Assembly (NCBI GenBank): GCA_965205265.1
Contig: CBDBGH010000003.1
Coordinates: 2,080,001-2,144,000, forward strand
DNA length: 64,000 nucleotides
Direction of reading: 5' to 3'
Source: Alphaproteobacteria bacterium
GTDB lineage: Bacteria; Pseudomonadota; Alphaproteobacteria; Bin95
This document shows positions 1 to 64,000 of the stretch, one piece after another. Under the pieces are notes generated by a model. It saw only the letters and a program-made list of their open reading frames with translations. It did not search any database and was not told where the DNA came from. Each line of letters begins with the position of its first letter. Position 1 is the first letter of the stretch. The translations under genes and the position numbers were made by a program.

Positions 1-1
1 G

Positions 2-313
2 GACGGCGTCTTCTGCGTCTATTGGAGCGACGATGTTGTCACGGCGATGGCGGACGGCTTCGAAGTCGTGAACTCGACGGCTCGTCGGCCCGGAGAATTC
101 GACGCACAGAAGGTGCTCTTCCGGCATGAGGGCCGCAATGTCGGGGAACTCGAAATGCGGAACTCCAGCCCCGGCCATTACGGCGAGGTGCTGTTCAACA
201 TGAACCGGGAACCGTGCCTTGCGCTCTTGGACGCGGCCGGCTTGGAGACTGCCGAGTGGTCGTCCGAAGTCCGGCTATACGGACAGGCGCGGCGGACCTT
301 CGGTCGCTGGTAG
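2..313 (+). CDS. 3' part of a hypothetical protein running in from the left edge; probable passenger gene of an inserted element
   Basis: Frame is open from nt 2 (DGVFCVYWSDDVVTAMADGF...) to TAG at 311-313. No family recognised. Confidence 0.55.
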   Translation, partial: DGVFCVYWSDDVVTAMADGFEVVNSTARRPGEFDAQKVLFRHEGRNVGELEMRNSSPGHYGEVLFNMNREPCLALLDAAGLETAEWSSEVRLYGQARRTFGRW

Positions 314-339
314 TTTGCGCAAGCATGTATATAATCCCC
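314..339. mobile_element. Probable terminal inverted repeat of an element (possibly IS1595-like) inserted into the ABC binding-protein gene
   Basis: AT-rich TTTGCGCAAGCATGTATATAATCCCC (reverse complement GGGGATTATATAC...) lies exactly where binding-protein homology begins. The other end is outside the window. Confidence 0.35.
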
Positions 340-956
340 TTTCCGAAACGGCGGCCTCGCTCCGCCTTCTGGGCGAGGCGCTCGGCGCCCCGGACCGCGG
401 AGAAGCGCTGGCGGCCGACGTGGAGGCGACCTTTGCGGAACTCCGGGCCGCTCTCGGCGCCGTACCCGTGAAAGACCGGCCGCGCGTCTATCTCGCCCGC
501 GGCCCGGACGGGCTCGAGACCGGGCTGAAGGGCTCCATCAACACGGAGATCATCGAGCTCGCCGGCGGTCGAAACGTCGCCGACGCGCCCGGCCGCTACG
601 GGCTCGTGCGGGCGTCGCCGGAGCAGGTGATTGTGGCCGATCCCGACACCATCGTCACCTGGGACCGGACCTTCTACGACCGCGTCTGGCGCGACCCGCT
701 CTGGCAGGGGATAGCGGCGGTCCGCCGGGGCCGGGTCTATCTCTCGCCGACCGCGCCGTTCGGCTGGATCGACCGCCCGCCCTCGATCAACCGGATGATG
801 GGCCTGAAATGGCTTGCCGGCCTCTTCTATCCCGATCTGTGGCCGGGCGAACTGCGCGCCGAGACGCGCGCCTTCTACAGGCTCTGGTATCATGTCGATC
901 TCGACGGGCCGGACCTCGACCGGCTCCTCGAATGGACAAAGGGACGCGCGCCCTGA
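339..956 (+). pseudogene. C-terminal half of a type II (FecB/BtuF-like) ABC substrate-binding protein; N-terminus and signal peptide missing
   Basis: LSETAASLRLLGEALG...PRVYLARGPDGLETG...PFGWIDRPPSINR. No start or signal peptide upstream. Followed by permease and ATPase genes. Confidence 0.7.
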
Positions 957-1966
957 ACTCCATCGGCAAGCGCGGGGAAACGGGGGCCGGAACGGCGCTC
1001 TGGCTCGCCGGCGCGCTGGTCCTCGGCAGCTTCGCCGCGCTCCTGATCGGGCCCTATCCGCTCGGGCTTGTCGAGGCGCTGTCGGTGCTGACGGGCGGCG
1101 AGACCGCCGCCCGGGCGGAAACCGTGCTGCTGGCGATCCGGCTTCCGAGGGTGGCGGCCTCGCTGCTGGTCGGCGCGGCGCTGGCGGCGGCGGGCGCATG
1201 CTACCAGACGATCTTCCGCAACCCGCTCGTCTCGCCCGACATTCTCGGCGTGTCCGCCGGGGCGGGTCTGGGCGCCGTGCTCGGGATCTTCCTGTCGCTT
1301 CCTGTCGCGGCGATCCAATTGCTGGGCTTCGCCGGCGGGCTCGGCGCGGTCGCTCTCGTCGGTTTCGTCGCCGCTGCGGTGAAGACGGGAGACCGCACCC
1401 TCATCCTCGTGCTGGCGGGCGTGGTGGTCGGGGCGCTCGCCGGCGCGGCGACCTCGCTGCTCAAGGTGCTGGCCGACCCGTACGACCAGCTTCCCGCCAT
1501 CACTTTCTGGCTGCTCGGCAGCCTCGCCGGGGTGCAGGCGGCGGACCTCGTGCCCGCCGCGCCGGTCGTGGCCGCCGGGTTCCTGCCGCTGGTCCTGCTG
1601 CGCTGGCGAATCAACGTGCTGGCGCTCGGCGACGAGGAGGCGCGCGCGCTCGGCGTCGAGGCCGGGCGGCTCCGCCTTGTCGTCATCTTCTGCGCCACGC
1701 TCATCACGGCAAGCGTCGTGGCGGTGGCCGGCGTCGTCGGCTGGGTCGGGCTCGTCATCCCGCATATCGCCCGGATGCTCGTCGGGCCCGGCTTCGGGCG
1801 GCTCCTGCCGGCGGCGGCCCTGCTCGGCGCCGGATACATGCTGGCGGTCGATACGCTCGCGCGCACGATTTCGGCCGCCGAGGTGCCGCTCGGTATATTG
1901 ACGGCCGTGGTGGGCGCGCCCTTCTTCCTCTGGCTGCTCGCACGGGGCCGGCGCGCATGGGCATGA
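953..1966 (+). CDS. FecCD/BtuC-family ABC permease (start approximate)
   Basis: IRLPRV, QTIFRNPLVSPDILGVSAGA and GWVGLVIPHIARML motifs; hydrophobic. Confidence 0.92.
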   Translation: MNSIGKRGETGAGTALWLAGALVLGSFAALLIGPYPLGLVEALSVLTGGETAARAETVLLAIRLPRVAASLLVGAALAAAGACYQTIFRNPLVSPDILGVSAGAGLGAVLGIFLSLPVAAIQLLGFAGGLGAVALVGFVAAAVKTGDRTLILVLAGVVVGALAGAATSLLKVLADPYDQLPAITFWLLGSLAGVQAADLVPAAPVVAAGFLPLVLLRWRINVLALGDEEARALGVEAGRLRLVVIFCATLITASVVAVAGVVGWVGLVIPHIARMLVGPGFGRLLPAAALLGAGYMLAVDTLARTISAAEVPLGILTAVVGAPFFLWLLARGRRAWA

Positions 1967-2778
1967 CCGTCGAGACCCGCGATCTGGCGATCGGCTATCC
2001 GGGCCATGAGGTCGGGTCCGGCATCACGCTCGCCGCCGGGCCGGGCGCGGTGCTCTGCCTGCTCGGCCCGAACGGGTCCGGCAAGACGACGCTGTTCAGG
2101 ACGCAGCTCGGCCTCATTCCGGCGCGGGGCGGGCAGGTGCTCCTGGAAGGCCGGCCGCTCGACCGCCTCTCGCGCGCGGAGATCGCGCAGCGCGTCGCCT
2201 ATGTGCCGCAGGCGCATGCGCCGCCCTTCGCCTGGTCCGCCTTCGAGGTCGTGCTGATGGGCCGGACGGCGCGGCTCGGGCTCTTTTCGCAGCCGGGCGA
2301 GGCCGACCGCGAGGCCGCGCGGGCCGCGCTGGAGCGCCTGCGCATCGGCGGTCTGGCGGAAGCGGACTACACCCGGCTTTCCGGCGGCCAGCGCCAGCTC
2401 GTGCTGGTTGCCCGGGCGCTCGCGCAGGAAACGCCGGCGCTCATCATGGACGAACCGACCGCCAGCCTCGATTTCGGCAATCAGGCGCTGGTGCTCCGCG
2501 AGATTGCCGGGCTTGCCGCAGACGGACTCACGGTCATTCTCTCGACCCAAGATCCCGACCACGCCTTCGCCGTCGGCACCGATGTCGCCCTGCTGCACGA
2601 GGGGCGCGTGAGGGCGGCCGGTCCACCCGCCGCGGCGCTCACCGAAGAGGCGCTGTCGGCCGTTTACGGGGTCGATGTCCGGGTGGAACGCCTCGCCGAC
2701 GGCAGGACGGTCTGTGTGCCGTCACTCTCGCGTCAGGGCGAGAGCCAGCGCACCGACCCGGCTTCGGACAAATCGTAG
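1963..2778 (+). CDS. ABC ATPase, FepC/BtuD-like
   Basis: Walker A GPNGSGKT, LSGGQRQ, Walker B LIMDEPT; ATGA overlap with the permease stop. H-loop reads STQD. Confidence 0.92.
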   Translation: MTVETRDLAIGYPGHEVGSGITLAAGPGAVLCLLGPNGSGKTTLFRTQLGLIPARGGQVLLEGRPLDRLSRAEIAQRVAYVPQAHAPPFAWSAFEVVLMGRTARLGLFSQPGEADREAARAALERLRIGGLAEADYTRLSGGQRQLVLVARALAQETPALIMDEPTASLDFGNQALVLREIAGLAADGLTVILSTQDPDHAFAVGTDVALLHEGRVRAAGPPAAALTEEALSAVYGVDVRVERLADGRTVCVPSLSRQGESQRTDPASDKS

Positions 2779-3626
2779 CCGCCCATCGCGGCGGCCTTGC
2801 GCCGGAACGCGTCGCCGCCCGCGAAGACCAGGAGCGCCTGCACCCGGCCGGTGAAATAGGCCCGCCGGTCGATCAGCAGGTCGAACCGCTCGCTGACCAG
2901 CGGCAGGAAGGACAGATGGAACTGCCGCGCCATCGCCTCGATGCCGGGGGCCGCATCCGCTTCGCCCGCGGCGACCGCCGCCGCCGCATCGCTCTCGGTC
3001 CGCGCCAGCTCCGCGGAAGGAACGAGGTCCGACGCCGTCAGCCCTTCCTTCGCGAGCAGCGCCTCGAAGAGCGCCGCCGCGCCCGCGCCGGGCTGGCGCA
3101 TGACGACCCGCCTGCCCCGGAGGTCGGACATGCAGCGCACCTGGCTGCGCATGGCCTCCGAGAGCACGAGCCCCCGCGCCCGGCCGGCCCAGGCGATCAG
3201 CACCGAGCCGCGCAGGCCGCGCGCGGCGACGGTGCGGAGATTCCAGTCCGCCTCTTCCGGAATATGAAGCCCGGCAAGCGCGGCGCGGCCGCCGGCGAAG
3301 GAGTCCAGGCCGTCGAGGCTGCCGTTCCAGAGCGTCGCCAGGCCCGAGCCGGATTCGCGCACGGCCCAGTCGAGCAGCGGGTCGTGCGAGCCGGTCAACA
3401 CCTCGGGCCGCTCCGGGGACGCGGCCTCGCCGCCGCCCTCGATCCACGCCAGGATCTCCGCGCGCGGGAAGAGCAGCTTGCCGGTGATCCGCCGGTGCGG
3501 AATCCCGCCGGCGGCGGCGAGGTCGTACACCTTGCGTTCGCGCACGCGCAGCAGCGCCGCCACCTCCTTCGTCGTGAGGTAGGGCGGCTGCCCGCCGCCG
3601 GCTTCTTCGAGAGCGTCCTGAGCCAT
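2733..3626 (-). CDS. Excisionase-like HTH plus periplasmic-binding-domain transcriptional regulator (molybdate/tungstate-type)
   Basis: YLTTKEVAALLRVRERKVY HTH followed by GSHDPLLDWA...GSLDGL...RQPGAGA. Confidence 0.85.
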   Translation of the reverse strand: MAQDALEEAGGGQPPYLTTKEVAALLRVRERKVYDLAAAGGIPHRRITGKLLFPRAEILAWIEGGGEAASPERPEVLTGSHDPLLDWAVRESGSGLATLWNGSLDGLDSFAGGRAALAGLHIPEEADWNLRTVAARGLRGSVLIAWAGRARGLVLSEAMRSQVRCMSDLRGRRVVMRQPGAGAAALFEALLAKEGLTASDLVPSAELARTESDAAAAVAAGEADAAPGIEAMARQFHLSFLPLVSERFDLLIDRRAYFTGRVQALLVFAGGDAFRRKAAAMGGYDLSEAGSVRWLSP

Positions 3627-3751
3627 CGCCCATACCAATAACATGGCCCGCGGGACGATGCTTGCCGGTGGCGCTCCGGAGCGCGGTTGAGGACGGCCAG
3701 CGGCAGGGGCAAGATGGACGCCGTATCCGGAGCGGTCGGCGGGCGTGAACG

Positions 3752-4552
3752 ATGAGGCTGAAGGACAAGGCGGCGCTGGTGGTCGGCGCCGGACAGCAGG
3801 AGGGCGATACCGTCGGCAACGGCCGCGCGGCGGCGATCCTGTTCGCGCGGGAGGGCGCGAAGGTGGTGGCGGTGGACAGCAACCTTTCGTCGGCCGAGGA
3901 GACCGCCGCCATGATCCGCGCCGAGGGCGGCGACTGCGTGGCGGTGCGGGGCGATGTGACCGACAACGAGGACTGCGCCGCCTTCGTCCGCGCCTGCACC
4001 GACCGGCACGGGCGCATCGATATCCTTCACTACAATGTCGGCATCACCGGAGACGGGCTGGACAACGACCCGATGACGCTGCCGGAAGAGGTCTGGGACC
4101 GGGTGATGGACGTCAACCTGAAGGGCCTCTACCGCACGGCCCGGCTGGTCGTGCCGATTATGCGCGAGCAGCGGTCCGGGGCGATTGTCGCGGTCTCCTC
4201 GATCATTGCGGTCTGTGCGGCGGACCGCGTGATCTACAAGGCGTCCAAGGCCGGCGTGAACGCCTTCTGCCACATGCTCGCCAGCACCAATTGGGACTAC
4301 GGCATACGCTGCAATGTCATCATGCCCGGCCTGATGGACACGCCCATCTCCATCGGCTACCGGGTCCGCAGAAGCGGCGTCTCCGCCGAAGAGGTGCGCG
4401 CGTCCCGCGACGCCCAGATCCCGCTGAACCGGAAGATGGGGACGGGCTGGGACACGGCCCATGCCGCCCTGTTCCTCGCCTCGGACGAAGCCCGGTTCAT
4501 CACCGGCGTCAACCTGCCGGTCGATGGCGGCATGACCGCCCGCATCGGCTGA
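3752..4552 (+). CDS. SDR family oxidoreductase
   Basis: N-terminal Rossmann fold, YKASK motif, C-terminal ITGVNLPVDGG. Confidence 0.93.
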   Translation: MRLKDKAALVVGAGQQEGDTVGNGRAAAILFAREGAKVVAVDSNLSSAEETAAMIRAEGGDCVAVRGDVTDNEDCAAFVRACTDRHGRIDILHYNVGITGDGLDNDPMTLPEEVWDRVMDVNLKGLYRTARLVVPIMREQRSGAIVAVSSIIAVCAADRVIYKASKAGVNAFCHMLASTNWDYGIRCNVIMPGLMDTPISIGYRVRRSGVSAEEVRASRDAQIPLNRKMGTGWDTAHAALFLASDEARFITGVNLPVDGGMTARIG

Positions 4553-4574
4553 CCGGCGCCGGCCGGGCAACGCC

Positions 4575-7500
4575 ATGACAGGCAAGGGAGCCCCCTACCG
4601 GATCGGCGTCGATGTAGGCGGCACTTTTACCGACTTCGTGCTCCGCGACGAGGAGACGGGACGGGTCGCGGTCCACAAGGTTCCCTCCACGCCCGCCGAC
4701 CCCTCCGAAGCGGTCCGGAACGGCCTGCCGGCGCTGCTCGAAAAGGCGGGAGCGGGTCCGGGCGGCATAGGGCAGCTTCTCCACGCGACGACCGTTGCGA
4801 CCAACGCGATCATCCAGCGGCGCGGGGCGAAGACGGCGCTGATTACCACGCGCGGCTTCCGCGATGTGCTCATCCTCGGCCGGCAGAAGCGCTACGAGAC
4901 CTACGACCTGCACATGCTGAAGCCGGACCCGCTGATTCCCCGCGAGCGGATCTTCGAGGTGCCGGAGCGGGTGAGCTTCGAGGGCGAGGTGCTGGAGCCG
5001 CTCGATGAGGAAGAGCTTGCGCCGGTGCTGGAGCGCATCGCGGCGGGCGGCTACGAGGCGGTGGCGGTGGCCCTGCTCCACGCCTATGCCAACCCCGCGC
5101 ATGAGCGGGCCGTGGGCAGGGCCGTTGCCGCGCGCCTGCCGGGCGCGGCGCTCAGCCTGTCGGTCGATGTCTCGCCGAAGCTCAGGGAATATGAGCGTAC
5201 CAACACCACGGTGGCGAACAGCTTCGTGAAGCCCCTGGTCGGCGCCTATGTGCGGCGGCTGGCGGAGGATTTCGCGGCTGCCGGGGCAACGGCCGAGCTT
5301 TCCATCATGCAGTCGAACGGCGGGCTCGTCTCGCCCGCGCTGGCCGGCGACTATCCCGTCCGCATCGTCGAGAGCGGCCCGGCTGCGGGCGTGCTGCTTG
5401 CGGGGCGGATCGGCCGGGACATCGGCGCGGACCGCGTGCTCAGCTTCGACATGGGCGGCACCACGGCCAAACTCGGCGCCATCGACGGCGGCGAGCCGGC
5501 GATTGCGCCCGTCTTCGAGGTCGATCCGGTCAGATTCAAGAAGGGCTCCGGCCTGCCGATCAACGTGCCGGCGGTTGAGCTGATCGAGATCGGCGCGGGC
5601 GGCGGCTCCGTCGCCGCGGCCGTGGACGGCGCCATCCGGGTGGGGCCGGAAAGCGCGGGCGCGGACCCCGGCCCCGCCTGCTACGGCACCGGCGGCGAGC
5701 GGCCTACGGTGACGGACGCGAACCTCGCGCTCGGCTACCTCAACCCCGCCTATTTCAACGGCGGCGCGATGGCGCTCGACCCGGCCGCGGCTGAGGCGGC
5801 GCTCCAAGAGCATGTCGCCGGGCCGCTCGGCCTCTCCGCGGCGGAGGCCGCCTGGGGCATCCATCTGGTCGCGACCGGCAATATGGAGCACGCGCTGCGG
5901 GTCGTTTCGGTGGAGCGCGGCCGCGACCCCCGCAAATACGCGCTCGTGGCCTTCGGCGGGGCCGGGCCGATCCATGCGGCGAGGATCGCGCGCACGCTCG
6001 GCGTCCGGCAGGTCGTGGTGCCAAGGGCCGCGGGCGTCGGCTCGGCCATCGGAATGCTGGCCGCGGAGGGCCGGCTGGATGCCTCCGTCACCCGCCTGCT
6101 GCGCCTGGACGAGGCGGCGCCCGGAGACATCGCGGCCATCTATGCGGGGCTGGAGGCGCGGCTCAAGGAGGACCTCGCCCGCCTGCCCGGGGCCTCGGAG
6201 CCGGAGTTCCGGCGCTTCGCCTATATGCGCCACACCGGCCAGGGCTTCGAAATCCATGTGGACCTGCCGGCGGGCGAGATCGGCGAAGGCTATACCGCCG
6301 CCTGCGAGGCCGCGTTCCGCGCCGCCTACAGGGCCCGCTACCGCACGGAAGACCCGGCAAGCGCGGTCGAGGGCGTCGACTGGGCGCTGGCCGCCGTGGT
6401 TCCGGGCTCGCGGGACGTATCGGCCGGGGACGCCGGCGCAGCGCCGATCGGCGAGCCGCCGGGCCGGAGGCAGGCCTGGTTCCCGGAGGCGGGCGGCATG
6501 ACCGAGACGGCGGTCTGGCGGCGCGAGGCTATCGGCCCGGACGCCGTGATCGAGGGACCGGCCATCGTGGAGGACGCCGAGGCGACGACCGTCATCCCGC
6601 CGGGCGACCGCGCGCGGCCCGGGCCGGGCGGCCACCTGCTGATCGACATCCAGCAGGCGGCACCCGGACAGGAAGCGGACGACCGGGCCGGGTCCGCCGG
6701 CCCCGGTCCGTGCGGCGGCGGCAGGACGGCAGAGGCGTCCATCGACCCCATCGCCTTCACCGTCATCTGGAACTCGGTCGTCTCCATCGCCGAGGAACTG
6801 GGCACCACCATGCGGCACACGGCCTTCAGCGAGGCGGTGCGCGAGGGCGACGACTTCTCCACCGCCGTGTTCGACGCGAAGGGCCGGATGATCGCCCAGG
6901 GCAATTTCTCGCCCGGCCATCTGGGCTCCATGCCCTTCGTCATCCGCCATGCGACGGAGGTTTATCCGCCCGAAACGCTGCGCCCCGGCGATAGCATCCT
7001 GATGAACGACAGCTGGATGGGCTCGGGCCACTTCCCCGACTTCTTCCAGGTCATGCCGGTGTTCGAGGGAGGGGAGCTGCTGGGCTATGTCGCGGCCTCG
7101 GCCCACCAGATGGACGTGGGCGGCGCGGCGCCCGGCTCGCAGAAGGTCCACGGCGTGACCGAATCCTTCCAGGAAGGATTCCGCATCCTGCCGGTGCGCT
7201 TCTGCCGGGAGGGCGAGATCGACCGCGACATCCTCTCCATGGTGCTCGCCAACACCCGCGTGCCGGACAAGGTGCGCGGCGACGTGATGGCCCAGCACAC
7301 CGCCAACCTGACCGCCGCCGAGCGCTTCCGCCAGCTTTTCCGGGACCACGGCCGGGCCGTTGTCGAGCAGGCCTTCGACGACATTCTCGACCGCAGCGAA
7401 GCACGCATGCGCGCCGCGCTGGCGCGTGTGCCGCCGGGCACATACAGCTTCGACGACCGGATGGACGATTACGGGCCCGGCACGAGGCCGATCCATTTCG

Positions 7501-8321
7501 GCGTCGATATCACCTTCGCCGAGGGGCCGGAGGGCGCGCAGGTGACGGTCGATTTCTCCCGCTCCTCGGACCAGGTGCCGGCCGCCATCAACAGCTATAT
7601 CAACTACACCCGCGCCTACACCTACTTCGCGGTCAAGGTGTTCTGCGACCCGTTCAGCCCGCAGAATGCGGGCGCGATGCGGCCGATAAGGCTGGTGGCG
7701 CGGGAGGGCAGCTTCTTCAACCCGAAGTTCCCGGCACCCTCGGGAGGCCGGGCCGCGCTGCAGGTCCGCATTTTCGACACGATCAACGGCGCGATGGCGC
7801 AGGCCATGCCAGAGCGCGCGATGGGCGCCTTCAGCCACTGGTCCAACCCCAATATCGGCGGGATCGACGACCGCACGGGCAAGCCCTATGTCTTTTACGA
7901 CCTGATCCTGGCCGGCTATGGCGGCCGGGCGGACAGCGACGGGCCGGAGGGCCTGAGCCCCGTGATGAACTGCTCCAACATCCCGGTGGAAGTGCATGAG
8001 ACCAATCTGCCGGTGCTGATACACCGGGTGGAACTGCTGGACGGCACCGGCGGCGCGGGCCGGCACAAGGGCGGTAGCGGCCTGCGCAAGGATATCGAAC
8101 TGCTGGCCGGCGAAGGCGTGCTGACCTTGCTCGGCGACCGGCATGAGAGCCGGCCCTACGGCGTGTTCGGTGGCGAGCCCGGCGCGCTCGGGGAGACGGT
8201 GCTCAACCCCGACGGCAACGGCGAGCGGCTCGGCTCCAAGGAAATCCGCACGCTGAAGCGCGGCGACGTGCTGAGCATCCGCACCAGCGGCGCCGGCGGC
8301 TACGGAACGCCCGACGGATAA
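4575..8321 (+). CDS. Fused hydantoinase A/B (5-oxoprolinase-like) protein
   Basis: IGVDVGGTFTD, DMGGTT and GPESAGADPGP (A part); FSEAVREGDDFS, GHLGSM and GAGGYG (B part). Confidence 0.92.
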   Translation: MTGKGAPYRIGVDVGGTFTDFVLRDEETGRVAVHKVPSTPADPSEAVRNGLPALLEKAGAGPGGIGQLLHATTVATNAIIQRRGAKTALITTRGFRDVLILGRQKRYETYDLHMLKPDPLIPRERIFEVPERVSFEGEVLEPLDEEELAPVLERIAAGGYEAVAVALLHAYANPAHERAVGRAVAARLPGAALSLSVDVSPKLREYERTNTTVANSFVKPLVGAYVRRLAEDFAAAGATAELSIMQSNGGLVSPALAGDYPVRIVESGPAAGVLLAGRIGRDIGADRVLSFDMGGTTAKLGAIDGGEPAIAPVFEVDPVRFKKGSGLPINVPAVELIEIGAGGGSVAAAVDGAIRVGPESAGADPGPACYGTGGERPTVTDANLALGYLNPAYFNGGAMALDPAAAEAALQEHVAGPLGLSAAEAAWGIHLVATGNMEHALRVVSVERGRDPRKYALVAFGGAGPIHAARIARTLGVRQVVVPRAAGVGSAIGMLAAEGRLDASVTRLLRLDEAAPGDIAAIYAGLEARLKEDLARLPGASEPEFRRFAYMRHTGQGFEIHVDLPAGEIGEGYTAACEAAFRAAYRARYRTEDPASAVEGVDWALAAVVPGSRDVSAGDAGAAPIGEPPGRRQAWFPEAGGMTETAVWRREAIGPDAVIEGPAIVEDAEATTVIPPGDRARPGPGGHLLIDIQQAAPGQEADDRAGSAGPGPCGGGRTAEASIDPIAFTVIWNSVVSIAEELGTTMRHTAFSEAVREGDDFSTAVFDAKGRMIAQGNFSPGHLGSMPFVIRHATEVYPPETLRPGDSILMNDSWMGSGHFPDFFQVMPVFEGGELLGYVAASAHQMDVGGAAPGSQKVHGVTESFQEGFRILPVRFCREGEIDRDILSMVLANTRVPDKVRGDVMAQHTANLTAAERFRQLFRDHGRAVVEQAFDDILDRSEARMRAALARVPPGTYSFDDRMDDYGPGTRPIHFGVDITFAEGPEGAQVTVDFSRSSDQVPAAINSYINYTRAYTYFAVKVFCDPFSPQNAGAMRPIRLVAREGSFFNPKFPAPSGGRAALQVRIFDTINGAMAQAMPERAMGAFSHWSNPNIGGIDDRTGKPYVFYDLILAGYGGRADSDGPEGLSPVMNCSNIPVEVHETNLPVLIHRVELLDGTGGAGRHKGGSGLRKDIELLAGEGVLTLLGDRHESRPYGVFGGEPGALGETVLNPDGNGERLGSKEIRTLKRGDVLSIRTSGAGGYGTPDG

Positions 8322-8335
8322 GCCCCGATCGGCGT

Positions 8336-8761
8336 TCAGGGCGCCAAGATCGCAAACCTCTCCCGGGACGCCGCTTCGTTCAAACGTGTATCGAAGCACA
8401 CGAACCCGACACCGGAAGGATCCTCTTCCGCGCTTGCCAGCGCTGCCGCGAGCTGGAGGCTGTCGGCGGCCCGGAGCGGATGCACGCGGAGCAGACGCTG
8501 CGCCAGATCCTTGACGCGCCGGCCCGGCTGGACTTCGTACCACTGCTGCGAGAGAGCATGGAGGCGTTGGATAGCTCCGGACGCTTCGGCCGTCGTCAGG
8601 CTTCCTTCGCGTTCCCGGCGTGAGATCGCCCCGACATACTCAACCGTCGATCCCCACCAGACGGCCATGCGGTCATCCGCCTCCAGCAAGCGGACAGCGA
8701 ACTGCCGGTGTCTTTCATCCACACCGAGAGCGACGAGGGCGGAGGTGTCCCAGAAGTTCAA
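8336..8761 (-). CDS. vapC: PIN-domain VapC toxin
   Basis: FWDTSALV...E...LRAADSLQLAAA...FVCFDTRL acidic PIN residues; ATGA overlap with the antitoxin gene. Confidence 0.9.
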   Translation of the reverse strand: MNFWDTSALVALGVDERHRQFAVRLLEADDRMAVWWGSTVEYVGAISRREREGSLTTAEASGAIQRLHALSQQWYEVQPGRRVKDLAQRLLRVHPLRAADSLQLAAALASAEEDPSGVGFVCFDTRLNEAASRERFAILAP

Positions 8762-9084
8762 CGATTGCCTTCCCGATACTCTTCCTCACGTTCTTCGAGC
8801 AGTGCATCCAAAATCCTGGCGTCCGCCCGGAGGGGTGACCCCAGGACTGTCAAGGGACTCTCCGCCCTGCGTCGCAGTAGTATTCCGGCGCGCTCCAGCC
8901 GGGCAATCCTGGCATCGTCGTCTGCCTCGTTCGTCCCGCCCGTGCTGTCCGCGCCCCGTCCGACAGGGACGATACGCGCCACGGGGGTCGTGCGGTCGAG
9001 CACCAGCACCGTCTCACCCGCTCGAACCCGGCGGAGATAGGCGCTCAGGCCGTTCTTTGCTTCGGAAACCGTAACCCGGATCAT
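8758..9084 (-). CDS. Phd/YefM-family antitoxin
   Basis: MIRVTVSEAKNGLSAYLRRVRAGETVLV..PVARIVP; directly upstream of vapC. Confidence 0.88.
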   Translation of the reverse strand: MIRVTVSEAKNGLSAYLRRVRAGETVLVLDRTTPVARIVPVGRGADSTGGTNEADDDARIARLERAGILLRRRAESPLTVLGSPLRADARILDALLEEREEEYREGNR

Positions 9085-9112
9085 GAGTTTATCCCCGGTT
9101 CCGTATCTATCC

Positions 9113-9141
9113 ATGATAGCCAGATAAATCAGGCTATACAA
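9113..9141 (-). promoter_or_regulatory. sigma70 promoter and operator of the TA operon
   Basis: TTGTAT-17 nt-TATCAT on the minus strand, overlapped by palindrome ATAGCCaGATaaATCaGGCTAT (9116-9137). Confidence 0.7.
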
Positions 9142-9281
9142 GATACAATTGGCCGTTCAAGACCGGCAGGCTTCAACCTGTGTCTTTGCCCTCTATTAAG
9201 CGCGGCTGCCTTTTCGCTGATCGCCACCTCGATTCATGCTTTATACCCTTCCCCACCGGAACCGCGCAGGAAGGACCCGGA

Positions 9282-9890
9282 ATGCCGTTGCAGAATCGCG
9301 TGACGCCTTTCGGAGACATCGTCGCCGCGCCGGAGCGGGGGACGATGATGGGCAATCGCGGCATCCTGCATGACGGGCACCGGGCGCTCGGCCGGCGGCG
9401 CTGGACGCACAAGGCCTGGATCTGCTGCGTCACCGAGTTCCGCGGCCGGAAGCGGCAGGTGATGGCGCCGGGGCGCTATACGGAGCTCTTCTTTCTCGAC
9501 GAAGCGGTGGCGCTCGCCGCCGGGCACCGGCCCTGCTTCGAGTGCCGGCGCGAGGCCGCCAGGACCTATGCCGCCTGCTGGGGCGGCAGCCCGCGGGCCG
9601 GAGAGATGGATCGCGCGCTGCATGCCGAACGCCTCGACGGACGCCTCCGGCGCACCCACATCCGCGACTTCGCGGAACTTCCCGACGGTGCCTTCGTAAG
9701 CCGGGACGGGGCCGCCTGGCTGGTCAGGGGCCCGCTGCTGCTGCGCTACACGCCCGGCGGATACGATGCCGCGACCGAGCGCCCCGCCGGCGCAGTCGAG
9801 GTGCTGACGCCGCCCGCCACGCTCAGGGCGCTCAGGGCCGGCTACGCCCCGCAGATCCACCCGTCGGCCGAAGCTCCATCTGCGCCTTGA
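9282..9890 (+). CDS. Conserved hypothetical protein with a Cys-rich, Ada-like metal-binding motif
   Basis: MPLQNRVTPFG...WICC...FFLDEAVALAAGHRPCFECRR; SD-like AAGGA upstream. Confidence 0.75.
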   Translation: MPLQNRVTPFGDIVAAPERGTMMGNRGILHDGHRALGRRRWTHKAWICCVTEFRGRKRQVMAPGRYTELFFLDEAVALAAGHRPCFECRREAARTYAACWGGSPRAGEMDRALHAERLDGRLRRTHIRDFAELPDGAFVSRDGAAWLVRGPLLLRYTPGGYDAATERPAGAVEVLTPPATLRALRAGYAPQIHPSAEAPSAP

Positions 9891-10695
9891 ACACGAGGTC
9901 CGCAATGCCCGAGGCCGCGCCCTCGGCTGCCGCAGCGGCAAGCGATGTCCACGCGCCCTCCAGCCATGCGGCCGGCACGGCATTGGCCTGATCCACCCTG
10001 CCGACCTCGTTCCCGTCCGACCAGACGACGGACCAGCCGAGCCGCAGCTCCCGGAGGCCTGCAAGGGCCGGGCCGGCCTCCACGTCGCCGAAGACATGCA
10101 GGTGGCTCGGCGCGGCGGGCGGCACGACATCCAGCCCGCGGCCCGCAAGCGCCGCTTCGAGCGCGCGCAACAGCGGGTCCGTCGCTTCGGGGGCGGCGCC
10201 GGAAATCGGCGCGATGGAGATTTTGAGCCGGACAGAACCGCCTTCGCCCGGGCTTTCGGCGCGAACCCGCCGGGCGACCTCGTCCGCCAGCTCTTCGAGA
10301 CGCGCGGCCAGCGCCTCCGGCCGGCCGGCCTCGACCTCCTGCTCGAAACGCCCGGCCAGCCGGCCGTCCCAGTCGCGGAGTTCCCAGACGAGGGCGGACG
10401 GAGCGAATCCGTCCGGCATTGCGGCAAGTTCGACGCGCCCGGTCACCCAATAGCTGAGTCGATTGCCCTCATGCCGGCTGGCCGGCAGTCCGCGTCGATG
10501 CAACGCTCCCTCGAGGTCCCGACGCAGCCGGTCCTCGAGTTCCGGCGGCGCCCCTTCGATTCGCCCCACCTGGACGCCGACGCTTTCCGGGAGCGCCAGA
10601 AGGGCGCTCGCCTTGTCGCGTTCCATGACCTGCGGCAGGGGCTGGCAGGCCACCGCGAACAGCGCCGCCGCGAGAAGGCCGGCCACCCTAGACAA
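9832..10695 (-). CDS. Putative lipoprotein
   Basis: A TTG start gives signal peptide MSRVAGLLAAALFAVA-C with a lipobox. Start uncertain (ORF open to 10719). Confidence 0.65.
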   Translation of the reverse strand: MSRVAGLLAAALFAVACQPLPQVMERDKASALLALPESVGVQVGRIEGAPPELEDRLRRDLEGALHRRGLPASRHEGNRLSYWVTGRVELAAMPDGFAPSALVWELRDWDGRLAGRFEQEVEAGRPEALAARLEELADEVARRVRAESPGEGGSVRLKISIAPISGAAPEATDPLLRALEAALAGRGLDVVPPAAPSHLHVFGDVEAGPALAGLRELRLGWSVVWSDGNEVGRVDQANAVPAAWLEGAWTSLAAAAAEGAASGIADLVFKAQMELRPTGGSAGRSRP

Positions 10696-10756
10696 GGATG
10701 CAGCCCACGAGAAGGCCAAGCAGGCAAAGCCCGAGGAAGATCACCAGATGCGGCAT
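10688..10756 (-). CDS. Candidate 22-aa single-pass membrane peptide
   Basis: MPHLVIFLGLCLLGLLVGCILV*; GC3-rich codons; stop overlaps the lipoprotein start. Confidence 0.35.
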   Translation of the reverse strand: MPHLVIFLGLCLLGLLVGCILV

Positions 10757-10787
10757 CTCCGCAGCGGCCCCGTTCTCACACAGAAAG

Positions 10788-10814
10788 AAGCCCGCGCCGG
10801 GACGACGCGGGCTT
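10788..10814 (-). terminator. Intrinsic terminator after the binding-protein gene
   Basis: AAGCCCGCG-9 nt-CGCGGGCTT hairpin followed by CTTTCTG on the minus strand. Confidence 0.6.
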
Positions 10815-10855
10815 GCAATTCTCCGGCACGGCCGTTTCGGACCGTCCGGCAGGGA

Positions 10856-12547
10856 CTACTTGTCGAGCCAGAAGGTGTCGAACCGTCCGACGTCGTAGAG
10901 GCCGAAATAGTTGTAAGGGTTGTGGCCCTTGACGTAGTTGTACCAGCCGTCGTTGATCTTCTCCCAGGAGATCGGCAGCACCGGCGGGTTCTCCTCCATC
11001 ACCATCTCGGCCGCGGTAATCGCCTCCTGCCGCTTGACCGGATCGACCTCGCTGTGGATGGCCGCCAGCAGTTCAGTGAAGCGCGGGTCTTCCCACTGCG
11101 AGTAGTTCTGCGGGCCGTTCGGGCCGTACCAGGTGTTGAAGTAATCCGACGGATCGATCAGGGTCGAGACGATGGCACCGACCGACAGGTCGAACTTGCC
11201 GTTATTGGTGTCGTCGAACCAGACCGACTCCACGACCGTGCGCAGCTCGCACTCGATATTGAGCGCCTGCGCCAGCATGGCCTGGATCGCCTGCGACCAG
11301 ATCTTGAAGGTCGCCACATCGCGCACCACGAAGTCGAGCCCCTTGATGCCGCCGCCGTGGCCTGCGGCCTCCAGCAGCGCCCTGGCTTCCTTGATGGAGG
11401 CCGTGGTATCCGGCTGGTAGCCGAGGCGCTTGGAGAGCTGGTCCGTCGGCGTCGCCACATCCGAGAACGGATAGATGAAGCCGCCGACCAGCATCGGCGC
11501 CACATCCTTGACGGCTTCCACCAGCACCGGCCGGTCGAAGACCAGATGCATGGCCCGGCGCACCCTCGGGTCGTTGAAGGGCTCGCGGTCGGCGTTGAGC
11601 CAGACCGCCTGGATGACGCTCTGGTAGTAGTCTGTCGCCGTCATGTCGTCGCGGCTGTCGGCTTCCTTGCGCGTCACCGGGTCGATCAGCCGGGCATAGT
11701 CCGTCCGCCCGGCCAGGAAGGCCGAGCCGAGCTCCGGCGAGAACGGCAGGCCGTGGTAGAACTCGATGCCGTCGAGATAGGGCAACCCTTCCATCCAGTA
11801 GTCCGGGTTCTTCTGCATCACCCAGATTTCCTGCTCGACGCGCCGCACGCTGCGGAACGGCCCGGTGCCGGGGACATCGAGGGTCTTGCGCAGGTTGTAG
11901 TTGTTGTCCTCAAGCGTCTTCTTGCGGACGATGCCGTTCCAGCCGCTGGCGATGGCACCCATGATGAAGGCCGGCGGCCGCGGCACGGCCAGCTTGAACT
12001 GGACGGTGTGCTTGTCGGGCGCGGTGACCTCCTCGACCGAGGTGAAGAGCGCGCTGCGCGGAATGTTGATGCCCTCCGGCGGCTTGGTGATGCGGTCGAA
12101 GGTCGCCTTCACGTCCGCAGAGGTGAGCTCGGCGCCGTCCGAGAAATGCACGCCCTTGCGCAGGAAGAAGGTGTAGGTCTTGCCGTCCGGGGCGATCTCC
12201 CAGCTATGGGCGAGGTCGGGAATGATCGTCTGGCCGCTGTCGCGCGGGTCGCGGCGGATCAGGTTGTCGTACATGCAGGCCTGACTGCCGAGATTGTTGA
12301 TCGTGCCCGACTGGTGGAAGTCGAGATGCGGCGGGCGCATGGTGATGCCGTAGCGCAGCACGCCGCCCGATTTCGGGTTCGGCTCGGTCGCCGCAAGCTG
12401 GAACTTGGAGCCGTCATATTCCATCGGCACGGCCGCGGCAGCCTTGCGCGAAGACAAGCCATAGGCGCCCGCAGCTGCCAGCGCCGCGCTTCCCTGAAGG
12501 AAGTGCCGCCTGGACCAATGCGGGTTCAGAAATCCTTTTCGAGCCAT
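10856..12547 (-). CDS. Family 5 (Opp/Dpp) ABC substrate-binding protein, Tat-exported
   Basis: SRRHFL twin-arginine signal; PDLAHSWE..DGKTYTFFLRKGVHFSDG; GTGPF. Confidence 0.92.
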   Translation of the reverse strand: MARKGFLNPHWSRRHFLQGSAALAAAGAYGLSSRKAAAAVPMEYDGSKFQLAATEPNPKSGGVLRYGITMRPPHLDFHQSGTINNLGSQACMYDNLIRRDPRDSGQTIIPDLAHSWEIAPDGKTYTFFLRKGVHFSDGAELTSADVKATFDRITKPPEGINIPRSALFTSVEEVTAPDKHTVQFKLAVPRPPAFIMGAIASGWNGIVRKKTLEDNNYNLRKTLDVPGTGPFRSVRRVEQEIWVMQKNPDYWMEGLPYLDGIEFYHGLPFSPELGSAFLAGRTDYARLIDPVTRKEADSRDDMTATDYYQSVIQAVWLNADREPFNDPRVRRAMHLVFDRPVLVEAVKDVAPMLVGGFIYPFSDVATPTDQLSKRLGYQPDTTASIKEARALLEAAGHGGGIKGLDFVVRDVATFKIWSQAIQAMLAQALNIECELRTVVESVWFDDTNNGKFDLSVGAIVSTLIDPSDYFNTWYGPNGPQNYSQWEDPRFTELLAAIHSEVDPVKRQEAITAAEMVMEENPPVLPISWEKINDGWYNYVKGHNPYNYFGLYDVGRFDTFWLDK

Positions 12548-12656
12548 AATGCTCCTCCCTGCCTGAATCCGGGGCCGTTGCGGCCCCTAATGCGATATGC
12601 TGTCGGCCGAGTGCCGCCCTCGCATAGGCTTACCGCATTCTTAAGGAGCTTCGATT

Positions 12657-13702
12657 ATGGACCTAACCGAGCCGCTCGAACAAGAGGCCCCGGCGGTGTC
12701 GGCCGACAATGTGCTGGAAGTCGAAGACCTGCAGACGCACTTCTTCACCAATGACGGCGTGGTGCGCGCGGTGGACGGCGTCTCCTACAGCGTGCGCCGG
12801 GGCGAGACCCTTGGAGTGGTCGGGGAATCCGGCTGCGGCAAGAGCGTGACGGCGCTTTCGATCCTGCGCCTGGTGGCGAACCCGCCGGGGCGCATCGTCG
12901 GCGGCGCCGTCCGGCTGGAGGGACGGGACCTCCTCGAAGCGACCGAGACCGAAATGGAGGATGTCCGGGGCAACGAGATCTCCATGATCTTCCAGGAGCC
13001 GATGACCTCCCTCAATCCGCTGTTCACGGTCGGCAGGCAGATCGGGGAAGCCATCGCGCTCCACCAGGGCCTTTCGAAACGCGACGCGATGGACCGGGCC
13101 ATCGAGATGCTGCGCGAGGTCCATATCCCCGAGCCCGAGCGCCGTGCGCACGAATATCCGCATCAGCTTTCCGGCGGCATGCGCCAGCGGGTGATGATCG
13201 CCATGGCGCTTTCCTGCAACCCGAAAGTGCTGATCGCCGACGAGCCGACGACCGCGCTCGACGTCACCATCCAGGCGCAAATTCTCGACCTGATGCGCGA
13301 GACGCAGCGCTCCCAGGGCCAGGCCGTCATCCTGATTACCCACGACATGGGCGTGGTCGCCGAAAACGCCGACCGGGTGGTGGTGATGTATGCGGGCCGC
13401 AAGGTCGAGGAGGCCGAAGTGGACGAGCTGTTCGACCATCCGGGCCATCCCTATACGGAGGGCCTGCTGGGCGCCATTCCGAGCCTGGAGACCGCGGCGC
13501 ACACGGAGAGCGGCAGAGGACGCCTGAACGAGATCGAGGGCATGGTGCCCTCGCTTGCCAACCTGCCGCCGGGATGCACCTTCGCGCCGCGCTGCCGCTA
13601 TGCGAGCGAGCAGTGCCGGCAGGAATTTCCGCCGCTCGAAAGCTACCGTCCGGGCCACTGGGTCGCCTGCTGGCACGCGGACCGCCTGCTGGGAGGAACG
13701 GC

Positions 13703-13706
<4 letters not shown>
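12657..13706 (+). CDS. OppD/DppD-type ABC ATPase
   Basis: [29 protein letters not shown] and a C-terminal Cys cluster. Confidence 0.95.
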
Positions 13707-14737
<1,031 letters not shown>

Positions 14738-14756
14738 GACGAAGAGCCGGGCCGCG

Positions 14757-15668
14757 TCACACCGAGCCGCGCAGGCGCGGGTCGAGCACGTCGCGGATGC
14801 CGTCGCCGAACAGGTTGAAGGCGAGCACGGTGATGGTGATCGCCACGCCCGGGAACAGCACCAGCCACCAGGGCGGGACGATGCCGGCATTGAGCGCGTC
14901 CGCCAGCATGTTGCCCCAGGTCGGCGCTGGCGGCGGAATGCCGACGCCGAGGAAGCCGAGCGAGGCCTCGATGATGATCGCAACCCCGAGATGGGTCGTG
15001 GCGAGGATCAGGTAGGGCGCCACGCATTGCGGCAGGATGTGGAAGAGCATGATGCGCATGTCGGAGGCGCCGAGGCTGCGCGCCGCCTCCACGAAGGACA
15101 TTTCCTTGAGCGACAGCACGACGGAGCGGATCACGCGCCCGCCGAACGGTATTCGCGTGATCGCAATGGCGATGATGACCGTCACCGTGCCGGAGCCGAG
15201 CGCCATGGCGATCGCCATGGCGAGTATCAGGTCCGGGAAGGATTGCAGGAACTCGATGATGCGCTGGCTGACAATATCGAACCGCCCTCCCAGAAAGCCG
15301 CAGGCCAGGCCCCAGAGCGAGCCGAGCGTAGTGCCGAGCAGCACTGCAGCGAAGGCGACGATGAGCGAGGTGCGGCTGCCGTGGATGACGCGGCTCAGCG
15401 TGTCGCGGCCGATCTGGTCCGTGCCGAACAGATGTTCGTCATAGGGCGCCTTCTGCATGCTCCGGAAGTCGGACTTGAGCGGCGGATAGGGCGAAATGAC
15501 CGGCGCGGCCACCGCCATGGCCACGATCAGGAGCGCGACGCAGCCCCAGAATGCCGACAGCGGCGAGCGCCGCCCGAAATGCCTGAGGCCGCCCCACATG
15601 CGGGCAGGCAGCGACTGCGCAGGCCGGCGGGCCTCTTCCGCGGTCGGGGTTTCGGGCTGCGCGGTCAT
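14757..15668 (-). CDS. OppC/DppC-type permease
   Basis: FGTDQIGRD, FVEAARSLGAS (EAA loop), SLGFLGVG. Confidence 0.95.
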   Translation of the reverse strand: MTAQPETPTAEEARRPAQSLPARMWGGLRHFGRRSPLSAFWGCVALLIVAMAVAAPVISPYPPLKSDFRSMQKAPYDEHLFGTDQIGRDTLSRVIHGSRTSLIVAFAAVLLGTTLGSLWGLACGFLGGRFDIVSQRIIEFLQSFPDLILAMAIAMALGSGTVTVIIAIAITRIPFGGRVIRSVVLSLKEMSFVEAARSLGASDMRIMLFHILPQCVAPYLILATTHLGVAIIIEASLGFLGVGIPPPAPTWGNMLADALNAGIVPPWWLVLFPGVAITITVLAFNLFGDGIRDVLDPRLRGSV

Positions 15669-16627
15669 TGGTATCTGATCCTCGGGTCGATCCAGGCGAT
15701 GATGATATCCACGGTGATATTCAGCATCACGAACACCACGGCATAGAGGAAAACGAGGTTCTGCATGACGAAGATGTCGCGCTCATTGACTGCCGTGAAC
15801 ATGGCGTAGCCGAGGCCCGGCGTGCCGAAGGCGCGCTCCACCGGGATCGAGCCCGCCAGCACGAAGCCGAGCAGGATGCCCGACAGCGTGATGACCGGGA
15901 GCAGCGCATTGGGCAGCGCGTGGAGGCTGACCACGAGCCGCCCGTTCAGCCCCTTGGCCCTGGCGGTGCGCACATAGTCCTCGCGGATCACCTCCAGCAG
16001 GCTGGAGCGGGCCATGCGCGCGATATAGGCGGCCTGGCCGAGCGCGAGCACGAAGGCGGGCCCGATAATGATCTGCAGCACGGTTCCGGGGTCCTCGAAC
16101 AGGCCCGCCCCGCCGGCGGTCTGCGGCGCGCGGTAGCCGAAGCCGAACAGGAGGCCCAGCACGATCAGCATGCCGAGCCAGAACCCCGGCACGGCGAGGC
16201 AGGTGATCGAGATCACGCGGGCGGTGTTGTCGGCGGCGGTGTTGGGCCTGAGCGCGCTCACGATCGCCACCGGGATGCCGAGGATCCAGGAGAGGACGAC
16301 CGACAGGATGGCGATCTGCGCCGTCAGCGGTCCGCGCCGCAGCACCATCTCGCCGACGCTCTCCGCGCGGAAGAAGGAGCGGCCGAGCTCGCCCCTCGCG
16401 ATGTCCCAAAGCCAGTTGAGATACTGGACGATCAGCGGGTCGGCGAGGCCGAGCTCCTCCATGTAGCTCTGCCGCTGGGCCTCGGTGAGCTTGGTCATGC
16501 CCTCCGGGCCGAAGATCGCGGTCAGCGGATCGCCCGGCATGATCCGCATGATGAGGAACACGATGATCGACACGCCGAACACCGTGATCCCGCCGAACGC
16601 CAGCCGGCGCACGATATAGCTATACAT
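15665..16627 (-). CDS. OppB/DppB-type permease
   Basis: YIVRRL..MPGDP, EDYVRTARAKGL, DPRIRY. Confidence 0.95.
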   Translation of the reverse strand: MYSYIVRRLAFGGITVFGVSIIVFLIMRIMPGDPLTAIFGPEGMTKLTEAQRQSYMEELGLADPLIVQYLNWLWDIARGELGRSFFRAESVGEMVLRRGPLTAQIAILSVVLSWILGIPVAIVSALRPNTAADNTARVISITCLAVPGFWLGMLIVLGLLFGFGYRAPQTAGGAGLFEDPGTVLQIIIGPAFVLALGQAAYIARMARSSLLEVIREDYVRTARAKGLNGRLVVSLHALPNALLPVITLSGILLGFVLAGSIPVERAFGTPGLGYAMFTAVNERDIFVMQNLVFLYAVVFVMLNITVDIIIAWIDPRIRYQ

Positions 16628-16682
16628 CCGGTTCTCGCCGGCGGCTCATCGTCAAAGACGCCTTCCCCTCGCTCCGCCGGGC

Positions 16683-16712
16683 AGACTGCTTGCCGGGAGG
16701 CGGCGCTGTCAA
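16683..16712 (-). promoter_or_regulatory. Probable internal sigma70 promoter for the second permease pair
   Basis: TTGACA-18 nt-CAGTCT on the minus strand in the 108-bp gap. Confidence 0.4.
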
Positions 16713-16735
16713 GGCGCTGACGGCCCGGGCACCGC

Positions 16736-17725
16736 TCAGCGCAGGTGGCAGGCGACCGTGTGGCCGGGCGCGATTTCGCGCAGCGCCGGAGATTCGACCC
16801 GGCAACGTTCCTCCGCATAGGGGCAGCGCGTGTGGAAATGGCAGCCCGACGGCGGGCTGATCGGGCTCGGCACGTCGCCCTGGAGCACCATCTTCTTCCG
16901 GCGGAGCCGCGGGTCGGGCACCGGCACGGCCGACAGCAGCGCTTCGGTATAGGGATGCTGCGGGTCGGTGAAGAGGGTCCGCTTGTCGGTGTATTCCACA
17001 ATGCGCCCGAGATACATGACCGCGATCCGGTGGCTGATATGCTCGACCACCGCCAGGTCGTGGGCGACGAACAGATAGGAGAGCCGGAACTCCTTCTGGA
17101 GGTCCATCAGCAGGTTGATGACCTGCGCCTGGATGGACACGTCGAGCGCCGAGACCGGCTCGTCCCCGACGATCAGCTTCGGATTGAGCGCGAGCGCGCG
17201 CGCAATGCCGATGCGCTGGCGCTGGCCGCCGGAGAACTCGTGCGGGAAGCTCTTCATCTGGGCGCGGCTGAGGCCCACCCGCTCGAACAGCTCCGCTACC
17301 CGTTCCTCCCGCTCGGCGGCGTTGCCGAGGCCGTGGACCCGCAGCAGCTCGCCCACGATATCGCCCGCCGACATGCGCGGATTGAGCGAGGAATAAGGGT
17401 CCTGGAAGATGATCTGCATCTCGCGGCGCACTGCGCGCATGTCGGTCTTGCCGAGATCGGTCACATCGCGACCGTTGAGGCGGATCGTGCCCTCGGTCGG
17501 GTCGATCAGGCGGAGCACGGTGCGCCCGACCGTGGACTTGCCGCAGCCGGATTCGCCGACCAGCCCGAGCGTCTCGCCGGGGCCGATATGGAAGCTCACG
17601 CCATCGACGGCATAGACCTTGCCGGCATGGCGGGAGAGCAGCCCCTTCTTGACCGGGAAGTGCTTTTTCAGCCCCTCCACTTCCAGCACCGGGGGCTGGA
17701 CGGCATTCTCTGCAGGGGTGTTCAC
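16736..17725 (-). CDS. OppF/DppF-type ABC ATPase
   Basis: [21 protein letters not shown]. Confidence 0.95.
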
Positions 17726-18792
17726 GAGGCGGCCCCGAACAGGCGCTCGGAATGCCAGCAGGCGGCCCAGTGGCCGGGCTGCTTCTCCTGGTAAGGCGGA
17801 TATTCCGCGCGGCAGCGGTCGTCCGCAAAGCGGCAGCGGGGCGCGAAGGCGCAGCCGGGCGGCAGGTTGTTCAGCGGCGGCACGATGCCCGGAATTTCCT
17901 CGAGGCGTTCGGCGGCCGCGGTGTCCTCGCCGCTCATGATGGCGAGGCGCGGCACGGAAGCCATCAGGCCGTGGGTGTAGGGATGCATCGGGTTGGAGAA
18001 GAGCGGCACGACATCCGCCTCCTCCACCTTCCGGCCCGCATACATGACGATGATGCGCTGGGTCGTTTCCGCCACGACGCCAAGATCGTGGGTAATCAGG
18101 ATGACGGCCGTGCCGAGCTCCTGCTGCAGGCGCACGATGAGGTCGAGTATCTGCGCTTGGATGGTGACATCGAGCGCGGTGGTCGGCTCGTCGGCGATCA
18201 GCACCTTCGGGTTGCAGGCGAGCGCCATCGCGATCATCGCCCGCTGGCGCATGCCGCCGGAAAGCTGGTGCGGATATTCCCTTGCGCGCTGCGCCGGCTC
18301 GGGAATGCGCATCATGTCGAGCATCTCGACCGCCCGCGACAGCGCCTCGGCCCGGCTCATGTCCCGGTGCAGGATCAGCGCCTCGGCGATCTGGTAGCCG
18401 ATGGTCAGCACCGGGTTGAGCGAGGTCATCGGCTCCTGGAAGATCATGGAGATATCGTTGCCGCGCACGAGGCGCATCTCGGCCTCGTCGAGGTCCAGAA
18501 GGTCCCTTCCGTCGAGCGTCACCCGGCCGCCGATGATGCGCCCCGGCGGGTCCGGCACGAGGCGCATGACGGACAGCGCGGTGATGCTCTTGCCGCAGCC
18601 GGACTCGCCCACGATCCCGAGCGTCTCGCCCTTGCGCAGGTTGAAGGAGACCCCGTCCACGGCCTTGACGATTCCCTGGCGCGTGTAGAACCAGGTTTGC
18701 AGGTCCTTCACGTCCAGCGCGATGTCCCCGGCCGGCGCTTCCGCGGACGCGACCGCCCCGTCATCGAGGGCGGTCATCGTGTCGGAGGTCAT
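17722..18792 (-). CDS. OppD/DppD-type ABC ATPase
   Basis: [20 protein letters not shown]; start placed at MTSDTM. Confidence 0.93.
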
Positions 18793-18814
18793 GTCTCGCA
18801 CCCCATGTTCCGGC

Positions 18815-19708
18815 TCAACTCCGCTGCCGCGGGTCGAGGATGTCGCGAACCGCATCCCCGAACAGGTTGGTACCGAACACGGCGAGGCTGATCGCAATGC
18901 CCGGGAAGATCACCAGCCAGGGCGCGACGCGCACATATTCCGCCGCCGATTCCGACAACATCCGCCCCCAGGAGGGGTGCGGCTCCGGCACGCCGAGGCC
19001 GAGGAAGGAGAGCGAGGCCTCGACCAGGATCGCGGAGCCCAGCTGCGCCGTGAACAGCACGATCAGCGGCGCCAGCGTATTCGGCAGCACATGGCGCACC
19101 GCGACCCGGAGCTCGCTCATGCCCGCCGCCCGCGCCGCCTCCACGAAAGGCATCTCCCGGAGCGACAATGTGCTTGACCGCACCACGCGCGCCACATTGG
19201 GCACGAGCGGTATCGAAATCGCGATGATGGTGTTCTCCAGCGACGGCCCGAGCGAGGCCGCCATGACGAGCGCCAGCACGAGCAGCGGCAGGGCCTGCAT
19301 GATGTCGATCAGGCGCTGCATCAGCAGGTCGAACCAGCCCATCAGGTAGCCCGACATGAGGCCGATCACGATGCCGATCACGCCGCCAAGCAGGATCGAG
19401 GCGACGCCCACGGTCAGCGAGATGCGCGCGCCGTGGATGATGCGGCTCAGCACATCCCGGCCCATCATGTCGGCGCCCATGACGAATGTCGCATCGGGCG
19501 CCTTCAGGGAATCCGGCGCTGAGGTGTGCAGCGGATCGTGCGGCGCCAGCACGTTGGCGAACAACGCCGAGAACACGAAGACGACCACGATGGCAGCGCC
19601 GACCGCGCCGAGCGGATGCTGGCGCATGTAGAAGACCAGCCGACTCCAGTGGCCGGAGACATTCGCGCCGGCGCGCGAGAGTTCCGCCTGATGGTCGATT
19701 TCAGCCAT
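18815..19708 (-). CDS. OppC/DppC-type permease
   Basis: [25 protein letters not shown]; start placed at MAEIDH. Confidence 0.93.
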
Positions 19709-19743
19709 CGTCTCGCTTTCCGGACTGCAGCACGGTGCGTCGG

Positions 19744-20691
19744 TCAGTCGGCATATTTGATCCTCGGGTCGAGCACCGCGTAGAGCATGTCCACCAGGAA
19801 ATTGATGAGCACGGTGACAAGCGCGATCAGCATCACCAGGTTCTGCACGATCGGGTAGTCGCGCATCAGGATCGCCTCGACAAGGAAGTGGGCGACGCCG
19901 GGAATGTTGAAGACCGTCTCGGTGATGATGAGCCCGCCGATCAGGAAGGCGGCCTCGATGCCGATGATGGTCGTCACCGGCAGCACCGCGTTCTTGAGCG
20001 CGTGGTGGTAGTTGACGGAGTTGTCGGTCGCCCCCTTGGAGCGCGCCGTGCGGATATAGTCCTGGCGCATTACCTCCAGCATGGAAGAGCGCGTAAGCCG
20101 CATGATGAGGGCGGACGACCGGAAGCCGACGGCGGCGGCAGGAATGCTGTAGAGCAGCAGCTCGTCCCAGAGATTGTCCGGCGGGTTCATGTAGATCGGG
20201 ATTGTCCCGGTGTATTGCACGAAGGCCATCAGGATCAGCAGGGCGAGCCAGAAGGACGGCAGCGAGAGGCCGCTCAACGAGATGCAGCGCAGCACGTAGT
20301 CCATGCCCGAGTTCTGGCGCACGGCGCTGATGACCCCGAGCGGCAGTCCGAACAGGACCGAGAAGAACAGCGAGAGCGCTGCCAGCTTGGCGGTAATCGG
20401 TATCCGGGGCTGGATTTCGTCCACCACCGGCATTTCGGACACATAGGAGAAGCCGAGGTCCCAGACGATCAATCCCCGGATCCACTCGTAGTACTGGACC
20501 GGTATCGGCTGGTCGAGGCCAAGTTCCCGTTCGATATTGGCCTTCTCCTCCGGGTCCACGAAGCCGGCGGAGTCGAACATGATGTCGGCGATATTGCCGG
20601 GCATCAGCCGCAGCAGCACGAAGATGATGATCGACATCCCGACCAGGGTCAGGATCATCAACAGGAAGCGCTTGACGATATAGGCGCTCAA
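19744..20691 (-). CDS. OppB/DppB-type permease
   Basis: YIVKRFL, QDYIRTARSKG, DPRIKY; TTG start. Confidence 0.94.
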   Translation of the reverse strand: MSAYIVKRFLLMILTLVGMSIIIFVLLRLMPGNIADIMFDSAGFVDPEEKANIERELGLDQPIPVQYYEWIRGLIVWDLGFSYVSEMPVVDEIQPRIPITAKLAALSLFFSVLFGLPLGVISAVRQNSGMDYVLRCISLSGLSLPSFWLALLILMAFVQYTGTIPIYMNPPDNLWDELLLYSIPAAAVGFRSSALIMRLTRSSMLEVMRQDYIRTARSKGATDNSVNYHHALKNAVLPVTTIIGIEAAFLIGGLIITETVFNIPGVAHFLVEAILMRDYPIVQNLVMLIALVTVLINFLVDMLYAVLDPRIKYAD

Positions 20692-20742
20692 GGCCCGATC
20701 CCTTCTTCCCGCGCCTCTCGCGGCGAGTTGCGTGCAGGGAAA

Positions 20743-20768
20743 CCGGGGCGCCTCAGAAGACGCCCCGG
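20743..20768 (-). terminator. Intercistronic hairpin (terminator or mRNA stabiliser) after the binding-protein gene
   Basis: CCGGGGCG-10 nt-CGCCCCGG followed by TTT on the minus strand. Confidence 0.5.
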
Positions 20769-20792
20769 CTCGTCATCGTCGAAAGGGTCCGG

Positions 20793-22391
20793 CTATTTGT
20801 CGAGCCAGACGTCTTCCAGGCGCCAGTTGTTGTAGAGGCTGTTCACATGCGTGACAAAGCCCTTGACATAAGGCTGCCAGCACTGGGCCGCCTTCGTGTG
20901 GTAGATCATCGGCCGGGCCGCGTCCTCCTGCAGCTTCTTGTCGATCTCCCAGACGAGCTTCTTGCGCTCTTCCTGGTCGGTCATCATCGACTGCTTTTCG
21001 AACAGCGCCTCCATCTCCTCCTTGCAGTAGCCCGTGTAGTTCCGCTGCGAGCCGCAGGAGTAGTTCTCGTAGAGGTTGGCGTCCGGATCGTCCACGCCGA
21101 TGCCGGTCAGGTTCAGGCCGACCATGTAGTCCTTGCGGGCGACCTTGGCGTGCCAGTTGCTGGTCTCGACCGTGTCGAGCTCGGCATCGATATAGATGTG
21201 CTTCAGGTGGTCGATCAGGATGACCGCCGGGTCGCGATAGACGGCGATGTTCCGCGTCGAGACCTTAACTGCGAGCCGGTTGTCCGGCCCGTATCCGAGG
21301 CCCTCCATGATCTTCCGTGCTTCGGCCCGGTTCGCCTCGATATCGGGATTGTAGCCCGCGACCGTCTTCAGGAACTCCGGAGGCATGCCCCAGACGCCCG
21401 ACGGCGGCGGCATCATCGCCCCGCCCTGCAGGGTTTCGCCATGGCCCAGGATATCGATGAAGGCCTGCCGGTCGATGGCGAACACCATGGCCTTGCGGAT
21501 ATCCGCATTGTCGAAGGGCGGATTGTCCTGGTTGACGATCAGGTTGACGCTGACATTGGTCGTGACCAGCTCGCAGACCGCGTCCGGCGCCTGAGACTTG
21601 ACGTCCTTCAGCAGCGGAATGGTGACATCGACATTGAAGGTCATGTCGAACTCGCCGGCGATGAAGGCCAGCACGCGGGTCGAGCGGCTCTTGATGATCG
21701 TCCACTCATGCCCGTCGAGATGCGGCTTGCCTTCCTTCCAGTAGTTCTCGTTCTTCGTGAACTTCACATGCTCGTTCTGCTTGAGGCTGACGAACTTGAA
21801 CGGGCCGGTGCCGATGGGCGCCGTGCGCATCTTCTTCGGCGGCACATGGCAAGGATAGACCGGTGAATAGCCCGAGGCGAGCAGCGCGATGAAGGCCGGC
21901 TGGCGGCGCTTCAGGTGGAAGGTGGCCTCGTGGTCGCCGTTCGTCGTCACTTCCTCGAGGTTCTTGTACCAGGCCTTGCGCGGGTTCTTGCGCAGCTTCG
22001 CCTTGCGCTTGCCGAGCAGAAGGTCCCAGGTGCATTTCACATCGGCGGAAGTGAACGGCTTGCCGTCGTGCCACTGCACGCCCTGGCGCAACTTGAAGGT
22101 GAGCTCGGTGCCGTCGCCGTTCCAGCTCCAGCTCTCCGCCAGATCCGGCACGATGGTCTCGAGGCTGTTCCTCGCGATGCCATGGTCGTACATGATGAGG
22201 TTGTTGAAGACGCCCATGTAAGGCGACAGCGTCGAGTTGGTCGCCTCCTCGTGGATCGAGCCGCTCGGCGGCGTGCCGCGGTGGTAGAATTTCAGGATGC
22301 CGCCGTCCTTCTGCGCGAGCGCCGTCCCGGCATAGCCCGCGAGCATTGCCACGCCGAGGCCGAGCGCCGCGGCGCGTGTGAGATTACCCAT
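20793..22391 (-). CDS. Family 5 ABC substrate-binding protein, Sec signal
   Basis: Signal peptide ..TALAQ; PDLAESW, LRQGVQWHDG, PIGTGPF; SD GGGAGG. Confidence 0.93.
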   Translation of the reverse strand: MGNLTRAAALGLGVAMLAGYAGTALAQKDGGILKFYHRGTPPSGSIHEEATNSTLSPYMGVFNNLIMYDHGIARNSLETIVPDLAESWSWNGDGTELTFKLRQGVQWHDGKPFTSADVKCTWDLLLGKRKAKLRKNPRKAWYKNLEEVTTNGDHEATFHLKRRQPAFIALLASGYSPVYPCHVPPKKMRTAPIGTGPFKFVSLKQNEHVKFTKNENYWKEGKPHLDGHEWTIIKSRSTRVLAFIAGEFDMTFNVDVTIPLLKDVKSQAPDAVCELVTTNVSVNLIVNQDNPPFDNADIRKAMVFAIDRQAFIDILGHGETLQGGAMMPPPSGVWGMPPEFLKTVAGYNPDIEANRAEARKIMEGLGYGPDNRLAVKVSTRNIAVYRDPAVILIDHLKHIYIDAELDTVETSNWHAKVARKDYMVGLNLTGIGVDDPDANLYENYSCGSQRNYTGYCKEEMEALFEKQSMMTDQEERKKLVWEIDKKLQEDAARPMIYHTKAAQCWQPYVKGFVTHVNSLYNNWRLEDVWLDK

Positions 22392-22427
22392 GCTTGTATC
22401 CCTCCCGGTTCGCATGACGCGGCAGGG

Positions 22428-22456
22428 ATTATGTCGCCACCGTGCCGTTCTGCCAA
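22428..22456 (-). promoter_or_regulatory. sigma70 promoter of the ABC operon
   Basis: TTGGCA-17 nt-CATAAT on the minus strand. Confidence 0.6.
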
Positions 22457-22490
22457 CCCGGCGCCGCAGAGGCGGCAGCGCAGGCGCCCG

Positions 22491-22829
22491 TCAGTTCTCC
22501 ACCGCGTCCAGAGCTTCGCCTTCGGACCCGTGAATCTGGATGATCTTGTCGAAGCCGGAAAGCTGGACAATCTCCCGGACGGTGTCGGGCAACGCGCATA
22601 GCGAGAAGCTGGCATCGCGCCGCCACAGGCCCTTGGCGATCACCAGGACAGCCCGGAGGCCGGCGCTGCTGATATAGGACAACTGGGACAGATTCACGAC
22701 AACGGCGCGGTCGTCGTCCTGGATCGCGGCCTTCATCTTGCTCTCGAAATCGCGAGCCGTGGCGCTGTCGATGCGGCCTTCCGGCACCGCGAGCAAGGCA
22801 CCGCCGCGCCGTTCCATCCTCACTTCCAT
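22491..22829 (-). CDS. STAS-domain anti-sigma factor antagonist
   Basis: GRIDSATA...NLSQLSYISSAGLRAVL; SD GGAGG at about 22837-22841; TATAAT at 22891-22896. Confidence 0.9.
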   Translation of the reverse strand: MEVRMERRGGALLAVPEGRIDSATARDFESKMKAAIQDDDRAVVVNLSQLSYISSAGLRAVLVIAKGLWRRDASFSLCALPDTVREIVQLSGFDKIIQIHGSEGEALDAVEN

Positions 22830-22832
22830 CCC

Positions 22833-22993
22833 AATTCCTCCTGACCTCGCTTGACGGATTCCGGCACTGCCCAAGCGCCCGTCCCATCGCATTATAGCGG
22901 CTGTTCCCTGCATTTTTGCACGATCCCGCCGCCGGACATAGCCTCCGTTGTAGGCAATTCGCAGAGACTGGAGGTTACAACGGTCCGGGAGAG
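22833..22993. repeat. 161-bp direct repeat (target duplication), left of IS1634 copy 1
   Basis: Identical to 24910-25070. Confidence 0.95.
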
Positions 22994-24909
22994 CCTGACT
23001 TCGACAGTTGGGCTGACTTCTGACCGATCTCGCGTCTGGAGTTTTCAGTAAAGCCAATGAGTTGGCAGTTGCGGTGCGGTCAAGCTGCGTTGTAGTGCCT
23101 AGTAAATCTTTGAGACTGTCAATGCCTCCGCCACGCGCTACACTCCCCCCATGTTCGTGCGCATCAAGACCTCCCCCAACAGCCCGCGACGCTCGGTCCA
23201 GATCGTCGAGGCCGTGCGCGACGGCGGCAAGGTCCGACAGCGCATCGTCCGCCATGTCGGCGTGGCCATGGACGAGGACGAGCTCGAGCGCCTGAGGCAG
23301 CTCGGCGAGTACGTCAAGGCGAAGCTGGAGGACGAGCGTCAGCCGGCATTGTTTGCGCCCGAGAAGATCGCTGAGCAGGCGATCCGTGTCGGCCGCCGGG
23401 GGGACGGCAAGGAGGAACTCCCGGTCGACCTCAAGCAGCTTGAAGAGGAGCAGCGCCTGATCACAGGCATCCACGAGGTCTATGGCGAGATCTACCGGCT
23501 GCTGGGCCTCGACGCGCTGCTGCCGCGCTCGCGCTACCGGGCCTCCCATGACGCGCTGTTCCATGTGGTGATGGCGCGGGTAGCCAACCCCGACAGCAAG
23601 CGGGGCAGCGTGCGCCGGCTCGAGGAGGACTTCGGCGTGAGTCTTCCGCTCGAGAAGGTCTACCGGATGATGGATCAGCTCGACGCGACGGTGATCGAGC
23701 GACTGCGCACGCGCGTCGGCGAGGCGAGCCGGTCGCTGCTGCCGGAGCCGGTCGCGATCCTCTTCTTCGATTGCACCACGCTCTACTTCGAGACGGCCGC
23801 CGAGGACGAGCTTCGCCAGCACGGCTTCAGCAAGGACGGCAAACACAAGGACTCGCAGGTTCTGCTGGCGCTGATGGTGACGCGCGAAGGGCTGCCGATC
23901 AGCTACGAGGTCTTCCCCGGCGCCACCTACGAGGGACACAGCATGGTCCCGGTCCTGCAGGACATGCAGCGCCGCCACCAGGTGGAGCGCACGGTATGCG
24001 TGGCCGACCGGGGCATGCTGAGCGCCGACAACCTCGACGCCATGGACGCCATCGGCGGCGAGTATGTCGTCGGCGCGCGGCTGCGCAAGCTGCCGCTCGC
24101 GCTGCTGGGGCAGGTTCTCGACCCCGGGACCTATGCCCCGCTGGAGGGCTCACAGGACCGCCGGGTCGGCGAGTGGGAGTACAAGGGCCGTCGCCTGATC
24201 GTCGTCTTCTGCCCCCAGCGCGCACGCAAGGACGCGCACGAGCGCCGCCATCAGGTGGAACGCCTGCTCGACAGGCTGGCCCGCAGCGACAATCCCAGGG
24301 AACTGCTCTCCAATCACGGGGCGAAGCGCTTCATCGCCGTCGAGGGCGACGCACGGCTCACGGTGAACCCGGAGAAGATCGCCGAGGCCGCACGATGGGA
24401 CGGGCTCACCGGCGTCATCACCAATCTGCGCGACGCGCGCGTCACCGAAGTGATGGCTCACTACCAGGGGCTCTGGCAGGTCGAGGAGAGCTTCCGGATC
24501 ACCAAACACGACCTGAAGATACGTCCCATCTGGCACTGGAACCCGGACCGGATCCGCGCTCACATCGCCATCGCCTTCCTGGCCTTCGCCTGCGTTCGAC
24601 ACCTTGCGTACCGCGTCGCCATCCAGAAGCGGCGGATGTCCCCGGAGGTCATCCGCTCCGCCCTCGTCCACCGCCAGTGCTCCCTGCTGCGCTGTCGGCA
24701 ATCGGGCAACCGCTACGTCATCCCCTCGAAGCCGACACCGGCGGCGGAGCAGATTTACGCAACCATGGGGCTGCCCCTGACGATCACCCCGTATCAACTC
24801 GCCTGACCGTCGACGAAGCACGGCTCGAAGAAATGCCGGATGTAGTGCCTAGCCGAAATGAGAACCAGGCAATATCAACTACTTATGCGAATCAACCGTC
24901 GAAGTCAGG
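22994..24909 (+). mobile_element. IS1634-family insertion sequence, copy 1 (1916 bp)
   Basis: 17-bp terminal IRs CCTGACTTCGAC(A/G)GTTG; single transposase; near-identical to copies 2 and 3. Confidence 0.93.
23151..24806 (+). CDS. IS1634-family DDE transposase
   Basis: FFDCTTLYFE, GFSKDGK, VADRGM, YQGLWQVEESFRITKHDL.RPIWHW...IRAH. Confidence 0.93.
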   Translation: MFVRIKTSPNSPRRSVQIVEAVRDGGKVRQRIVRHVGVAMDEDELERLRQLGEYVKAKLEDERQPALFAPEKIAEQAIRVGRRGDGKEELPVDLKQLEEEQRLITGIHEVYGEIYRLLGLDALLPRSRYRASHDALFHVVMARVANPDSKRGSVRRLEEDFGVSLPLEKVYRMMDQLDATVIERLRTRVGEASRSLLPEPVAILFFDCTTLYFETAAEDELRQHGFSKDGKHKDSQVLLALMVTREGLPISYEVFPGATYEGHSMVPVLQDMQRRHQVERTVCVADRGMLSADNLDAMDAIGGEYVVGARLRKLPLALLGQVLDPGTYAPLEGSQDRRVGEWEYKGRRLIVVFCPQRARKDAHERRHQVERLLDRLARSDNPRELLSNHGAKRFIAVEGDARLTVNPEKIAEAARWDGLTGVITNLRDARVTEVMAHYQGLWQVEESFRITKHDLKIRPIWHWNPDRIRAHIAIAFLAFACVRHLAYRVAIQKRRMSPEVIRSALVHRQCSLLRCRQSGNRYVIPSKPTPAAEQIYATMGLPLTITPYQLA

Positions 24910-25070
24910 AATTCCTCCTGACCTCGCTTGACGGATTCCGGCACTGCCCAAGCGCCCGTCCCATCGCATTATAGCGGCTGTTCCCTGCATTTTTGCACGA
25001 TCCCGCCGCCGGACATAGCCTCCGTTGTAGGCAATTCGCAGAGACTGGAGGTTACAACGGTCCGGGAGAG
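24910..25070. repeat. 161-bp direct repeat, right of IS1634 copy 1
   Basis: Identical to 22833-22993; contains hairpin CCGTTGTA...TACAACGG and the STAS promoter and SD. Confidence 0.95.
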
Positions 25071-25095
25071 CGCCGAAGCCGGCCTCCGTGCGATA

Positions 25096-28000
25096 TCAGC
25101 GATCGCCCGCAAACAGCGCATCGACATGCCTCGCGGCGCGGGCGGAGACCTCCTCGACCGAGCGGGAGAGGGCTTCCAACACCAGTTTGCCGCCGGACCG
25201 GCCAATCGCGCCGGCCAGCGCCAACCCCGTCGCCTCTTCGGCAAGCTCTCCGTCCGCAGCCAATTGCGCGAGACCCCAGAGGTTGCGCCAGAGACGCGCG
25301 GCTTCCATGAGGTCTTCCGCCGCTGCTGCGCCGATGGACCCCAGGGCATGTGCGGTCTCGAAGACCTCCACCGCAGCGCCCTGCAGGATCGCCGGGCGCT
25401 CGGCAGCGTGGAGCAGCCGCAGGAAATCCGCCGCCGCGGCCACGTCCCGCAGGCCGCCCGGCCGGTGCTCGATGGCCCGGACGCCGTCGCCGGCGTCGGC
25501 TCCCCGGCCGCGCATGGCAGCCAGCCCGGCGGCCAGCGGGCCCGCCAGACGGGGCGCAGCCAGCGCGGCGCGCTGCGCTTCCTCGAACCGGTCTGCTAAT
25601 CCACCCTCGGACCGCACGACCCGGGCGCGCCGCAGCGCCGCGAGTTCGGGGGCCCCGGCGCGTCCGTGCGGATAGTCCAGAAAGGCCCGCAGCGAACAGG
25701 CGAGCGGACCGCTGGTTCCCGTTTCCCGCGGGCGCATGTCGGTCCGGTAGAGACCGCCTTCCGCGGTTTCCGCGGTCAGCGCGGCCATCAGGCGGCGGCA
25801 GAGCCGCGCATAATAGGTGTCCGGGTCCAGGGGCCTCGGGCCGTCCGATGCCGCGCCCTCATGATCGTAAAGCAGCATGAGGTCGAGCTCGGAGCTGACT
25901 GTCATCTCGCGGCACCCGAGGTCGCCGAACGCGAGCACCGCCGCCCGTCCGCCCGGCACGCGCCCGTGGGCTGCCGCAAACGCTTCCTGCACGGCTGGCA
26001 TCAGCGCGCCGACGCACGCATCGGCAATGTCGGCCAATGGCGGCGCGGCCTCTTCCGGAGAAAGCCGCCCGCGCAGCATATGGGCGCCGATCTGGAACAG
26101 GCGGTCGTTCGCCCAGCGCCGCACGGCATCGAGCAGGTCCGGAAGATCGCCGGCGCGGCCGGCCGCCTCCAGTTCCGCCTGCATTTCCGCCCGGCCGAAC
26201 TCCCGCGCGTAGAAAAGCCGCACCAGCCCCCGCCGGGCGGCCTCCGCCATTTCCGGCTCCAGCCCCTCCTCGTCCGGCAGGTCGAGATCGGTGAAATCGC
26301 GGCTGAGCGCGCTTTCCAGCAGCAGTGGACGGCGCGTCATCCAGCCGGCAAGCAGGGGCGCGGACCCGACGACATCCGTGACGATGCCGAGCAGTTCGGG
26401 CCGTGCTGCCAGCAGGGAAAACAGCCGCCGGTCGGGCGGCAGCCCGGCCAGGAACCGGTCGAAGCGCGACAGGGCCGCATCGGGGTCGGGCGCCGCCGCA
26501 AAGGCCGCAAGGATATTCGGCAGCAGCCTCGCGAGCAGCGCGCGCGCCTCGTCGCTTCGCAGCACCGGCGCTCCGCCTGCGAGCCAGCGCCGCACCAGCG
26601 CCGCAGCCTCTCCGGCGTCGGCATAGCCCATGCCCGCCAGCGCCGTTTCCGCCGCGCCATCCGCGCGAAAGTCCACACCTTCGGCGTCAGCGGCATCCAG
26701 CGGGTCCTCGAACAGCGCACCGTAATGGCGTTCGACCGCCGCGATATGCGCGTTCAGCCGGTCTTCGAACGCGCCGGCGGAGGGAAAGGCCAGGAAGGCT
26801 GCGATTCCGGCGATGCCCGAGTCGCTGTCGGGCAGGCTGTGGGTCTGCCGGTCGTCCACCATCTGCAGCCGGTGCTCCACGCCGCGCTGGAAGCCGTAGG
26901 CGGCGCGCAGCTCCGCCGCCGCGCCGGGATCGACATGGCCCGCCGACACGAGCGCCGCCAGCGACTCAAGCGTGGCGCATCCGCGAAGGCCGGAATCCCG
27001 TCCGCCCCAAAGAAGCTGCTGCGCCTGCACGAAGAACTCGATCTCGCGGATACCGCCGCGGCCGAGCTTGACATTGTGTCCCTCGAGACCCCGGCCGCCC
27101 GCGCCGCGCGCGGCGTCGATCTGCTCCTTGATCGCCCTGATGTCCTGCGCCGCGTCGAAATCGAGATGGCGGCGCCAGATGAAGGGCTGCAGGGTCTCCA
27201 GAAACGCCTCGCCCGCCTCGATGTCGCCTGCGACCGGACGGGCCTTTATCATCGCCGCGCGCTCCCAGTTGCGCCCGGCCGTGCGGTAATAGACCTCCGC
27301 CGAGCGGACCGAGACGGCGGGCGGGGTGGAGCCCGGATCGGGGCGCAGCCGGAGGTCGGTGCGGAACACGTAACCCTGCGCGGTCTGCTGGCCCATGATG
27401 CGCACGAGCTCCTGCGCGAGCCGCGCAAAGACCCGCTGCACGCCGCGTCTGCCGACATAAGGCGTCCGGTCCTGGTCGTAGAACAGGATCAGGTCGATAT
27501 CGCTCGAATAGTTGAGCTCCCGGGCCCCGAGCTTGCCCATGCCGAGCGCGAACAGGCCGGAATCGCGCTCCGGATCGCCGGGCTCCGGCAGCGCCAGCTC
27601 GCCCGCTTCGTGCAGGCCGCGCAGCAGGTGCCGCAGGGCCGCGCCGAGCGCCGCCGCCGCAAACCCGGAAAGCGCGTCCGTCACCTTCTCCAGCGGCCAG
27701 ACGCCGGCGATGTCCCCGAGCGCAATGGCGAGCGCCGCGCGCCGCTTGGCCCGGCGCAGGCGAAGCATGATGTCGGCGAGCGATTCCTCCGCGAAGCCCG
27801 CGCGGTCGGCAGCCCCTTCCTGCGCCGCGCAGAAGGCCGCGTCCGGCCCGGCCTCCAGCGCCAGCCGCGCGAAGCCGGGATCGGAGATCAGGCTCTGGCT
27901 GAGATAAGGGCTGTTCGCAAACACCGAGGAGAGCAGCCGCCCGGCCGCCGCATCCCCCTCTGCCTCCAGCATGAAGGCGCGCAGCCCGTCGTCTACCGCC

Positions 28001-28110
28001 TCCTGCGCCGCTTCGCGCCAGCGCCGCCAGCAGGTTTCCGCCGCCTCGGCATCGGCTGCAATCGGCAGCCGCGCTTCACTGTCGAACCAGTCTCCCGCCA
28101 GACCCGCCAT
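25096..28110 (-). CDS. glnE: Glutamine synthetase adenylyltransferase / adenylyl-removing enzyme
   Basis: GMGKLGARELNYSSDIDL, FRTDLRLRPDP, WERAAMIKAR, NVKLGRGGIREIEF; second domain degenerate. Confidence 0.92.
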   Translation of the reverse strand: MAGLAGDWFDSEARLPIAADAEAAETCWRRWREAAQEAVDDGLRAFMLEAEGDAAAGRLLSSVFANSPYLSQSLISDPGFARLALEAGPDAAFCAAQEGAADRAGFAEESLADIMLRLRRAKRRAALAIALGDIAGVWPLEKVTDALSGFAAAALGAALRHLLRGLHEAGELALPEPGDPERDSGLFALGMGKLGARELNYSSDIDLILFYDQDRTPYVGRRGVQRVFARLAQELVRIMGQQTAQGYVFRTDLRLRPDPGSTPPAVSVRSAEVYYRTAGRNWERAAMIKARPVAGDIEAGEAFLETLQPFIWRRHLDFDAAQDIRAIKEQIDAARGAGGRGLEGHNVKLGRGGIREIEFFVQAQQLLWGGRDSGLRGCATLESLAALVSAGHVDPGAAAELRAAYGFQRGVEHRLQMVDDRQTHSLPDSDSGIAGIAAFLAFPSAGAFEDRLNAHIAAVERHYGALFEDPLDAADAEGVDFRADGAAETALAGMGYADAGEAAALVRRWLAGGAPVLRSDEARALLARLLPNILAAFAAAPDPDAALSRFDRFLAGLPPDRRLFSLLAARPELLGIVTDVVGSAPLLAGWMTRRPLLLESALSRDFTDLDLPDEEGLEPEMAEAARRGLVRLFYAREFGRAEMQAELEAAGRAGDLPDLLDAVRRWANDRLFQIGAHMLRGRLSPEEAAPPLADIADACVGALMPAVQEAFAAAHGRVPGGRAAVLAFGDLGCREMTVSSELDLMLLYDHEGAASDGPRPLDPDTYYARLCRRLMAALTAETAEGGLYRTDMRPRETGTSGPLACSLRAFLDYPHGRAGAPELAALRRARVVRSEGGLADRFEEAQRAALAAPRLAGPLAAGLAAMRGRGADAGDGVRAIEHRPGGLRDVAAAADFLRLLHAAERPAILQGAAVEVFETAHALGSIGAAAAEDLMEAARLWRNLWGLAQLAADGELAEEATGLALAGAIGRSGGKLVLEALSRSVEEVSARAARHVDALFAGDR

Positions 28111-28150
28111 CCGGAGCCGCCTCGCGATCGGGGGTCCGGAAAGGCTGCGC

Positions 28151-29302
28151 TCATTTCCCCTGGATGTCGAGCGTGCGCGTCTCCTCCAGTACCCGATCCA
28201 CCACGGCGCGGAGCGCCTCACGGTGGTCCGCGCCCTCCAACCGGCTGACTTCGTAGCATTCGAGCTGCCGGTCCGCCGACGCGCCGTCATACAGGATTGC
28301 CGAAATCCGGCGGAGGTCCTCCTCGCAGCCGAGCGCGCGGGCGTCCTCCGCAACATCCTCCACCAGCGCCTCGACACAGTCCGCGATATCGACGCGCCCG
28401 CCCCGCTCCGCGTCGCCGATGAATGCGAGCGTACCGTAGCGCTGGGCCAGCCAGCAGTTCTCGGCGATGATTTCCGTCGGCGGCTCGGGCGGCAGCCCCT
28501 CCGCTTTGTCCTGCCGCGACAACCGCCGCAGCAGCGCGGCGTAGAGAGCCGCCAGGGCTATCGACTCGTCCATGTGCGGGCAGATGTCGCAGCTCCTGAG
28601 CTCGATGGTCGGATAGGCGTGGGACGGGCGGATGTCCGGGCGCATCTCGCTGCTGTCCCGGAGCGCGCCGATGCGCCGGTAATCCTCAACGAGGCGGTCG
28701 AATTCGGCCTGCGACCGGAACGGACGGGGAAGCCCGGTGCGCGGCAGCGCCCCGATGATGATGGGCCTGTAGGACTTGTAGCCGGTGAAGCCGCCGTCGT
28801 TGAAAGGAGAGGACGCCGAGAGCGCGATGAACGCCGGCAGATGGCGCCGGATCGCCGTCATCACGCGTATGCGCGAATCCGGGTCGCCGAAACCGGCATG
28901 GATGTGCATGCCGCCGACCATGAAGCGGCGGACGGCCTCCTGCATCGCTATCTCGAATTCGCGGTAGCGCACCTTCGGCGTCACCTGCTGCTCGCGCCAG
29001 GCTGCGAAGGGATGCGTCGAGGCCGCCATCGCCCGCGCGCCGTAAGCCTCCGCCGATTCGACGACCAGGCGGCGGGTTTCGGCAAGCGCGGCGCGCAGGT
29101 CCGCTATGGAGGCGCACACCCGCGTGTTGGTCTCGACCTGGGAGCGCAGCAGTTCCGGCACCACCTTGTGCGGGCCGCTCTCCCGCTCGCAGCGCTCCAT
29201 GATCCCCGGATCGGGATCGGCGATGATGTCGCGCGTTTCGGGATCGACCAGGAAGAACTCCTCCTCGATGCCGAAGGTGAATGTCAGGCCGGCTTCCGTC
29301 AT
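28151..29302 (-). CDS. YbdK-like carboxylate-amine ligase (glutamate-cysteine ligase 2 family)
   Basis: TFGIEEEFFLVD, GMHIH, ALSASSPF, DIRPS..YPTIELRSCD. Confidence 0.9.
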   Translation of the reverse strand: MTEAGLTFTFGIEEEFFLVDPETRDIIADPDPGIMERCERESGPHKVVPELLRSQVETNTRVCASIADLRAALAETRRLVVESAEAYGARAMAASTHPFAAWREQQVTPKVRYREFEIAMQEAVRRFMVGGMHIHAGFGDPDSRIRVMTAIRRHLPAFIALSASSPFNDGGFTGYKSYRPIIIGALPRTGLPRPFRSQAEFDRLVEDYRRIGALRDSSEMRPDIRPSHAYPTIELRSCDICPHMDESIALAALYAALLRRLSRQDKAEGLPPEPPTEIIAENCWLAQRYGTLAFIGDAERGGRVDIADCVEALVEDVAEDARALGCEEDLRRISAILYDGASADRQLECYEVSRLEGADHREALRAVVDRVLEETRTLDIQGK

Positions 29303-29344
29303 CGCTTCGCTCCGCGCGACCGGTGTGGCGCATCGTCCGTCTTC

Positions 29345-30475
29345 TTAGGGCAGCGGCGGCTCCATTTGAAGCGTGAGGCACACCCGCCGCGCAGCGCTCC
29401 ACTCTTCCTCGTCCATGGCCTGTCGAAGCCCCGGAAGTCCGGCAGCACGGATATGCGCCAGCCTTTCGGCAGTCGCCGGATGGGTGGAGAGCAACCCGAA
29501 GAGCGGCCCGTTCTCTTTCCCGTGCTCTTCCTCAAGACGGGCGAAGAAGTCCGCGAGCCCCTCTGTCCCGATACCCGCGGCCTTGAGCCGTTCGAGCGCG
29601 AAGGCGTCCGCGTCGCGCTCCGTGTCGCGCGAATAGCCGGTGTTGACCAGCCATTCGGCGAGCCCGCCGGCCAGGGTGCCGCCCGTCAGATCGCCGAACA
29701 GCACGCCGATCAGCAGCGCGACGGCGAAGGAGCGGTAGAGGGCGCGGGTGGAATCGTCGTGCGCGAGGTGGCCGAGTTCATGCGCGGCGACGCCCGCGAC
29801 CTCCTCCGGGCTGCGGGCATGGACCAGCAGTCCCCGGGTGAAGACCATGATTCCTCCGGGCAGCGCAAAGGCGTTGACCAGAAGGGTATTCACCACGACC
29901 ACCCGCACGGTCGGCGGGTCCGGTAGGTCCGCGGCGAGACGGTCCGCAAGGCGCTGCAGCGCAGCCCGACCGTTGCCGTAGGAACAGAAGCGGCGGCGGC
30001 TTGCCGGCCCGGCCGGCCCCGGCAGCAACTCGGCGACATGGACGAGAACCGTCCGGCCGAGCCGGTATTTGGCGGAGTCGGGAGTGACGGCCGCAAGCTG
30101 GGCCGACAGCAGCGGGATGAGCACCAGGACGATGCCGGCCAGCGACCCGGCGGCAAGCACGGCCCAGAGCGCGATTCGCGCAACCGTCCTTCGGGAAGTC
30201 CGGTGCCGCCGCAACAGATGCGGTGCCGCCTGCCGGAGCGGCGCGACGATTCCCGGATCGTCCACGATGAGCCGCGCCGTCGTGCCCGCGAGGCCCAGCC
30301 GCACCGGCTCCCCCTCGCGCGGCTTCTCCACCAGCCGCACAGCCTCGCCCGGCCAGGACCCGACAATGGGGCCCGCCTCTTCGAAGATCGCAAGCCCGGT
30401 CGCCGCAATCTCGACCTCGACCGGCCGGGAGCGCGCCGTCAGCCCGTCATAGTAGCGCGCCGGATACCGCGCCAT
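29345..30475 (-). CDS. M48-family metallopeptidase
   Basis: VNAFALPGG, HELGH, YSRDTERDAD, LSTHP. Confidence 0.9.
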   Translation of the reverse strand: MARYPARYYDGLTARSRPVEVEIAATGLAIFEEAGPIVGSWPGEAVRLVEKPREGEPVRLGLAGTTARLIVDDPGIVAPLRQAAPHLLRRHRTSRRTVARIALWAVLAAGSLAGIVLVLIPLLSAQLAAVTPDSAKYRLGRTVLVHVAELLPGPAGPASRRRFCSYGNGRAALQRLADRLAADLPDPPTVRVVVVNTLLVNAFALPGGIMVFTRGLLVHARSPEEVAGVAAHELGHLAHDDSTRALYRSFAVALLIGVLFGDLTGGTLAGGLAEWLVNTGYSRDTERDADAFALERLKAAGIGTEGLADFFARLEEEHGKENGPLFGLLSTHPATAERLAHIRAAGLPGLRQAMDEEEWSAARRVCLTLQMEPPLP

Positions 30476-30478
30476 GCC

Positions 30479-31672
30479 TCAGAACCCGCCGACATCCAGT
30501 GCCTCCGCCGTCCCCTCGCCGTAGCCCGGCACGACAGCGGAGGACTGCGCGACCTCGTCGAGCGCCCCCGCATTCGAGATTTCCAGCGTCTCGCAGGCGT
30601 GTCTCAGGAGAGGGATATCCAGCAGCAGGGTTCTGAGGATGCCCAGGAATAGCGTCAGCAGAATGGCCGGGATGAACAAGACGATTGCGGCTTCGGGCGA
30701 GGTGCCTGCGAAACCGAACCCTATCGACGCCATGGCGACCACTGAAAGCGCCAGGGCTGCGAATACGGCCAGAACGAAAATCAGGAGTCGCCAAAAAGCG
30801 TATTTCGGTCGAACGAGGGAGACAAACCCGGTGTCGCCAATGGCGAGGCAGCTGAGCATGTGCCGGAATTCGACCGCCCGATACCAGATCCAGGCAAGAA
30901 TCGCGACCGGGCAGAAAGCGAGGGGCCAGAAGGCCACGCGGAGCATGGCATGGCCGGCACTCCTGTTATTTCCCTGGTCCATGAAGAACTGGATGTTTCC
31001 GAACTGCTCCAGATTAAGCGCGACAAAGAGACCGATTCCCGCGATCAGCGGCGCAACAACCGCCAGCCACCGCCGGAACAACCAGCGGGAATTCGGCGCA
31101 AGGGCGAGACCGGCCGTGCCGAAATGCGCGTGGCGGGCGAAATAGCCCAGCGTCGCGACGCGCATCCACGGATAGGCGAGACCGAAGGTTGCAGCCGTCA
31201 GCAGGCCGTAGCCGAACGCGATGCGGGCATAGACGAATGACGAGCCGTGGAGCCCGAAGCGGACGCCGCGCCAGGCCGTGCGCGTCAGCCGGTAGCGCCG
31301 CATGCGGTGGATCGCGATCTGGACCAGGAAGAACAGCACCAGATAGTAGAGCGCTTCGAGCGCGAGCAGCGCATGGTCCGACCCGTCCGCGAACAGGAAT
31401 TGCAGTAGCGAGTAGGCGGCGAACACGGGGAGCAGCACGGCGACGGCGATCAGGAAACCGATGAACAGCTCCCCGCCGGTGCCGAGATATTCGAGCGAAT
31501 CGTCCAGCACAGCGGTGTGCCGCCACACGAACCGCCGGACATGCGTGCGCCCCCAGAAGCGGTAGATGCCGAGCGTCAGGATCGAGAGCAGCAGATTGCG
31601 CAGCATCAGCGCGCCGAGGGCGTCGCGCCGGCCGTCGAACCGCGCTTGCCCGCCCGCTATGCCGTTCGCCAT
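30479..31672 (-). CDS. YjgN/DUF898-family membrane protein
   Basis: NLLLSILTLGIYRFWGRT..RR, GTGGELFIGF, TAWRGVRF; typically paired with an M48 peptidase. Confidence 0.85.
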   Translation of the reverse strand: MANGIAGGQARFDGRRDALGALMLRNLLLSILTLGIYRFWGRTHVRRFVWRHTAVLDDSLEYLGTGGELFIGFLIAVAVLLPVFAAYSLLQFLFADGSDHALLALEALYYLVLFFLVQIAIHRMRRYRLTRTAWRGVRFGLHGSSFVYARIAFGYGLLTAATFGLAYPWMRVATLGYFARHAHFGTAGLALAPNSRWLFRRWLAVVAPLIAGIGLFVALNLEQFGNIQFFMDQGNNRSAGHAMLRVAFWPLAFCPVAILAWIWYRAVEFRHMLSCLAIGDTGFVSLVRPKYAFWRLLIFVLAVFAALALSVVAMASIGFGFAGTSPEAAIVLFIPAILLTLFLGILRTLLLDIPLLRHACETLEISNAGALDEVAQSSAVVPGYGEGTAEALDVGGF

Positions 31673-31768
31673 TCCTGCCTTCCCCGGCCTTCGAACCGCC
31701 CGAAAGAGGCTATAGCATGCGCCGTTGCGGCTCCGTAAGCTTGGCGGCGATTGGAGGACGGCTTCCCG

Positions 31769-32392
31769 ATGAGTGCGGTCGCAACCGGCGGCAGGAGCTT
31801 CTACGGCGCCCGGCTCGGGCTGCTGGTGCGGCGGACGTGCTTTCCCCGCCTTCCCGGCGACCCGGCCAATGCCCGCAGTTTTCCCTTCAGCGTGCGCTAC
31901 GCCGTGCTGGAAGAGGCCGACCGGACGACGGCGCTCGAAGCCGCCGAACGCCTGCTGGACGAGGGTGCGGAAGGCATTGGCCTTGCCTTCAATGCGGAGT
32001 TCGACCTTGCGGACGCGCTCGCTGCGCCCTTTGCCGGCGGGCTCGCGGCGCAGCGCAGCCTCGTCGAAGCCATGCTCCCGCCGGATGCCGAGGCCGGCGT
32101 GCTGGCCTTCTCCGAAGGCAATGACAGGATCGCGGCGCCCGGCTACCTCGCCGACGCCGTGGCAGCCGACGAGGACAGGCTCGATATGGAGCGCGCGCGG
32201 GACAGCCTGCTGGATGCCGCCATGCAGGCCGCCTCCGACCGTCCTGCCATCGCCGCCTGGCTGCTGGACGAGCCGGAGATGGGCCCCTTCGCATCCGATA
32301 TCCACGCCGCGACCGGCCGGCCCGTCTATGACCGGACGCGTTTCCTCGCCTGGTTCCACGCCAGCCTTGCGCCCAGGGTGTTTCCGCGATGA
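31769..32392 (+). CDS. Asp/Glu/hydantoin racemase-like protein lacking the catalytic Cys residues
   Basis: GARLGLL...FPRLPGDPANARSFPFSVRY aligns with the downstream paralog. Confidence 0.7.
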   Translation: MSAVATGGRSFYGARLGLLVRRTCFPRLPGDPANARSFPFSVRYAVLEEADRTTALEAAERLLDEGAEGIGLAFNAEFDLADALAAPFAGGLAAQRSLVEAMLPPDAEAGVLAFSEGNDRIAAPGYLADAVAADEDRLDMERARDSLLDAAMQAASDRPAIAAWLLDEPEMGPFASDIHAATGRPVYDRTRFLAWFHASLAPRVFPR

Positions 32393-33099
32393 CGGTCGCG
32401 CTCGGAGGCGCGCCCATAGGCGGGGCGGCGCTCGGCATCCTCATGCTGGACGCCCGCTTTCCGCGCGTGCCGGGCGACATGGGCAATGGCGACACCTGGC
32501 CTTTCCCGGTGCTCTACGAGATCGTGCGCGGCGCCACGCCGGAGCGGGTGGTGCGCCGCCGGGCCGAAGGGCTGGACGGCGACTTTCTGGACGCCGCCCG
32601 GCGGCTGGTGGACCGCGGCGCCAGGGCCGTCACCACCGTTTGCGGGTTCCTGTCGCTCTTCCAGCCGGAGCTCGCCGCCCATGCCGGCGTGCCGGTCGCC
32701 TCATCGACCCTGATGCAGGTGGCGGCGCTGGACCGCATGCTGCCGCCCGGAAAGCGGACGGGCGTCATCACGGTCAGCCGCGAGAGCCTGTGGGACGACC
32801 ATTTCACCGCTGTCGGCGCGCCTGCCGACACGCCGGTCGAAGGCACGGAGGGCGGGCTCGAGCTCACCCGCGTGCTGATCGGCAACGAGGCCTGGCTGGA
32901 CATGGCGGCAGCCGAAGCCGATGTCACCGCCGCCGCCCGCCGCCTCACGGCGCGCTGCCCGGAGGTCGGCGCCATCGTGCTCGAATGCGCCAACATGGCC
33001 CCCTACGCCGCCGCCGTCCGCCGCGAAACCGGCCTGCCGGTCCACGACATCTACAGCTTCATAACCTGGGTGCATTCCGGCTTCGCCGACACACCCTGA
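32389..33099 (+). CDS. Asp/Glu/hydantoin racemase family protein
   Basis: LGILML..RFPRVPGDMGN, TTVCGFL, LECANM. Confidence 0.85.
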   Translation: MTVALGGAPIGGAALGILMLDARFPRVPGDMGNGDTWPFPVLYEIVRGATPERVVRRRAEGLDGDFLDAARRLVDRGARAVTTVCGFLSLFQPELAAHAGVPVASSTLMQVAALDRMLPPGKRTGVITVSRESLWDDHFTAVGAPADTPVEGTEGGLELTRVLIGNEAWLDMAAAEADVTAAARRLTARCPEVGAIVLECANMAPYAAAVRRETGLPVHDIYSFITWVHSGFADTP

Positions 33100-33112
33100 C
33101 GGCCAGCGGCTC

Positions 33113-34177
33113 CTATCCCCCGGAAATGCCCGCCACCACCCTGTCGGCGAAGGCGCGGGTGCCGAGCGGGCCGCCGAGGTCGGGCGTGCGCGTTTCGGGC
33201 GAGGCGAGCAGCGTCTCGACGGCGCGCTCCAGCACCTGCGAGGCTTCCATGAGCGTGTTGTTCTGCTCGCGCGCGCCCTTCCATGCCAGCAATTGGGCCG
33301 TCGAGAAGAGCAGCGCGCTCGGGTTGGCCTCGTCCCTGCCGGCGATGTCCGGCGCGCTGCCATGCGCAGCCTGCGCCACCGCCACCCGGTCGCCCGCATT
33401 GATCGAGCCGCCGAGGCCGAGCCCGCCCGATAGCTCCGCGGCGAGATTGGAAAGGATGTCGCCGAACATGTTGGTGCAGAGCAGCACGTCGAAGCGTTCC
33501 GGCTCCCGCACCAGCAGCGCGGCGGCCGCATCGACATGCACGTCGTCCGTCTCGACATCGGGCCATTCGGCGGCAATCTCGTAGGCGGTGCGCTCGAAGA
33601 GGCCGTCCGTGTGTTTCAGCACATTCGACTTGTGGACGATCGTGACCTTGCGCCGCCGGTCGCGCGCCGCGGCGAAGGCGGCGCGCGCGATGCGCTCCGA
33701 GCCCTTGCGGGTGATCTTGCGGACGGCGAGCCCGACATCCTCTGTCGCCATGAACTCGCCGGTGCCTGCGAACATGTTGCGGTCGGCGTAGAAGCCTTCC
33801 GTGTTCTCCCGCGCGACCAGCAGGTCCATGCCGGGCGCAAGCGCCGGCACGCCCTCGAGCGCCCGGCTCGGGCGCATGTTCGCGTAGAGCTCCAGCCGCG
33901 TGCGGACGGCGGCGCTCGGATTGACGCCGCCCTCCTCCGGCGGCGGATAGACGGCTGTATCGACCGGGCCGAGGATCGCGAGGTCGGCCGCGCGCACCGC
34001 CGCCTCTGCGGCATCCGGCCACGTCGTCCCGTCCCGCTCCAGCGCGGCGAGGCCGACGCGGCCTTCCGAAAGCTGCAATCCCAGCGCGAAGCGGGCGTCC
34101 AGCGCTTCCAGCGCGCGCCTCGCCGCCGCCGCGATCTCGGGACCGATGCCGTCGCCCGGAAGGATCAGAACCTGCAT
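33113..34177 (-). CDS. Isocitrate/isopropylmalate dehydrogenase family protein
   Basis: LPGDGIGPE, RENTEG, HKSNV, NMFGDILS, HGSAPDIAG. Confidence 0.92.
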   Translation of the reverse strand: MQVLILPGDGIGPEIAAAARRALEALDARFALGLQLSEGRVGLAALERDGTTWPDAAEAAVRAADLAILGPVDTAVYPPPEEGGVNPSAAVRTRLELYANMRPSRALEGVPALAPGMDLLVARENTEGFYADRNMFAGTGEFMATEDVGLAVRKITRKGSERIARAAFAAARDRRRKVTIVHKSNVLKHTDGLFERTAYEIAAEWPDVETDDVHVDAAAALLVREPERFDVLLCTNMFGDILSNLAAELSGGLGLGGSINAGDRVAVAQAAHGSAPDIAGRDEANPSALLFSTAQLLAWKGAREQNNTLMEASQVLERAVETLLASPETRTPDLGGPLGTRAFADRVVAGISGG

Positions 34178-34265
34178 GGGAGCTTTGCCTCCTGCGCCAT
34201 TTGATTTCCCTGGCCGCCCGCCTATGTTCGCGCCCCCGTTCAGGCAAGAGAGGAGTTCCCTGCCA

Positions 34266-35564
34266 GTGTCAAGCAACCGCAGCCCGCGTCCGGAGACCAT
34301 CGTGCTCCATGCGGGCCACCGGGGCGACCCCAATACCGGTTCGGTCGCCGTCCCGATCCACCAGACCACGTCCTACCAGTTCCGGGATACCGAGCATGCC
34401 GCGAACCTGTTCGCGCTCTCCGAACTCGGCAACATCTACACCCGGATCATGAATCCGACCCAGGCCGTGTTCGAGGATCGAATGATGGCGCTGGAAGGCG
34501 GGGTTGCGGCGCTGGCGCTGGCCTCGGGCCAGGCGGCGACGGCGTTCTCGCTCCAGAACGTCGCCCATGCCGGCGACAATGTGGTGAGCTCGACCGACCT
34601 TTACGGCGGCACCTGGAACCTGTTCGCCAACACGCTGAAGGACCAGGGCATCGAGGTGCGGTTCGTCGATCCGGCGGACCCGGAGAACTTCCGCCGCGCC
34701 ATCGACGACCGGACGCGCGCCTTCTACGCCGAGACGCTGCCGAACCCGAAGCTGCATGTCTTCCCGATCAAGGAAGTTGCCGATATCGGGCGCGAATACG
34801 GCATCCCGCTCATCATGGACAACACGGCCGCGCCGCTGATCTGCCGGCCCTTCGACCACGGGGCGGCGGTCGTCATGTATTCGACGACGAAATATATCGG
34901 CGGGCACGGCACCTCCATCGGCGGACTCCTGATCGACGGCGGCAATTTCGACTGGGAGGCCTTCCCCGAACGCCAGCCCTATCTGAACCGGCCGGACCCG
35001 AGCTATCACGGCGCGGTCTGGACCGAGGCGGTCAAGCCGCTCGGCCCCATCGCCTACATCATCAAGGCCCGGACGACGCTGTTGCGCGACCTCGGCGCGG
35101 CGACCACGCCGATGAACGCCTTCCTGTTCCTGCAGGGACTGGAGACCTTGCCGCTGCGCATGGAGCGCCATAACGCCAATGCCGCGGCCGTCGCCGACTT
35201 CCTGAACGGCCACCCGAAGGTCGCAAAGACGATCTATCCGGGCCTGATGGACGGCGAGGAGCGGCGCCGCGCCGACGCCTATCTGGAGGGCGGCTACGGC
35301 GCGCTGGTGGGCTTCGAGCTCGAAGGCGGCCGCGAGGCCGGGCGGAACTTCATCGACGCGCTGGAGCTGTTCTTCCATGTCGCCAATATCGGCGATGCGC
35401 GCAGCCTCGCCATCCACCCGGCGACCACCACCCACTCGCAGCTCTCGGAGGAGGAGCAGGCGGCCACCGGCGTCACGCCCGGCTATGTGCGCCTCTCCAT
35501 CGGCCTGGAGCATATCGACGACATCCTCGCCGACCTCGACCGGGCGCTTGCCGCCGCGGGCTGA
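34266..35564 (+). CDS. metY: O-acetylhomoserine sulfhydrylase
   Basis: GNIYTRIMNPT, STTKYIGGHG (PLP lysine), HVANIGDARSL.IHPATTTH; GTG start after AGGAG. Confidence 0.9.
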   Translation: MSSNRSPRPETIVLHAGHRGDPNTGSVAVPIHQTTSYQFRDTEHAANLFALSELGNIYTRIMNPTQAVFEDRMMALEGGVAALALASGQAATAFSLQNVAHAGDNVVSSTDLYGGTWNLFANTLKDQGIEVRFVDPADPENFRRAIDDRTRAFYAETLPNPKLHVFPIKEVADIGREYGIPLIMDNTAAPLICRPFDHGAAVVMYSTTKYIGGHGTSIGGLLIDGGNFDWEAFPERQPYLNRPDPSYHGAVWTEAVKPLGPIAYIIKARTTLLRDLGAATTPMNAFLFLQGLETLPLRMERHNANAAAVADFLNGHPKVAKTIYPGLMDGEERRRADAYLEGGYGALVGFELEGGREAGRNFIDALELFFHVANIGDARSLAIHPATTTHSQLSEEEQAATGVTPGYVRLSIGLEHIDDILADLDRALAAAG

Positions 35565-35615
35565 GACAGCCGCAATATCGGGGCCGCACCCGACAAGGGC
35601 GCGGCCCCTGTTGCG

Positions 35616-36443
35616 TCAAAACCCGTACATCTCGCCCGCCTTGGTGCGGGCACCGGAGTGTTCCATCAGGAAGGCGCGGAGCGCGGTGTTGAAACCGAGC
35701 GAGTCCTCGATATTGGAGAGGTGGCGCGCACGCGGCAGCACCAGCAGGTCCGCCGAGGGGATTTTGGCCGCGATCACCTCATGCGCGGAAACCGGCGTGC
35801 CGGGGTCGTTCTCGCCCACGATGGCGAGCGTCGGCACATGGATTTCGTGCAGCCGGTCGGTCAGGTCCAGCTGCGAGATGGCCGCCGCGCAGCCCTTGTA
35901 GCCGGCGAGCGGCGTCGCGCGGATCATGGCGCGCACCGCGTCCACCTCCTGCCCGTGATGCTCGCAGAATTCCGGCGAGAACCAGCGGTCGATGGTGGCC
36001 TCGACCATGGAGTCCATGCCGTTCTCCTCGGCCGCTGCAATGCGCTCCCGCCATTGCTGGCGGGCCTCGGCGTCGTAGCGGCTGGAGGTGTCGCAGAGGA
36101 TGAGCCCGCGCAGCAGGTCCGGGCGCTTGAGGGCCAGCGTCTGCGCGGTCATGCCGCCCATCGACAGCCCGCAGAACACCGTCTTCCCGATGCCCAGCTC
36201 TTCCAGCAGCGCGATGGCGTCGTCGGCCAGCATCTCCAGCGTGTAGGGCCCTTCCGGGGCCGCCGAGGCGCCGTGGCCGCGCGTGTCGTAGCGCAGCACG
36301 CAATAGTCCCGGAGCGCCGGCATCTGCGCGTCCCACATGCGGTGGTTCGCCATCAGCGAGTGCGACAGCGTCACCACCGGGCGGGTTTGCGGGCCCTCGA
36401 GGGAATAGAAGATTTCGGTGCCGTTGATATGGGCGGTCGGCAT
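35616..36443 (-). CDS. Alpha/beta hydrolase, 3-oxoadipate enol-lactonase-like
   Basis: RYDTRGHG, GLSMGG nucleophile elbow, ARHLSNIE. Confidence 0.88.
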   Translation of the reverse strand: MPTAHINGTEIFYSLEGPQTRPVVTLSHSLMANHRMWDAQMPALRDYCVLRYDTRGHGASAAPEGPYTLEMLADDAIALLEELGIGKTVFCGLSMGGMTAQTLALKRPDLLRGLILCDTSSRYDAEARQQWRERIAAAEENGMDSMVEATIDRWFSPEFCEHHGQEVDAVRAMIRATPLAGYKGCAAAISQLDLTDRLHEIHVPTLAIVGENDPGTPVSAHEVIAAKIPSADLLVLPRARHLSNIEDSLGFNTALRAFLMEHSGARTKAGEMYGF

Positions 36444-36482
36444 GGTGCGCGTTCTCCTCCACGCGGAAACGGGGCGGCCGCC

Positions 36483-36857
36483 TCAGCGGCCTCCGGGAGC
36501 GGGGCCGGCCTGGTGGAGCGCCATCCGCCAGGCGCCGTCCTCCAGCACGAACCCGTTGGTTGCGACCAGCACGCCGCCGGACAGCCGCTCCACGCAGCTT
36601 ACCAGAGCGAAACCGTCATAGCACAGCGCGTTGGGCGACAGGCACACGATGGCCGGCCGCGTCGGCGCGCCCAGGATCGCGTCCCAGCTGGCGAGCACGG
36701 CTTCGCGCCCGACGATCGCCGCGCCGCCCGGATGGACGCAGACGACAGGCGCACGCCGGGCCCAGAGCCGGCGCATCGCCTCCCGGTCGCCGTCGTCGAA
36801 GGCGCGGTAGAAGGCCTCGTTCGCGGCAAGCACCTCGTCTTCGTGCATGGCCGTCAT
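36483..36857 (-). CDS. SnoaL/NTF2-like protein
   Basis: VLAANEAFYRAF...CVHPG...ATNGF..EDGAWRMALHQA; ATGA overlap with the MFS gene. Confidence 0.85.
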   Translation of the reverse strand: MTAMHEDEVLAANEAFYRAFDDGDREAMRRLWARRAPVVCVHPGGAAIVGREAVLASWDAILGAPTRPAIVCLSPNALCYDGFALVSCVERLSGGVLVATNGFVLEDGAWRMALHQAGPAPGGR

Positions 36858-38089
36858 GTCCTTCCCGGTCCGGGACGAATCGCCCGGTCGCCTGCAAGGT
36901 CCGCTGGCTTCAGGAACAGCAGGGCCAGCGGCCCGAGCGCCATCACCAGCGCTATATGCGCGAAACCGATGCCCCAGGCCAGCACGCTCTCGCCGCCCAT
37001 GAGGTCGAGGATGCCGCCCAGCACCACCGCCCCGACGAAGCCCATCCCGTAGCCGGAGAGCGCGTGGACGGCGAGGGTGGCGCCGCGCCGTTCGGGCTCC
37101 GAGGCGCCGACCGTGCCGGCGGTCAGCGCTGACGAATCCGCGTAGATCGCCATGTTGTAGAGGATGCAGAGCACCGCCGCCGCCCAGTAGCCCCAGGCCG
37201 AGATAAAGCCCGTGGCGCAGGCGAGCGCCATGCACACGCTCATGGTAAGCAACACCCAGCGCTGGCGCCCGATGCGGATCGCGAACTCGTTGCCGGCGAG
37301 GCTGCTTGCGGTACCGAGAAGCTCCATCAGCATGGCGACCACGGTGGGCGCAAGCCAGTATTCCGGCCCGAGGCCGGAGCGCATCGCCGCGAACGTCAGG
37401 AAGGCGACCGCCCAGGAGCGCACCGCGAACATCTCCCAGGTATGCACGCCGTAGCAGGCGATATAGGCCATGGCGGAGCGGTTGCGGAACACATGCCCGA
37501 AATCGGCGAGCGGATTGGTGCCGGAGGGCGTCGGCTCGCGGCGCGGGAAGAGCAGCAGCGCGACCAGGAACGCGCCTCCCGTGCCGGCGGCGCTGACCAG
37601 GAAGGCCGCCTCCCAGCCGAGCCACCGGTCGATCTCGCCCGCAAGGAAGAAGGAGAGCGAGCCGCCCGTGCCCATCGCGGCCGCGTGGAAGGCCACGCCG
37701 CGCGAGCGTATCCGCCCCTCCAGCTCGTCGCTCAGCACCCGGAGCCCGACCATGTAGGTCCCGGCCCAGCCGAATCCGGCGATCGCGCGGAAGATCATGC
37801 CCGTTGCGAAATCGTGGGCCACATAGGCCATACCCAGATGGCTGACCGTGCTGGCGAAGACGCCGATCATGTAGATGCGGCGAGCCTGGAACCGGTCCGT
37901 CGCGGTCACCAGCACCAGCACCGAAAGCGCATAGACGCCGAAGATGATGCCGGACAGCAGGCCCCCCTGGGTGTTGGTCAGCCCCCACTCGTCCCTGAGC
38001 ACCGGAAGCAGGCCGTTGAACGTGGTGGAGCCCATCTGCCCGATGAACTGGGCGAAGCAGACGGTGACGATGAGGGCGGTCGCATTCAT
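36854..38089 (-). CDS. MFS transporter
   Basis: About 12 hydrophobic segments; TDRFQARR loop motif. Confidence 0.88.
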   Translation of the reverse strand: MNATALIVTVCFAQFIGQMGSTTFNGLLPVLRDEWGLTNTQGGLLSGIIFGVYALSVLVLVTATDRFQARRIYMIGVFASTVSHLGMAYVAHDFATGMIFRAIAGFGWAGTYMVGLRVLSDELEGRIRSRGVAFHAAAMGTGGSLSFFLAGEIDRWLGWEAAFLVSAAGTGGAFLVALLLFPRREPTPSGTNPLADFGHVFRNRSAMAYIACYGVHTWEMFAVRSWAVAFLTFAAMRSGLGPEYWLAPTVVAMLMELLGTASSLAGNEFAIRIGRQRWVLLTMSVCMALACATGFISAWGYWAAAVLCILYNMAIYADSSALTAGTVGASEPERRGATLAVHALSGYGMGFVGAVVLGGILDLMGGESVLAWGIGFAHIALVMALGPLALLFLKPADLAGDRAIRPGPGRT

Positions 38090-38138
38090 CGGCGCAGAAC
38101 GCCGGGCGCTGACCGTATTGCAGCCTTCCGCAGAGCGC

Positions 38139-39749
38139 TCACGCGAGGCCCGCCTTCTCGCGCTCCCGCTGGCGCAGGTCGCGGCGGCGGATCTTGCCGG
38201 TGGCGGTCATCGGCAGCTCGCGCACGAACTCCACCGCCCGGGGATATTCATGCGCGGACAGCCGCTCGCGGACATGGGCGCGGAGCGCGGCCTCCAGCGC
38301 CTCCGTCGGCGCCTCGCCCTCGCGCAGCACCACGAACGCCTTCACGATATCGCCGCGCACCGGGTCGGGCGCGCCGACCGCCGCGGCCATGGCGACCGCC
38401 GGATGGCCCATCAGGCATTCCTCGATCTCGCCGGGGCCGATGCGGTAGCCGGCCGAGGAGATCACGTCGTCCTCGCGCCCGACGAAGCGGAAGGCGCCGT
38501 CCCCGTCCTGCACGCCGAGGTCGCCGGTCAGCAGCCACTCGCCGTTGAACTTAGCGGCCGTCGCCTCGTCGTCGCGCCAGTAGCCGAGGAACATGACCGG
38601 GTCCGGGCGGCGGACGGCGATCTCGCCCGGTTCTCCCGGAGGCAACATCTCACCGGCGCCGTCCAGCACCGCGACCTCATGGCCCGGTATCGCCCGCCCG
38701 AGCCAGCCCGGCCGGACCGGGAACAGGCTCGCGCAATTGCCCACCACGAGATTGCATTCCGTCTGCCCGTAAAATTCGTTGATGGTGAGGCCGAACACCT
38801 CGCGGCCCCAGCCGAGCAGCTCTTCGCCAAGGCTCTCGCCGCCGCTGCCGATGCTGCGCATGGCAAGCCCGGGCGTGCGCTGCGCGGCCTCCGACGCCTG
38901 GCGCATCATCTTGAGCGCCGTCGGCGGCAGGAAGGCGTTGCGCACGCCGTGGCGCGCGATGAGCGCGAACGCCTCCTCCGGGTCGAACTTGCCGGCGCGG
39001 GACGCCAGCACCGGCACGCCCGCCGCCCAGGCCGGCAGCAGCACGTCCAGCAGGCCGCCGGCCCAGGCCCAGTCGGCCGGCGTCCAGAACAGGTCCCCCG
39101 GCTGCGGGAAAAAATCCTGCGGCAAGGCCACGCCCGGCAGGTGTCCCGGCAGGACCCGGTGGCCGTGCAGCGCGCCCTTGGGCGGTCCCGTGGTGCCGGA
39201 AGTGTAGATCAGCAGCGCCGGGTCGTCGGGCCCGGTATCGACCGCCTCGAAACGGTCCGAGGCCCGCTCCAGCACCTCCCAGAAATCCTCTGCAATCACC
39301 GTCGAGAGCGCCGGCAGGTCGAGCGCGGCAACCTTCCCGCGGCCTTCTGCGTCGGTGATGAGCGCCTTCGCGCCGGAATGGCCGAGCCGGTAGGCCAGCG
39401 CCTCCTCGCCGAACAGTGTGAAGAGCGGCAGCGCGACCGCGCCGAGCTTGTAAGCGGCCAGATGGGCAAGCCCGGTCTCGACGCCCTGCCCCAGCAGCAC
39501 CGCCACCCGGTCGCCCCGCCCGACGCCTGCGGCGGCGAGCGCATTGGCAAGCCGGTTGGAGAGGCGGGAGAGCTCCCGGAACGACCAGAGGCGGGGCTCG
39601 CCGCCTGCCGGGTCCGGGCAGATCATCGCCGGGCGGCGGCTGCCGACATGCCGTTCGCAGGCATGTTCGGCGATGTTGTAGCGGGCCGGCACCTGCCAGC
39701 GGAACGCTGCCCGGACCGCCTCCCAGCTCTCGCGGCGCTCGACGATCAT
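38139..39749 (-). CDS. Acyl-CoA synthetase (AMP-binding)
   Basis: YTSGTTGPPKG, FYGQTE, TGD, PMTATGKI. Confidence 0.93.
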   Translation of the reverse strand: MIVERRESWEAVRAAFRWQVPARYNIAEHACERHVGSRRPAMICPDPAGGEPRLWSFRELSRLSNRLANALAAAGVGRGDRVAVLLGQGVETGLAHLAAYKLGAVALPLFTLFGEEALAYRLGHSGAKALITDAEGRGKVAALDLPALSTVIAEDFWEVLERASDRFEAVDTGPDDPALLIYTSGTTGPPKGALHGHRVLPGHLPGVALPQDFFPQPGDLFWTPADWAWAGGLLDVLLPAWAAGVPVLASRAGKFDPEEAFALIARHGVRNAFLPPTALKMMRQASEAAQRTPGLAMRSIGSGGESLGEELLGWGREVFGLTINEFYGQTECNLVVGNCASLFPVRPGWLGRAIPGHEVAVLDGAGEMLPPGEPGEIAVRRPDPVMFLGYWRDDEATAAKFNGEWLLTGDLGVQDGDGAFRFVGREDDVISSAGYRIGPGEIEECLMGHPAVAMAAAVGAPDPVRGDIVKAFVVLREGEAPTEALEAALRAHVRERLSAHEYPRAVEFVRELPMTATGKIRRRDLRQREREKAGLA

Positions 39750-40543
39750 GACCGCGCGGGCTCCAGGTCGAAACGCAGGATTTCGCCCTCGAACTCCGGC
39801 CCGGCCGCCGGGAAGCGCCGCACGAGCTCCGGGTCGTGGCCGGGGATCAGGTGGTCGCGGGAGAGCATGCGCGCGCCGAGCGTCCGGTAGCCCTCGAACA
39901 TCTCGCGCAGGTCGTAGAAGACGCGGAAGGGCCGCGCCCGCTCCATCTCCTCATAGAGATGCACGGCGTCCGAGGCGACGATCACCGGCCCGCGCCGCGT
40001 TTTCACCTCCAGCGCGATCTGGCCGCGCGAATGGCCGCCGACCAGGATCTGCGAGAGGCCGGGCGCAAGCGCGCCGCCGCCGTCATGGAACCGCACGCGC
40101 CCGTCATAGTTCAGCCCGACGAGGGTCAGCGTGTTGCGCTTGCCGTACATCTTGAGCGCCGGATGGGTCACGTCCCGGCCGGTGACGGTCAGCATCTCGC
40201 GGTCCTGGATATGGAACATGGCCTGCGGGAAGGCTTCGAGGTTGCCGACATGGTCGTAATGGCAATGGGTGACGATGACATCGGACACGGTGGCCGGGTC
40301 GATGCCGAGCCGGCGCAGGCCGTCGGCCGGGTCGTAGAGCGTGTCGTGGCCGAGCCGGTCGCCGACGCGCACCGCATAGCCGCAATCGACCACCCAGACC
40401 CGCCCGCCGCCGCGTATGACCCAGAAATAGAAGTCGAGGCCGGGCGCCTGCACCGCCGGGTCGCCGTCCAGATACATCTCGCTTTCCGGGCGGAAGTCCT
40501 CGCGCCCGTAGCGCAGGCCGTAAATCTCGTAGTCCGGAATCAT
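39746..40543 (-). CDS. Metallo-beta-lactamase fold protein, N-acyl homoserine lactonase family
   Basis: THCHYDHVG, GGHSRG, ASDAVH, PGHD. Confidence 0.88.
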   Translation of the reverse strand: MIPDYEIYGLRYGREDFRPESEMYLDGDPAVQAPGLDFYFWVIRGGGRVWVVDCGYAVRVGDRLGHDTLYDPADGLRRLGIDPATVSDVIVTHCHYDHVGNLEAFPQAMFHIQDREMLTVTGRDVTHPALKMYGKRNTLTLVGLNYDGRVRFHDGGGALAPGLSQILVGGHSRGQIALEVKTRRGPVIVASDAVHLYEEMERARPFRVFYDLREMFEGYRTLGARMLSRDHLIPGHDPELVRRFPAAGPEFEGEILRFDLEPARS

Positions 40544-40552
40544 GCGAGCCCC

Positions 40553-40618
40553 TCCCTCCCGCCAGCATAGCGCGCCCCGGGCACGAGGCGTATAAGCCGC
40601 CGGCGCGAAAGGAGGGGG
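40553..40618. repeat. Promoter-containing repeat R1
   Basis: 59/66 identical to R2 (43474-43539); 36-bp core 40566-40601 is 32/36 identical to R3. Confidence 0.85.
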
Positions 40619-40966
40619 ACGCGCTATGGTTAGGATCGTCTGCTGGAATATCGCCAAAAGGAAGAAGCCTTGGACGTGTTTGAAGGAGATGGCGGAGCAG
40701 GAAGAGGCAGATGTCGCGCTCTTGCAGGAGGCGGGAAAACCGCCCGGCGAGCTCTCGCAGTTCTTCCGCTATGAGAACGATATTTTCTGGGACCGGTCCC
40801 TCCGCGACCCTCGGTCCCTGGTGGTGCCGCTGTCGGACCGGGTAGAGGTCGAATTGTTCCGGCAGGTGCCGCCGAGCATCGGAAAAGCCAAGGCGGACGA
40901 AATCGGCGTCAGCGGCGTCGGAACGATAAGCGCCGCCAGAGTGATCCCGCGCGACCGGCCGGAAGA

Positions 40967-41059
40967 AGTGTTCATCGCCATATCCATGTATGCGAGCTGG
41001 ATGTCCGTTAGTCCTCTCGCAACACAGGGGAGCATCGCATCGGATGTCTCGGCGCACCG
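40967..41059. repeat. 93-bp direct repeat, left of IS1634 copy 2
   Basis: Identical to 42976-43068. Confidence 0.95.
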
Positions 41060-42975
41060 CCTGACTTCGACGGTTGATTCGCATAAGTAGTTGATATTGC
41101 CTGGTTCTCATTTCGGCTAGGCACTACATCCGGCATTTCTTCGAGCCGTGCTTCGTCGACGGTCAGGCGAGTTGATACGGGGTGATCGTCAGGGGCAGCC
41201 CCATGGTTGCGTAAATCTGCTCCGCCGCCGGTGTCGGCTTCGAGGGGATGACGTAGCGGTTGCCCGATTGCCGACAGCGCAGCAGGGAGCACTGGCGGTG
41301 GACGAGGGCGGAGCGGATGACCTCCGGGGACATCCGCCGCTTCTGGATGGCGACGCGGTACGCAAGGTGTCGAACGCAGGCGAAGGCCAGGAAGGCGATG
41401 GCGATGTGAGCGCGGATCCGGTCCGGGTTCCAGTGCCAGATGGGACGTATCTTCAGGTCGTGTTTGGTGATCCGGAAGCTCTCCTCGACCTGCCAGAGCC
41501 CCTGGTAGTGAGCCATCACTTCGGTGACGCGCGCGTCGCGCAGATTGGTGATGACGCCGGTGAGCCCGTCCCATCGTGCGGCCTCGGCGATCTTCTCCGG
41601 GTTCACCGTGAGCCGTGCGTCGCCCTCGACGGCGATGAAGCGCTTCGCCCCGTGATTGGAGAGCAGTTCCCTGGGATTGTCGCTGCGGGCCAGCCTGTCG
41701 AGCAGGCGTTCCACCTGATGGCGGCGCTCGTGCGCGTCCTTGCGTGCGCGCTGGGGGCAGAAGACGACGATCAGGCGACGGCCCTTGTACTCCCACTCGC
41801 CGACCCGGCGGTCCTGTGAGCCCTCCAGCGGGGCATAGGTCCCGGGGTCGAGAACCTGCCCCAGCAGCGCGAGCGGCAGCTTGCGCAGCCGCGCGCCGAC
41901 GACATACTCGCCGCCGATGGCGTCCATGGCGTCGAGGTTGTCGGCGCTCAGCATGCCCCGGTCGGCCACGCATACCGTGCGCTCCACCTGGTGGCGGCGC
42001 TGCATGTCCTGCAGGACCGGGACCATGCTGTGTCCCTCGTAGGTGGCGCCGGGGAAGACCTCGTAGCTGATCGGCAGCCCTTCGCGCGTCACCATCAGCG
42101 CCAGCAGAACCTGCGAGTCCTTGTGTTTGCCGTCCTTGCTGAAGCCGTGCTGGCGAAGCTCGTCCTCGGCGGCCGTCTCGAAGTAGAGCGTGGTGCAATC
42201 GAAGAAGAGGATCGCGACCGGCTCCGGCAGCAGCGACCGGCTCGCCTCGCCGACGCGCGTGCGCAGTCGCTCGATCACCGTCGCGTCGAGCTGATCCATC
42301 ATCCGGTAGACCTTCTCGAGCGGAAGACTCACGCCGAAGTCCTCCTCGAGCCGGCGCACGCTGCCCCGCTTGCTGTCGGGGTTGGCTACCCGCGCCATCA
42401 CCACATGGAACAGCGCGTCATGGGAGGCCCGGTAGCGCGAGCGCGGCAGCAGCGCGTCGAGGCCCAGCAGCCGGTAGATCTCGCCATAGACCTCGTGGAT
42501 GCCTGTGATCAGGCGCTGCTCCTCTTCAAGCTGCTTGAGGTCGACCGGGAGTTCCTCCTTGCCGTCCCCCCGGCGGCCGACACGGATCGCCTGCTCAGCG
42601 ATCTTCTCGGGCGCAAACAATGCCGGCTGACGCTCGTCCTCCAGCTTCGCCTTGACGTACTCGCCGAGCTGCCTCAGGCGCTCGAGCTCGTCCTCGTCCA
42701 TGGCCACGCCGACATGGCGGACGATGCGCTGTCGGACCTTGCCGCCGTCGCGCACGGCCTCGACGATCTGGACCGAGCGTCGCGGGCTGTTGGGGGAGGT
42801 CTTGATGCGCACGAACATGGGGGGAGTGTAGCGCGTGGCGGAGGCATTGACAGTCTCAAAGATTTACTAGGCACTACAACGCAGCTTGACCGCACCGCAA
42901 CTGCCAACTCATTGGCTTTACTGAAAACTCCAGACGCGAGATCGGTCAGAAGTCAGCCCAACCGTCGAAGTCAGG
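41060..42975 (-). mobile_element. IS1634-family insertion sequence, copy 2 (1916 bp)
   Basis: Perfect 17-bp IRs CCTGACTTCGACGGTTG. Confidence 0.93.
41163..42818 (-). CDS. IS1634-family DDE transposase
   Basis: Protein identical to that of copy 1. Confidence 0.93.
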   Translation of the reverse strand: MFVRIKTSPNSPRRSVQIVEAVRDGGKVRQRIVRHVGVAMDEDELERLRQLGEYVKAKLEDERQPALFAPEKIAEQAIRVGRRGDGKEELPVDLKQLEEEQRLITGIHEVYGEIYRLLGLDALLPRSRYRASHDALFHVVMARVANPDSKRGSVRRLEEDFGVSLPLEKVYRMMDQLDATVIERLRTRVGEASRSLLPEPVAILFFDCTTLYFETAAEDELRQHGFSKDGKHKDSQVLLALMVTREGLPISYEVFPGATYEGHSMVPVLQDMQRRHQVERTVCVADRGMLSADNLDAMDAIGGEYVVGARLRKLPLALLGQVLDPGTYAPLEGSQDRRVGEWEYKGRRLIVVFCPQRARKDAHERRHQVERLLDRLARSDNPRELLSNHGAKRFIAVEGDARLTVNPEKIAEAARWDGLTGVITNLRDARVTEVMAHYQGLWQVEESFRITKHDLKIRPIWHWNPDRIRAHIAIAFLAFACVRHLAYRVAIQKRRMSPEVIRSALVHRQCSLLRCRQSGNRYVIPSKPTPAAEQIYATMGLPLTITPYQLA

Positions 42976-43068
42976 AGTGTTCATCGCCATATCCATGTAT
43001 GCGAGCTGGATGTCCGTTAGTCCTCTCGCAACACAGGGGAGCATCGCATCGGATGTCTCGGCGCACCG
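42976..43068. repeat. 93-bp direct repeat, right of IS1634 copy 2
   Basis: Identical to 40967-41059. Confidence 0.95.
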
Positions 43069-43473
43069 GATTCTGTCGGACCTGTCGGCATTTAGCGGTT
43101 GCCGCATTGTCGCCGCCGGGGACCTGAACATGTTCTACGGGGCGTGCGGAAAAAGGTTGTCCATGCCCTGTCGCGAGCGAACGGTCTGGGAGCGGTTTAA
43201 GGCCCTCGGGCTCGAACTCCTGGGGCCGCAACTTCCGAATGGCCGTCCATCGGCGAAGCCTCAGCCCGACGTTCCGGCGGATACCGGAAATGTCCCGACA
43301 TACTATACCCCAAAGGAGAAATGTCCGGCGAACGCCCGCCGTCAACTTGACTACGCCTTCGCCTCGCGCGGCTTCCACAAACAGGTGAAGGTCCGCGCGC
43401 TCAACGGCATTGACGAGTGGGGTCCGAGCGACCATTGCCGGCTGCTGATCGAGGTCGCCGCGGGCTGAAGGCT

Positions 43474-43539
43474 TCCCTTCCGCCAGCATAGCGCGCGCAG
43501 GGCGCAGGGCGTATAGGCCGCCGGCGCGAAAGGAGGGGG
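43474..43539. repeat. Promoter-containing repeat R2
   Basis: Matches R1 (59/66) and the R3 core (34/36). Confidence 0.85.
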
Positions 43540-43546
43540 GCTGAGA

Positions 43547-44806
43547 TTGATCCGGGTCATAAGCTGGAATGTCGCCAAACGGGGCGCCCCATGGCGCTGG
43601 CTGGCGAAAATGGCGGAGCGCGGCGAGGCCGATGTCGCGCTGCTACAGGAAGCCAGGAGCCCGCCGGAAGGTCTACCGCACCCGGTTCGCTACGAGAACG
43701 AAATGCACTGGGACCGGTCCTTCTTCGACCGCTGGCCCTTGGTGGTCCAGTTGTCGGACCGGGTCGAGGTCGAATGGTTCCGGCAGGTTCCACCGTGGAG
43801 CGAACTGGGCGAGCGGGAGATCGGCTCCAGCGGCATTGGGATAATGGCTGCCGCGAGAGTGGCGCCGGTCGGAAGGCCGGAACAGGCATTCATCGCAATC
43901 TCGATGTATGCGCGATGGACGAGATCTCATCCGTCCGTCGGAAGGAACCCGATGATCCACGTCGATCTCTCGGCGCACCGTATCCTCTCGGACCTGTCGA
44001 CCTTCATCAACTATGCGGACCCTTCCCGACACCGCATTCTCGCAGCGGGTGACCTCAATCTGGTCTACACCACAACGGGCGACGGCCCGTCGTTCAGGCG
44101 CTATCGCACTGTGTGGGACCGCTTCGAGGCGCTCGGCCTTGAGTTCCTCGGGCCGCAGGCCCCGAACGGACGCCAGCCGGGGCTGCCCCAGCCGGGTACG
44201 AGCGCCGATACGAAGAATGTTCCGACATACTACACCGCGCGCCAGAGACGCGCGGAGAACGCGGTCCGCCAACTGGACTATGTCTTCGCCTCGCGCGGCT
44301 TCCACGAACAGGTTGCGGTGCGGGCGCTCAATGGCGTGGAGGAGTGGGGTCCGAGCGACCATTGCCGGTTGTCGATCGAGATATCCGCGCCCAAGCCGCC
44401 GGTTCCGCGCCGCAGGCTCACTGTTGACGCGGTCCGCCACCGGGCTGTCGATGCGGGCGTAGGCGTGCAGTTCGACCGTTTCGTGGCGATGGCGGAGAAA
44501 GCCGGTCTGTGGGTTCGGCCGTGGGCCTTGTCCGTGACAATCGCGCCGCCGAACCAACGCAACCGGACCCTGATGTATGCGCGATCGGAGTCCGGCGACG
44601 AGGGCGGCAGGTTGCATATCTGGGTCGCACCGGGACCGCTTGTCGAGTTCTTTCCGCATCTGCGCGAACAGGAGATTATCGAGGCTCTGGCTATGAGCGA
44701 GTCGGACTGGCAGAGTTCGGGCGGCGAGAAACTCGACGAGCTCCTCGACCGAATCGAGCGTTTCCTGAAGGACGAGCTCCCGCAGCCGGACGCCGGCGGC
44801 GGGTAG
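43547..44806 (+). CDS. EEP-family nuclease 2 with a C-terminal extension of about 130 aa
   Basis: ISWNV, LLQEA, SMY, AGDLN, QLDY, SDH; TTG start after AGGAGG. Confidence 0.88.
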   Translation: MIRVISWNVAKRGAPWRWLAKMAERGEADVALLQEARSPPEGLPHPVRYENEMHWDRSFFDRWPLVVQLSDRVEVEWFRQVPPWSELGEREIGSSGIGIMAAARVAPVGRPEQAFIAISMYARWTRSHPSVGRNPMIHVDLSAHRILSDLSTFINYADPSRHRILAAGDLNLVYTTTGDGPSFRRYRTVWDRFEALGLEFLGPQAPNGRQPGLPQPGTSADTKNVPTYYTARQRRAENAVRQLDYVFASRGFHEQVAVRALNGVEEWGPSDHCRLSIEISAPKPPVPRRRLTVDAVRHRAVDAGVGVQFDRFVAMAEKAGLWVRPWALSVTIAPPNQRNRTLMYARSESGDEGGRLHIWVAPGPLVEFFPHLREQEIIEALAMSESDWQSSGGEKLDELLDRIERFLKDELPQPDAGGG

Positions 44807-44815
44807 CGCGCCCGC

Positions 44816-44851
44816 CATAGCGCGCGCCGGGCGCAGGGCGTATAAGCCGCC
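44816..44851. repeat. Promoter-containing repeat R3 (core only)
   Basis: CATAGCGCGCGCCGGGCGCAGGGCGTATAAGCCGCC, ending 7 nt before the MFS ATG. Confidence 0.85.
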
Positions 44852-44858
44852 CGCACCC

Positions 44859-46403
44859 ATGTCCGACACCGCCGCCCCCGCCGCGCCCGCCGCCGCGCAG
44901 CCCGAATACACCGAGCTGCAGCGCTGGCTGACGCTGATAACGGTCACGCTCGCCACCACGCTCTACGCGATGACGGTGACGATCGCCAATGTGGCCCTGC
45001 CCAAGATGCAGGGCACCTTCGGCGCGACCCAGGACGAGATCGCCTGGGTCGTCACCTTCAACATCATCGCCACGGCCGTGATGACGCCGGCCACCGGCTG
45101 GCTGGCGGAAAAGGTCGGGCGGCGCAATGTCATGGTCTGGGGCATCGCGGTCTTCACCCTGGTCTCCGCCGGCTGCGGCCTCGCCGAGAGCCTGGAGCAG
45201 CTGGTCTTCTTCCGCATCCTGCAGGGGCTTGCGGGCGCGCCGCTGGTGCCCGTCAGCCAGGCCATCGTGATGACGATCTTCCCGCGCGAGCGCCACGGCA
45301 CCGCGCTCGCGGTCTGGGGCATCGGCGTCACCATCGGGCCGATCATCGCGCCGACGCTCGGCGGCTATGTCACCGAGCTCTACAACTGGCGCTGGATCTT
45401 CTTCCTGCTGGTGCCGGTGGGCATGGTCGCGTTCCTCTGCGCGGCCGCCTTTGTGCGCCGCCGCGCGCAGCGCCACCCGACGACGCTCGACTGGACGGGC
45501 TTCATCGCGCTCTCGCTCGCCATCGCCGCCCTGCAGCTCATGCTCGACCGGGGCGAGCGGCTCGGCTGGTTCAACTCCAACGAGATCGTCCTTGAGGCGT
45601 TCGTCGCCTGCCTCGCCTTCTATGTGTTCGTCGCCCACATCTTCACGACCGACCGCCCCTTCCTGCAGCCGCGCATCCTCACCAACCGCAATTTCGTCAT
45701 CGGGCTGGCGCTCACCTTCGTGTTCGGCCTGCTCAATTTCACGCCCATGGTGCTGTTCCCCTCGCTGCTGCAGGGCCTGCGCGGCTATCCGGACAGCATC
45801 ATCGGCTACCTGCTGGCGGTGCGGGGCCTCGGCACCTTCTGCGGCTTCCTGTTCATCATGTTCTACGGCCAGCGCATCGATCCGCGCCTGCTGCTGCTCG
45901 CGGGCTTCCTCACCCAGGGCATTTCCGGGCTCGCCATGGCACAGTTCGACATCAACCTCACCACCTTCGGCGTCGCCTGGACTTCCATGCTGCAGGGCTT
46001 CGGCGTCGGGCTGATCTGGGTGCCGCTCTCGATCGCGACCTTCTGGACGCTCGCGCCCCAGGACATGACCGAAGGCACGGCGGTCTTCCACCTCATGCGC
46101 AATATCGGCTCGTCCATCCACATCTCGCTGTCGGTGGCGCTGGTGATCCACACGGCCAAGATGAGCTATTCCGAGCTTTCCAGCTTCGCGACGCCTTACA
46201 ACGACGCGCTCGGCCGGGCCGCGTCGGAGGGACCGTGGAGCCTGGAGGGCGGGGCCGGCATGGCGGCGCTGGTGCGCGAGATCGGCCGCCAGGCGCAGAT
46301 GATCGGCTATGTGAACGCCTTCTACTTCTTCGCCGCCACGGCCTTCGTGTGCATCCCGCTCCTCTTCTTCGTCCGCAAGCCGACGGCGGCGACGGCGGGG
46401 TAA
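44859..46403 (+). CDS. DHA2/EmrB-family MFS efflux transporter
   Basis: TIANVALP, GWLAEKVGRR, RILQG, GPIIAPTLGG..WRWIF; 14-TM pattern. Confidence 0.92.
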   Translation: MSDTAAPAAPAAAQPEYTELQRWLTLITVTLATTLYAMTVTIANVALPKMQGTFGATQDEIAWVVTFNIIATAVMTPATGWLAEKVGRRNVMVWGIAVFTLVSAGCGLAESLEQLVFFRILQGLAGAPLVPVSQAIVMTIFPRERHGTALAVWGIGVTIGPIIAPTLGGYVTELYNWRWIFFLLVPVGMVAFLCAAAFVRRRAQRHPTTLDWTGFIALSLAIAALQLMLDRGERLGWFNSNEIVLEAFVACLAFYVFVAHIFTTDRPFLQPRILTNRNFVIGLALTFVFGLLNFTPMVLFPSLLQGLRGYPDSIIGYLLAVRGLGTFCGFLFIMFYGQRIDPRLLLLAGFLTQGISGLAMAQFDINLTTFGVAWTSMLQGFGVGLIWVPLSIATFWTLAPQDMTEGTAVFHLMRNIGSSIHISLSVALVIHTAKMSYSELSSFATPYNDALGRAASEGPWSLEGGAGMAALVREIGRQAQMIGYVNAFYFFAATAFVCIPLLFFVRKPTAATAG

Positions 46404-46435
46404 TACGAAGCCCGTTCAGGCTGAAACGGAAGTCC

Positions 46436-46597
46436 GGCCGTCCCTCGATACGCGGCTGTGCCGCTACTCGGGATGAGGGAAGCCCAGGAGCTCTGCGTTC
46501 CTCCCTGTCCCTTACCCTGAGTAGCGCCCGCGCCGCGTCGTCCCATTCCTTACCCTGAGTAGCGTCTGCGTCAGCGGGCGCGTATCGAAGGGCCGCC
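46436..46597. repeat. REP/REPIN-like inverted repeat pair between convergent genes
   Basis: 46436-46480 is an imperfect reverse complement of 46547-46597 (GAGTAGCG..CGCGTATCGA); CCTTACCCTGAGTAGCG is duplicated at 46510 and 46548. Confidence 0.75.
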
Positions 46598-46627
46598 GCG
46601 GCGCTTGAGGGCAGTCGATGGTTACCG

Positions 46628-47503
46628 CTACGGCCCGCCCGCCGCCGCGACGACCGCCGCCAGCCCCCGCCAGTCCGGCGGGCCGGCGGCGGCTATCGGC
46701 TGGATGCAGACCTGGTCGGCGCCGGCGTCGAAATGCGCGCGGAGCCGCGCGGCCACGTCCCCGGCGCTGCCCCATGCGACCATGGCGTCCATCAGCCGGT
46801 CGGAGCCGCCGTTCTCCATGTCCTCCGTCCCGAAGCCGCTGCGGAGCCAGTTGTTGCGGTAATTGTCGAGCGTCATGTAGCGCGCGAGTTCCTTGCGCGC
46901 CGCCGCCCGCGCCGCGCCGGCGTCTTCTGAGAGGCAGATTTTCTGCTCGACCGCGAGCCAGCGGCCGGGGCCGAGCATGGCGCGGGCGCGTTCCGTGTGC
47001 TCCGGCGTGACATTGTAGGGGATGGCCCCCCGGCAGAGTTCTGCGGCGAGTTCCAGCATGCGCGGCCCGAGCGCGGCGATCACGACGGGCCGGTCCGGAT
47101 CGTCGAGCGGCGGCCCGTCGGCGGCAGCGATGCCCTCCAGGTAACGCCGCATGGTCGCCACGGGGCCGGCGTAGCGGTGGCCGCGCAGGCCCTCGACCAG
47201 CGGCGGGTGGCTGACGCCGAGGCCGAGCACGAAGCGCCCGCCGGAGAGGTCCGCCAGCGTGCGCCGCCCGTTGCGCGCCGTGACGGGATCGCGGGCGTAG
47301 ATATTGGCGATGGAGCTGCCGACCGCGATCCGCGAGGACTGCGCCAGCAGGAAGCTCGCCAGCGCGAGGCTCTCGTAACCCGTCGATTCCGGATACCAGA
47401 GATGCGAGCAACCGAGCGCCTCCGCGCTCCGCACCAGATCACCGAGCCCCGCCCCGTCCAGCCGGTCGGTCGGATACCAGAAGCCGAAACGTCCGTAATG
47501 CAT
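46628..47503 (-). CDS. Luciferase-like (LLM) oxidoreductase, probably F420-dependent class
   Basis: LWYPE, SSIANIYARDP, GRFVLGLGVSH, AALGPRML. Confidence 0.88.
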   Translation of the reverse strand: MHYGRFGFWYPTDRLDGAGLGDLVRSAEALGCSHLWYPESTGYESLALASFLLAQSSRIAVGSSIANIYARDPVTARNGRRTLADLSGGRFVLGLGVSHPPLVEGLRGHRYAGPVATMRRYLEGIAAADGPPLDDPDRPVVIAALGPRMLELAAELCRGAIPYNVTPEHTERARAMLGPGRWLAVEQKICLSEDAGAARAAARKELARYMTLDNYRNNWLRSGFGTEDMENGGSDRLMDAMVAWGSAGDVAARLRAHFDAGADQVCIQPIAAAGPPDWRGLAAVVAAAGGP

Positions 47504-47608
47504 GTCGGGAATGTTCCTTTCCGTCGGGGCGCTGCGCCGTCTCCCGCAGCATAACGCATGGGAGAAGGCGCCAGAGAGGGGCTGCCCGGGCTTGAGTCAT
47601 GAGGCTCC

Positions 47609-47637
47609 TTTACGCAAAACGTAACGGCGGCTAAGGT
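47609..47637 (+). promoter_or_regulatory. higBA promoter and operator
   Basis: TTTACG-17 nt-TAAGGT; palindrome TTACG-caaaa-CGTAA (47610-47624) overlaps the -35; ATG is 8 nt after the -10. Confidence 0.65.
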
Positions 47638-47645
47638 TCACGCAA

Positions 47646-47924
47646 ATGATAAGGAGCTTCAGGGACAGGGAGACGAGGCGTTTCTTCGAAGGCCGGCGTG
47701 TCGCCGCTTTTCACGGCATCGCCGAGCGGGCAGCCCGCCGGCTGACCCTGTTGGACAGCGCGGAGACGCTACGCGACCTCGCTGCGCTGCCGAGCAACCG
47801 GCTGGAAACGCTGCGCGGCGACCGCGCCGGCCAGCACAGCATCCGGATTAACAGGCAATGGCGCATTTGTTTCCGCTGGACCGACGAAGGACCGTGCAAC
47901 GTGGAAATCGTGGACTACCATTGA
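47646..47924 (+). CDS. higB: HigB (RelE-like) toxin
   Basis: MIRSFRDRET...NRLETLRGDRAGQHSIRINRQWRICFRW...VEIVDYH. Confidence 0.93.
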   Translation: MIRSFRDRETRRFFEGRRVAAFHGIAERAARRLTLLDSAETLRDLAALPSNRLETLRGDRAGQHSIRINRQWRICFRWTDEGPCNVEIVDYH

Positions 47925-47943
47925 ACACTGAAGGGGTGCGGGC

Positions 47944-48249
47944 ATGAATGCGAGGAATGGCATGCGGCCGGTCCATCCGGGCGAAGTTCTGCGCGAGGAA
48001 CTTGATGAACTCGGCCTCTCGGCCAATGCGCTGGCGAGGGCGCTCGGCGTACCGACTAATCGGGTGACGGCAATCCTGAACGGCCAGAGAGGCGTGAGCG
48101 CCGACACGGCGCTCAGGCTTGCGCGGTATTTCGGCACCACGCCGCAGCTTTGGATGAACCTGCAAAAGACCTGGGAGCTTCGCCGGGCGGAAATCGAGTT
48201 GGGCCGGGAGATCGCGGCATGCGTGACGCCCCGGCAATCGGCTGCGTAG
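47944..48249 (+). CDS. higA: HigA antitoxin (XRE HTH)
   Basis: HPGEVLREE..LSANALARAL...SADTALRLARYFGT..WMNLQ. Confidence 0.93.
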   Translation: MNARNGMRPVHPGEVLREELDELGLSANALARALGVPTNRVTAILNGQRGVSADTALRLARYFGTTPQLWMNLQKTWELRRAEIELGREIAACVTPRQSAA

Positions 48250-48301
48250 CTTATATGCGACCGGTCGGGAGCGTGTCCCGCCCGACCTGGCAGGGAAACC
48301 G

Positions 48302-48586
48302 TCAGCCGGCCTTTTCGGTGGTCGGGTCGATGGTCTTGCCGATGGGCGTCACCTTCGTCGCGGGGAAGCCGCTCATCTCGGCATGCCTGTGGATGATGGC
48401 TTCGTCCTTGGCCAGATAGACGCAGAAGGTCTTGTCCGCGGCGACGAAGCTCTCCACCCACTGGATGTCCGGCCCGAGCGCCGTCAGCACCTCGTTCGAC
48501 TTCGCCGCGGCCTCCGCCAACTGCCGGCGCTCCAGCGTCCCGACCTCGGGAATGTCGCGTTCGATGATGTATCTGTTGAGCGCCAT
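48302..48586 (-). CDS. DUF4242-like small protein
   Basis: RYIIERDIP...IQWVESFV..DKTFCVYLA..IHRHAEMSGFPA. Confidence 0.85.
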   Translation of the reverse strand: MALNRYIIERDIPEVGTLERRQLAEAAAKSNEVLTALGPDIQWVESFVAADKTFCVYLAKDEAIIHRHAEMSGFPATKVTPIGKTIDPTTEKAG

Positions 48587-48726
48587 GACGCCCTCCCGTC
48601 TTCCTGTTCGCGGGTGCCGCGGCCCAAGCGCGCGGCGGAGGCGCAGGTTAGCGCAATTCCGCTGGCGGCGGCTCGACGCCGCGTGCGGCGCCTGCGACAA
48701 TACGCGGCTGAGGAGGAGCCGCACCC

Positions 48727-49146
48727 ATGTCCGAAGCCATGACCGAAGCGAAGATCGTCCGCCTTTCCGAGACGGAGACCGTGCCGTTTGCGCCGGATTC
48801 CTTCTACAACCCCATCCTGCTCGGCGAGGAGGCCGGATTCCCGATCCGGGTCGGCATCCAGACAGCCGAGCCCGGCTACGAGCCGGGGCTGCATGCACAC
48901 CCCTATGTCGAGATCCTGCACATCCTGGAAGGCAGCTGCGATGTCTGGCTGGAGGGCGCGGAGGAGGACCGGACTCGCCTCGAAGCCGGCGACACGGTCG
49001 CCCTGCCCCCGGAGCGCCGGCATAATTTCGCTGCCGTCGGCGACAGGCCGATGCGGCTCATGGGCATCCACCTCAGCCCGAAGCGGATCGTGAACTACCG
49101 CGACGGCGCGTCCGACGAGCACGGCTACCCGATCCACCGCCGGTGA
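48727..49146 (+). CDS. Cupin-domain protein
   Basis: HAHPYVEILHILEG...GDTVALP..RHNF. Confidence 0.85.
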   Translation: MSEAMTEAKIVRLSETETVPFAPDSFYNPILLGEEAGFPIRVGIQTAEPGYEPGLHAHPYVEILHILEGSCDVWLEGAEEDRTRLEAGDTVALPPERRHNFAAVGDRPMRLMGIHLSPKRIVNYRDGASDEHGYPIHRR

Positions 49147-50192
49147 GCGATGTCGCGGCGGCGGCCGCCCGCCTGATCCGCGGCCGGGACGACCTGCGCC
49201 GCCGCCGGGACTATCCGCCGGACCTCTGGCAGGGCCTCGCCGAAGCCGGCCTGCTCGGCCTCACCGTTCCCGGGGAATACGGGGGCCGGGGCCGGGACCT
49301 CGAACGGCTTGCCGACGATTGCCGGGACATGGTGCGCCACGGCCGCAGCCTCGGCGCCATGCTCGCCTGGAAGGTGCATTGCACGCTCTGCCTTTTCGCT
49401 ATCGCCCGCCTCGGCGACGAGGCGCAGAAGCAGGCATGGCTGCCCCGCCTGGCGACGGGCGAAACCACGCTGGCGGCGGCGATCTCAGAGCCCGGCGCCG
49501 GCGCGCACCCCAAATATCTGAAGGCGCGGGCGGAGCAGCAGCCGGACGGCGGCTGGCGGCTCGACGGCGAGAAAGCCTGGATCACCAACGGCCCCGCGGC
49601 CGGCCTCTTCATCGTGGTGGCGGTCAAGGACGAGAGCGGCGGGCGCAAGCGTTTCGGCGCCTTCCTCGCGCCGGCGGACGCGCCGGGCCTTGCGCGCACG
49701 GAGGCCGGCGCGGTCGAGTTCCTGCGCCCGACCGGCCATTGCGGCCTCAGTCTCCACGATGTCCGCCTGCCCGCCTCGGCGGAGCTCGCCCCGGATACCG
49801 ACATATGGAGCGCGTTTGCCCGGCCGCTGCGCAATGTCGAAGACCTGCTGAAGCTGGGTTCGCAGCGGGGCGCGATGGAGGCGCTGCTAGACGATGCGGC
49901 CGCGGCGGGCCTCGACGACGAAACCCTGGGCGGGCTTGCGGCGCGGCTGGTGTCCTTCGAGGCGCTGGCCGCGCTGCCCGGCAGGGACGAGGCCCGCCTG
50001 CTCGCGGCGCGCTACCAGCAGCGCGATTTCCTCCTCGCCTATGAGGCGCTGGAGCTGCCGGAAGACCCGGCGCGGGCGGCGCTGATCGCCGACATGAAGG
50101 CCTCCGGGAGCGTCGCCGGCAGGGTCCATGCCATCCGCCTCGCCGCGCTCGGCCGCGAGACGCGCGGGGCCGCCGCCGCCGATTCCCCCTGA
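49143..50192 (+). CDS. Acyl-CoA dehydrogenase family protein with a short C-terminal domain
   Basis: GLTVPGEYGG, AISEPGAG, WRLDGEKAWITNG. Confidence 0.82.
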   Translation: MSDVAAAAARLIRGRDDLRRRRDYPPDLWQGLAEAGLLGLTVPGEYGGRGRDLERLADDCRDMVRHGRSLGAMLAWKVHCTLCLFAIARLGDEAQKQAWLPRLATGETTLAAAISEPGAGAHPKYLKARAEQQPDGGWRLDGEKAWITNGPAAGLFIVVAVKDESGGRKRFGAFLAPADAPGLARTEAGAVEFLRPTGHCGLSLHDVRLPASAELAPDTDIWSAFARPLRNVEDLLKLGSQRGAMEALLDDAAAAGLDDETLGGLAARLVSFEALAALPGRDEARLLAARYQQRDFLLAYEALELPEDPARAALIADMKASGSVAGRVHAIRLAALGRETRGAAAADSP

Positions 50193-50245
50193 AGCGCAAA
50201 GGCTATAGCTTGACCCGCATCCCGGCGCCGGAGAGGAAGCGCGGC

Positions 50246-51352
50246 ATGAAGCTCGGCCTGTTCTCGATGCCCCTGCATCGACCCGAAAAGCCGTTTCTGC
50301 AGACCCTGGAGGAGGACCGCGAGGCGATCCTGCTGGCGGACCGGCTCGGCTATTCCGAGGCCTGGATCGGCGAGCATTTCACCTCCAAGGTCGAGCAGAT
50401 CGCCTCGCCGCTGATCTTCCTCGCCACGCTGATCCACGAGACGCGCTCCATCCGCTTCGGCACCGGCGTCATCAACATCCCCCACCACCATCCGGTCACG
50501 GTCGCGAGCCATGTAGCGCTCTTCGACAATCTCAGCGAAGGCCGCTTCCTGTTCGGCATCGGGCCCGGCGGCCTCGTCAGCGACGCCGAAATGTACGGCC
50601 ACCACGACCCGGCGGAGCGCCAGCGCATGATGCTCGCCGCCATCGACATCGTGCTGGAGCTCTGGCGCGGCGAACCGCCTTACCGTTTCGAGAACGAATG
50701 GTGGGACATCGCCATCGACGAGGCGGTGTTTCCCCGCCACGGCGTCGGCCTCATCTCCAAGCCCTACCAGGACCCGCACCCGCCCGTCGCCATGGCGATG
50801 GTCTCGGCCCATTCGGGCTCGGCCGGCGTCTGCGGCGGACGCGGCTGGATTCCCATCTCGGCGAACTTCATCCCTTCGCGCGACGTGGCGACCCACTGGC
50901 CGCTCTACGCCGAGGCGGCGGAGCAGGCCGGCCGCCCGGCGGACCCGTCGGTCTGGCGGGTGGCGCGCAACCTGCTGGTGACGGAAAGCGACGGGCAGGC
51001 GGACGACATTCTCGGCGACCCGGACGGGCTGTTCCACTTCTACTTCCGCTATCTGCGCAGCCTGCGCCGGCTGCCGGAGGTGAAGGCGGTTGCGGATGCG
51101 CCCGCGGAAGAGCTGAACGAGTTGCTCGACGTGGAGGAGGCCGTCGCCGAAATCCCGATCTGCGGCACGGCGGAAACCGTGCTCGACCGGCTGGTCGCGC
51201 TGCGCGAGGAGATCGGCCCCTTCGGCACGCTGCTCATCGGCATGCATGACTGGGAGGACCCCCACCTCTGCCGCGCTTCCATGCGCGCCCTCGCCGAGGA
51301 TGTCCTGCCGGCCTTCTCGCAGCATTGCGGGGCGCTGGACGGGCGGACCTGA
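50246..51352 (+). CDS. LLM-class flavin-dependent monooxygenase
   Basis: MKLGLFSMP, AWIGEHF, GRFLFGIGPG. Confidence 0.9.
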   Translation: MKLGLFSMPLHRPEKPFLQTLEEDREAILLADRLGYSEAWIGEHFTSKVEQIASPLIFLATLIHETRSIRFGTGVINIPHHHPVTVASHVALFDNLSEGRFLFGIGPGGLVSDAEMYGHHDPAERQRMMLAAIDIVLELWRGEPPYRFENEWWDIAIDEAVFPRHGVGLISKPYQDPHPPVAMAMVSAHSGSAGVCGGRGWIPISANFIPSRDVATHWPLYAEAAEQAGRPADPSVWRVARNLLVTESDGQADDILGDPDGLFHFYFRYLRSLRRLPEVKAVADAPAEELNELLDVEEAVAEIPICGTAETVLDRLVALREEIGPFGTLLIGMHDWEDPHLCRASMRALAEDVLPAFSQHCGALDGRT

Positions 51353-51432
51353 CGCTGCCGCCCCGCCCGGTTGCCGCCGAACAGGCCGTTGCATAGGATT
51401 TCGCTGCCGACCGCGAACGCCGGAGACACGCC

Positions 51433-52602
51433 ATGAACCGCGTTTCGACCCCGGAGACGGAACCGACCAGGGCCGAACATGCCGCGCGCACCGCGGCCTA
51501 TCTCGGCGCCGGCGAGGCGCGCGCCCGCGGCCTCGCAAACCGCGGCCCCATGCGCTTCGGCCCCGACGGCAGGCTTCATCCCGATATTCTGGCGGCATAC
51601 CGGAAGCACGGCTTCTACGTGTTCGAGGGCGTGATCGGCGAAGCGGAACTGGACGAGTTGCGCGCCGACGCCGACATGATGATCTCGCGCGCGCCGGTCC
51701 GTCCCGACGCCGATCTGGACGCGCAGGGCCGCCCCGCGCTCGGCCGGGACTATGCCCGCGAGCCCTATACGCTGGTGAAGCCGCTCTCCGACCCTTGGGG
51801 CGGCACCGGCAAGCTCAACGGCCGCCATCCCCACCGGATGACCCAGCCGACACCCGACGCCGATGCGCCGGACTATGTGGTGTTCCTGATGTACGGCATG
51901 TGCCAGGCCATGCCGGCGGCGCTGCGCGTCTATGGCCACCCCTGCCTGCTGGCGGTGGCGGAGGCGATCAACGGGACGGACTTCGTGCCCTATAACGACG
52001 CCGTCTTCGTCAAGCAGGCCGGCGTCGGCGGCTCCGTCGCCTGGCACCAGGACGGCGTGACCCACTGGGACTCGCCCGACTGGGACGAGGGCAGCCACGG
52101 CTTCAACTTCCAGGTGCAGCTCTACCCGACGACGCCCGCCAACTGCCTCTGGGTCGTGCCCGGCACCCACAAGGCGGGGCGGATCGACATTCCGCGCCGG
52201 GTCCGGGAAAACGGCGGCGACGAGAAGCTGCCGGACGCCGTGCCGCTCATCTGCGAGCCGGGCGACGTAACGGCCGTCAACCGCCAGATGCTGCACGGCT
52301 CCTTCGCCAACACATCGCCCGACAAGCGCATCTCGATCACCATGGGCTTCCATCGCCGCCGCTCGGTTCTGGGCCAGCGGGGCAAGCTCAGCATGGGCGC
52401 GGACCAGGTCTATGACGAGCAGCGCATCTTCGAGCGCTCGGCCGTCATCCAGGTCGCGATAGACGCGCGGCGGCAGCGCTTTCCCGAGGAGGCGCCCTTC
52501 CGCTACCGACCCTTCGAGGGGCTGGAAGAGCGGTTCCGCTACAATGACGAGACCTTCGAGCGGGTCATCCGCGACTACAACACGAAGGACCTGGCGATCT
52601 GA
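51433..52602 (+). CDS. PhyH-family Fe(II)/2-oxoglutarate dioxygenase
   Basis: WHQDG, NCLWVVPGTH, LHGSFAN..R. Confidence 0.88.
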   Translation: MNRVSTPETEPTRAEHAARTAAYLGAGEARARGLANRGPMRFGPDGRLHPDILAAYRKHGFYVFEGVIGEAELDELRADADMMISRAPVRPDADLDAQGRPALGRDYAREPYTLVKPLSDPWGGTGKLNGRHPHRMTQPTPDADAPDYVVFLMYGMCQAMPAALRVYGHPCLLAVAEAINGTDFVPYNDAVFVKQAGVGGSVAWHQDGVTHWDSPDWDEGSHGFNFQVQLYPTTPANCLWVVPGTHKAGRIDIPRRVRENGGDEKLPDAVPLICEPGDVTAVNRQMLHGSFANTSPDKRISITMGFHRRRSVLGQRGKLSMGADQVYDEQRIFERSAVIQVAIDARRQRFPEEAPFRYRPFEGLEERFRYNDETFERVIRDYNTKDLAI

Positions 52603-52634
52603 CGCCGGCGGGCGCGGACAGGGAGGATACGGAC

Positions 52635-53696
52635 ATGGATGCGATGGGCAGTTTCCTCGATTCGACCGAGCTCATGGAGGACGGCCCGGCGCTCGCCGAA
52701 CGGCTGGAGCGCGACGGCTACCTCTTCCTTCGCGGCCTGCTGCCGCGCGATGCCGTCATGGAGGTGCGCCGGCGGATGCTGGAGAAGGCGGCGGAAGGCG
52801 GCTGGCTCGACCCGGCGCATCCGGTGGAGAAGGGCGTCGCCGACAAGGCCGCCGCCTGCAAGGACCCCGAGGAACGCTACATGCAGGTGTTCCGGCGCAT
52901 GTGGAAGGACGAGGAGCTGCACCGGCTCCGCATCCATCCGAACGTGCTGGCGCTGTTCGAGCGCATCTTCGGCGAGCCGGTGCTGGCGCACCCGATGTTC
53001 ATCCAGCGCAACATCTTCCCGCAGACCGAGAGCTTCGATTTTACCACCGGCGCGCACCAGGACAAGGTGCATATCGGGGGCGCGACCAACCATGCGCTCT
53101 GGGCGCCGCTCGGCGACTGCCCGCTGGAGAAGGGGGCGCTCGCGGTGGCGGCCGGTTCTCACCGCGCCGGCGTGCTCGACACCAGGGTCGGCAACGGCGC
53201 GGGCGGCATGGACATCGCCGTGCCGATCCCCGGCGAGTGGGTCACGGGCGCCTTCGAGGCGGGCGATGCGCTCATCTTCGCGGACACCGTCGTGCATTGC
53301 GCGCTGCCCAACCGCACGGACGAGATCAGGCAATCCTTCGACGACCGCTACCAGCCGGCGAGCCAGCCGATCGCGGACACCAACATGGTGCCCTATTCCG
53401 GCTGCGGCACATGGGAGGAGGTCTATGCGGACTGGTCCTCCGACGACGGGCAGTATTTCTGGCGCACGCTCTCGCCGACCGTCGTGCCGCTGGACCGGCA
53501 ATATTACGAACGCCGCGACCGGATGGCCTTCGATATGGCCGCGGAGGGCGACCCGGCAGCGCGCGACGCGCTGCTCCGCATCGCCCAGCGCGATCCCGAC
53601 GAGGCGAAGCGCCGCCGCGCCGAAAAGGCGCTGCACGAACTCGCCGCCATGACAGGCCAACAGGAAAGCGGCGCCACGCACATTGCGTCGGCCTAG
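52635..53696 (+). CDS. PhyH-family dioxygenase
   Basis: RDGYLFLRG, AHQD, AAGSH, VHCALPN..IRQS. Confidence 0.88.
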   Translation: MDAMGSFLDSTELMEDGPALAERLERDGYLFLRGLLPRDAVMEVRRRMLEKAAEGGWLDPAHPVEKGVADKAAACKDPEERYMQVFRRMWKDEELHRLRIHPNVLALFERIFGEPVLAHPMFIQRNIFPQTESFDFTTGAHQDKVHIGGATNHALWAPLGDCPLEKGALAVAAGSHRAGVLDTRVGNGAGGMDIAVPIPGEWVTGAFEAGDALIFADTVVHCALPNRTDEIRQSFDDRYQPASQPIADTNMVPYSGCGTWEEVYADWSSDDGQYFWRTLSPTVVPLDRQYYERRDRMAFDMAAEGDPAARDALLRIAQRDPDEAKRRRAEKALHELAAMTGQQESGATHIASA

Positions 53697-53840
53697 AGGC
53701 CGCTGGCGCAGGCTGAAACCCACGCTTCAGGCCACGCCCCTCACAGGCGGATATTGCGCGCCGCGTCCTCCGGGTCCCGGTGCAGGAATTCCGGGCCGAG
53801 CCGGTCGAGGGACGGGCAGCCGATCTGGGCCATGACCTTT
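53654..53840. repeat. 187-bp direct repeat, left of IS1634 copy 3
   Basis: Identical to 58554-58740. Confidence 0.95.
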
Positions 53841-54432
53841 CCTGACTTCGACGGTTGATTCGCATAAGTAGTTGATATTGCCTGGTTCTCATTTCGGCTA
53901 GGCACTACATCCGGCATTTCTTCGAGCCGTGCTTCGTCGACGGTCAGGCGAGTTGATACGGGGTGATCGTCAGGGGCAGCCCCATGGTTGCGTAAATCTG
54001 CTCCGCCGCCGGTGTCGGCTTCGAGGGGATGACGTAGCGGTTGCCCGATTGCCGACAGCGCAGCAGGGAGCACTGGCGGTGGACGAGGGCGGAGCGGATG
54101 ACCTCCGGGGACATCCGCCGCTTCTGGATGGCGACGCGGTACGCAAGGTGTCGAACGCAGGCGAAGGCCAGTATAGCGCGACAATCTGGGTGAGAGCCGC
54201 GCGTCAATCAGGATGAGATTCCCCGGCGGCATCGGCGAGTTGATGATTGTCGCGCGGGGCGCGGATTGCAAGCGGTTTCGGATTTTGATTGTCGCGGCGC
54301 GACAAACAAGGTTTTCGGAGAGCGTTTTGATTGTCGCGGGGGGGCCGTCGGGTCGGAGAAGAGACGGCCCGCGGAGGCGATTCCCGCGGGCCGTGAGTGT
54401 TGTGGCCGCTGGGCCGATCTGGCGGCAGCGGT

Positions 54433-56780
<2,348 letters not shown>

Positions 56781-58553
56781 CTACTCGGAAAAACGTCACC
56801 GTTCGCCCAGCCGACCGACCCCGCCAGAAGGTCCAGGAAAAATTTTTTGAGGCGGCGGCCCGGAACTCCGGTCGGGCTACGCCCTCCCTCCGTTCCGGGC
56901 CGCCGCCTTCCCCCGTCTCATCCTGATTGTCGCCAGCGTCTCAAGCTGATTGTCGCGCCGCAGGCCAGGAAGGCGATGGCGATGTGAGCGCGGATCCGGT
57001 CCGGGTTCCAGTGCCAGATGGGACGTATCTTCAGGTCGTGTTTGGTGATCCGGAAGCTCTCCTCGACCTGCCAGAGCCCCTGGTAGTGAGCCATCACTTC
57101 GGTGACGCGCGCGTCGCGCAGATTGGTGATGACGCCGGTGAGCCCGTCCCATCGTGCGGCCTCGGCGATCTTCTCCGGGTTCACCGTGAGCCGTGCGTCG
57201 CCCTCGACGGCGATGAAGCGCTTCGCCCCGTGATTGGAGAGCAGTTCCCTGGGATTGTCGCTGCGGGCCAGCCTGTCGAGCAGGCGTTCCACCTGATGGC
57301 GGCGCTCGTGCGCGTCCTTGCGTGCGCGCTGGGGGCAGAAGACGACGATCAGGCGACGGCCCTTGTACTCCCACTCGCCGACCCGGCGGTCCTGTGAGCC
57401 CTCCAGCGGGGCATAGGTCCCGGGGTCGAGAACCTGCCCCAGCAGCGCGAGCGGCAGCTTGCGCAGCCGCGCGCCGACGACATACTCGCCGCCGATGGCG
57501 TCCATGGCGTCGAGGTTGTCGGCGCTCAGCATGCCCCGGTCGGCCACGCATACCGTGCGCTCCACCTGGTGGCGGCGCTGCATGTCCTGCAGGACCGGGA
57601 CCATGCTGTGTCCCTCGTAGGTGGCGCCGGGGAAGACCTCGTAGCTGATCGGCAGCCCTTCGCGCGTCACCATCAGCGCCAGCAGAACCTGCGAGTCCTT
57701 GTGTTTGCCGTCCTTGCTGAAGCCGTGCTGGCGAAGCTCGTCCTCGGCGGCCGTCTCGAAGTAGAGCGTGGTGCAATCGAAGAAGAGGATCGCGACCGGC
57801 TCCGGCAGCAGCGACCGGCTCGCCTCGCCGACGCGCGTGCGCAGTCGCTCGATCACCGTCGCGTCGAGCTGATCCATCATCCGGTAGACCTTCTCGAGCG
57901 GAAGACTCACGCCGAAGTCCTCCTCGAGCCGGCGCACGCTGCCCCGCTTGCTGTCGGGGTTGGCTACCCGCGCCATCACCACATGGAACAGCGCGTCATG
58001 GGAGGCCCGGTAGCGCGAGCGCGGCAGCAGCGCGTCGAGGCCCAGCAGCCGGTAGATCTCGCCATAGACCTCGTGGATGCCTGTGATCAGGCGCTGCTCC
58101 TCTTCAAGCTGCTTGAGGTCGACCGGGAGTTCCTCCTTGCCGTCCCCCCGGCGGCCGACACGGATCGCCTGCTCAGCGATCTTCTCGGGCGCAAACAATG
58201 CCGGCTGACGCTCGTCCTCCAGCTTCGCCTTGACGTACTCGCCGAGCTGCCTCAGGCGCTCGAGCTCGTCCTCGTCCATGGCCACGCCGACATGGCGGAC
58301 GATGCGCTGTCGGACCTTGCCGCCGTCGCGCACGGCCTCGACGATCTGGACCGAGCGTCGCGGGCTGTTGGGGGAGGTCTTGATGCGCACGAACATGGGG
58401 GGAGTGTAGCGCGTGGCGGAGGCATTGACAGTCTCAAAGATTTACTAGGCACTACAACGCAGCTTGACCGCACCGCAACTGCCAACTCATTGGCTTTACT
58501 GAAAACTCCAGACGCGAGATCGGTCAGAAGTCAGCCCAACCGTCGAAGTCAGG

Positions 58554-58740
58554 AGGCCAACAGGAAAGCGGCGCCACGCACATTGCGTCGGCCTAGAGGC
58601 CGCTGGCGCAGGCTGAAACCCACGCTTCAGGCCACGCCCCTCACAGGCGGATATTGCGCGCCGCGTCCTCCGGGTCCCGGTGCAGGAATTCCGGGCCGAG
58701 CCGGTCGAGGGACGGGCAGCCGATCTGGGCCATGACCTTT
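58554..58740. repeat. 187-bp direct repeat, right of IS1634 copy 3
   Basis: Identical to 53654-53840. Confidence 0.95.
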
Positions 58741-59810
58741 TCGATCTCGTCGCGGAGGATGTCCACCGCCCTGGCGGCCCCGGCTGCGCCGCCCGCGACC
58801 GCGCCGTAGAGGGTCGGGCGGCCGAGGAAGACGAACTTCGCTCCGCTCGTGAGCGCGATCAGTATGTCCGCGCCCCGGCGGACGCCGCCGTCCAGCATCA
58901 GCGCCATGCGGTCGCCGACGGTCGCGTCGAGCGCCGGCAGCATATCCAGCGGGGAGGGCGCGCGGTCGAGTTGGCGGGCGCCGTGGTTGGACACGATCAG
59001 CCCGTCTGCGCCGGCCTCCGCTGCGCGCAGCGCGTCGTCCGCTCGCAGGACGCCCTTCAGGATCAGCGTGCGCGGCCAGAGCGCGCGGAACCGCTCGATA
59101 TCGGGCCAGGTAAGGCCGGTCGGCCTCTGTCCGGCCACGAATTCATCGACCTCTTTGGCGCTGGCGCCCGCCGGCGCATAGGGCCGCCAGTTCTCCAACA
59201 TGGCGGAACCGTGCCTGATGTAGTCTTTCAGCCAGAGCGGATGGCGGAGCGCATTCAGCTTCGTCGCGAGCGTGAGCCTGCCGCCGAGGCCGTTGCGCCG
59301 GTTGCGCTCCTTGTTGGAATCGACCGGCGCATCGACCGTGACCACCAGGGCGGGAATGCCGAGGTCGGCGGCGCGCCGGATCATGTCTTCGGAGATCGAC
59401 CGGTCCTTCGCTGCGGACAACTGGTACCAGCCATGCTCGGGCGCCTCGCGCGCCATGTCCTCCATCGAGGCGGTGGCGACAATCGACATAACGAAGGGGA
59501 TATTCGCGTCCCGCGCGGCCCGCCACAGCATCGCGTCGCCGCCGCGGCGGAAATTGCCGATGCCGCCCGTGGGCGCGATGCCGTAGGGGCTGGACCATCG
59601 GCGCCCGAACAGCTCCACCGACCGGTCCAGCGTCGAGACATCCACCATGTAGCGCGGCACGAGCGAGCGCCGCCGGAAGGCCTCCTCATTGCGCTGGAGC
59701 CCGCCCTCGTCGTCCACACCGCCCTCGATGTAGTCGTAAACCAGCTTCGGCACGCGCCTCTTCGCCAGCACGCGCAGATCGTCGAGATTGACGCACTTGT
59801 CGATCTTCAC
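58641..59810 (-). CDS. FMN-dependent alpha-hydroxy acid oxidase/dehydrogenase, paralog 1
   Basis: IAPTG, ILKGV, SNHGARQLD, DGGVRRG.D, GRP; GTG start. Confidence 0.92.
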   Translation of the reverse strand: MKIDKCVNLDDLRVLAKRRVPKLVYDYIEGGVDDEGGLQRNEEAFRRRSLVPRYMVDVSTLDRSVELFGRRWSSPYGIAPTGGIGNFRRGGDAMLWRAARDANIPFVMSIVATASMEDMAREAPEHGWYQLSAAKDRSISEDMIRRAADLGIPALVVTVDAPVDSNKERNRRNGLGGRLTLATKLNALRHPLWLKDYIRHGSAMLENWRPYAPAGASAKEVDEFVAGQRPTGLTWPDIERFRALWPRTLILKGVLRADDALRAAEAGADGLIVSNHGARQLDRAPSPLDMLPALDATVGDRMALMLDGGVRRGADILIALTSGAKFVFLGRPTLYGAVAGGAAGAARAVDILRDEIEKVMAQIGCPSLDRLGPEFLHRDPEDAARNIRL

Positions 59811-59965
59811 CCGGCCTTCTCCCGGCATCGCCTGCCGCAGTTCCGGCCGGCGCAACGCTCCCAAATGGGTTCGGTCCCGCCGGCCGGCAACCGTCCGGCC
59901 CGAACAGCCCCTTCGCTCTTAAGGTCGCGGCCGCAACCTTCACTTCTTGCTTCGGGCCGCGGCCG

Positions 59966-61141
59966 TCACAGCCGGATGTTGCGCGCCGCGTCTTCCGGGT
60001 CCCGGTGCAGGAATTCCGGCCCCAACCGGTCCAGCGACGGGCAGCCGATCTGGGCCATCACCTTGTCGATCTCGTCGCGGAGGATGTCCACCGCCCTGAC
60101 GGCTCCGGCCGCGCCGCCCGCGACCGCGCCGTAGAGCGTCGGTCGGCCGAGGAACACAAACTTCGCCCCGCTCGCGAGCGCAATCAGGATGTCCGCGCCG
60201 CGCCGGACGCCGCCGTCCAGCATCAGCGCCATGCGGTCGCCCACTTCCGCATCCAGCGCCGGCAGCACATCCAGCGGCGACGGTGCCCGGTCGAGCTGGC
60301 GGGCGCCGTGGTTGGAGACCATCAGCCCGTCCACGCCGGCCTCCGCCGCCTGGAGCGCATCGTCGGTGCGCATCACCCCCTTCAGGATGAACGTGCGCGG
60401 CCAGAGCGCCCGGAACCGCTCGATATCGGCCCAGGTGAGGTTGGCCGGGACCTGTTCGGCCATGAATTCGCCGACCTCGAGCGCGCTCGCGCCCGCCGGC
60501 GCATAGGGTTGCCAGTTCTCCAGCATGGCGAAACCCTGTTTCATGTAGTCCCGGAGCCAGGCGGGATGGCGGAGCGTGTCCAGCTTCGTCCTGAGCGTCA
60601 GCCTGAGCGGGCGGCCGAAGCCGTTGCGCCGGTTGCGCTCGCGGTTGGAATGGACCGGCACATCGACCGTGACGACGAGCGCCGGAATCCCGAGATCCGC
60701 CGCGCGGCGGATCATATCTTCGGAGATCGAGCGGTCCTTCGCCGTGTACATCTGGTACCAGCCATGCTCCGGCGCCTCTCGCGCCATGTCCTCCATCGAA
60801 GCGTTGGCGGCCCCGGACATGATGAAGGGGATATTGGCGTCGCGCGCCGCCCGCGCCAGCATCATGTCGCCGCCGCAACGATAATTGCCGATGCCGCCGG
60901 TGGGCGCGATGCCGTAGGGGCTCGACCAGGTGCGGCCGAACAGCTCCACCGACTGGTCGAGCACCGAAACATCGACCATGTAGCGAGGCACGAGGGAACG
61001 CCGCTGAAAGGCGTCCTCATTGCGCTGGAGTCCCTCCTCGTCGTCCACGCCGCCCTCGATGAAATCATAGACCAGCTTCGGCACGCGCTTCTTCGCCAGC
61101 ACGCGCAGATCGTCGAGATTGATGCACTTGTCGATATTCAT
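59966..61141 (-). CDS. FMN-dependent alpha-hydroxy acid oxidase/dehydrogenase, paralog 2
   Basis: Same motifs; WYQMY and SNRERN intact; SD GGGGAGG. Confidence 0.93.
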   Translation of the reverse strand: MNIDKCINLDDLRVLAKKRVPKLVYDFIEGGVDDEEGLQRNEDAFQRRSLVPRYMVDVSVLDQSVELFGRTWSSPYGIAPTGGIGNYRCGGDMMLARAARDANIPFIMSGAANASMEDMAREAPEHGWYQMYTAKDRSISEDMIRRAADLGIPALVVTVDVPVHSNRERNRRNGFGRPLRLTLRTKLDTLRHPAWLRDYMKQGFAMLENWQPYAPAGASALEVGEFMAEQVPANLTWADIERFRALWPRTFILKGVMRTDDALQAAEAGVDGLMVSNHGARQLDRAPSPLDVLPALDAEVGDRMALMLDGGVRRGADILIALASGAKFVFLGRPTLYGAVAGGAAGAVRAVDILRDEIDKVMAQIGCPSLDRLGPEFLHRDPEDAARNIRL

Positions 61142-61321
61142 CCGGCCCTCCCCCGGCGCCGGCCGCCGTTGCGTCGGGCAGAGTATTCCCAACCGGCCCC
61201 GTCCTGTCAGCCGCAAACTGTCCCACCCCATAATGGTCCGCTCCGGGGCGCGACAAATGACCCGGCGGGATCGGGTGTAGCATGATGTTCATTAAATATC
61301 GGTAATAATTCTAAAAAACAT

Positions 61322-61349
61322 TTGACATATTAGAACAAGACTCCATATT
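61322..61349 (+). promoter_or_regulatory. sigma70-like promoter facing the structured non-coding region
   Basis: TTGACA-16 nt-CATATT preceded by an AT-rich UP-like tract (61281-61321). Confidence 0.6.
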
Positions 61350-61350
61350 T

Positions 61351-61767
61351 GGCCGGACGGGGCGGTGTCCGGAAGCCGCCTTGTCCTTCGCGTCCGCGCC
61401 GGCGCGAAAAAGCCTCGATTCAGCCGACAGGCGAAGTGCGCCCTGCGCCTGGCTCGCGCGCGCGGGCGCACCCGGGCAATCAGGCGCGCGATTCGCGCCG
61501 CCGCGAAACGCGCGCAGGCGGGCGCAGGCACGGGCGCGCAGGATACGCGCGAATCAGGGTCCCGCCGCGCCGGGCAGCCGGGTGGCGGGGAGAGTGGAAC
61601 AAAACGGGATGAAAGAACGATATGCGGAAGATGAACAAACACAGCTTCGGCGAGGCACACATGCCGCCGGACAAGCTCCCCTCCTGCTCGCGGGAGAGGC
61701 CGGGAGAGGGGCGGAACCCATGCTCGAACAGCACACAGGTTATGCGCCTCGCGCATGCGGAACATGA
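61351..61767 (+). ncRNA. Candidate structured ncRNA or long leader; continues at 63175-63231 after the IS
   Basis: Series of hairpins whose G-U pairs work only on the + strand; no convincing ORF. Confidence 0.35.
61677..61711. repeat. REP-like palindromic unit
   Basis: CTCCCCTCCTGCTCGCGGGAGAGGCCGGGAGAGGG resembles alphaproteobacterial CCCTCTCCC...GGGAGAGGG repeats. Confidence 0.45.
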
Positions 61768-61825
61768 CATTTGTATGGACGCCTCCCGTTACGCAAGGGT
61801 TGATTTGGTGTGAGGGTTTTGGAGG

Positions 61826-61960
61826 TTGCAGTTTTGTATCCGGCCTTTTGTGTGGGGCGTGATGCCCGCTGGCCCTGATGGGATTTGCCGATCCGCGCCT
61901 CATTTCCATGACGGGCCTCTCGCCCTTCAATGTCATGCAGGCTTGGCGGATCGCGGTCTG
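61826..61960 (-). ncRNA. Bridge/seek RNA of the IS1111 element (target- and donor-binding loops)
   Basis: Guide segments match the empty target and the circle junction (see findings); closing stem CGATCCGC/GCGGATCG. Transcript ends unknown. Confidence 0.8.
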
Positions 61961-62062
61961 CCCCGTTTGCCATCACTCCTTGTCGTGCCTTGCGCAATCT
62001 TCTGGCGGCTTCCTCCTGTGCCGGTTCGCCCTGTCGGTTTGTGTGCTGTTGTCGCTCTCACC

Positions 62063-63043
62063 CTATGTCGGCTGGCTGACGAAGTTCGCCTGGTATGCCC
62101 GGTCATGAGCCAGCAAGGCCCAGATCGTTCGCGCCGTCTTGTTGGCCAGCGCCACTGTGACCACGTTGGGCGGTCGCCGCGAAGCCAGGCGCAGGGCCCA
62201 TTCGGGCGGTGTCTTGCTTCTGGCGAGCACCGTGCGCGCGCCGTGGATCAGCAGGGTCCGCAGATATTTGTCGCCGCGCTTGGAGATGCCGAGCATGCGC
62301 ACCCGTCCCCCGGTGCCCGTGTGGCGCGGCGCCAGACCGAGCCAGGCGGCGAACTCGCGTCCGGAGCTGAAGGCGGCAGGATCGCCCATCACCGCCACGA
62401 CAGCGGTCGCGGTGAGTATGCCGACGCCGGGGATCTCCGCGACCCGCTGGCTGCCGGGACTGCTGCGGTGCCACAGCGCGATCCGTCGTTCGATCACGGC
62501 GATGTCCCTGTCGAGCGTACCGACACGCTTCCACTGCTCGCGCAGGGTCTCGACGACCGGCGCCGGAAGACGCGCCGCGAGGCGGTCCAGGGCCGGAGCG
62601 ATCCCACGACCGATGCCGGCCCGACCTTTCGCCATGACCTCGCCATACTCGGCCAGCAGGCCGCGCAGGGCGTTGATCTGCGCGGTGCGGAACTTCACCA
62701 ACTGCTGGCGCATGCGATGCAGCGCCAGAACCGCCTGCTGCTCCTCGCTCTTGACCGCCACCGTCTTCACGCCCGGTTGCTGCGCGGCGGTCCAGATCGC
62801 CCGGGCGTCACGCGCGTCGTTCTTGTTGCCGACCGCGAAAGGCCGCACCGCCCGCGCCCAATGCTGCGAGCCCCCGCACGCCTCCATCGCCACCACGCAG
62901 GGCGAACGGGCGGCGAAATGCTTCAGGAACTTCGCCCGCACCAGCTGCAAATCGACAATCTCCCCCGTCTCCCAATCGACCCAGTGCAACTGGAACACGC
63001 GCTTGGCCGTATCCACACCGACCACCGTTCTGTTAGTCTCCAT
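62063..63043 (-). CDS. IS110/IS1111 DEDD recombinase with an apparent internal deletion of about 15 aa
   Basis: GVDTAK, MEACG, NKNDARDA, IPGVG, REFAAWLGLAP, GTGG, ISKRGD.YLR, VALANKTAR. Confidence 0.88.
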   Translation of the reverse strand: METNRTVVGVDTAKRVFQLHWVDWETGEIVDLQLVRAKFLKHFAARSPCVVAMEACGGSQHWARAVRPFAVGNKNDARDARAIWTAAQQPGVKTVAVKSEEQQAVLALHRMRQQLVKFRTAQINALRGLLAEYGEVMAKGRAGIGRGIAPALDRLAARLPAPVVETLREQWKRVGTLDRDIAVIERRIALWHRSSPGSQRVAEIPGVGILTATAVVAVMGDPAAFSSGREFAAWLGLAPRHTGTGGRVRMLGISKRGDKYLRTLLIHGARTVLARSKTPPEWALRLASRRPPNVVTVALANKTARTIWALLAHDRAYQANFVSQPT

Positions 63044-63267
63044 CTCGGACCCTCCGGTTTGCCTGTGAAGAGCTCGCTCTTCCCTCTGGGCACTCTAGAT
63101 GCCGTCGGCCCGAGAGGGTCCAACTCAACCCCCACAACCAACAACATCAGGACAGGGAGGCGTCCATCCCATTTCTATGACACATAGCGCGGCGTCCCGC
63201 CGGGTCGCATGATGAAACATGAGGAGCTCATATGGATAGGTTGACGGGGAGGCCGGCGACACTTTTT

Positions 63268-63289
63268 CCGTCATGCCCGGACTTGTTCC
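63268..63289. repeat. Half of a REP palindrome interrupted by IS66
   Basis: CCGTCATGCCCGGACTTGTTCC; the expected GGGCAT arm is replaced by the IS66 end. Confidence 0.55.
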
Positions 63290-63372
63290 GTATGCGGTGC
63301 GAGCGCCCCACCTTCATACAGGCCTGGTGATGTGGGAGTTAGGGTTCGGAATGAGACGAAGGGAATTTCTCA

Positions 63373-63771
63373 TTGGAGCCCTCAGCAGAGCTTCTCACCA
63401 ACGCCAGGGTTGAAGTGTTGCCGGCGCGTGGCGGCTTTCGCCGTCGCTGGCCGGCTTCGGTGAAAGCGCGGATTGTTGCCGAGACACTGGAGGAAGGCGC
63501 GACGGTCGCCGGGGTAGCGCGTCGCTACGAGATCAACTCGAACCAGCTGTCGGAATGGCGCCGCCAGGCACGGAAGGGCCTTCTGGTGTTGCCTGCGGAG
63601 GGCGAGATGGGTTTTGCTCCGGTGGTCTTGCGTCAGGATGAGCGCCGGGTTCCCGCTGCGGGCAGCGACCGCCTGGAAGTGATCCAGGACCGGGTGACGC
63701 TCCGTCTGGACGCCGCGACACCGGCTTGCCGGATCGCCGAGATCGTGTCGGCGTTGAACGCATCGGTATGA
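63373..63771 (+). CDS. tnpA: IS66 TnpA (HTH)
   Basis: RRRWPASVKARIVAETLEEGATVAGVARRYEINSNQLSEWRR, FAPV. Confidence 0.88.
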   Translation: MEPSAELLTNARVEVLPARGGFRRRWPASVKARIVAETLEEGATVAGVARRYEINSNQLSEWRRQARKGLLVLPAEGEMGFAPVVLRQDERRVPAAGSDRLEVIQDRVTLRLDAATPACRIAEIVSALNASV

Positions 63772-64000
63772 TCTTCCCATCGAACCGGGTCCGGATCGTG
63801 GTTGCGACGAAGCCCGTGGACTTCAGGAAGCAGCACGACGGCCTTGTTGCGCATGTGAAGAGCGTATTGCGCAAGGACCCGTTCACGGGAACGGTCTTCG
63901 CGTTCCGTACGAAACGAGCTGACAGGCTGAAGCTGATCTACTGGGACGGGACCGGCCTGGTGATGGTCTACAAGCGTCTGGAGGACCAGGGCTTTGTCTG
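63768..64000 (+). CDS. tnpB: IS66 accessory protein TnpB (Orf2), truncated by the window edge
   Basis: MIFPSNRVRIVVATKPVDFRKQHDGL...RADRLKLIYWDGTGLVMVYKRLE; ATGA overlap with tnpA. Confidence 0.92.
   Translation, partial: MIFPSNRVRIVVATKPVDFRKQHDGLVAHVKSVLRKDPFTGTVFAFRTKRADRLKLIYWDGTGLVMVYKRLEDQGFV

Follow-up and report, generated by a model that had tools for sequence, protein, structure and literature searches.

The window (the whole 64,000-nt stretch of DNA analysed here) carries on its minus strand what is very probably an IS1111-family insertion sequence, with a DEDD-type transposase, a two-loop RNA of ~135 nt, a 16-mer target and a 2-nt AA core; the copy is likely immobile (Table 1). 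Both junctions are read directly on the plus strand, as CATGACATTT/GTATGG (left) and CCATCC/CATTTCTATGAC (right), and the two 13-bp subterminal inverted repeats match each other perfectly. Intact relatives of the element are 45 bp longer.

Table 1 Features of the IS1111-type element and its insertion site (positions in the window).
Feature	Position	Strand	Remarks
IS1111-type element	61772-63174	minus	1403 bp; junctions read, ends set by the 7/3 extension convention
Left-end subterminal inverted repeat, 13 bp	63155-63167	minus	conserved in relatives
Left-end 7-nt extension	63168-63174	minus	AAATGGG in tnp orientation, with one AA core copy inside it
Right-end subterminal inverted repeat, 13 bp	61775-61787	minus	conserved in relatives
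Right-end 3-nt extension, ACA	61772-61774	minus	outward of the right-end inverted repeat
Interrupted target, right half including core	61763-61771		plus strand CATGACATT
Interrupted target, left half	63175-63181		plus strand CTATGAC (GTCATAG in tnp orientation)
Transposase gene, 326 aa	62063-63043	minus	PF02371 and part of PF01548; NF033542
Bridge/seek RNA region, 135 nt	61823-61957	minus	model R1; ~105 nt past the tnp stop codon
Target-binding domain of RNA	61889-61953	minus	model R1
Donor-binding domain of RNA	61828-61888	minus	model R1
Target-loop 5′ arm, CAUGACA + UU	61929-61937	minus	9/9 to top strand, core + right target (AA-TGTCATG)
Target-loop 3′ arm, GUCAUGG + AA	61904-61912	minus	same sense as left target + core
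Donor-loop 5′ arm, AUCCCAU	61878-61884	minus	complementary at 7/7 positions to ATGGGAT, which opens the left end past the core
Donor-loop 3′ arm, AUACA + AA + A	61832-61839	minus	same sense as right terminus + core; 8/8 against the four-A junction

The encoded protein combines a DEDD (RuvC-like) N-terminal domain with a PF02371 C-terminal domain, and the lengths of the inverted repeats (~11-13 bp in the family, 13 bp here) and of the terminal extensions (with the 16-mer target, 7 bp on the left against 3 bp on the right; with the 17-mer considered below, 7 and 2) are those of IS1111 elements. The longer non-coding region lies downstream of tnp (288 nt from the stop codon at 62063 to the right-end extension, versus ~130 nt upstream), and insertion is site-specific, in one orientation and without target duplication. 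The original prediction of an IS1111-type element with its RNA 3′ of tnp thus agrees with the PF01548/PF02371 and NF033542 matches, the inverted repeats and the long downstream region. A distant-mode search of a plasmid collection matched 592 records and no close named relative, the best matches having only ~65-69% identity and being annotated ‘IS110 family transposase’.

Compared with intact copies, the transposase lacks 45 bp (15 aa) of its RuvC-like N-terminal domain, an in-frame loss placed by alignments at about 62844-62858. In intact copies the deleted stretch is bordered by an 8-bp direct repeat (GGCGCGGG), and contigs from two sequencing runs (X7 and X14) contain the letters missing here. 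The deletion accounts for a length of 326 aa, with 341 aa in four of five intact relatives and 342 in the other. In Pfam, PF02371 is matched with E = 3.7e-23 and PF01548 is covered only at positions 88-153; an intact copy from genome G013 matches positions 1-153 of 155. The NCBIfam model NF033542 (‘IS110 family RNA-guided transposase’; cut-off 140 bits) scores 278 bits for the window protein and 325 bits for the intact copy, and the GL-P----TG motif is present (WLGLAPRHTGTGG).

In the RNA region, the target-binding domain is closed by a stem pairing CGAUCCGC (61953->61946) with GCGGAUCG (61896->61889). A search of 57 sources (56 relatives’ loci plus the window) with model R1 returned 43 matches at E<=1, of which the top 39 are full-length, on the plus strand and 3′ of tnp (E<=6e-11); a weak match at 7642-7714 of the window (E = 0.4) was disregarded. 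Compensatory changes, with both sides changed, are seen at 22 of the 28 RNA base pairs. In the R1 alignment 96.7% of cells are paired, versus 31-43% with partners slid, and none of the pair measures was reached in shuffles (0/500), the alignment having been fitted to the model, which favours these statistics. Free-energy (thermodynamic) folding recovered the same helices (target domain z = -4.9), so that the conserved two-loop secondary structure of bridge/seek RNAs is present. There was no Rfam match at E<=1 over 61500-63400 and only a chance-level one (E = 0.76) over 61150-61800, and a sigma-70 scan returned no promoter-like sites in 61700-63300. A junction promoter picked by eye (-35 TTGCGT lying in the right end and, 17 nt on, CAAAAT over the four-A junction; 7/12) was not taken as evidence. 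RNA-library contigs covering the region come from a ~96%-identical relative and extend into the flanks too, so that read-through transcripts or DNA may lie behind them.

Support for the RNA and its four guides is good. The strings named in the original prediction, those of the stem included, were all located on the minus strand at its coordinates (CAUGACAUU, 61937->61929; GUCAUGGAAAUG, 61912->61901; AUCCCAU, 61884->61878; AUACAAA, 61839->61833), and its assignment of two target guides to the first loop and two donor guides to the second is borne out by the matches to flanks and ends and by covariation in relatives. The arms of the first loop match opposite target strands, share the core and change along with the target; of the two matches, that to the top strand is the more 5′, an order also described for IS1111 RNAs in the parts of PMC11187229 that deal with their guides. 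For the 5′ arm, 5000 mononucleotide shuffles of the non-coding region (288 nt) never produced a 9-nt exact match to the reverse-complemented core and right flank. The 3′ arm matches 8/9 in the window (rG-dT at 61907) and 9/9 at six of the seven G013 sites. In the window alone the left-flank match is not significant, since an A/G mismatch reduces the longest exact run to 5 nt (reached by 2452/5000 shuffles); its support comes from the relatives. This arm had been predicted to match the flank at 11 of 12 positions: nine of these do face target and core, while the other three, AUG at 61901-61903 immediately after the arm, correspond instead to the first 3 nt of the element’s own left end past the core. 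With a direct repeat for a target, the window’s target arms are mutually complementary over 6 nt and partly paired in the predicted fold, and the target loop may be partly closed in this lineage. In the second loop, the 5′ arm stops short of the core, with CA next in nearly all relatives, and AUACAAA matches right terminus plus core at 7/7 positions, directly followed by a fourth A at 61832. The donor arms are conserved together with the element ends in relatives.

Covariation between guides and flanks was observed across the lineage. Four of the 43 R1 matches were unparsed, having arms too short or gapped (L107, L106, L098 and the window match at 7642), and four rows whose ends were not located by rule were dropped (L070, L113, L101, L114), leaving 35 rows with 29 distinct guide pairs. 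The left-flank test omits four more (L105, L084, L095 and the second L077 match), with the left end not found or truncated by the contig, or with too short an arm; rearranged or partial copies L040-L043 were left out of the flank comparison. Left-target identity averaged 4.84/7 for cognate versus 2.44 for non-cognate combinations (25 vs 594 pairs), and the longest right-target run 6.24 versus 2.87 (29 vs 812 pairs). When loop arms were permuted against flanks over the 29 distinct guide pairs, none of 5000 permutations reached the observed value for either arm. In the G016 lineage, differing flanks (ATGGAGG..CGACATG) are accompanied by correspondingly differing guides (GGAGG-AA and CAUGUCG). 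The original prediction had proposed looking for other copies in the same site, and identical flanks were indeed found at six of the seven full G013 copies and at the single G006 copy; runs X7 and X14 add two contigs that adjoin the same right half-site.

The mutual complementarity of the two target arms, their partial pairing in predicted folds and the lack of an Rfam family for the RNA would also fit an ordinary hairpin (CAUGAC/GUCAUG) beside a repeat-rich region, guiding nothing and matching the flanks as a by-product. However, relatives with other targets have non-complementary arms that each still track their own flanks, covariation is seen in the stems flanking the loops whereas the loop arms change with the target, and the donor arms match the element’s own ends, so this explanation is almost certainly wrong. 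In register, the target is a 16-mer, GTCATGG-AA-TGTCATG, whose core has 2 nt, and not a 17-mer with a 5-nt core. Its natural form in the lineage, GTCATGG-AA-(T/C)GTCATG, is made up of two neighbouring units of a 10-bp tandem repeat (GTCATG + 4 nt) within genus-specific intergenic repeats, the units sitting at the edge of composite repeats. In the window’s own genome (G000), GTCATG-N4-GTCATG occurs 136 times and the N5 spacing never. The 16-mer at <=1 mismatch is found 66 (G000), 63 (G013), 84 (G006) and 116 (G016) times, and its reversed control 0 times. The G000 orthologue of the G006 site (GTCATGGAATGTCATG) and the orthologues of the window’s site in G006 and G011 are all unoccupied, with N4 spacing. 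The dinucleotide preceding AUG in the target-loop 3′ arm equals that following AUAYA in the donor-loop 3′ arm in 28/29 pairs (AA, AG, GA or TG), as well as the left junction dinucleotide in 23/25. At the right junction the first base agrees in 28/29 and the full guide dinucleotide is present in only 20/29, which makes the register of exchange less than certain at the second base of the core. The core thus behaves as 2 nt across the 29 guide pairs, not as the 5 nt initially proposed, and the 16-mer alone fits the 7/3 terminal extensions of the family, which supports it further.

The empty site (CATGA-CATTT-CTATGAC) and circle junction (CCATCC-CATTT-GTATGG) given in the original prediction are reconstructions, both assuming that the entire 5-bp direct repeat is common to target and element. 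The evidence favours one T/A fewer in the former, i.e. the 16-mer CATGACATT/CTATGAC, and one more in the latter; the circle junction would then have four A’s between ..CCATAC and TGGGATGG... Contigs of the sequencing runs contain no joint across the element, hence no empty site or excision and no circle junction, and parts they leave uncovered are uninformative. The predicted target CATGACATTTCCATGAC has no unoccupied instance at <=2 mismatches in G000 or G013, and the 17-mer at <=1 mismatch has only three instances in 37 genomes of the family. Taking the target as the 17-mer GTCATGGAAATGTCATG, with all of AAATG as common core and a three-A circle junction, would account for the presence of AAATG at both junctions, for the match of the 3′ target arm to the left junction over 12 nt (11/12 in the window, 12/12 at six of the seven G013 copies) and for one perfect instance in G014, but is highly improbable in view of the repeat spacing, the orthologous unoccupied arrays, the scarcity of free sites and the core behaviour described above, a right extension of 2 nt rather than the family’s 3, and the four A’s of the donor arm. 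The window copy, inserted in the 16-mer, is most likely an immobile relic with its RNA gene still intact. As reading frame, all DEDD residues and TG motif are retained, the deletion can be said only to have presumably inactivated the transposase. Continued mobility, with the 15-aa deletion tolerated or the intact 340-aa transposase of a second IS1111-type element acting in trans, could draw on this retention, on the intact RNA, inverted repeats and termini, on the presence in G000 of two copies of that second element (intact transposase, related RNA, 44.9 bits), and on the report, in the relevant part of PMC11187229, of transposases 46% identical that share a target and a similar RNA. It is nevertheless distinctly unlikely: identity to the second transposase is only 42% and the termini of that element differ, the deletion falls within the RuvC-like fold, past the E and ahead of the second D, and G000 has a single full-length copy even though its unoccupied targets number 10 perfect and 66 near-perfect. 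G013, where the transposase gene is intact, has seven full copies.

By homology with tested IS1111 and IS110 systems, the RNA of such an element would be made, bound by the transposase and guide recombination by bridging two DNAs. The first loop would pair with both strands of the target and the second with the joined ends of the excised circle (AUCCCAU with the left end, AUACA-AA with the right end plus core), and exchange would take place at the 2-nt AA core without target duplication. The target-loop 3′ arm can pair over 12 nt with the insertion product (left junction), versus 9 nt with the free target. It is possible, although rather unlikely, that AUG is a handshake-type extension of the bottom-strand guide and that the order of strand exchange in IS1111-type elements is opposite to that of IS621; if so, insertion would also be favoured by the extension. 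AUG is nearly constant among relatives, and covariation therefore cannot separate a handshake from a structural role. In one relative (L086), AUG is replaced by CUG and, together with it, U by G where the 5′ arm starts, and the left end still begins with A; these paired changes with an unchanged left end favour a structural pair over a handshake.

Runs X1-X4 contain the whole stretch and may be the source of the assembly, and are thus not independent of it. Runs labelled coral-reef, sponge or marine metagenome contain 0.17-0.35 of sampled words, from which no habitat was deduced, and X5 contigs break at 61963 and 62795. The element is of a kind already known and does not extend the known mechanism. 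RNA-guided IS110/IS1111 recombinases are under development for genome writing, which makes readable natural examples useful, and this lineage provides a compact natural series (~40 relatives, 29 distinct guide pairs, five core dinucleotides) in which actual insertion sites allow a direct reading of target arms, core and donor arms. The case also illustrates a trap: if the ‘core’ is equated with the longest direct repeat found at the junctions, the deduced target and circle junction move by one base when the element’s own end mimics the target. In the host genome, the element marks a tandem 10-bp repeat family as landing pads for mobile DNA.

Among known systems, the closest parallels described in the consulted sections of Siddiquee et al. 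2024 (PMC11187229) are ISEc11, ISPa11, ISKpn4 and ISPst6, IS1111-family members with seekRNAs. The window element shares with them an RNA located 3′ of tnp, insertion without target duplication, a top-strand match 5′ of and overlapping in the target with the bottom-strand match, and the family’s 11-13 bp subterminal inverted repeats and 7/3 terminal extensions. Their transposases have 330-350 aa and a GL-P----S/TG motif; intact relatives of the window element, with 341 aa, fall in that range, and the window protein has the motif in 326 aa. As far as those descriptions go, it is set apart by a target made of two 10-bp tandem units, by the internal deletion in its transposase and by being known from sequence alone. 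Like IS621, in the portions of Durrant et al. 2024 (PMC11208160) and Hiraizumi et al. 2024 (PMC11208158) that describe it, the RNA has two internal loops, for target and donor, with one arm per DNA strand, guides that read a 2-nt core (left target guide 7+2 nt) and a covarying stem scaffold. Going by the same portions, it differs from IS621 in the location of the RNA (right end versus left), the reversed order of arms within each loop, the core (AA versus CT) and the long inverted repeats; sequence likeness of the transposase to the solved IS621 protein extends over the C-terminal domain only (E = 2.5e-7). The use of a multicopy host repeat with many landing sites recalls ISPpu9 and ISPpu10, which target REP-type repeats in the accounts consulted in part (PMC12288879, 10.64898/2026.03.19.712850), and a multicopy repeat is likewise the target of IS4321 and IS5075 (Tn21 inverted repeats); unlike these as so described, the window element is found in a tandem 10-bp unit and not in a palindromic REP or a transposon end.

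The IS1111-type element (Table) conforms in structure to its family. The transposase scored 278 bits against NCBIfam model NF033542 ('IS110 family RNA-guided transposase', cut-off 140), and the stretch from its stop codon to the element's right end (288 nt) is non-coding. All strings quoted in the original prediction were recovered, each at its assigned position. The element was matched in 17 of 37 genomes of the same family, including the window's own genome, G000.

Coordinates of the IS1111-type element, neighbouring features and related copies (G, genomes of the same family; L, loci of relatives)
Feature	Location	Strand	Remarks
IS1111-type element	61772-63174	minus	
Transposase gene (tnp)	62063-63043	minus	326 aa; both Pfam domains of IS110/IS1111 transposases
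13-bp inverted repeat	61775-61787, 63155-63167		perfect; frames the gene, a few bases inside the junctions
FMN-dependent dehydrogenase gene	59966-61231		left neighbour of element
IS66-type element, first two genes	63373-64000		right neighbour; HTH_Tnp_1 protein, then overlapping IS66 Orf2-like protein cut by window end
10-bp repeat units	61740-61771, 63175-63225		GTCATG + 4 nt
GC-rich module	~61390-61600		~210 bp, inside intergenic region 61280-61770
End-like motif	63230-63245		between IS1111 element and IS66-type genes
Second IS1111-type element, L002	G000:C3:2333637-2336678		
Second IS1111-type element, L003	G000:C3:587412-590453		
Palindromic insert	G000:C3:1833350-1833530		~190 bp
Copies in G013			7 full copies, 90% identity
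Seventh G013 copy, L039	G013:C5:3782482-3784939		
Copy in G006			one copy, 84% identity
Copies in G016			three copies, 79% identity
Copies in G003 and G002			one copy each
Tandem duplication, L077	L077:2332-2462, L077:2467-2593		RNA gene 3′ part and right end

A covariance model of the RNA (R1; 135 positions, 28 pairs), written from helices in an alignment of six lineages, was searched against 56 loci from a one-genome-per-species collection plus the window; 43 matches had E ≤ 1. Of these, the best 39 were full-length (E 4e-38 to 6e-11), all on the transposase strand just downstream of the gene. On the R1 alignment, which was fitted to the model and hence favours it, 96.7% of cells are paired, versus 31–43% with partners slid by 1–3 columns, both sides change in 22 of the 28 pairs, and none of 500 shuffles attained any pairing measure. 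Plain energy folding of the window sequence predicted the same helices: a first internal loop (target loop) enclosed by an 8-bp and a 4-bp stem and capped by a small hairpin, and a second (donor loop) enclosed by a 3-bp and a 4-bp stem with another hairpin as cap. First-loop arms vary freely across relatives, while second-loop arms, like the element ends, are nearly constant. Family-wide, the first-loop 5′ arm starts with N-A-U, and ATG is found at the distal end of the right half-site in most right flanks; this portion is constant in targets that vary elsewhere (alignment A4 and flanks).

The guides correspond to the flanks of their own elements. Matches with both ends found by rule (n = 35) gave 29 distinct guide pairs. 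The 7 nt of the 3′ arm before the core agreed with the cognate left flank at a mean of 4.84/7 positions, versus 2.44 for flanks of other elements (25 cognate, 594 non-cognate pairs), and when the 5′ arm was reverse-complemented and compared with the right flank, the longest exact match averaged 6.24 nt in 29 cognate versus 2.87 nt in 812 non-cognate pairs. Means this high were attained in none of 5000 random reassignments of flanks, for either arm. The top strand is paired by the 5′ arm, the bottom strand by the 3′ arm. A second, distant IS1111-type element, with an intact 340-aa transposase (42% identical), is present in two copies in G000 (L002, L003); its RNA scored 44.9 bits to R1, and its first-loop 3′ arm, GUAAGCGAU, matches the end of the left flank, GTAAGCG-AT, at 9/9.

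AAATG is common to both junctions of the window element, and the original prediction took all five bases as a core shared by target and element, which makes the target a 17-mer and leaves three A's in the circle junction. A 16-mer target with two A's, combined with a circle junction of four A's, gives identical junctions, and six lines of evidence favour this alternative. GTCATG-N4-GTCATG occurs 136 times in G000 and GTCATG-N5-GTCATG not once. No unoccupied 17-mer with ≤2 mismatches was found in G000 or G013, the sole matches being left junctions of occupied sites, and at ≤1 mismatch the 17-mer occurs three times in 37 genomes; the 16-mer at ≤1 mismatch occurs 66, 63, 84 and 116 times in G000, G013, G006 and G016 (reversed control, 0). 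G006 and G011 both have the window's site without an insertion and with N4 spacing, and in G000 the site of the G006 copy is likewise empty, reading GTCATGGAATGTCATG. The donor arm has four A's, and only the 16-mer yields the 7-nt and 3-nt terminal extensions given for the IS1111 family in PMC11187229.

The dinucleotide before AUG in the first-loop 3′ arm equals that after AUAYA in the second-loop 3′ arm in 28/29 guide pairs (AA 16, AG 7, GA 4, TG 1) and the left junction in 23/25, an agreement that fixes the predicted core at 2 nt, in exactly the 16-mer register. The right junction carries the complete dinucleotide in only 20/29 (first base, 28/29), which goes against a fully tidy picture of the 16-mer reading. 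Under the 16-mer reading both target arms would be 7+2 nt. The window 5′ arm, CAUGACA-UU, matches the target at 9/9; the 3′ arm, GUCAUGG-AA, matches at 8/9 in the window (rG-dT pair) and at 9/9 at six G013 sites. Nine nt of the 12-mer originally proposed as right-flank guide stand as target arm, while its AUG is identical to the three bases with which the left end of the element begins and, being almost invariant in the family, is not target-specifying.

In tnp orientation, six of the seven G013 copies read GTCATGG-AAATG-[element]-AAATG-TCATG, versus a left flank of GTCATAG in the window. The G013 5′ arm, CAUGACG, matches perfectly at the seventh copy and the G006 copy and with an rG-dT pair at the other six G013 sites. 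In the seventh (L039) the right half is perfect (CGTCATG) and the left (TCGGTGG) matches at 3/7, a natural case of insertion into a site that matches by half. G016 copies are flanked by ATGGAGG..CGACATG, and the RNA arms there are GGAGG-AA and CAUGUCG. Other copies in unrelated targets, named originally as grounds against the guide reading, were thus not what was found: the flanks of six G013 copies are alike and G016 flanks are matched by G016 arms. In one relative (L077) a tandem duplication covers the right end and the 3′ part of the RNA gene. Its first copy of right end and core is joined exactly to the DNA that lies, within the RNA gene, after the left-target guide and core, which gives the appearance of the element having used its own guide-coding DNA as half-site in recombination.

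In the window transposase, 15 residues are missing from the RuvC-like domain, between its catalytic E and second D (relatives have 341 aa). In the DNA, 45 bp have been lost between the copies of an 8-bp direct repeat; these letters are present in two public runs, in contigs of a relative ~96% identical. Only the distal part of the Pfam N-terminal domain is found in the window protein, versus the complete domain in the intact G013 copy. This deletion, the single full-length copy in G000 and the ten perfect unoccupied 16-mers in that genome argue that the window copy has probably stopped moving. A sigma-70 scan of window 61700-63300 found no promoter-like site. Contigs of metatranscriptome library X14 span 61761-62387 and other parts of the relative's copy and also enter the flanks; since they could come from read-through or DNA, they are a weak hint only of RNA expression.

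Two tandem units of a 10-bp repeat make up the 16-mer, and arrays of this repeat lie at the margin of composite intergenic repeats. Adjacent GTCATG pairs at N0–N3 and N5–N9 number 0–7 in G000, versus the N4 count. Tandem units usually precede a short GC-rich palindrome (ATGCGC..GCGCAT). The GC-rich module, one of those in the composite repeats, has 44 copies in G000 and tens in genomes of the same genus, and matched no Rfam family (best E = 0.76). A conserved end-like motif, ATATGGATAGGTTGAC, with GGGGCTT just before, is found in the window and at 18 other places in G000, directly adjoining a CATG/GTCATG array in 11 of the 19; such arrays may draw mobile elements of different kinds. The G000 site orthologous to that of the G006 copy is unoccupied, and its decamer array is split by a palindromic insert.

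The element adds no new principle. Among the IS1111 elements in ISfinder, 93% were reported to have a predicted bridge RNA. Several members have been shown to use the mechanism (PMC11187229). The element is a new, well-resolved member of the family, whose first reading needed a one-base correction; its RNA has the same arm order as the IS1111 seekRNAs described in PMC11187229, opposite to that of the IS110 type.
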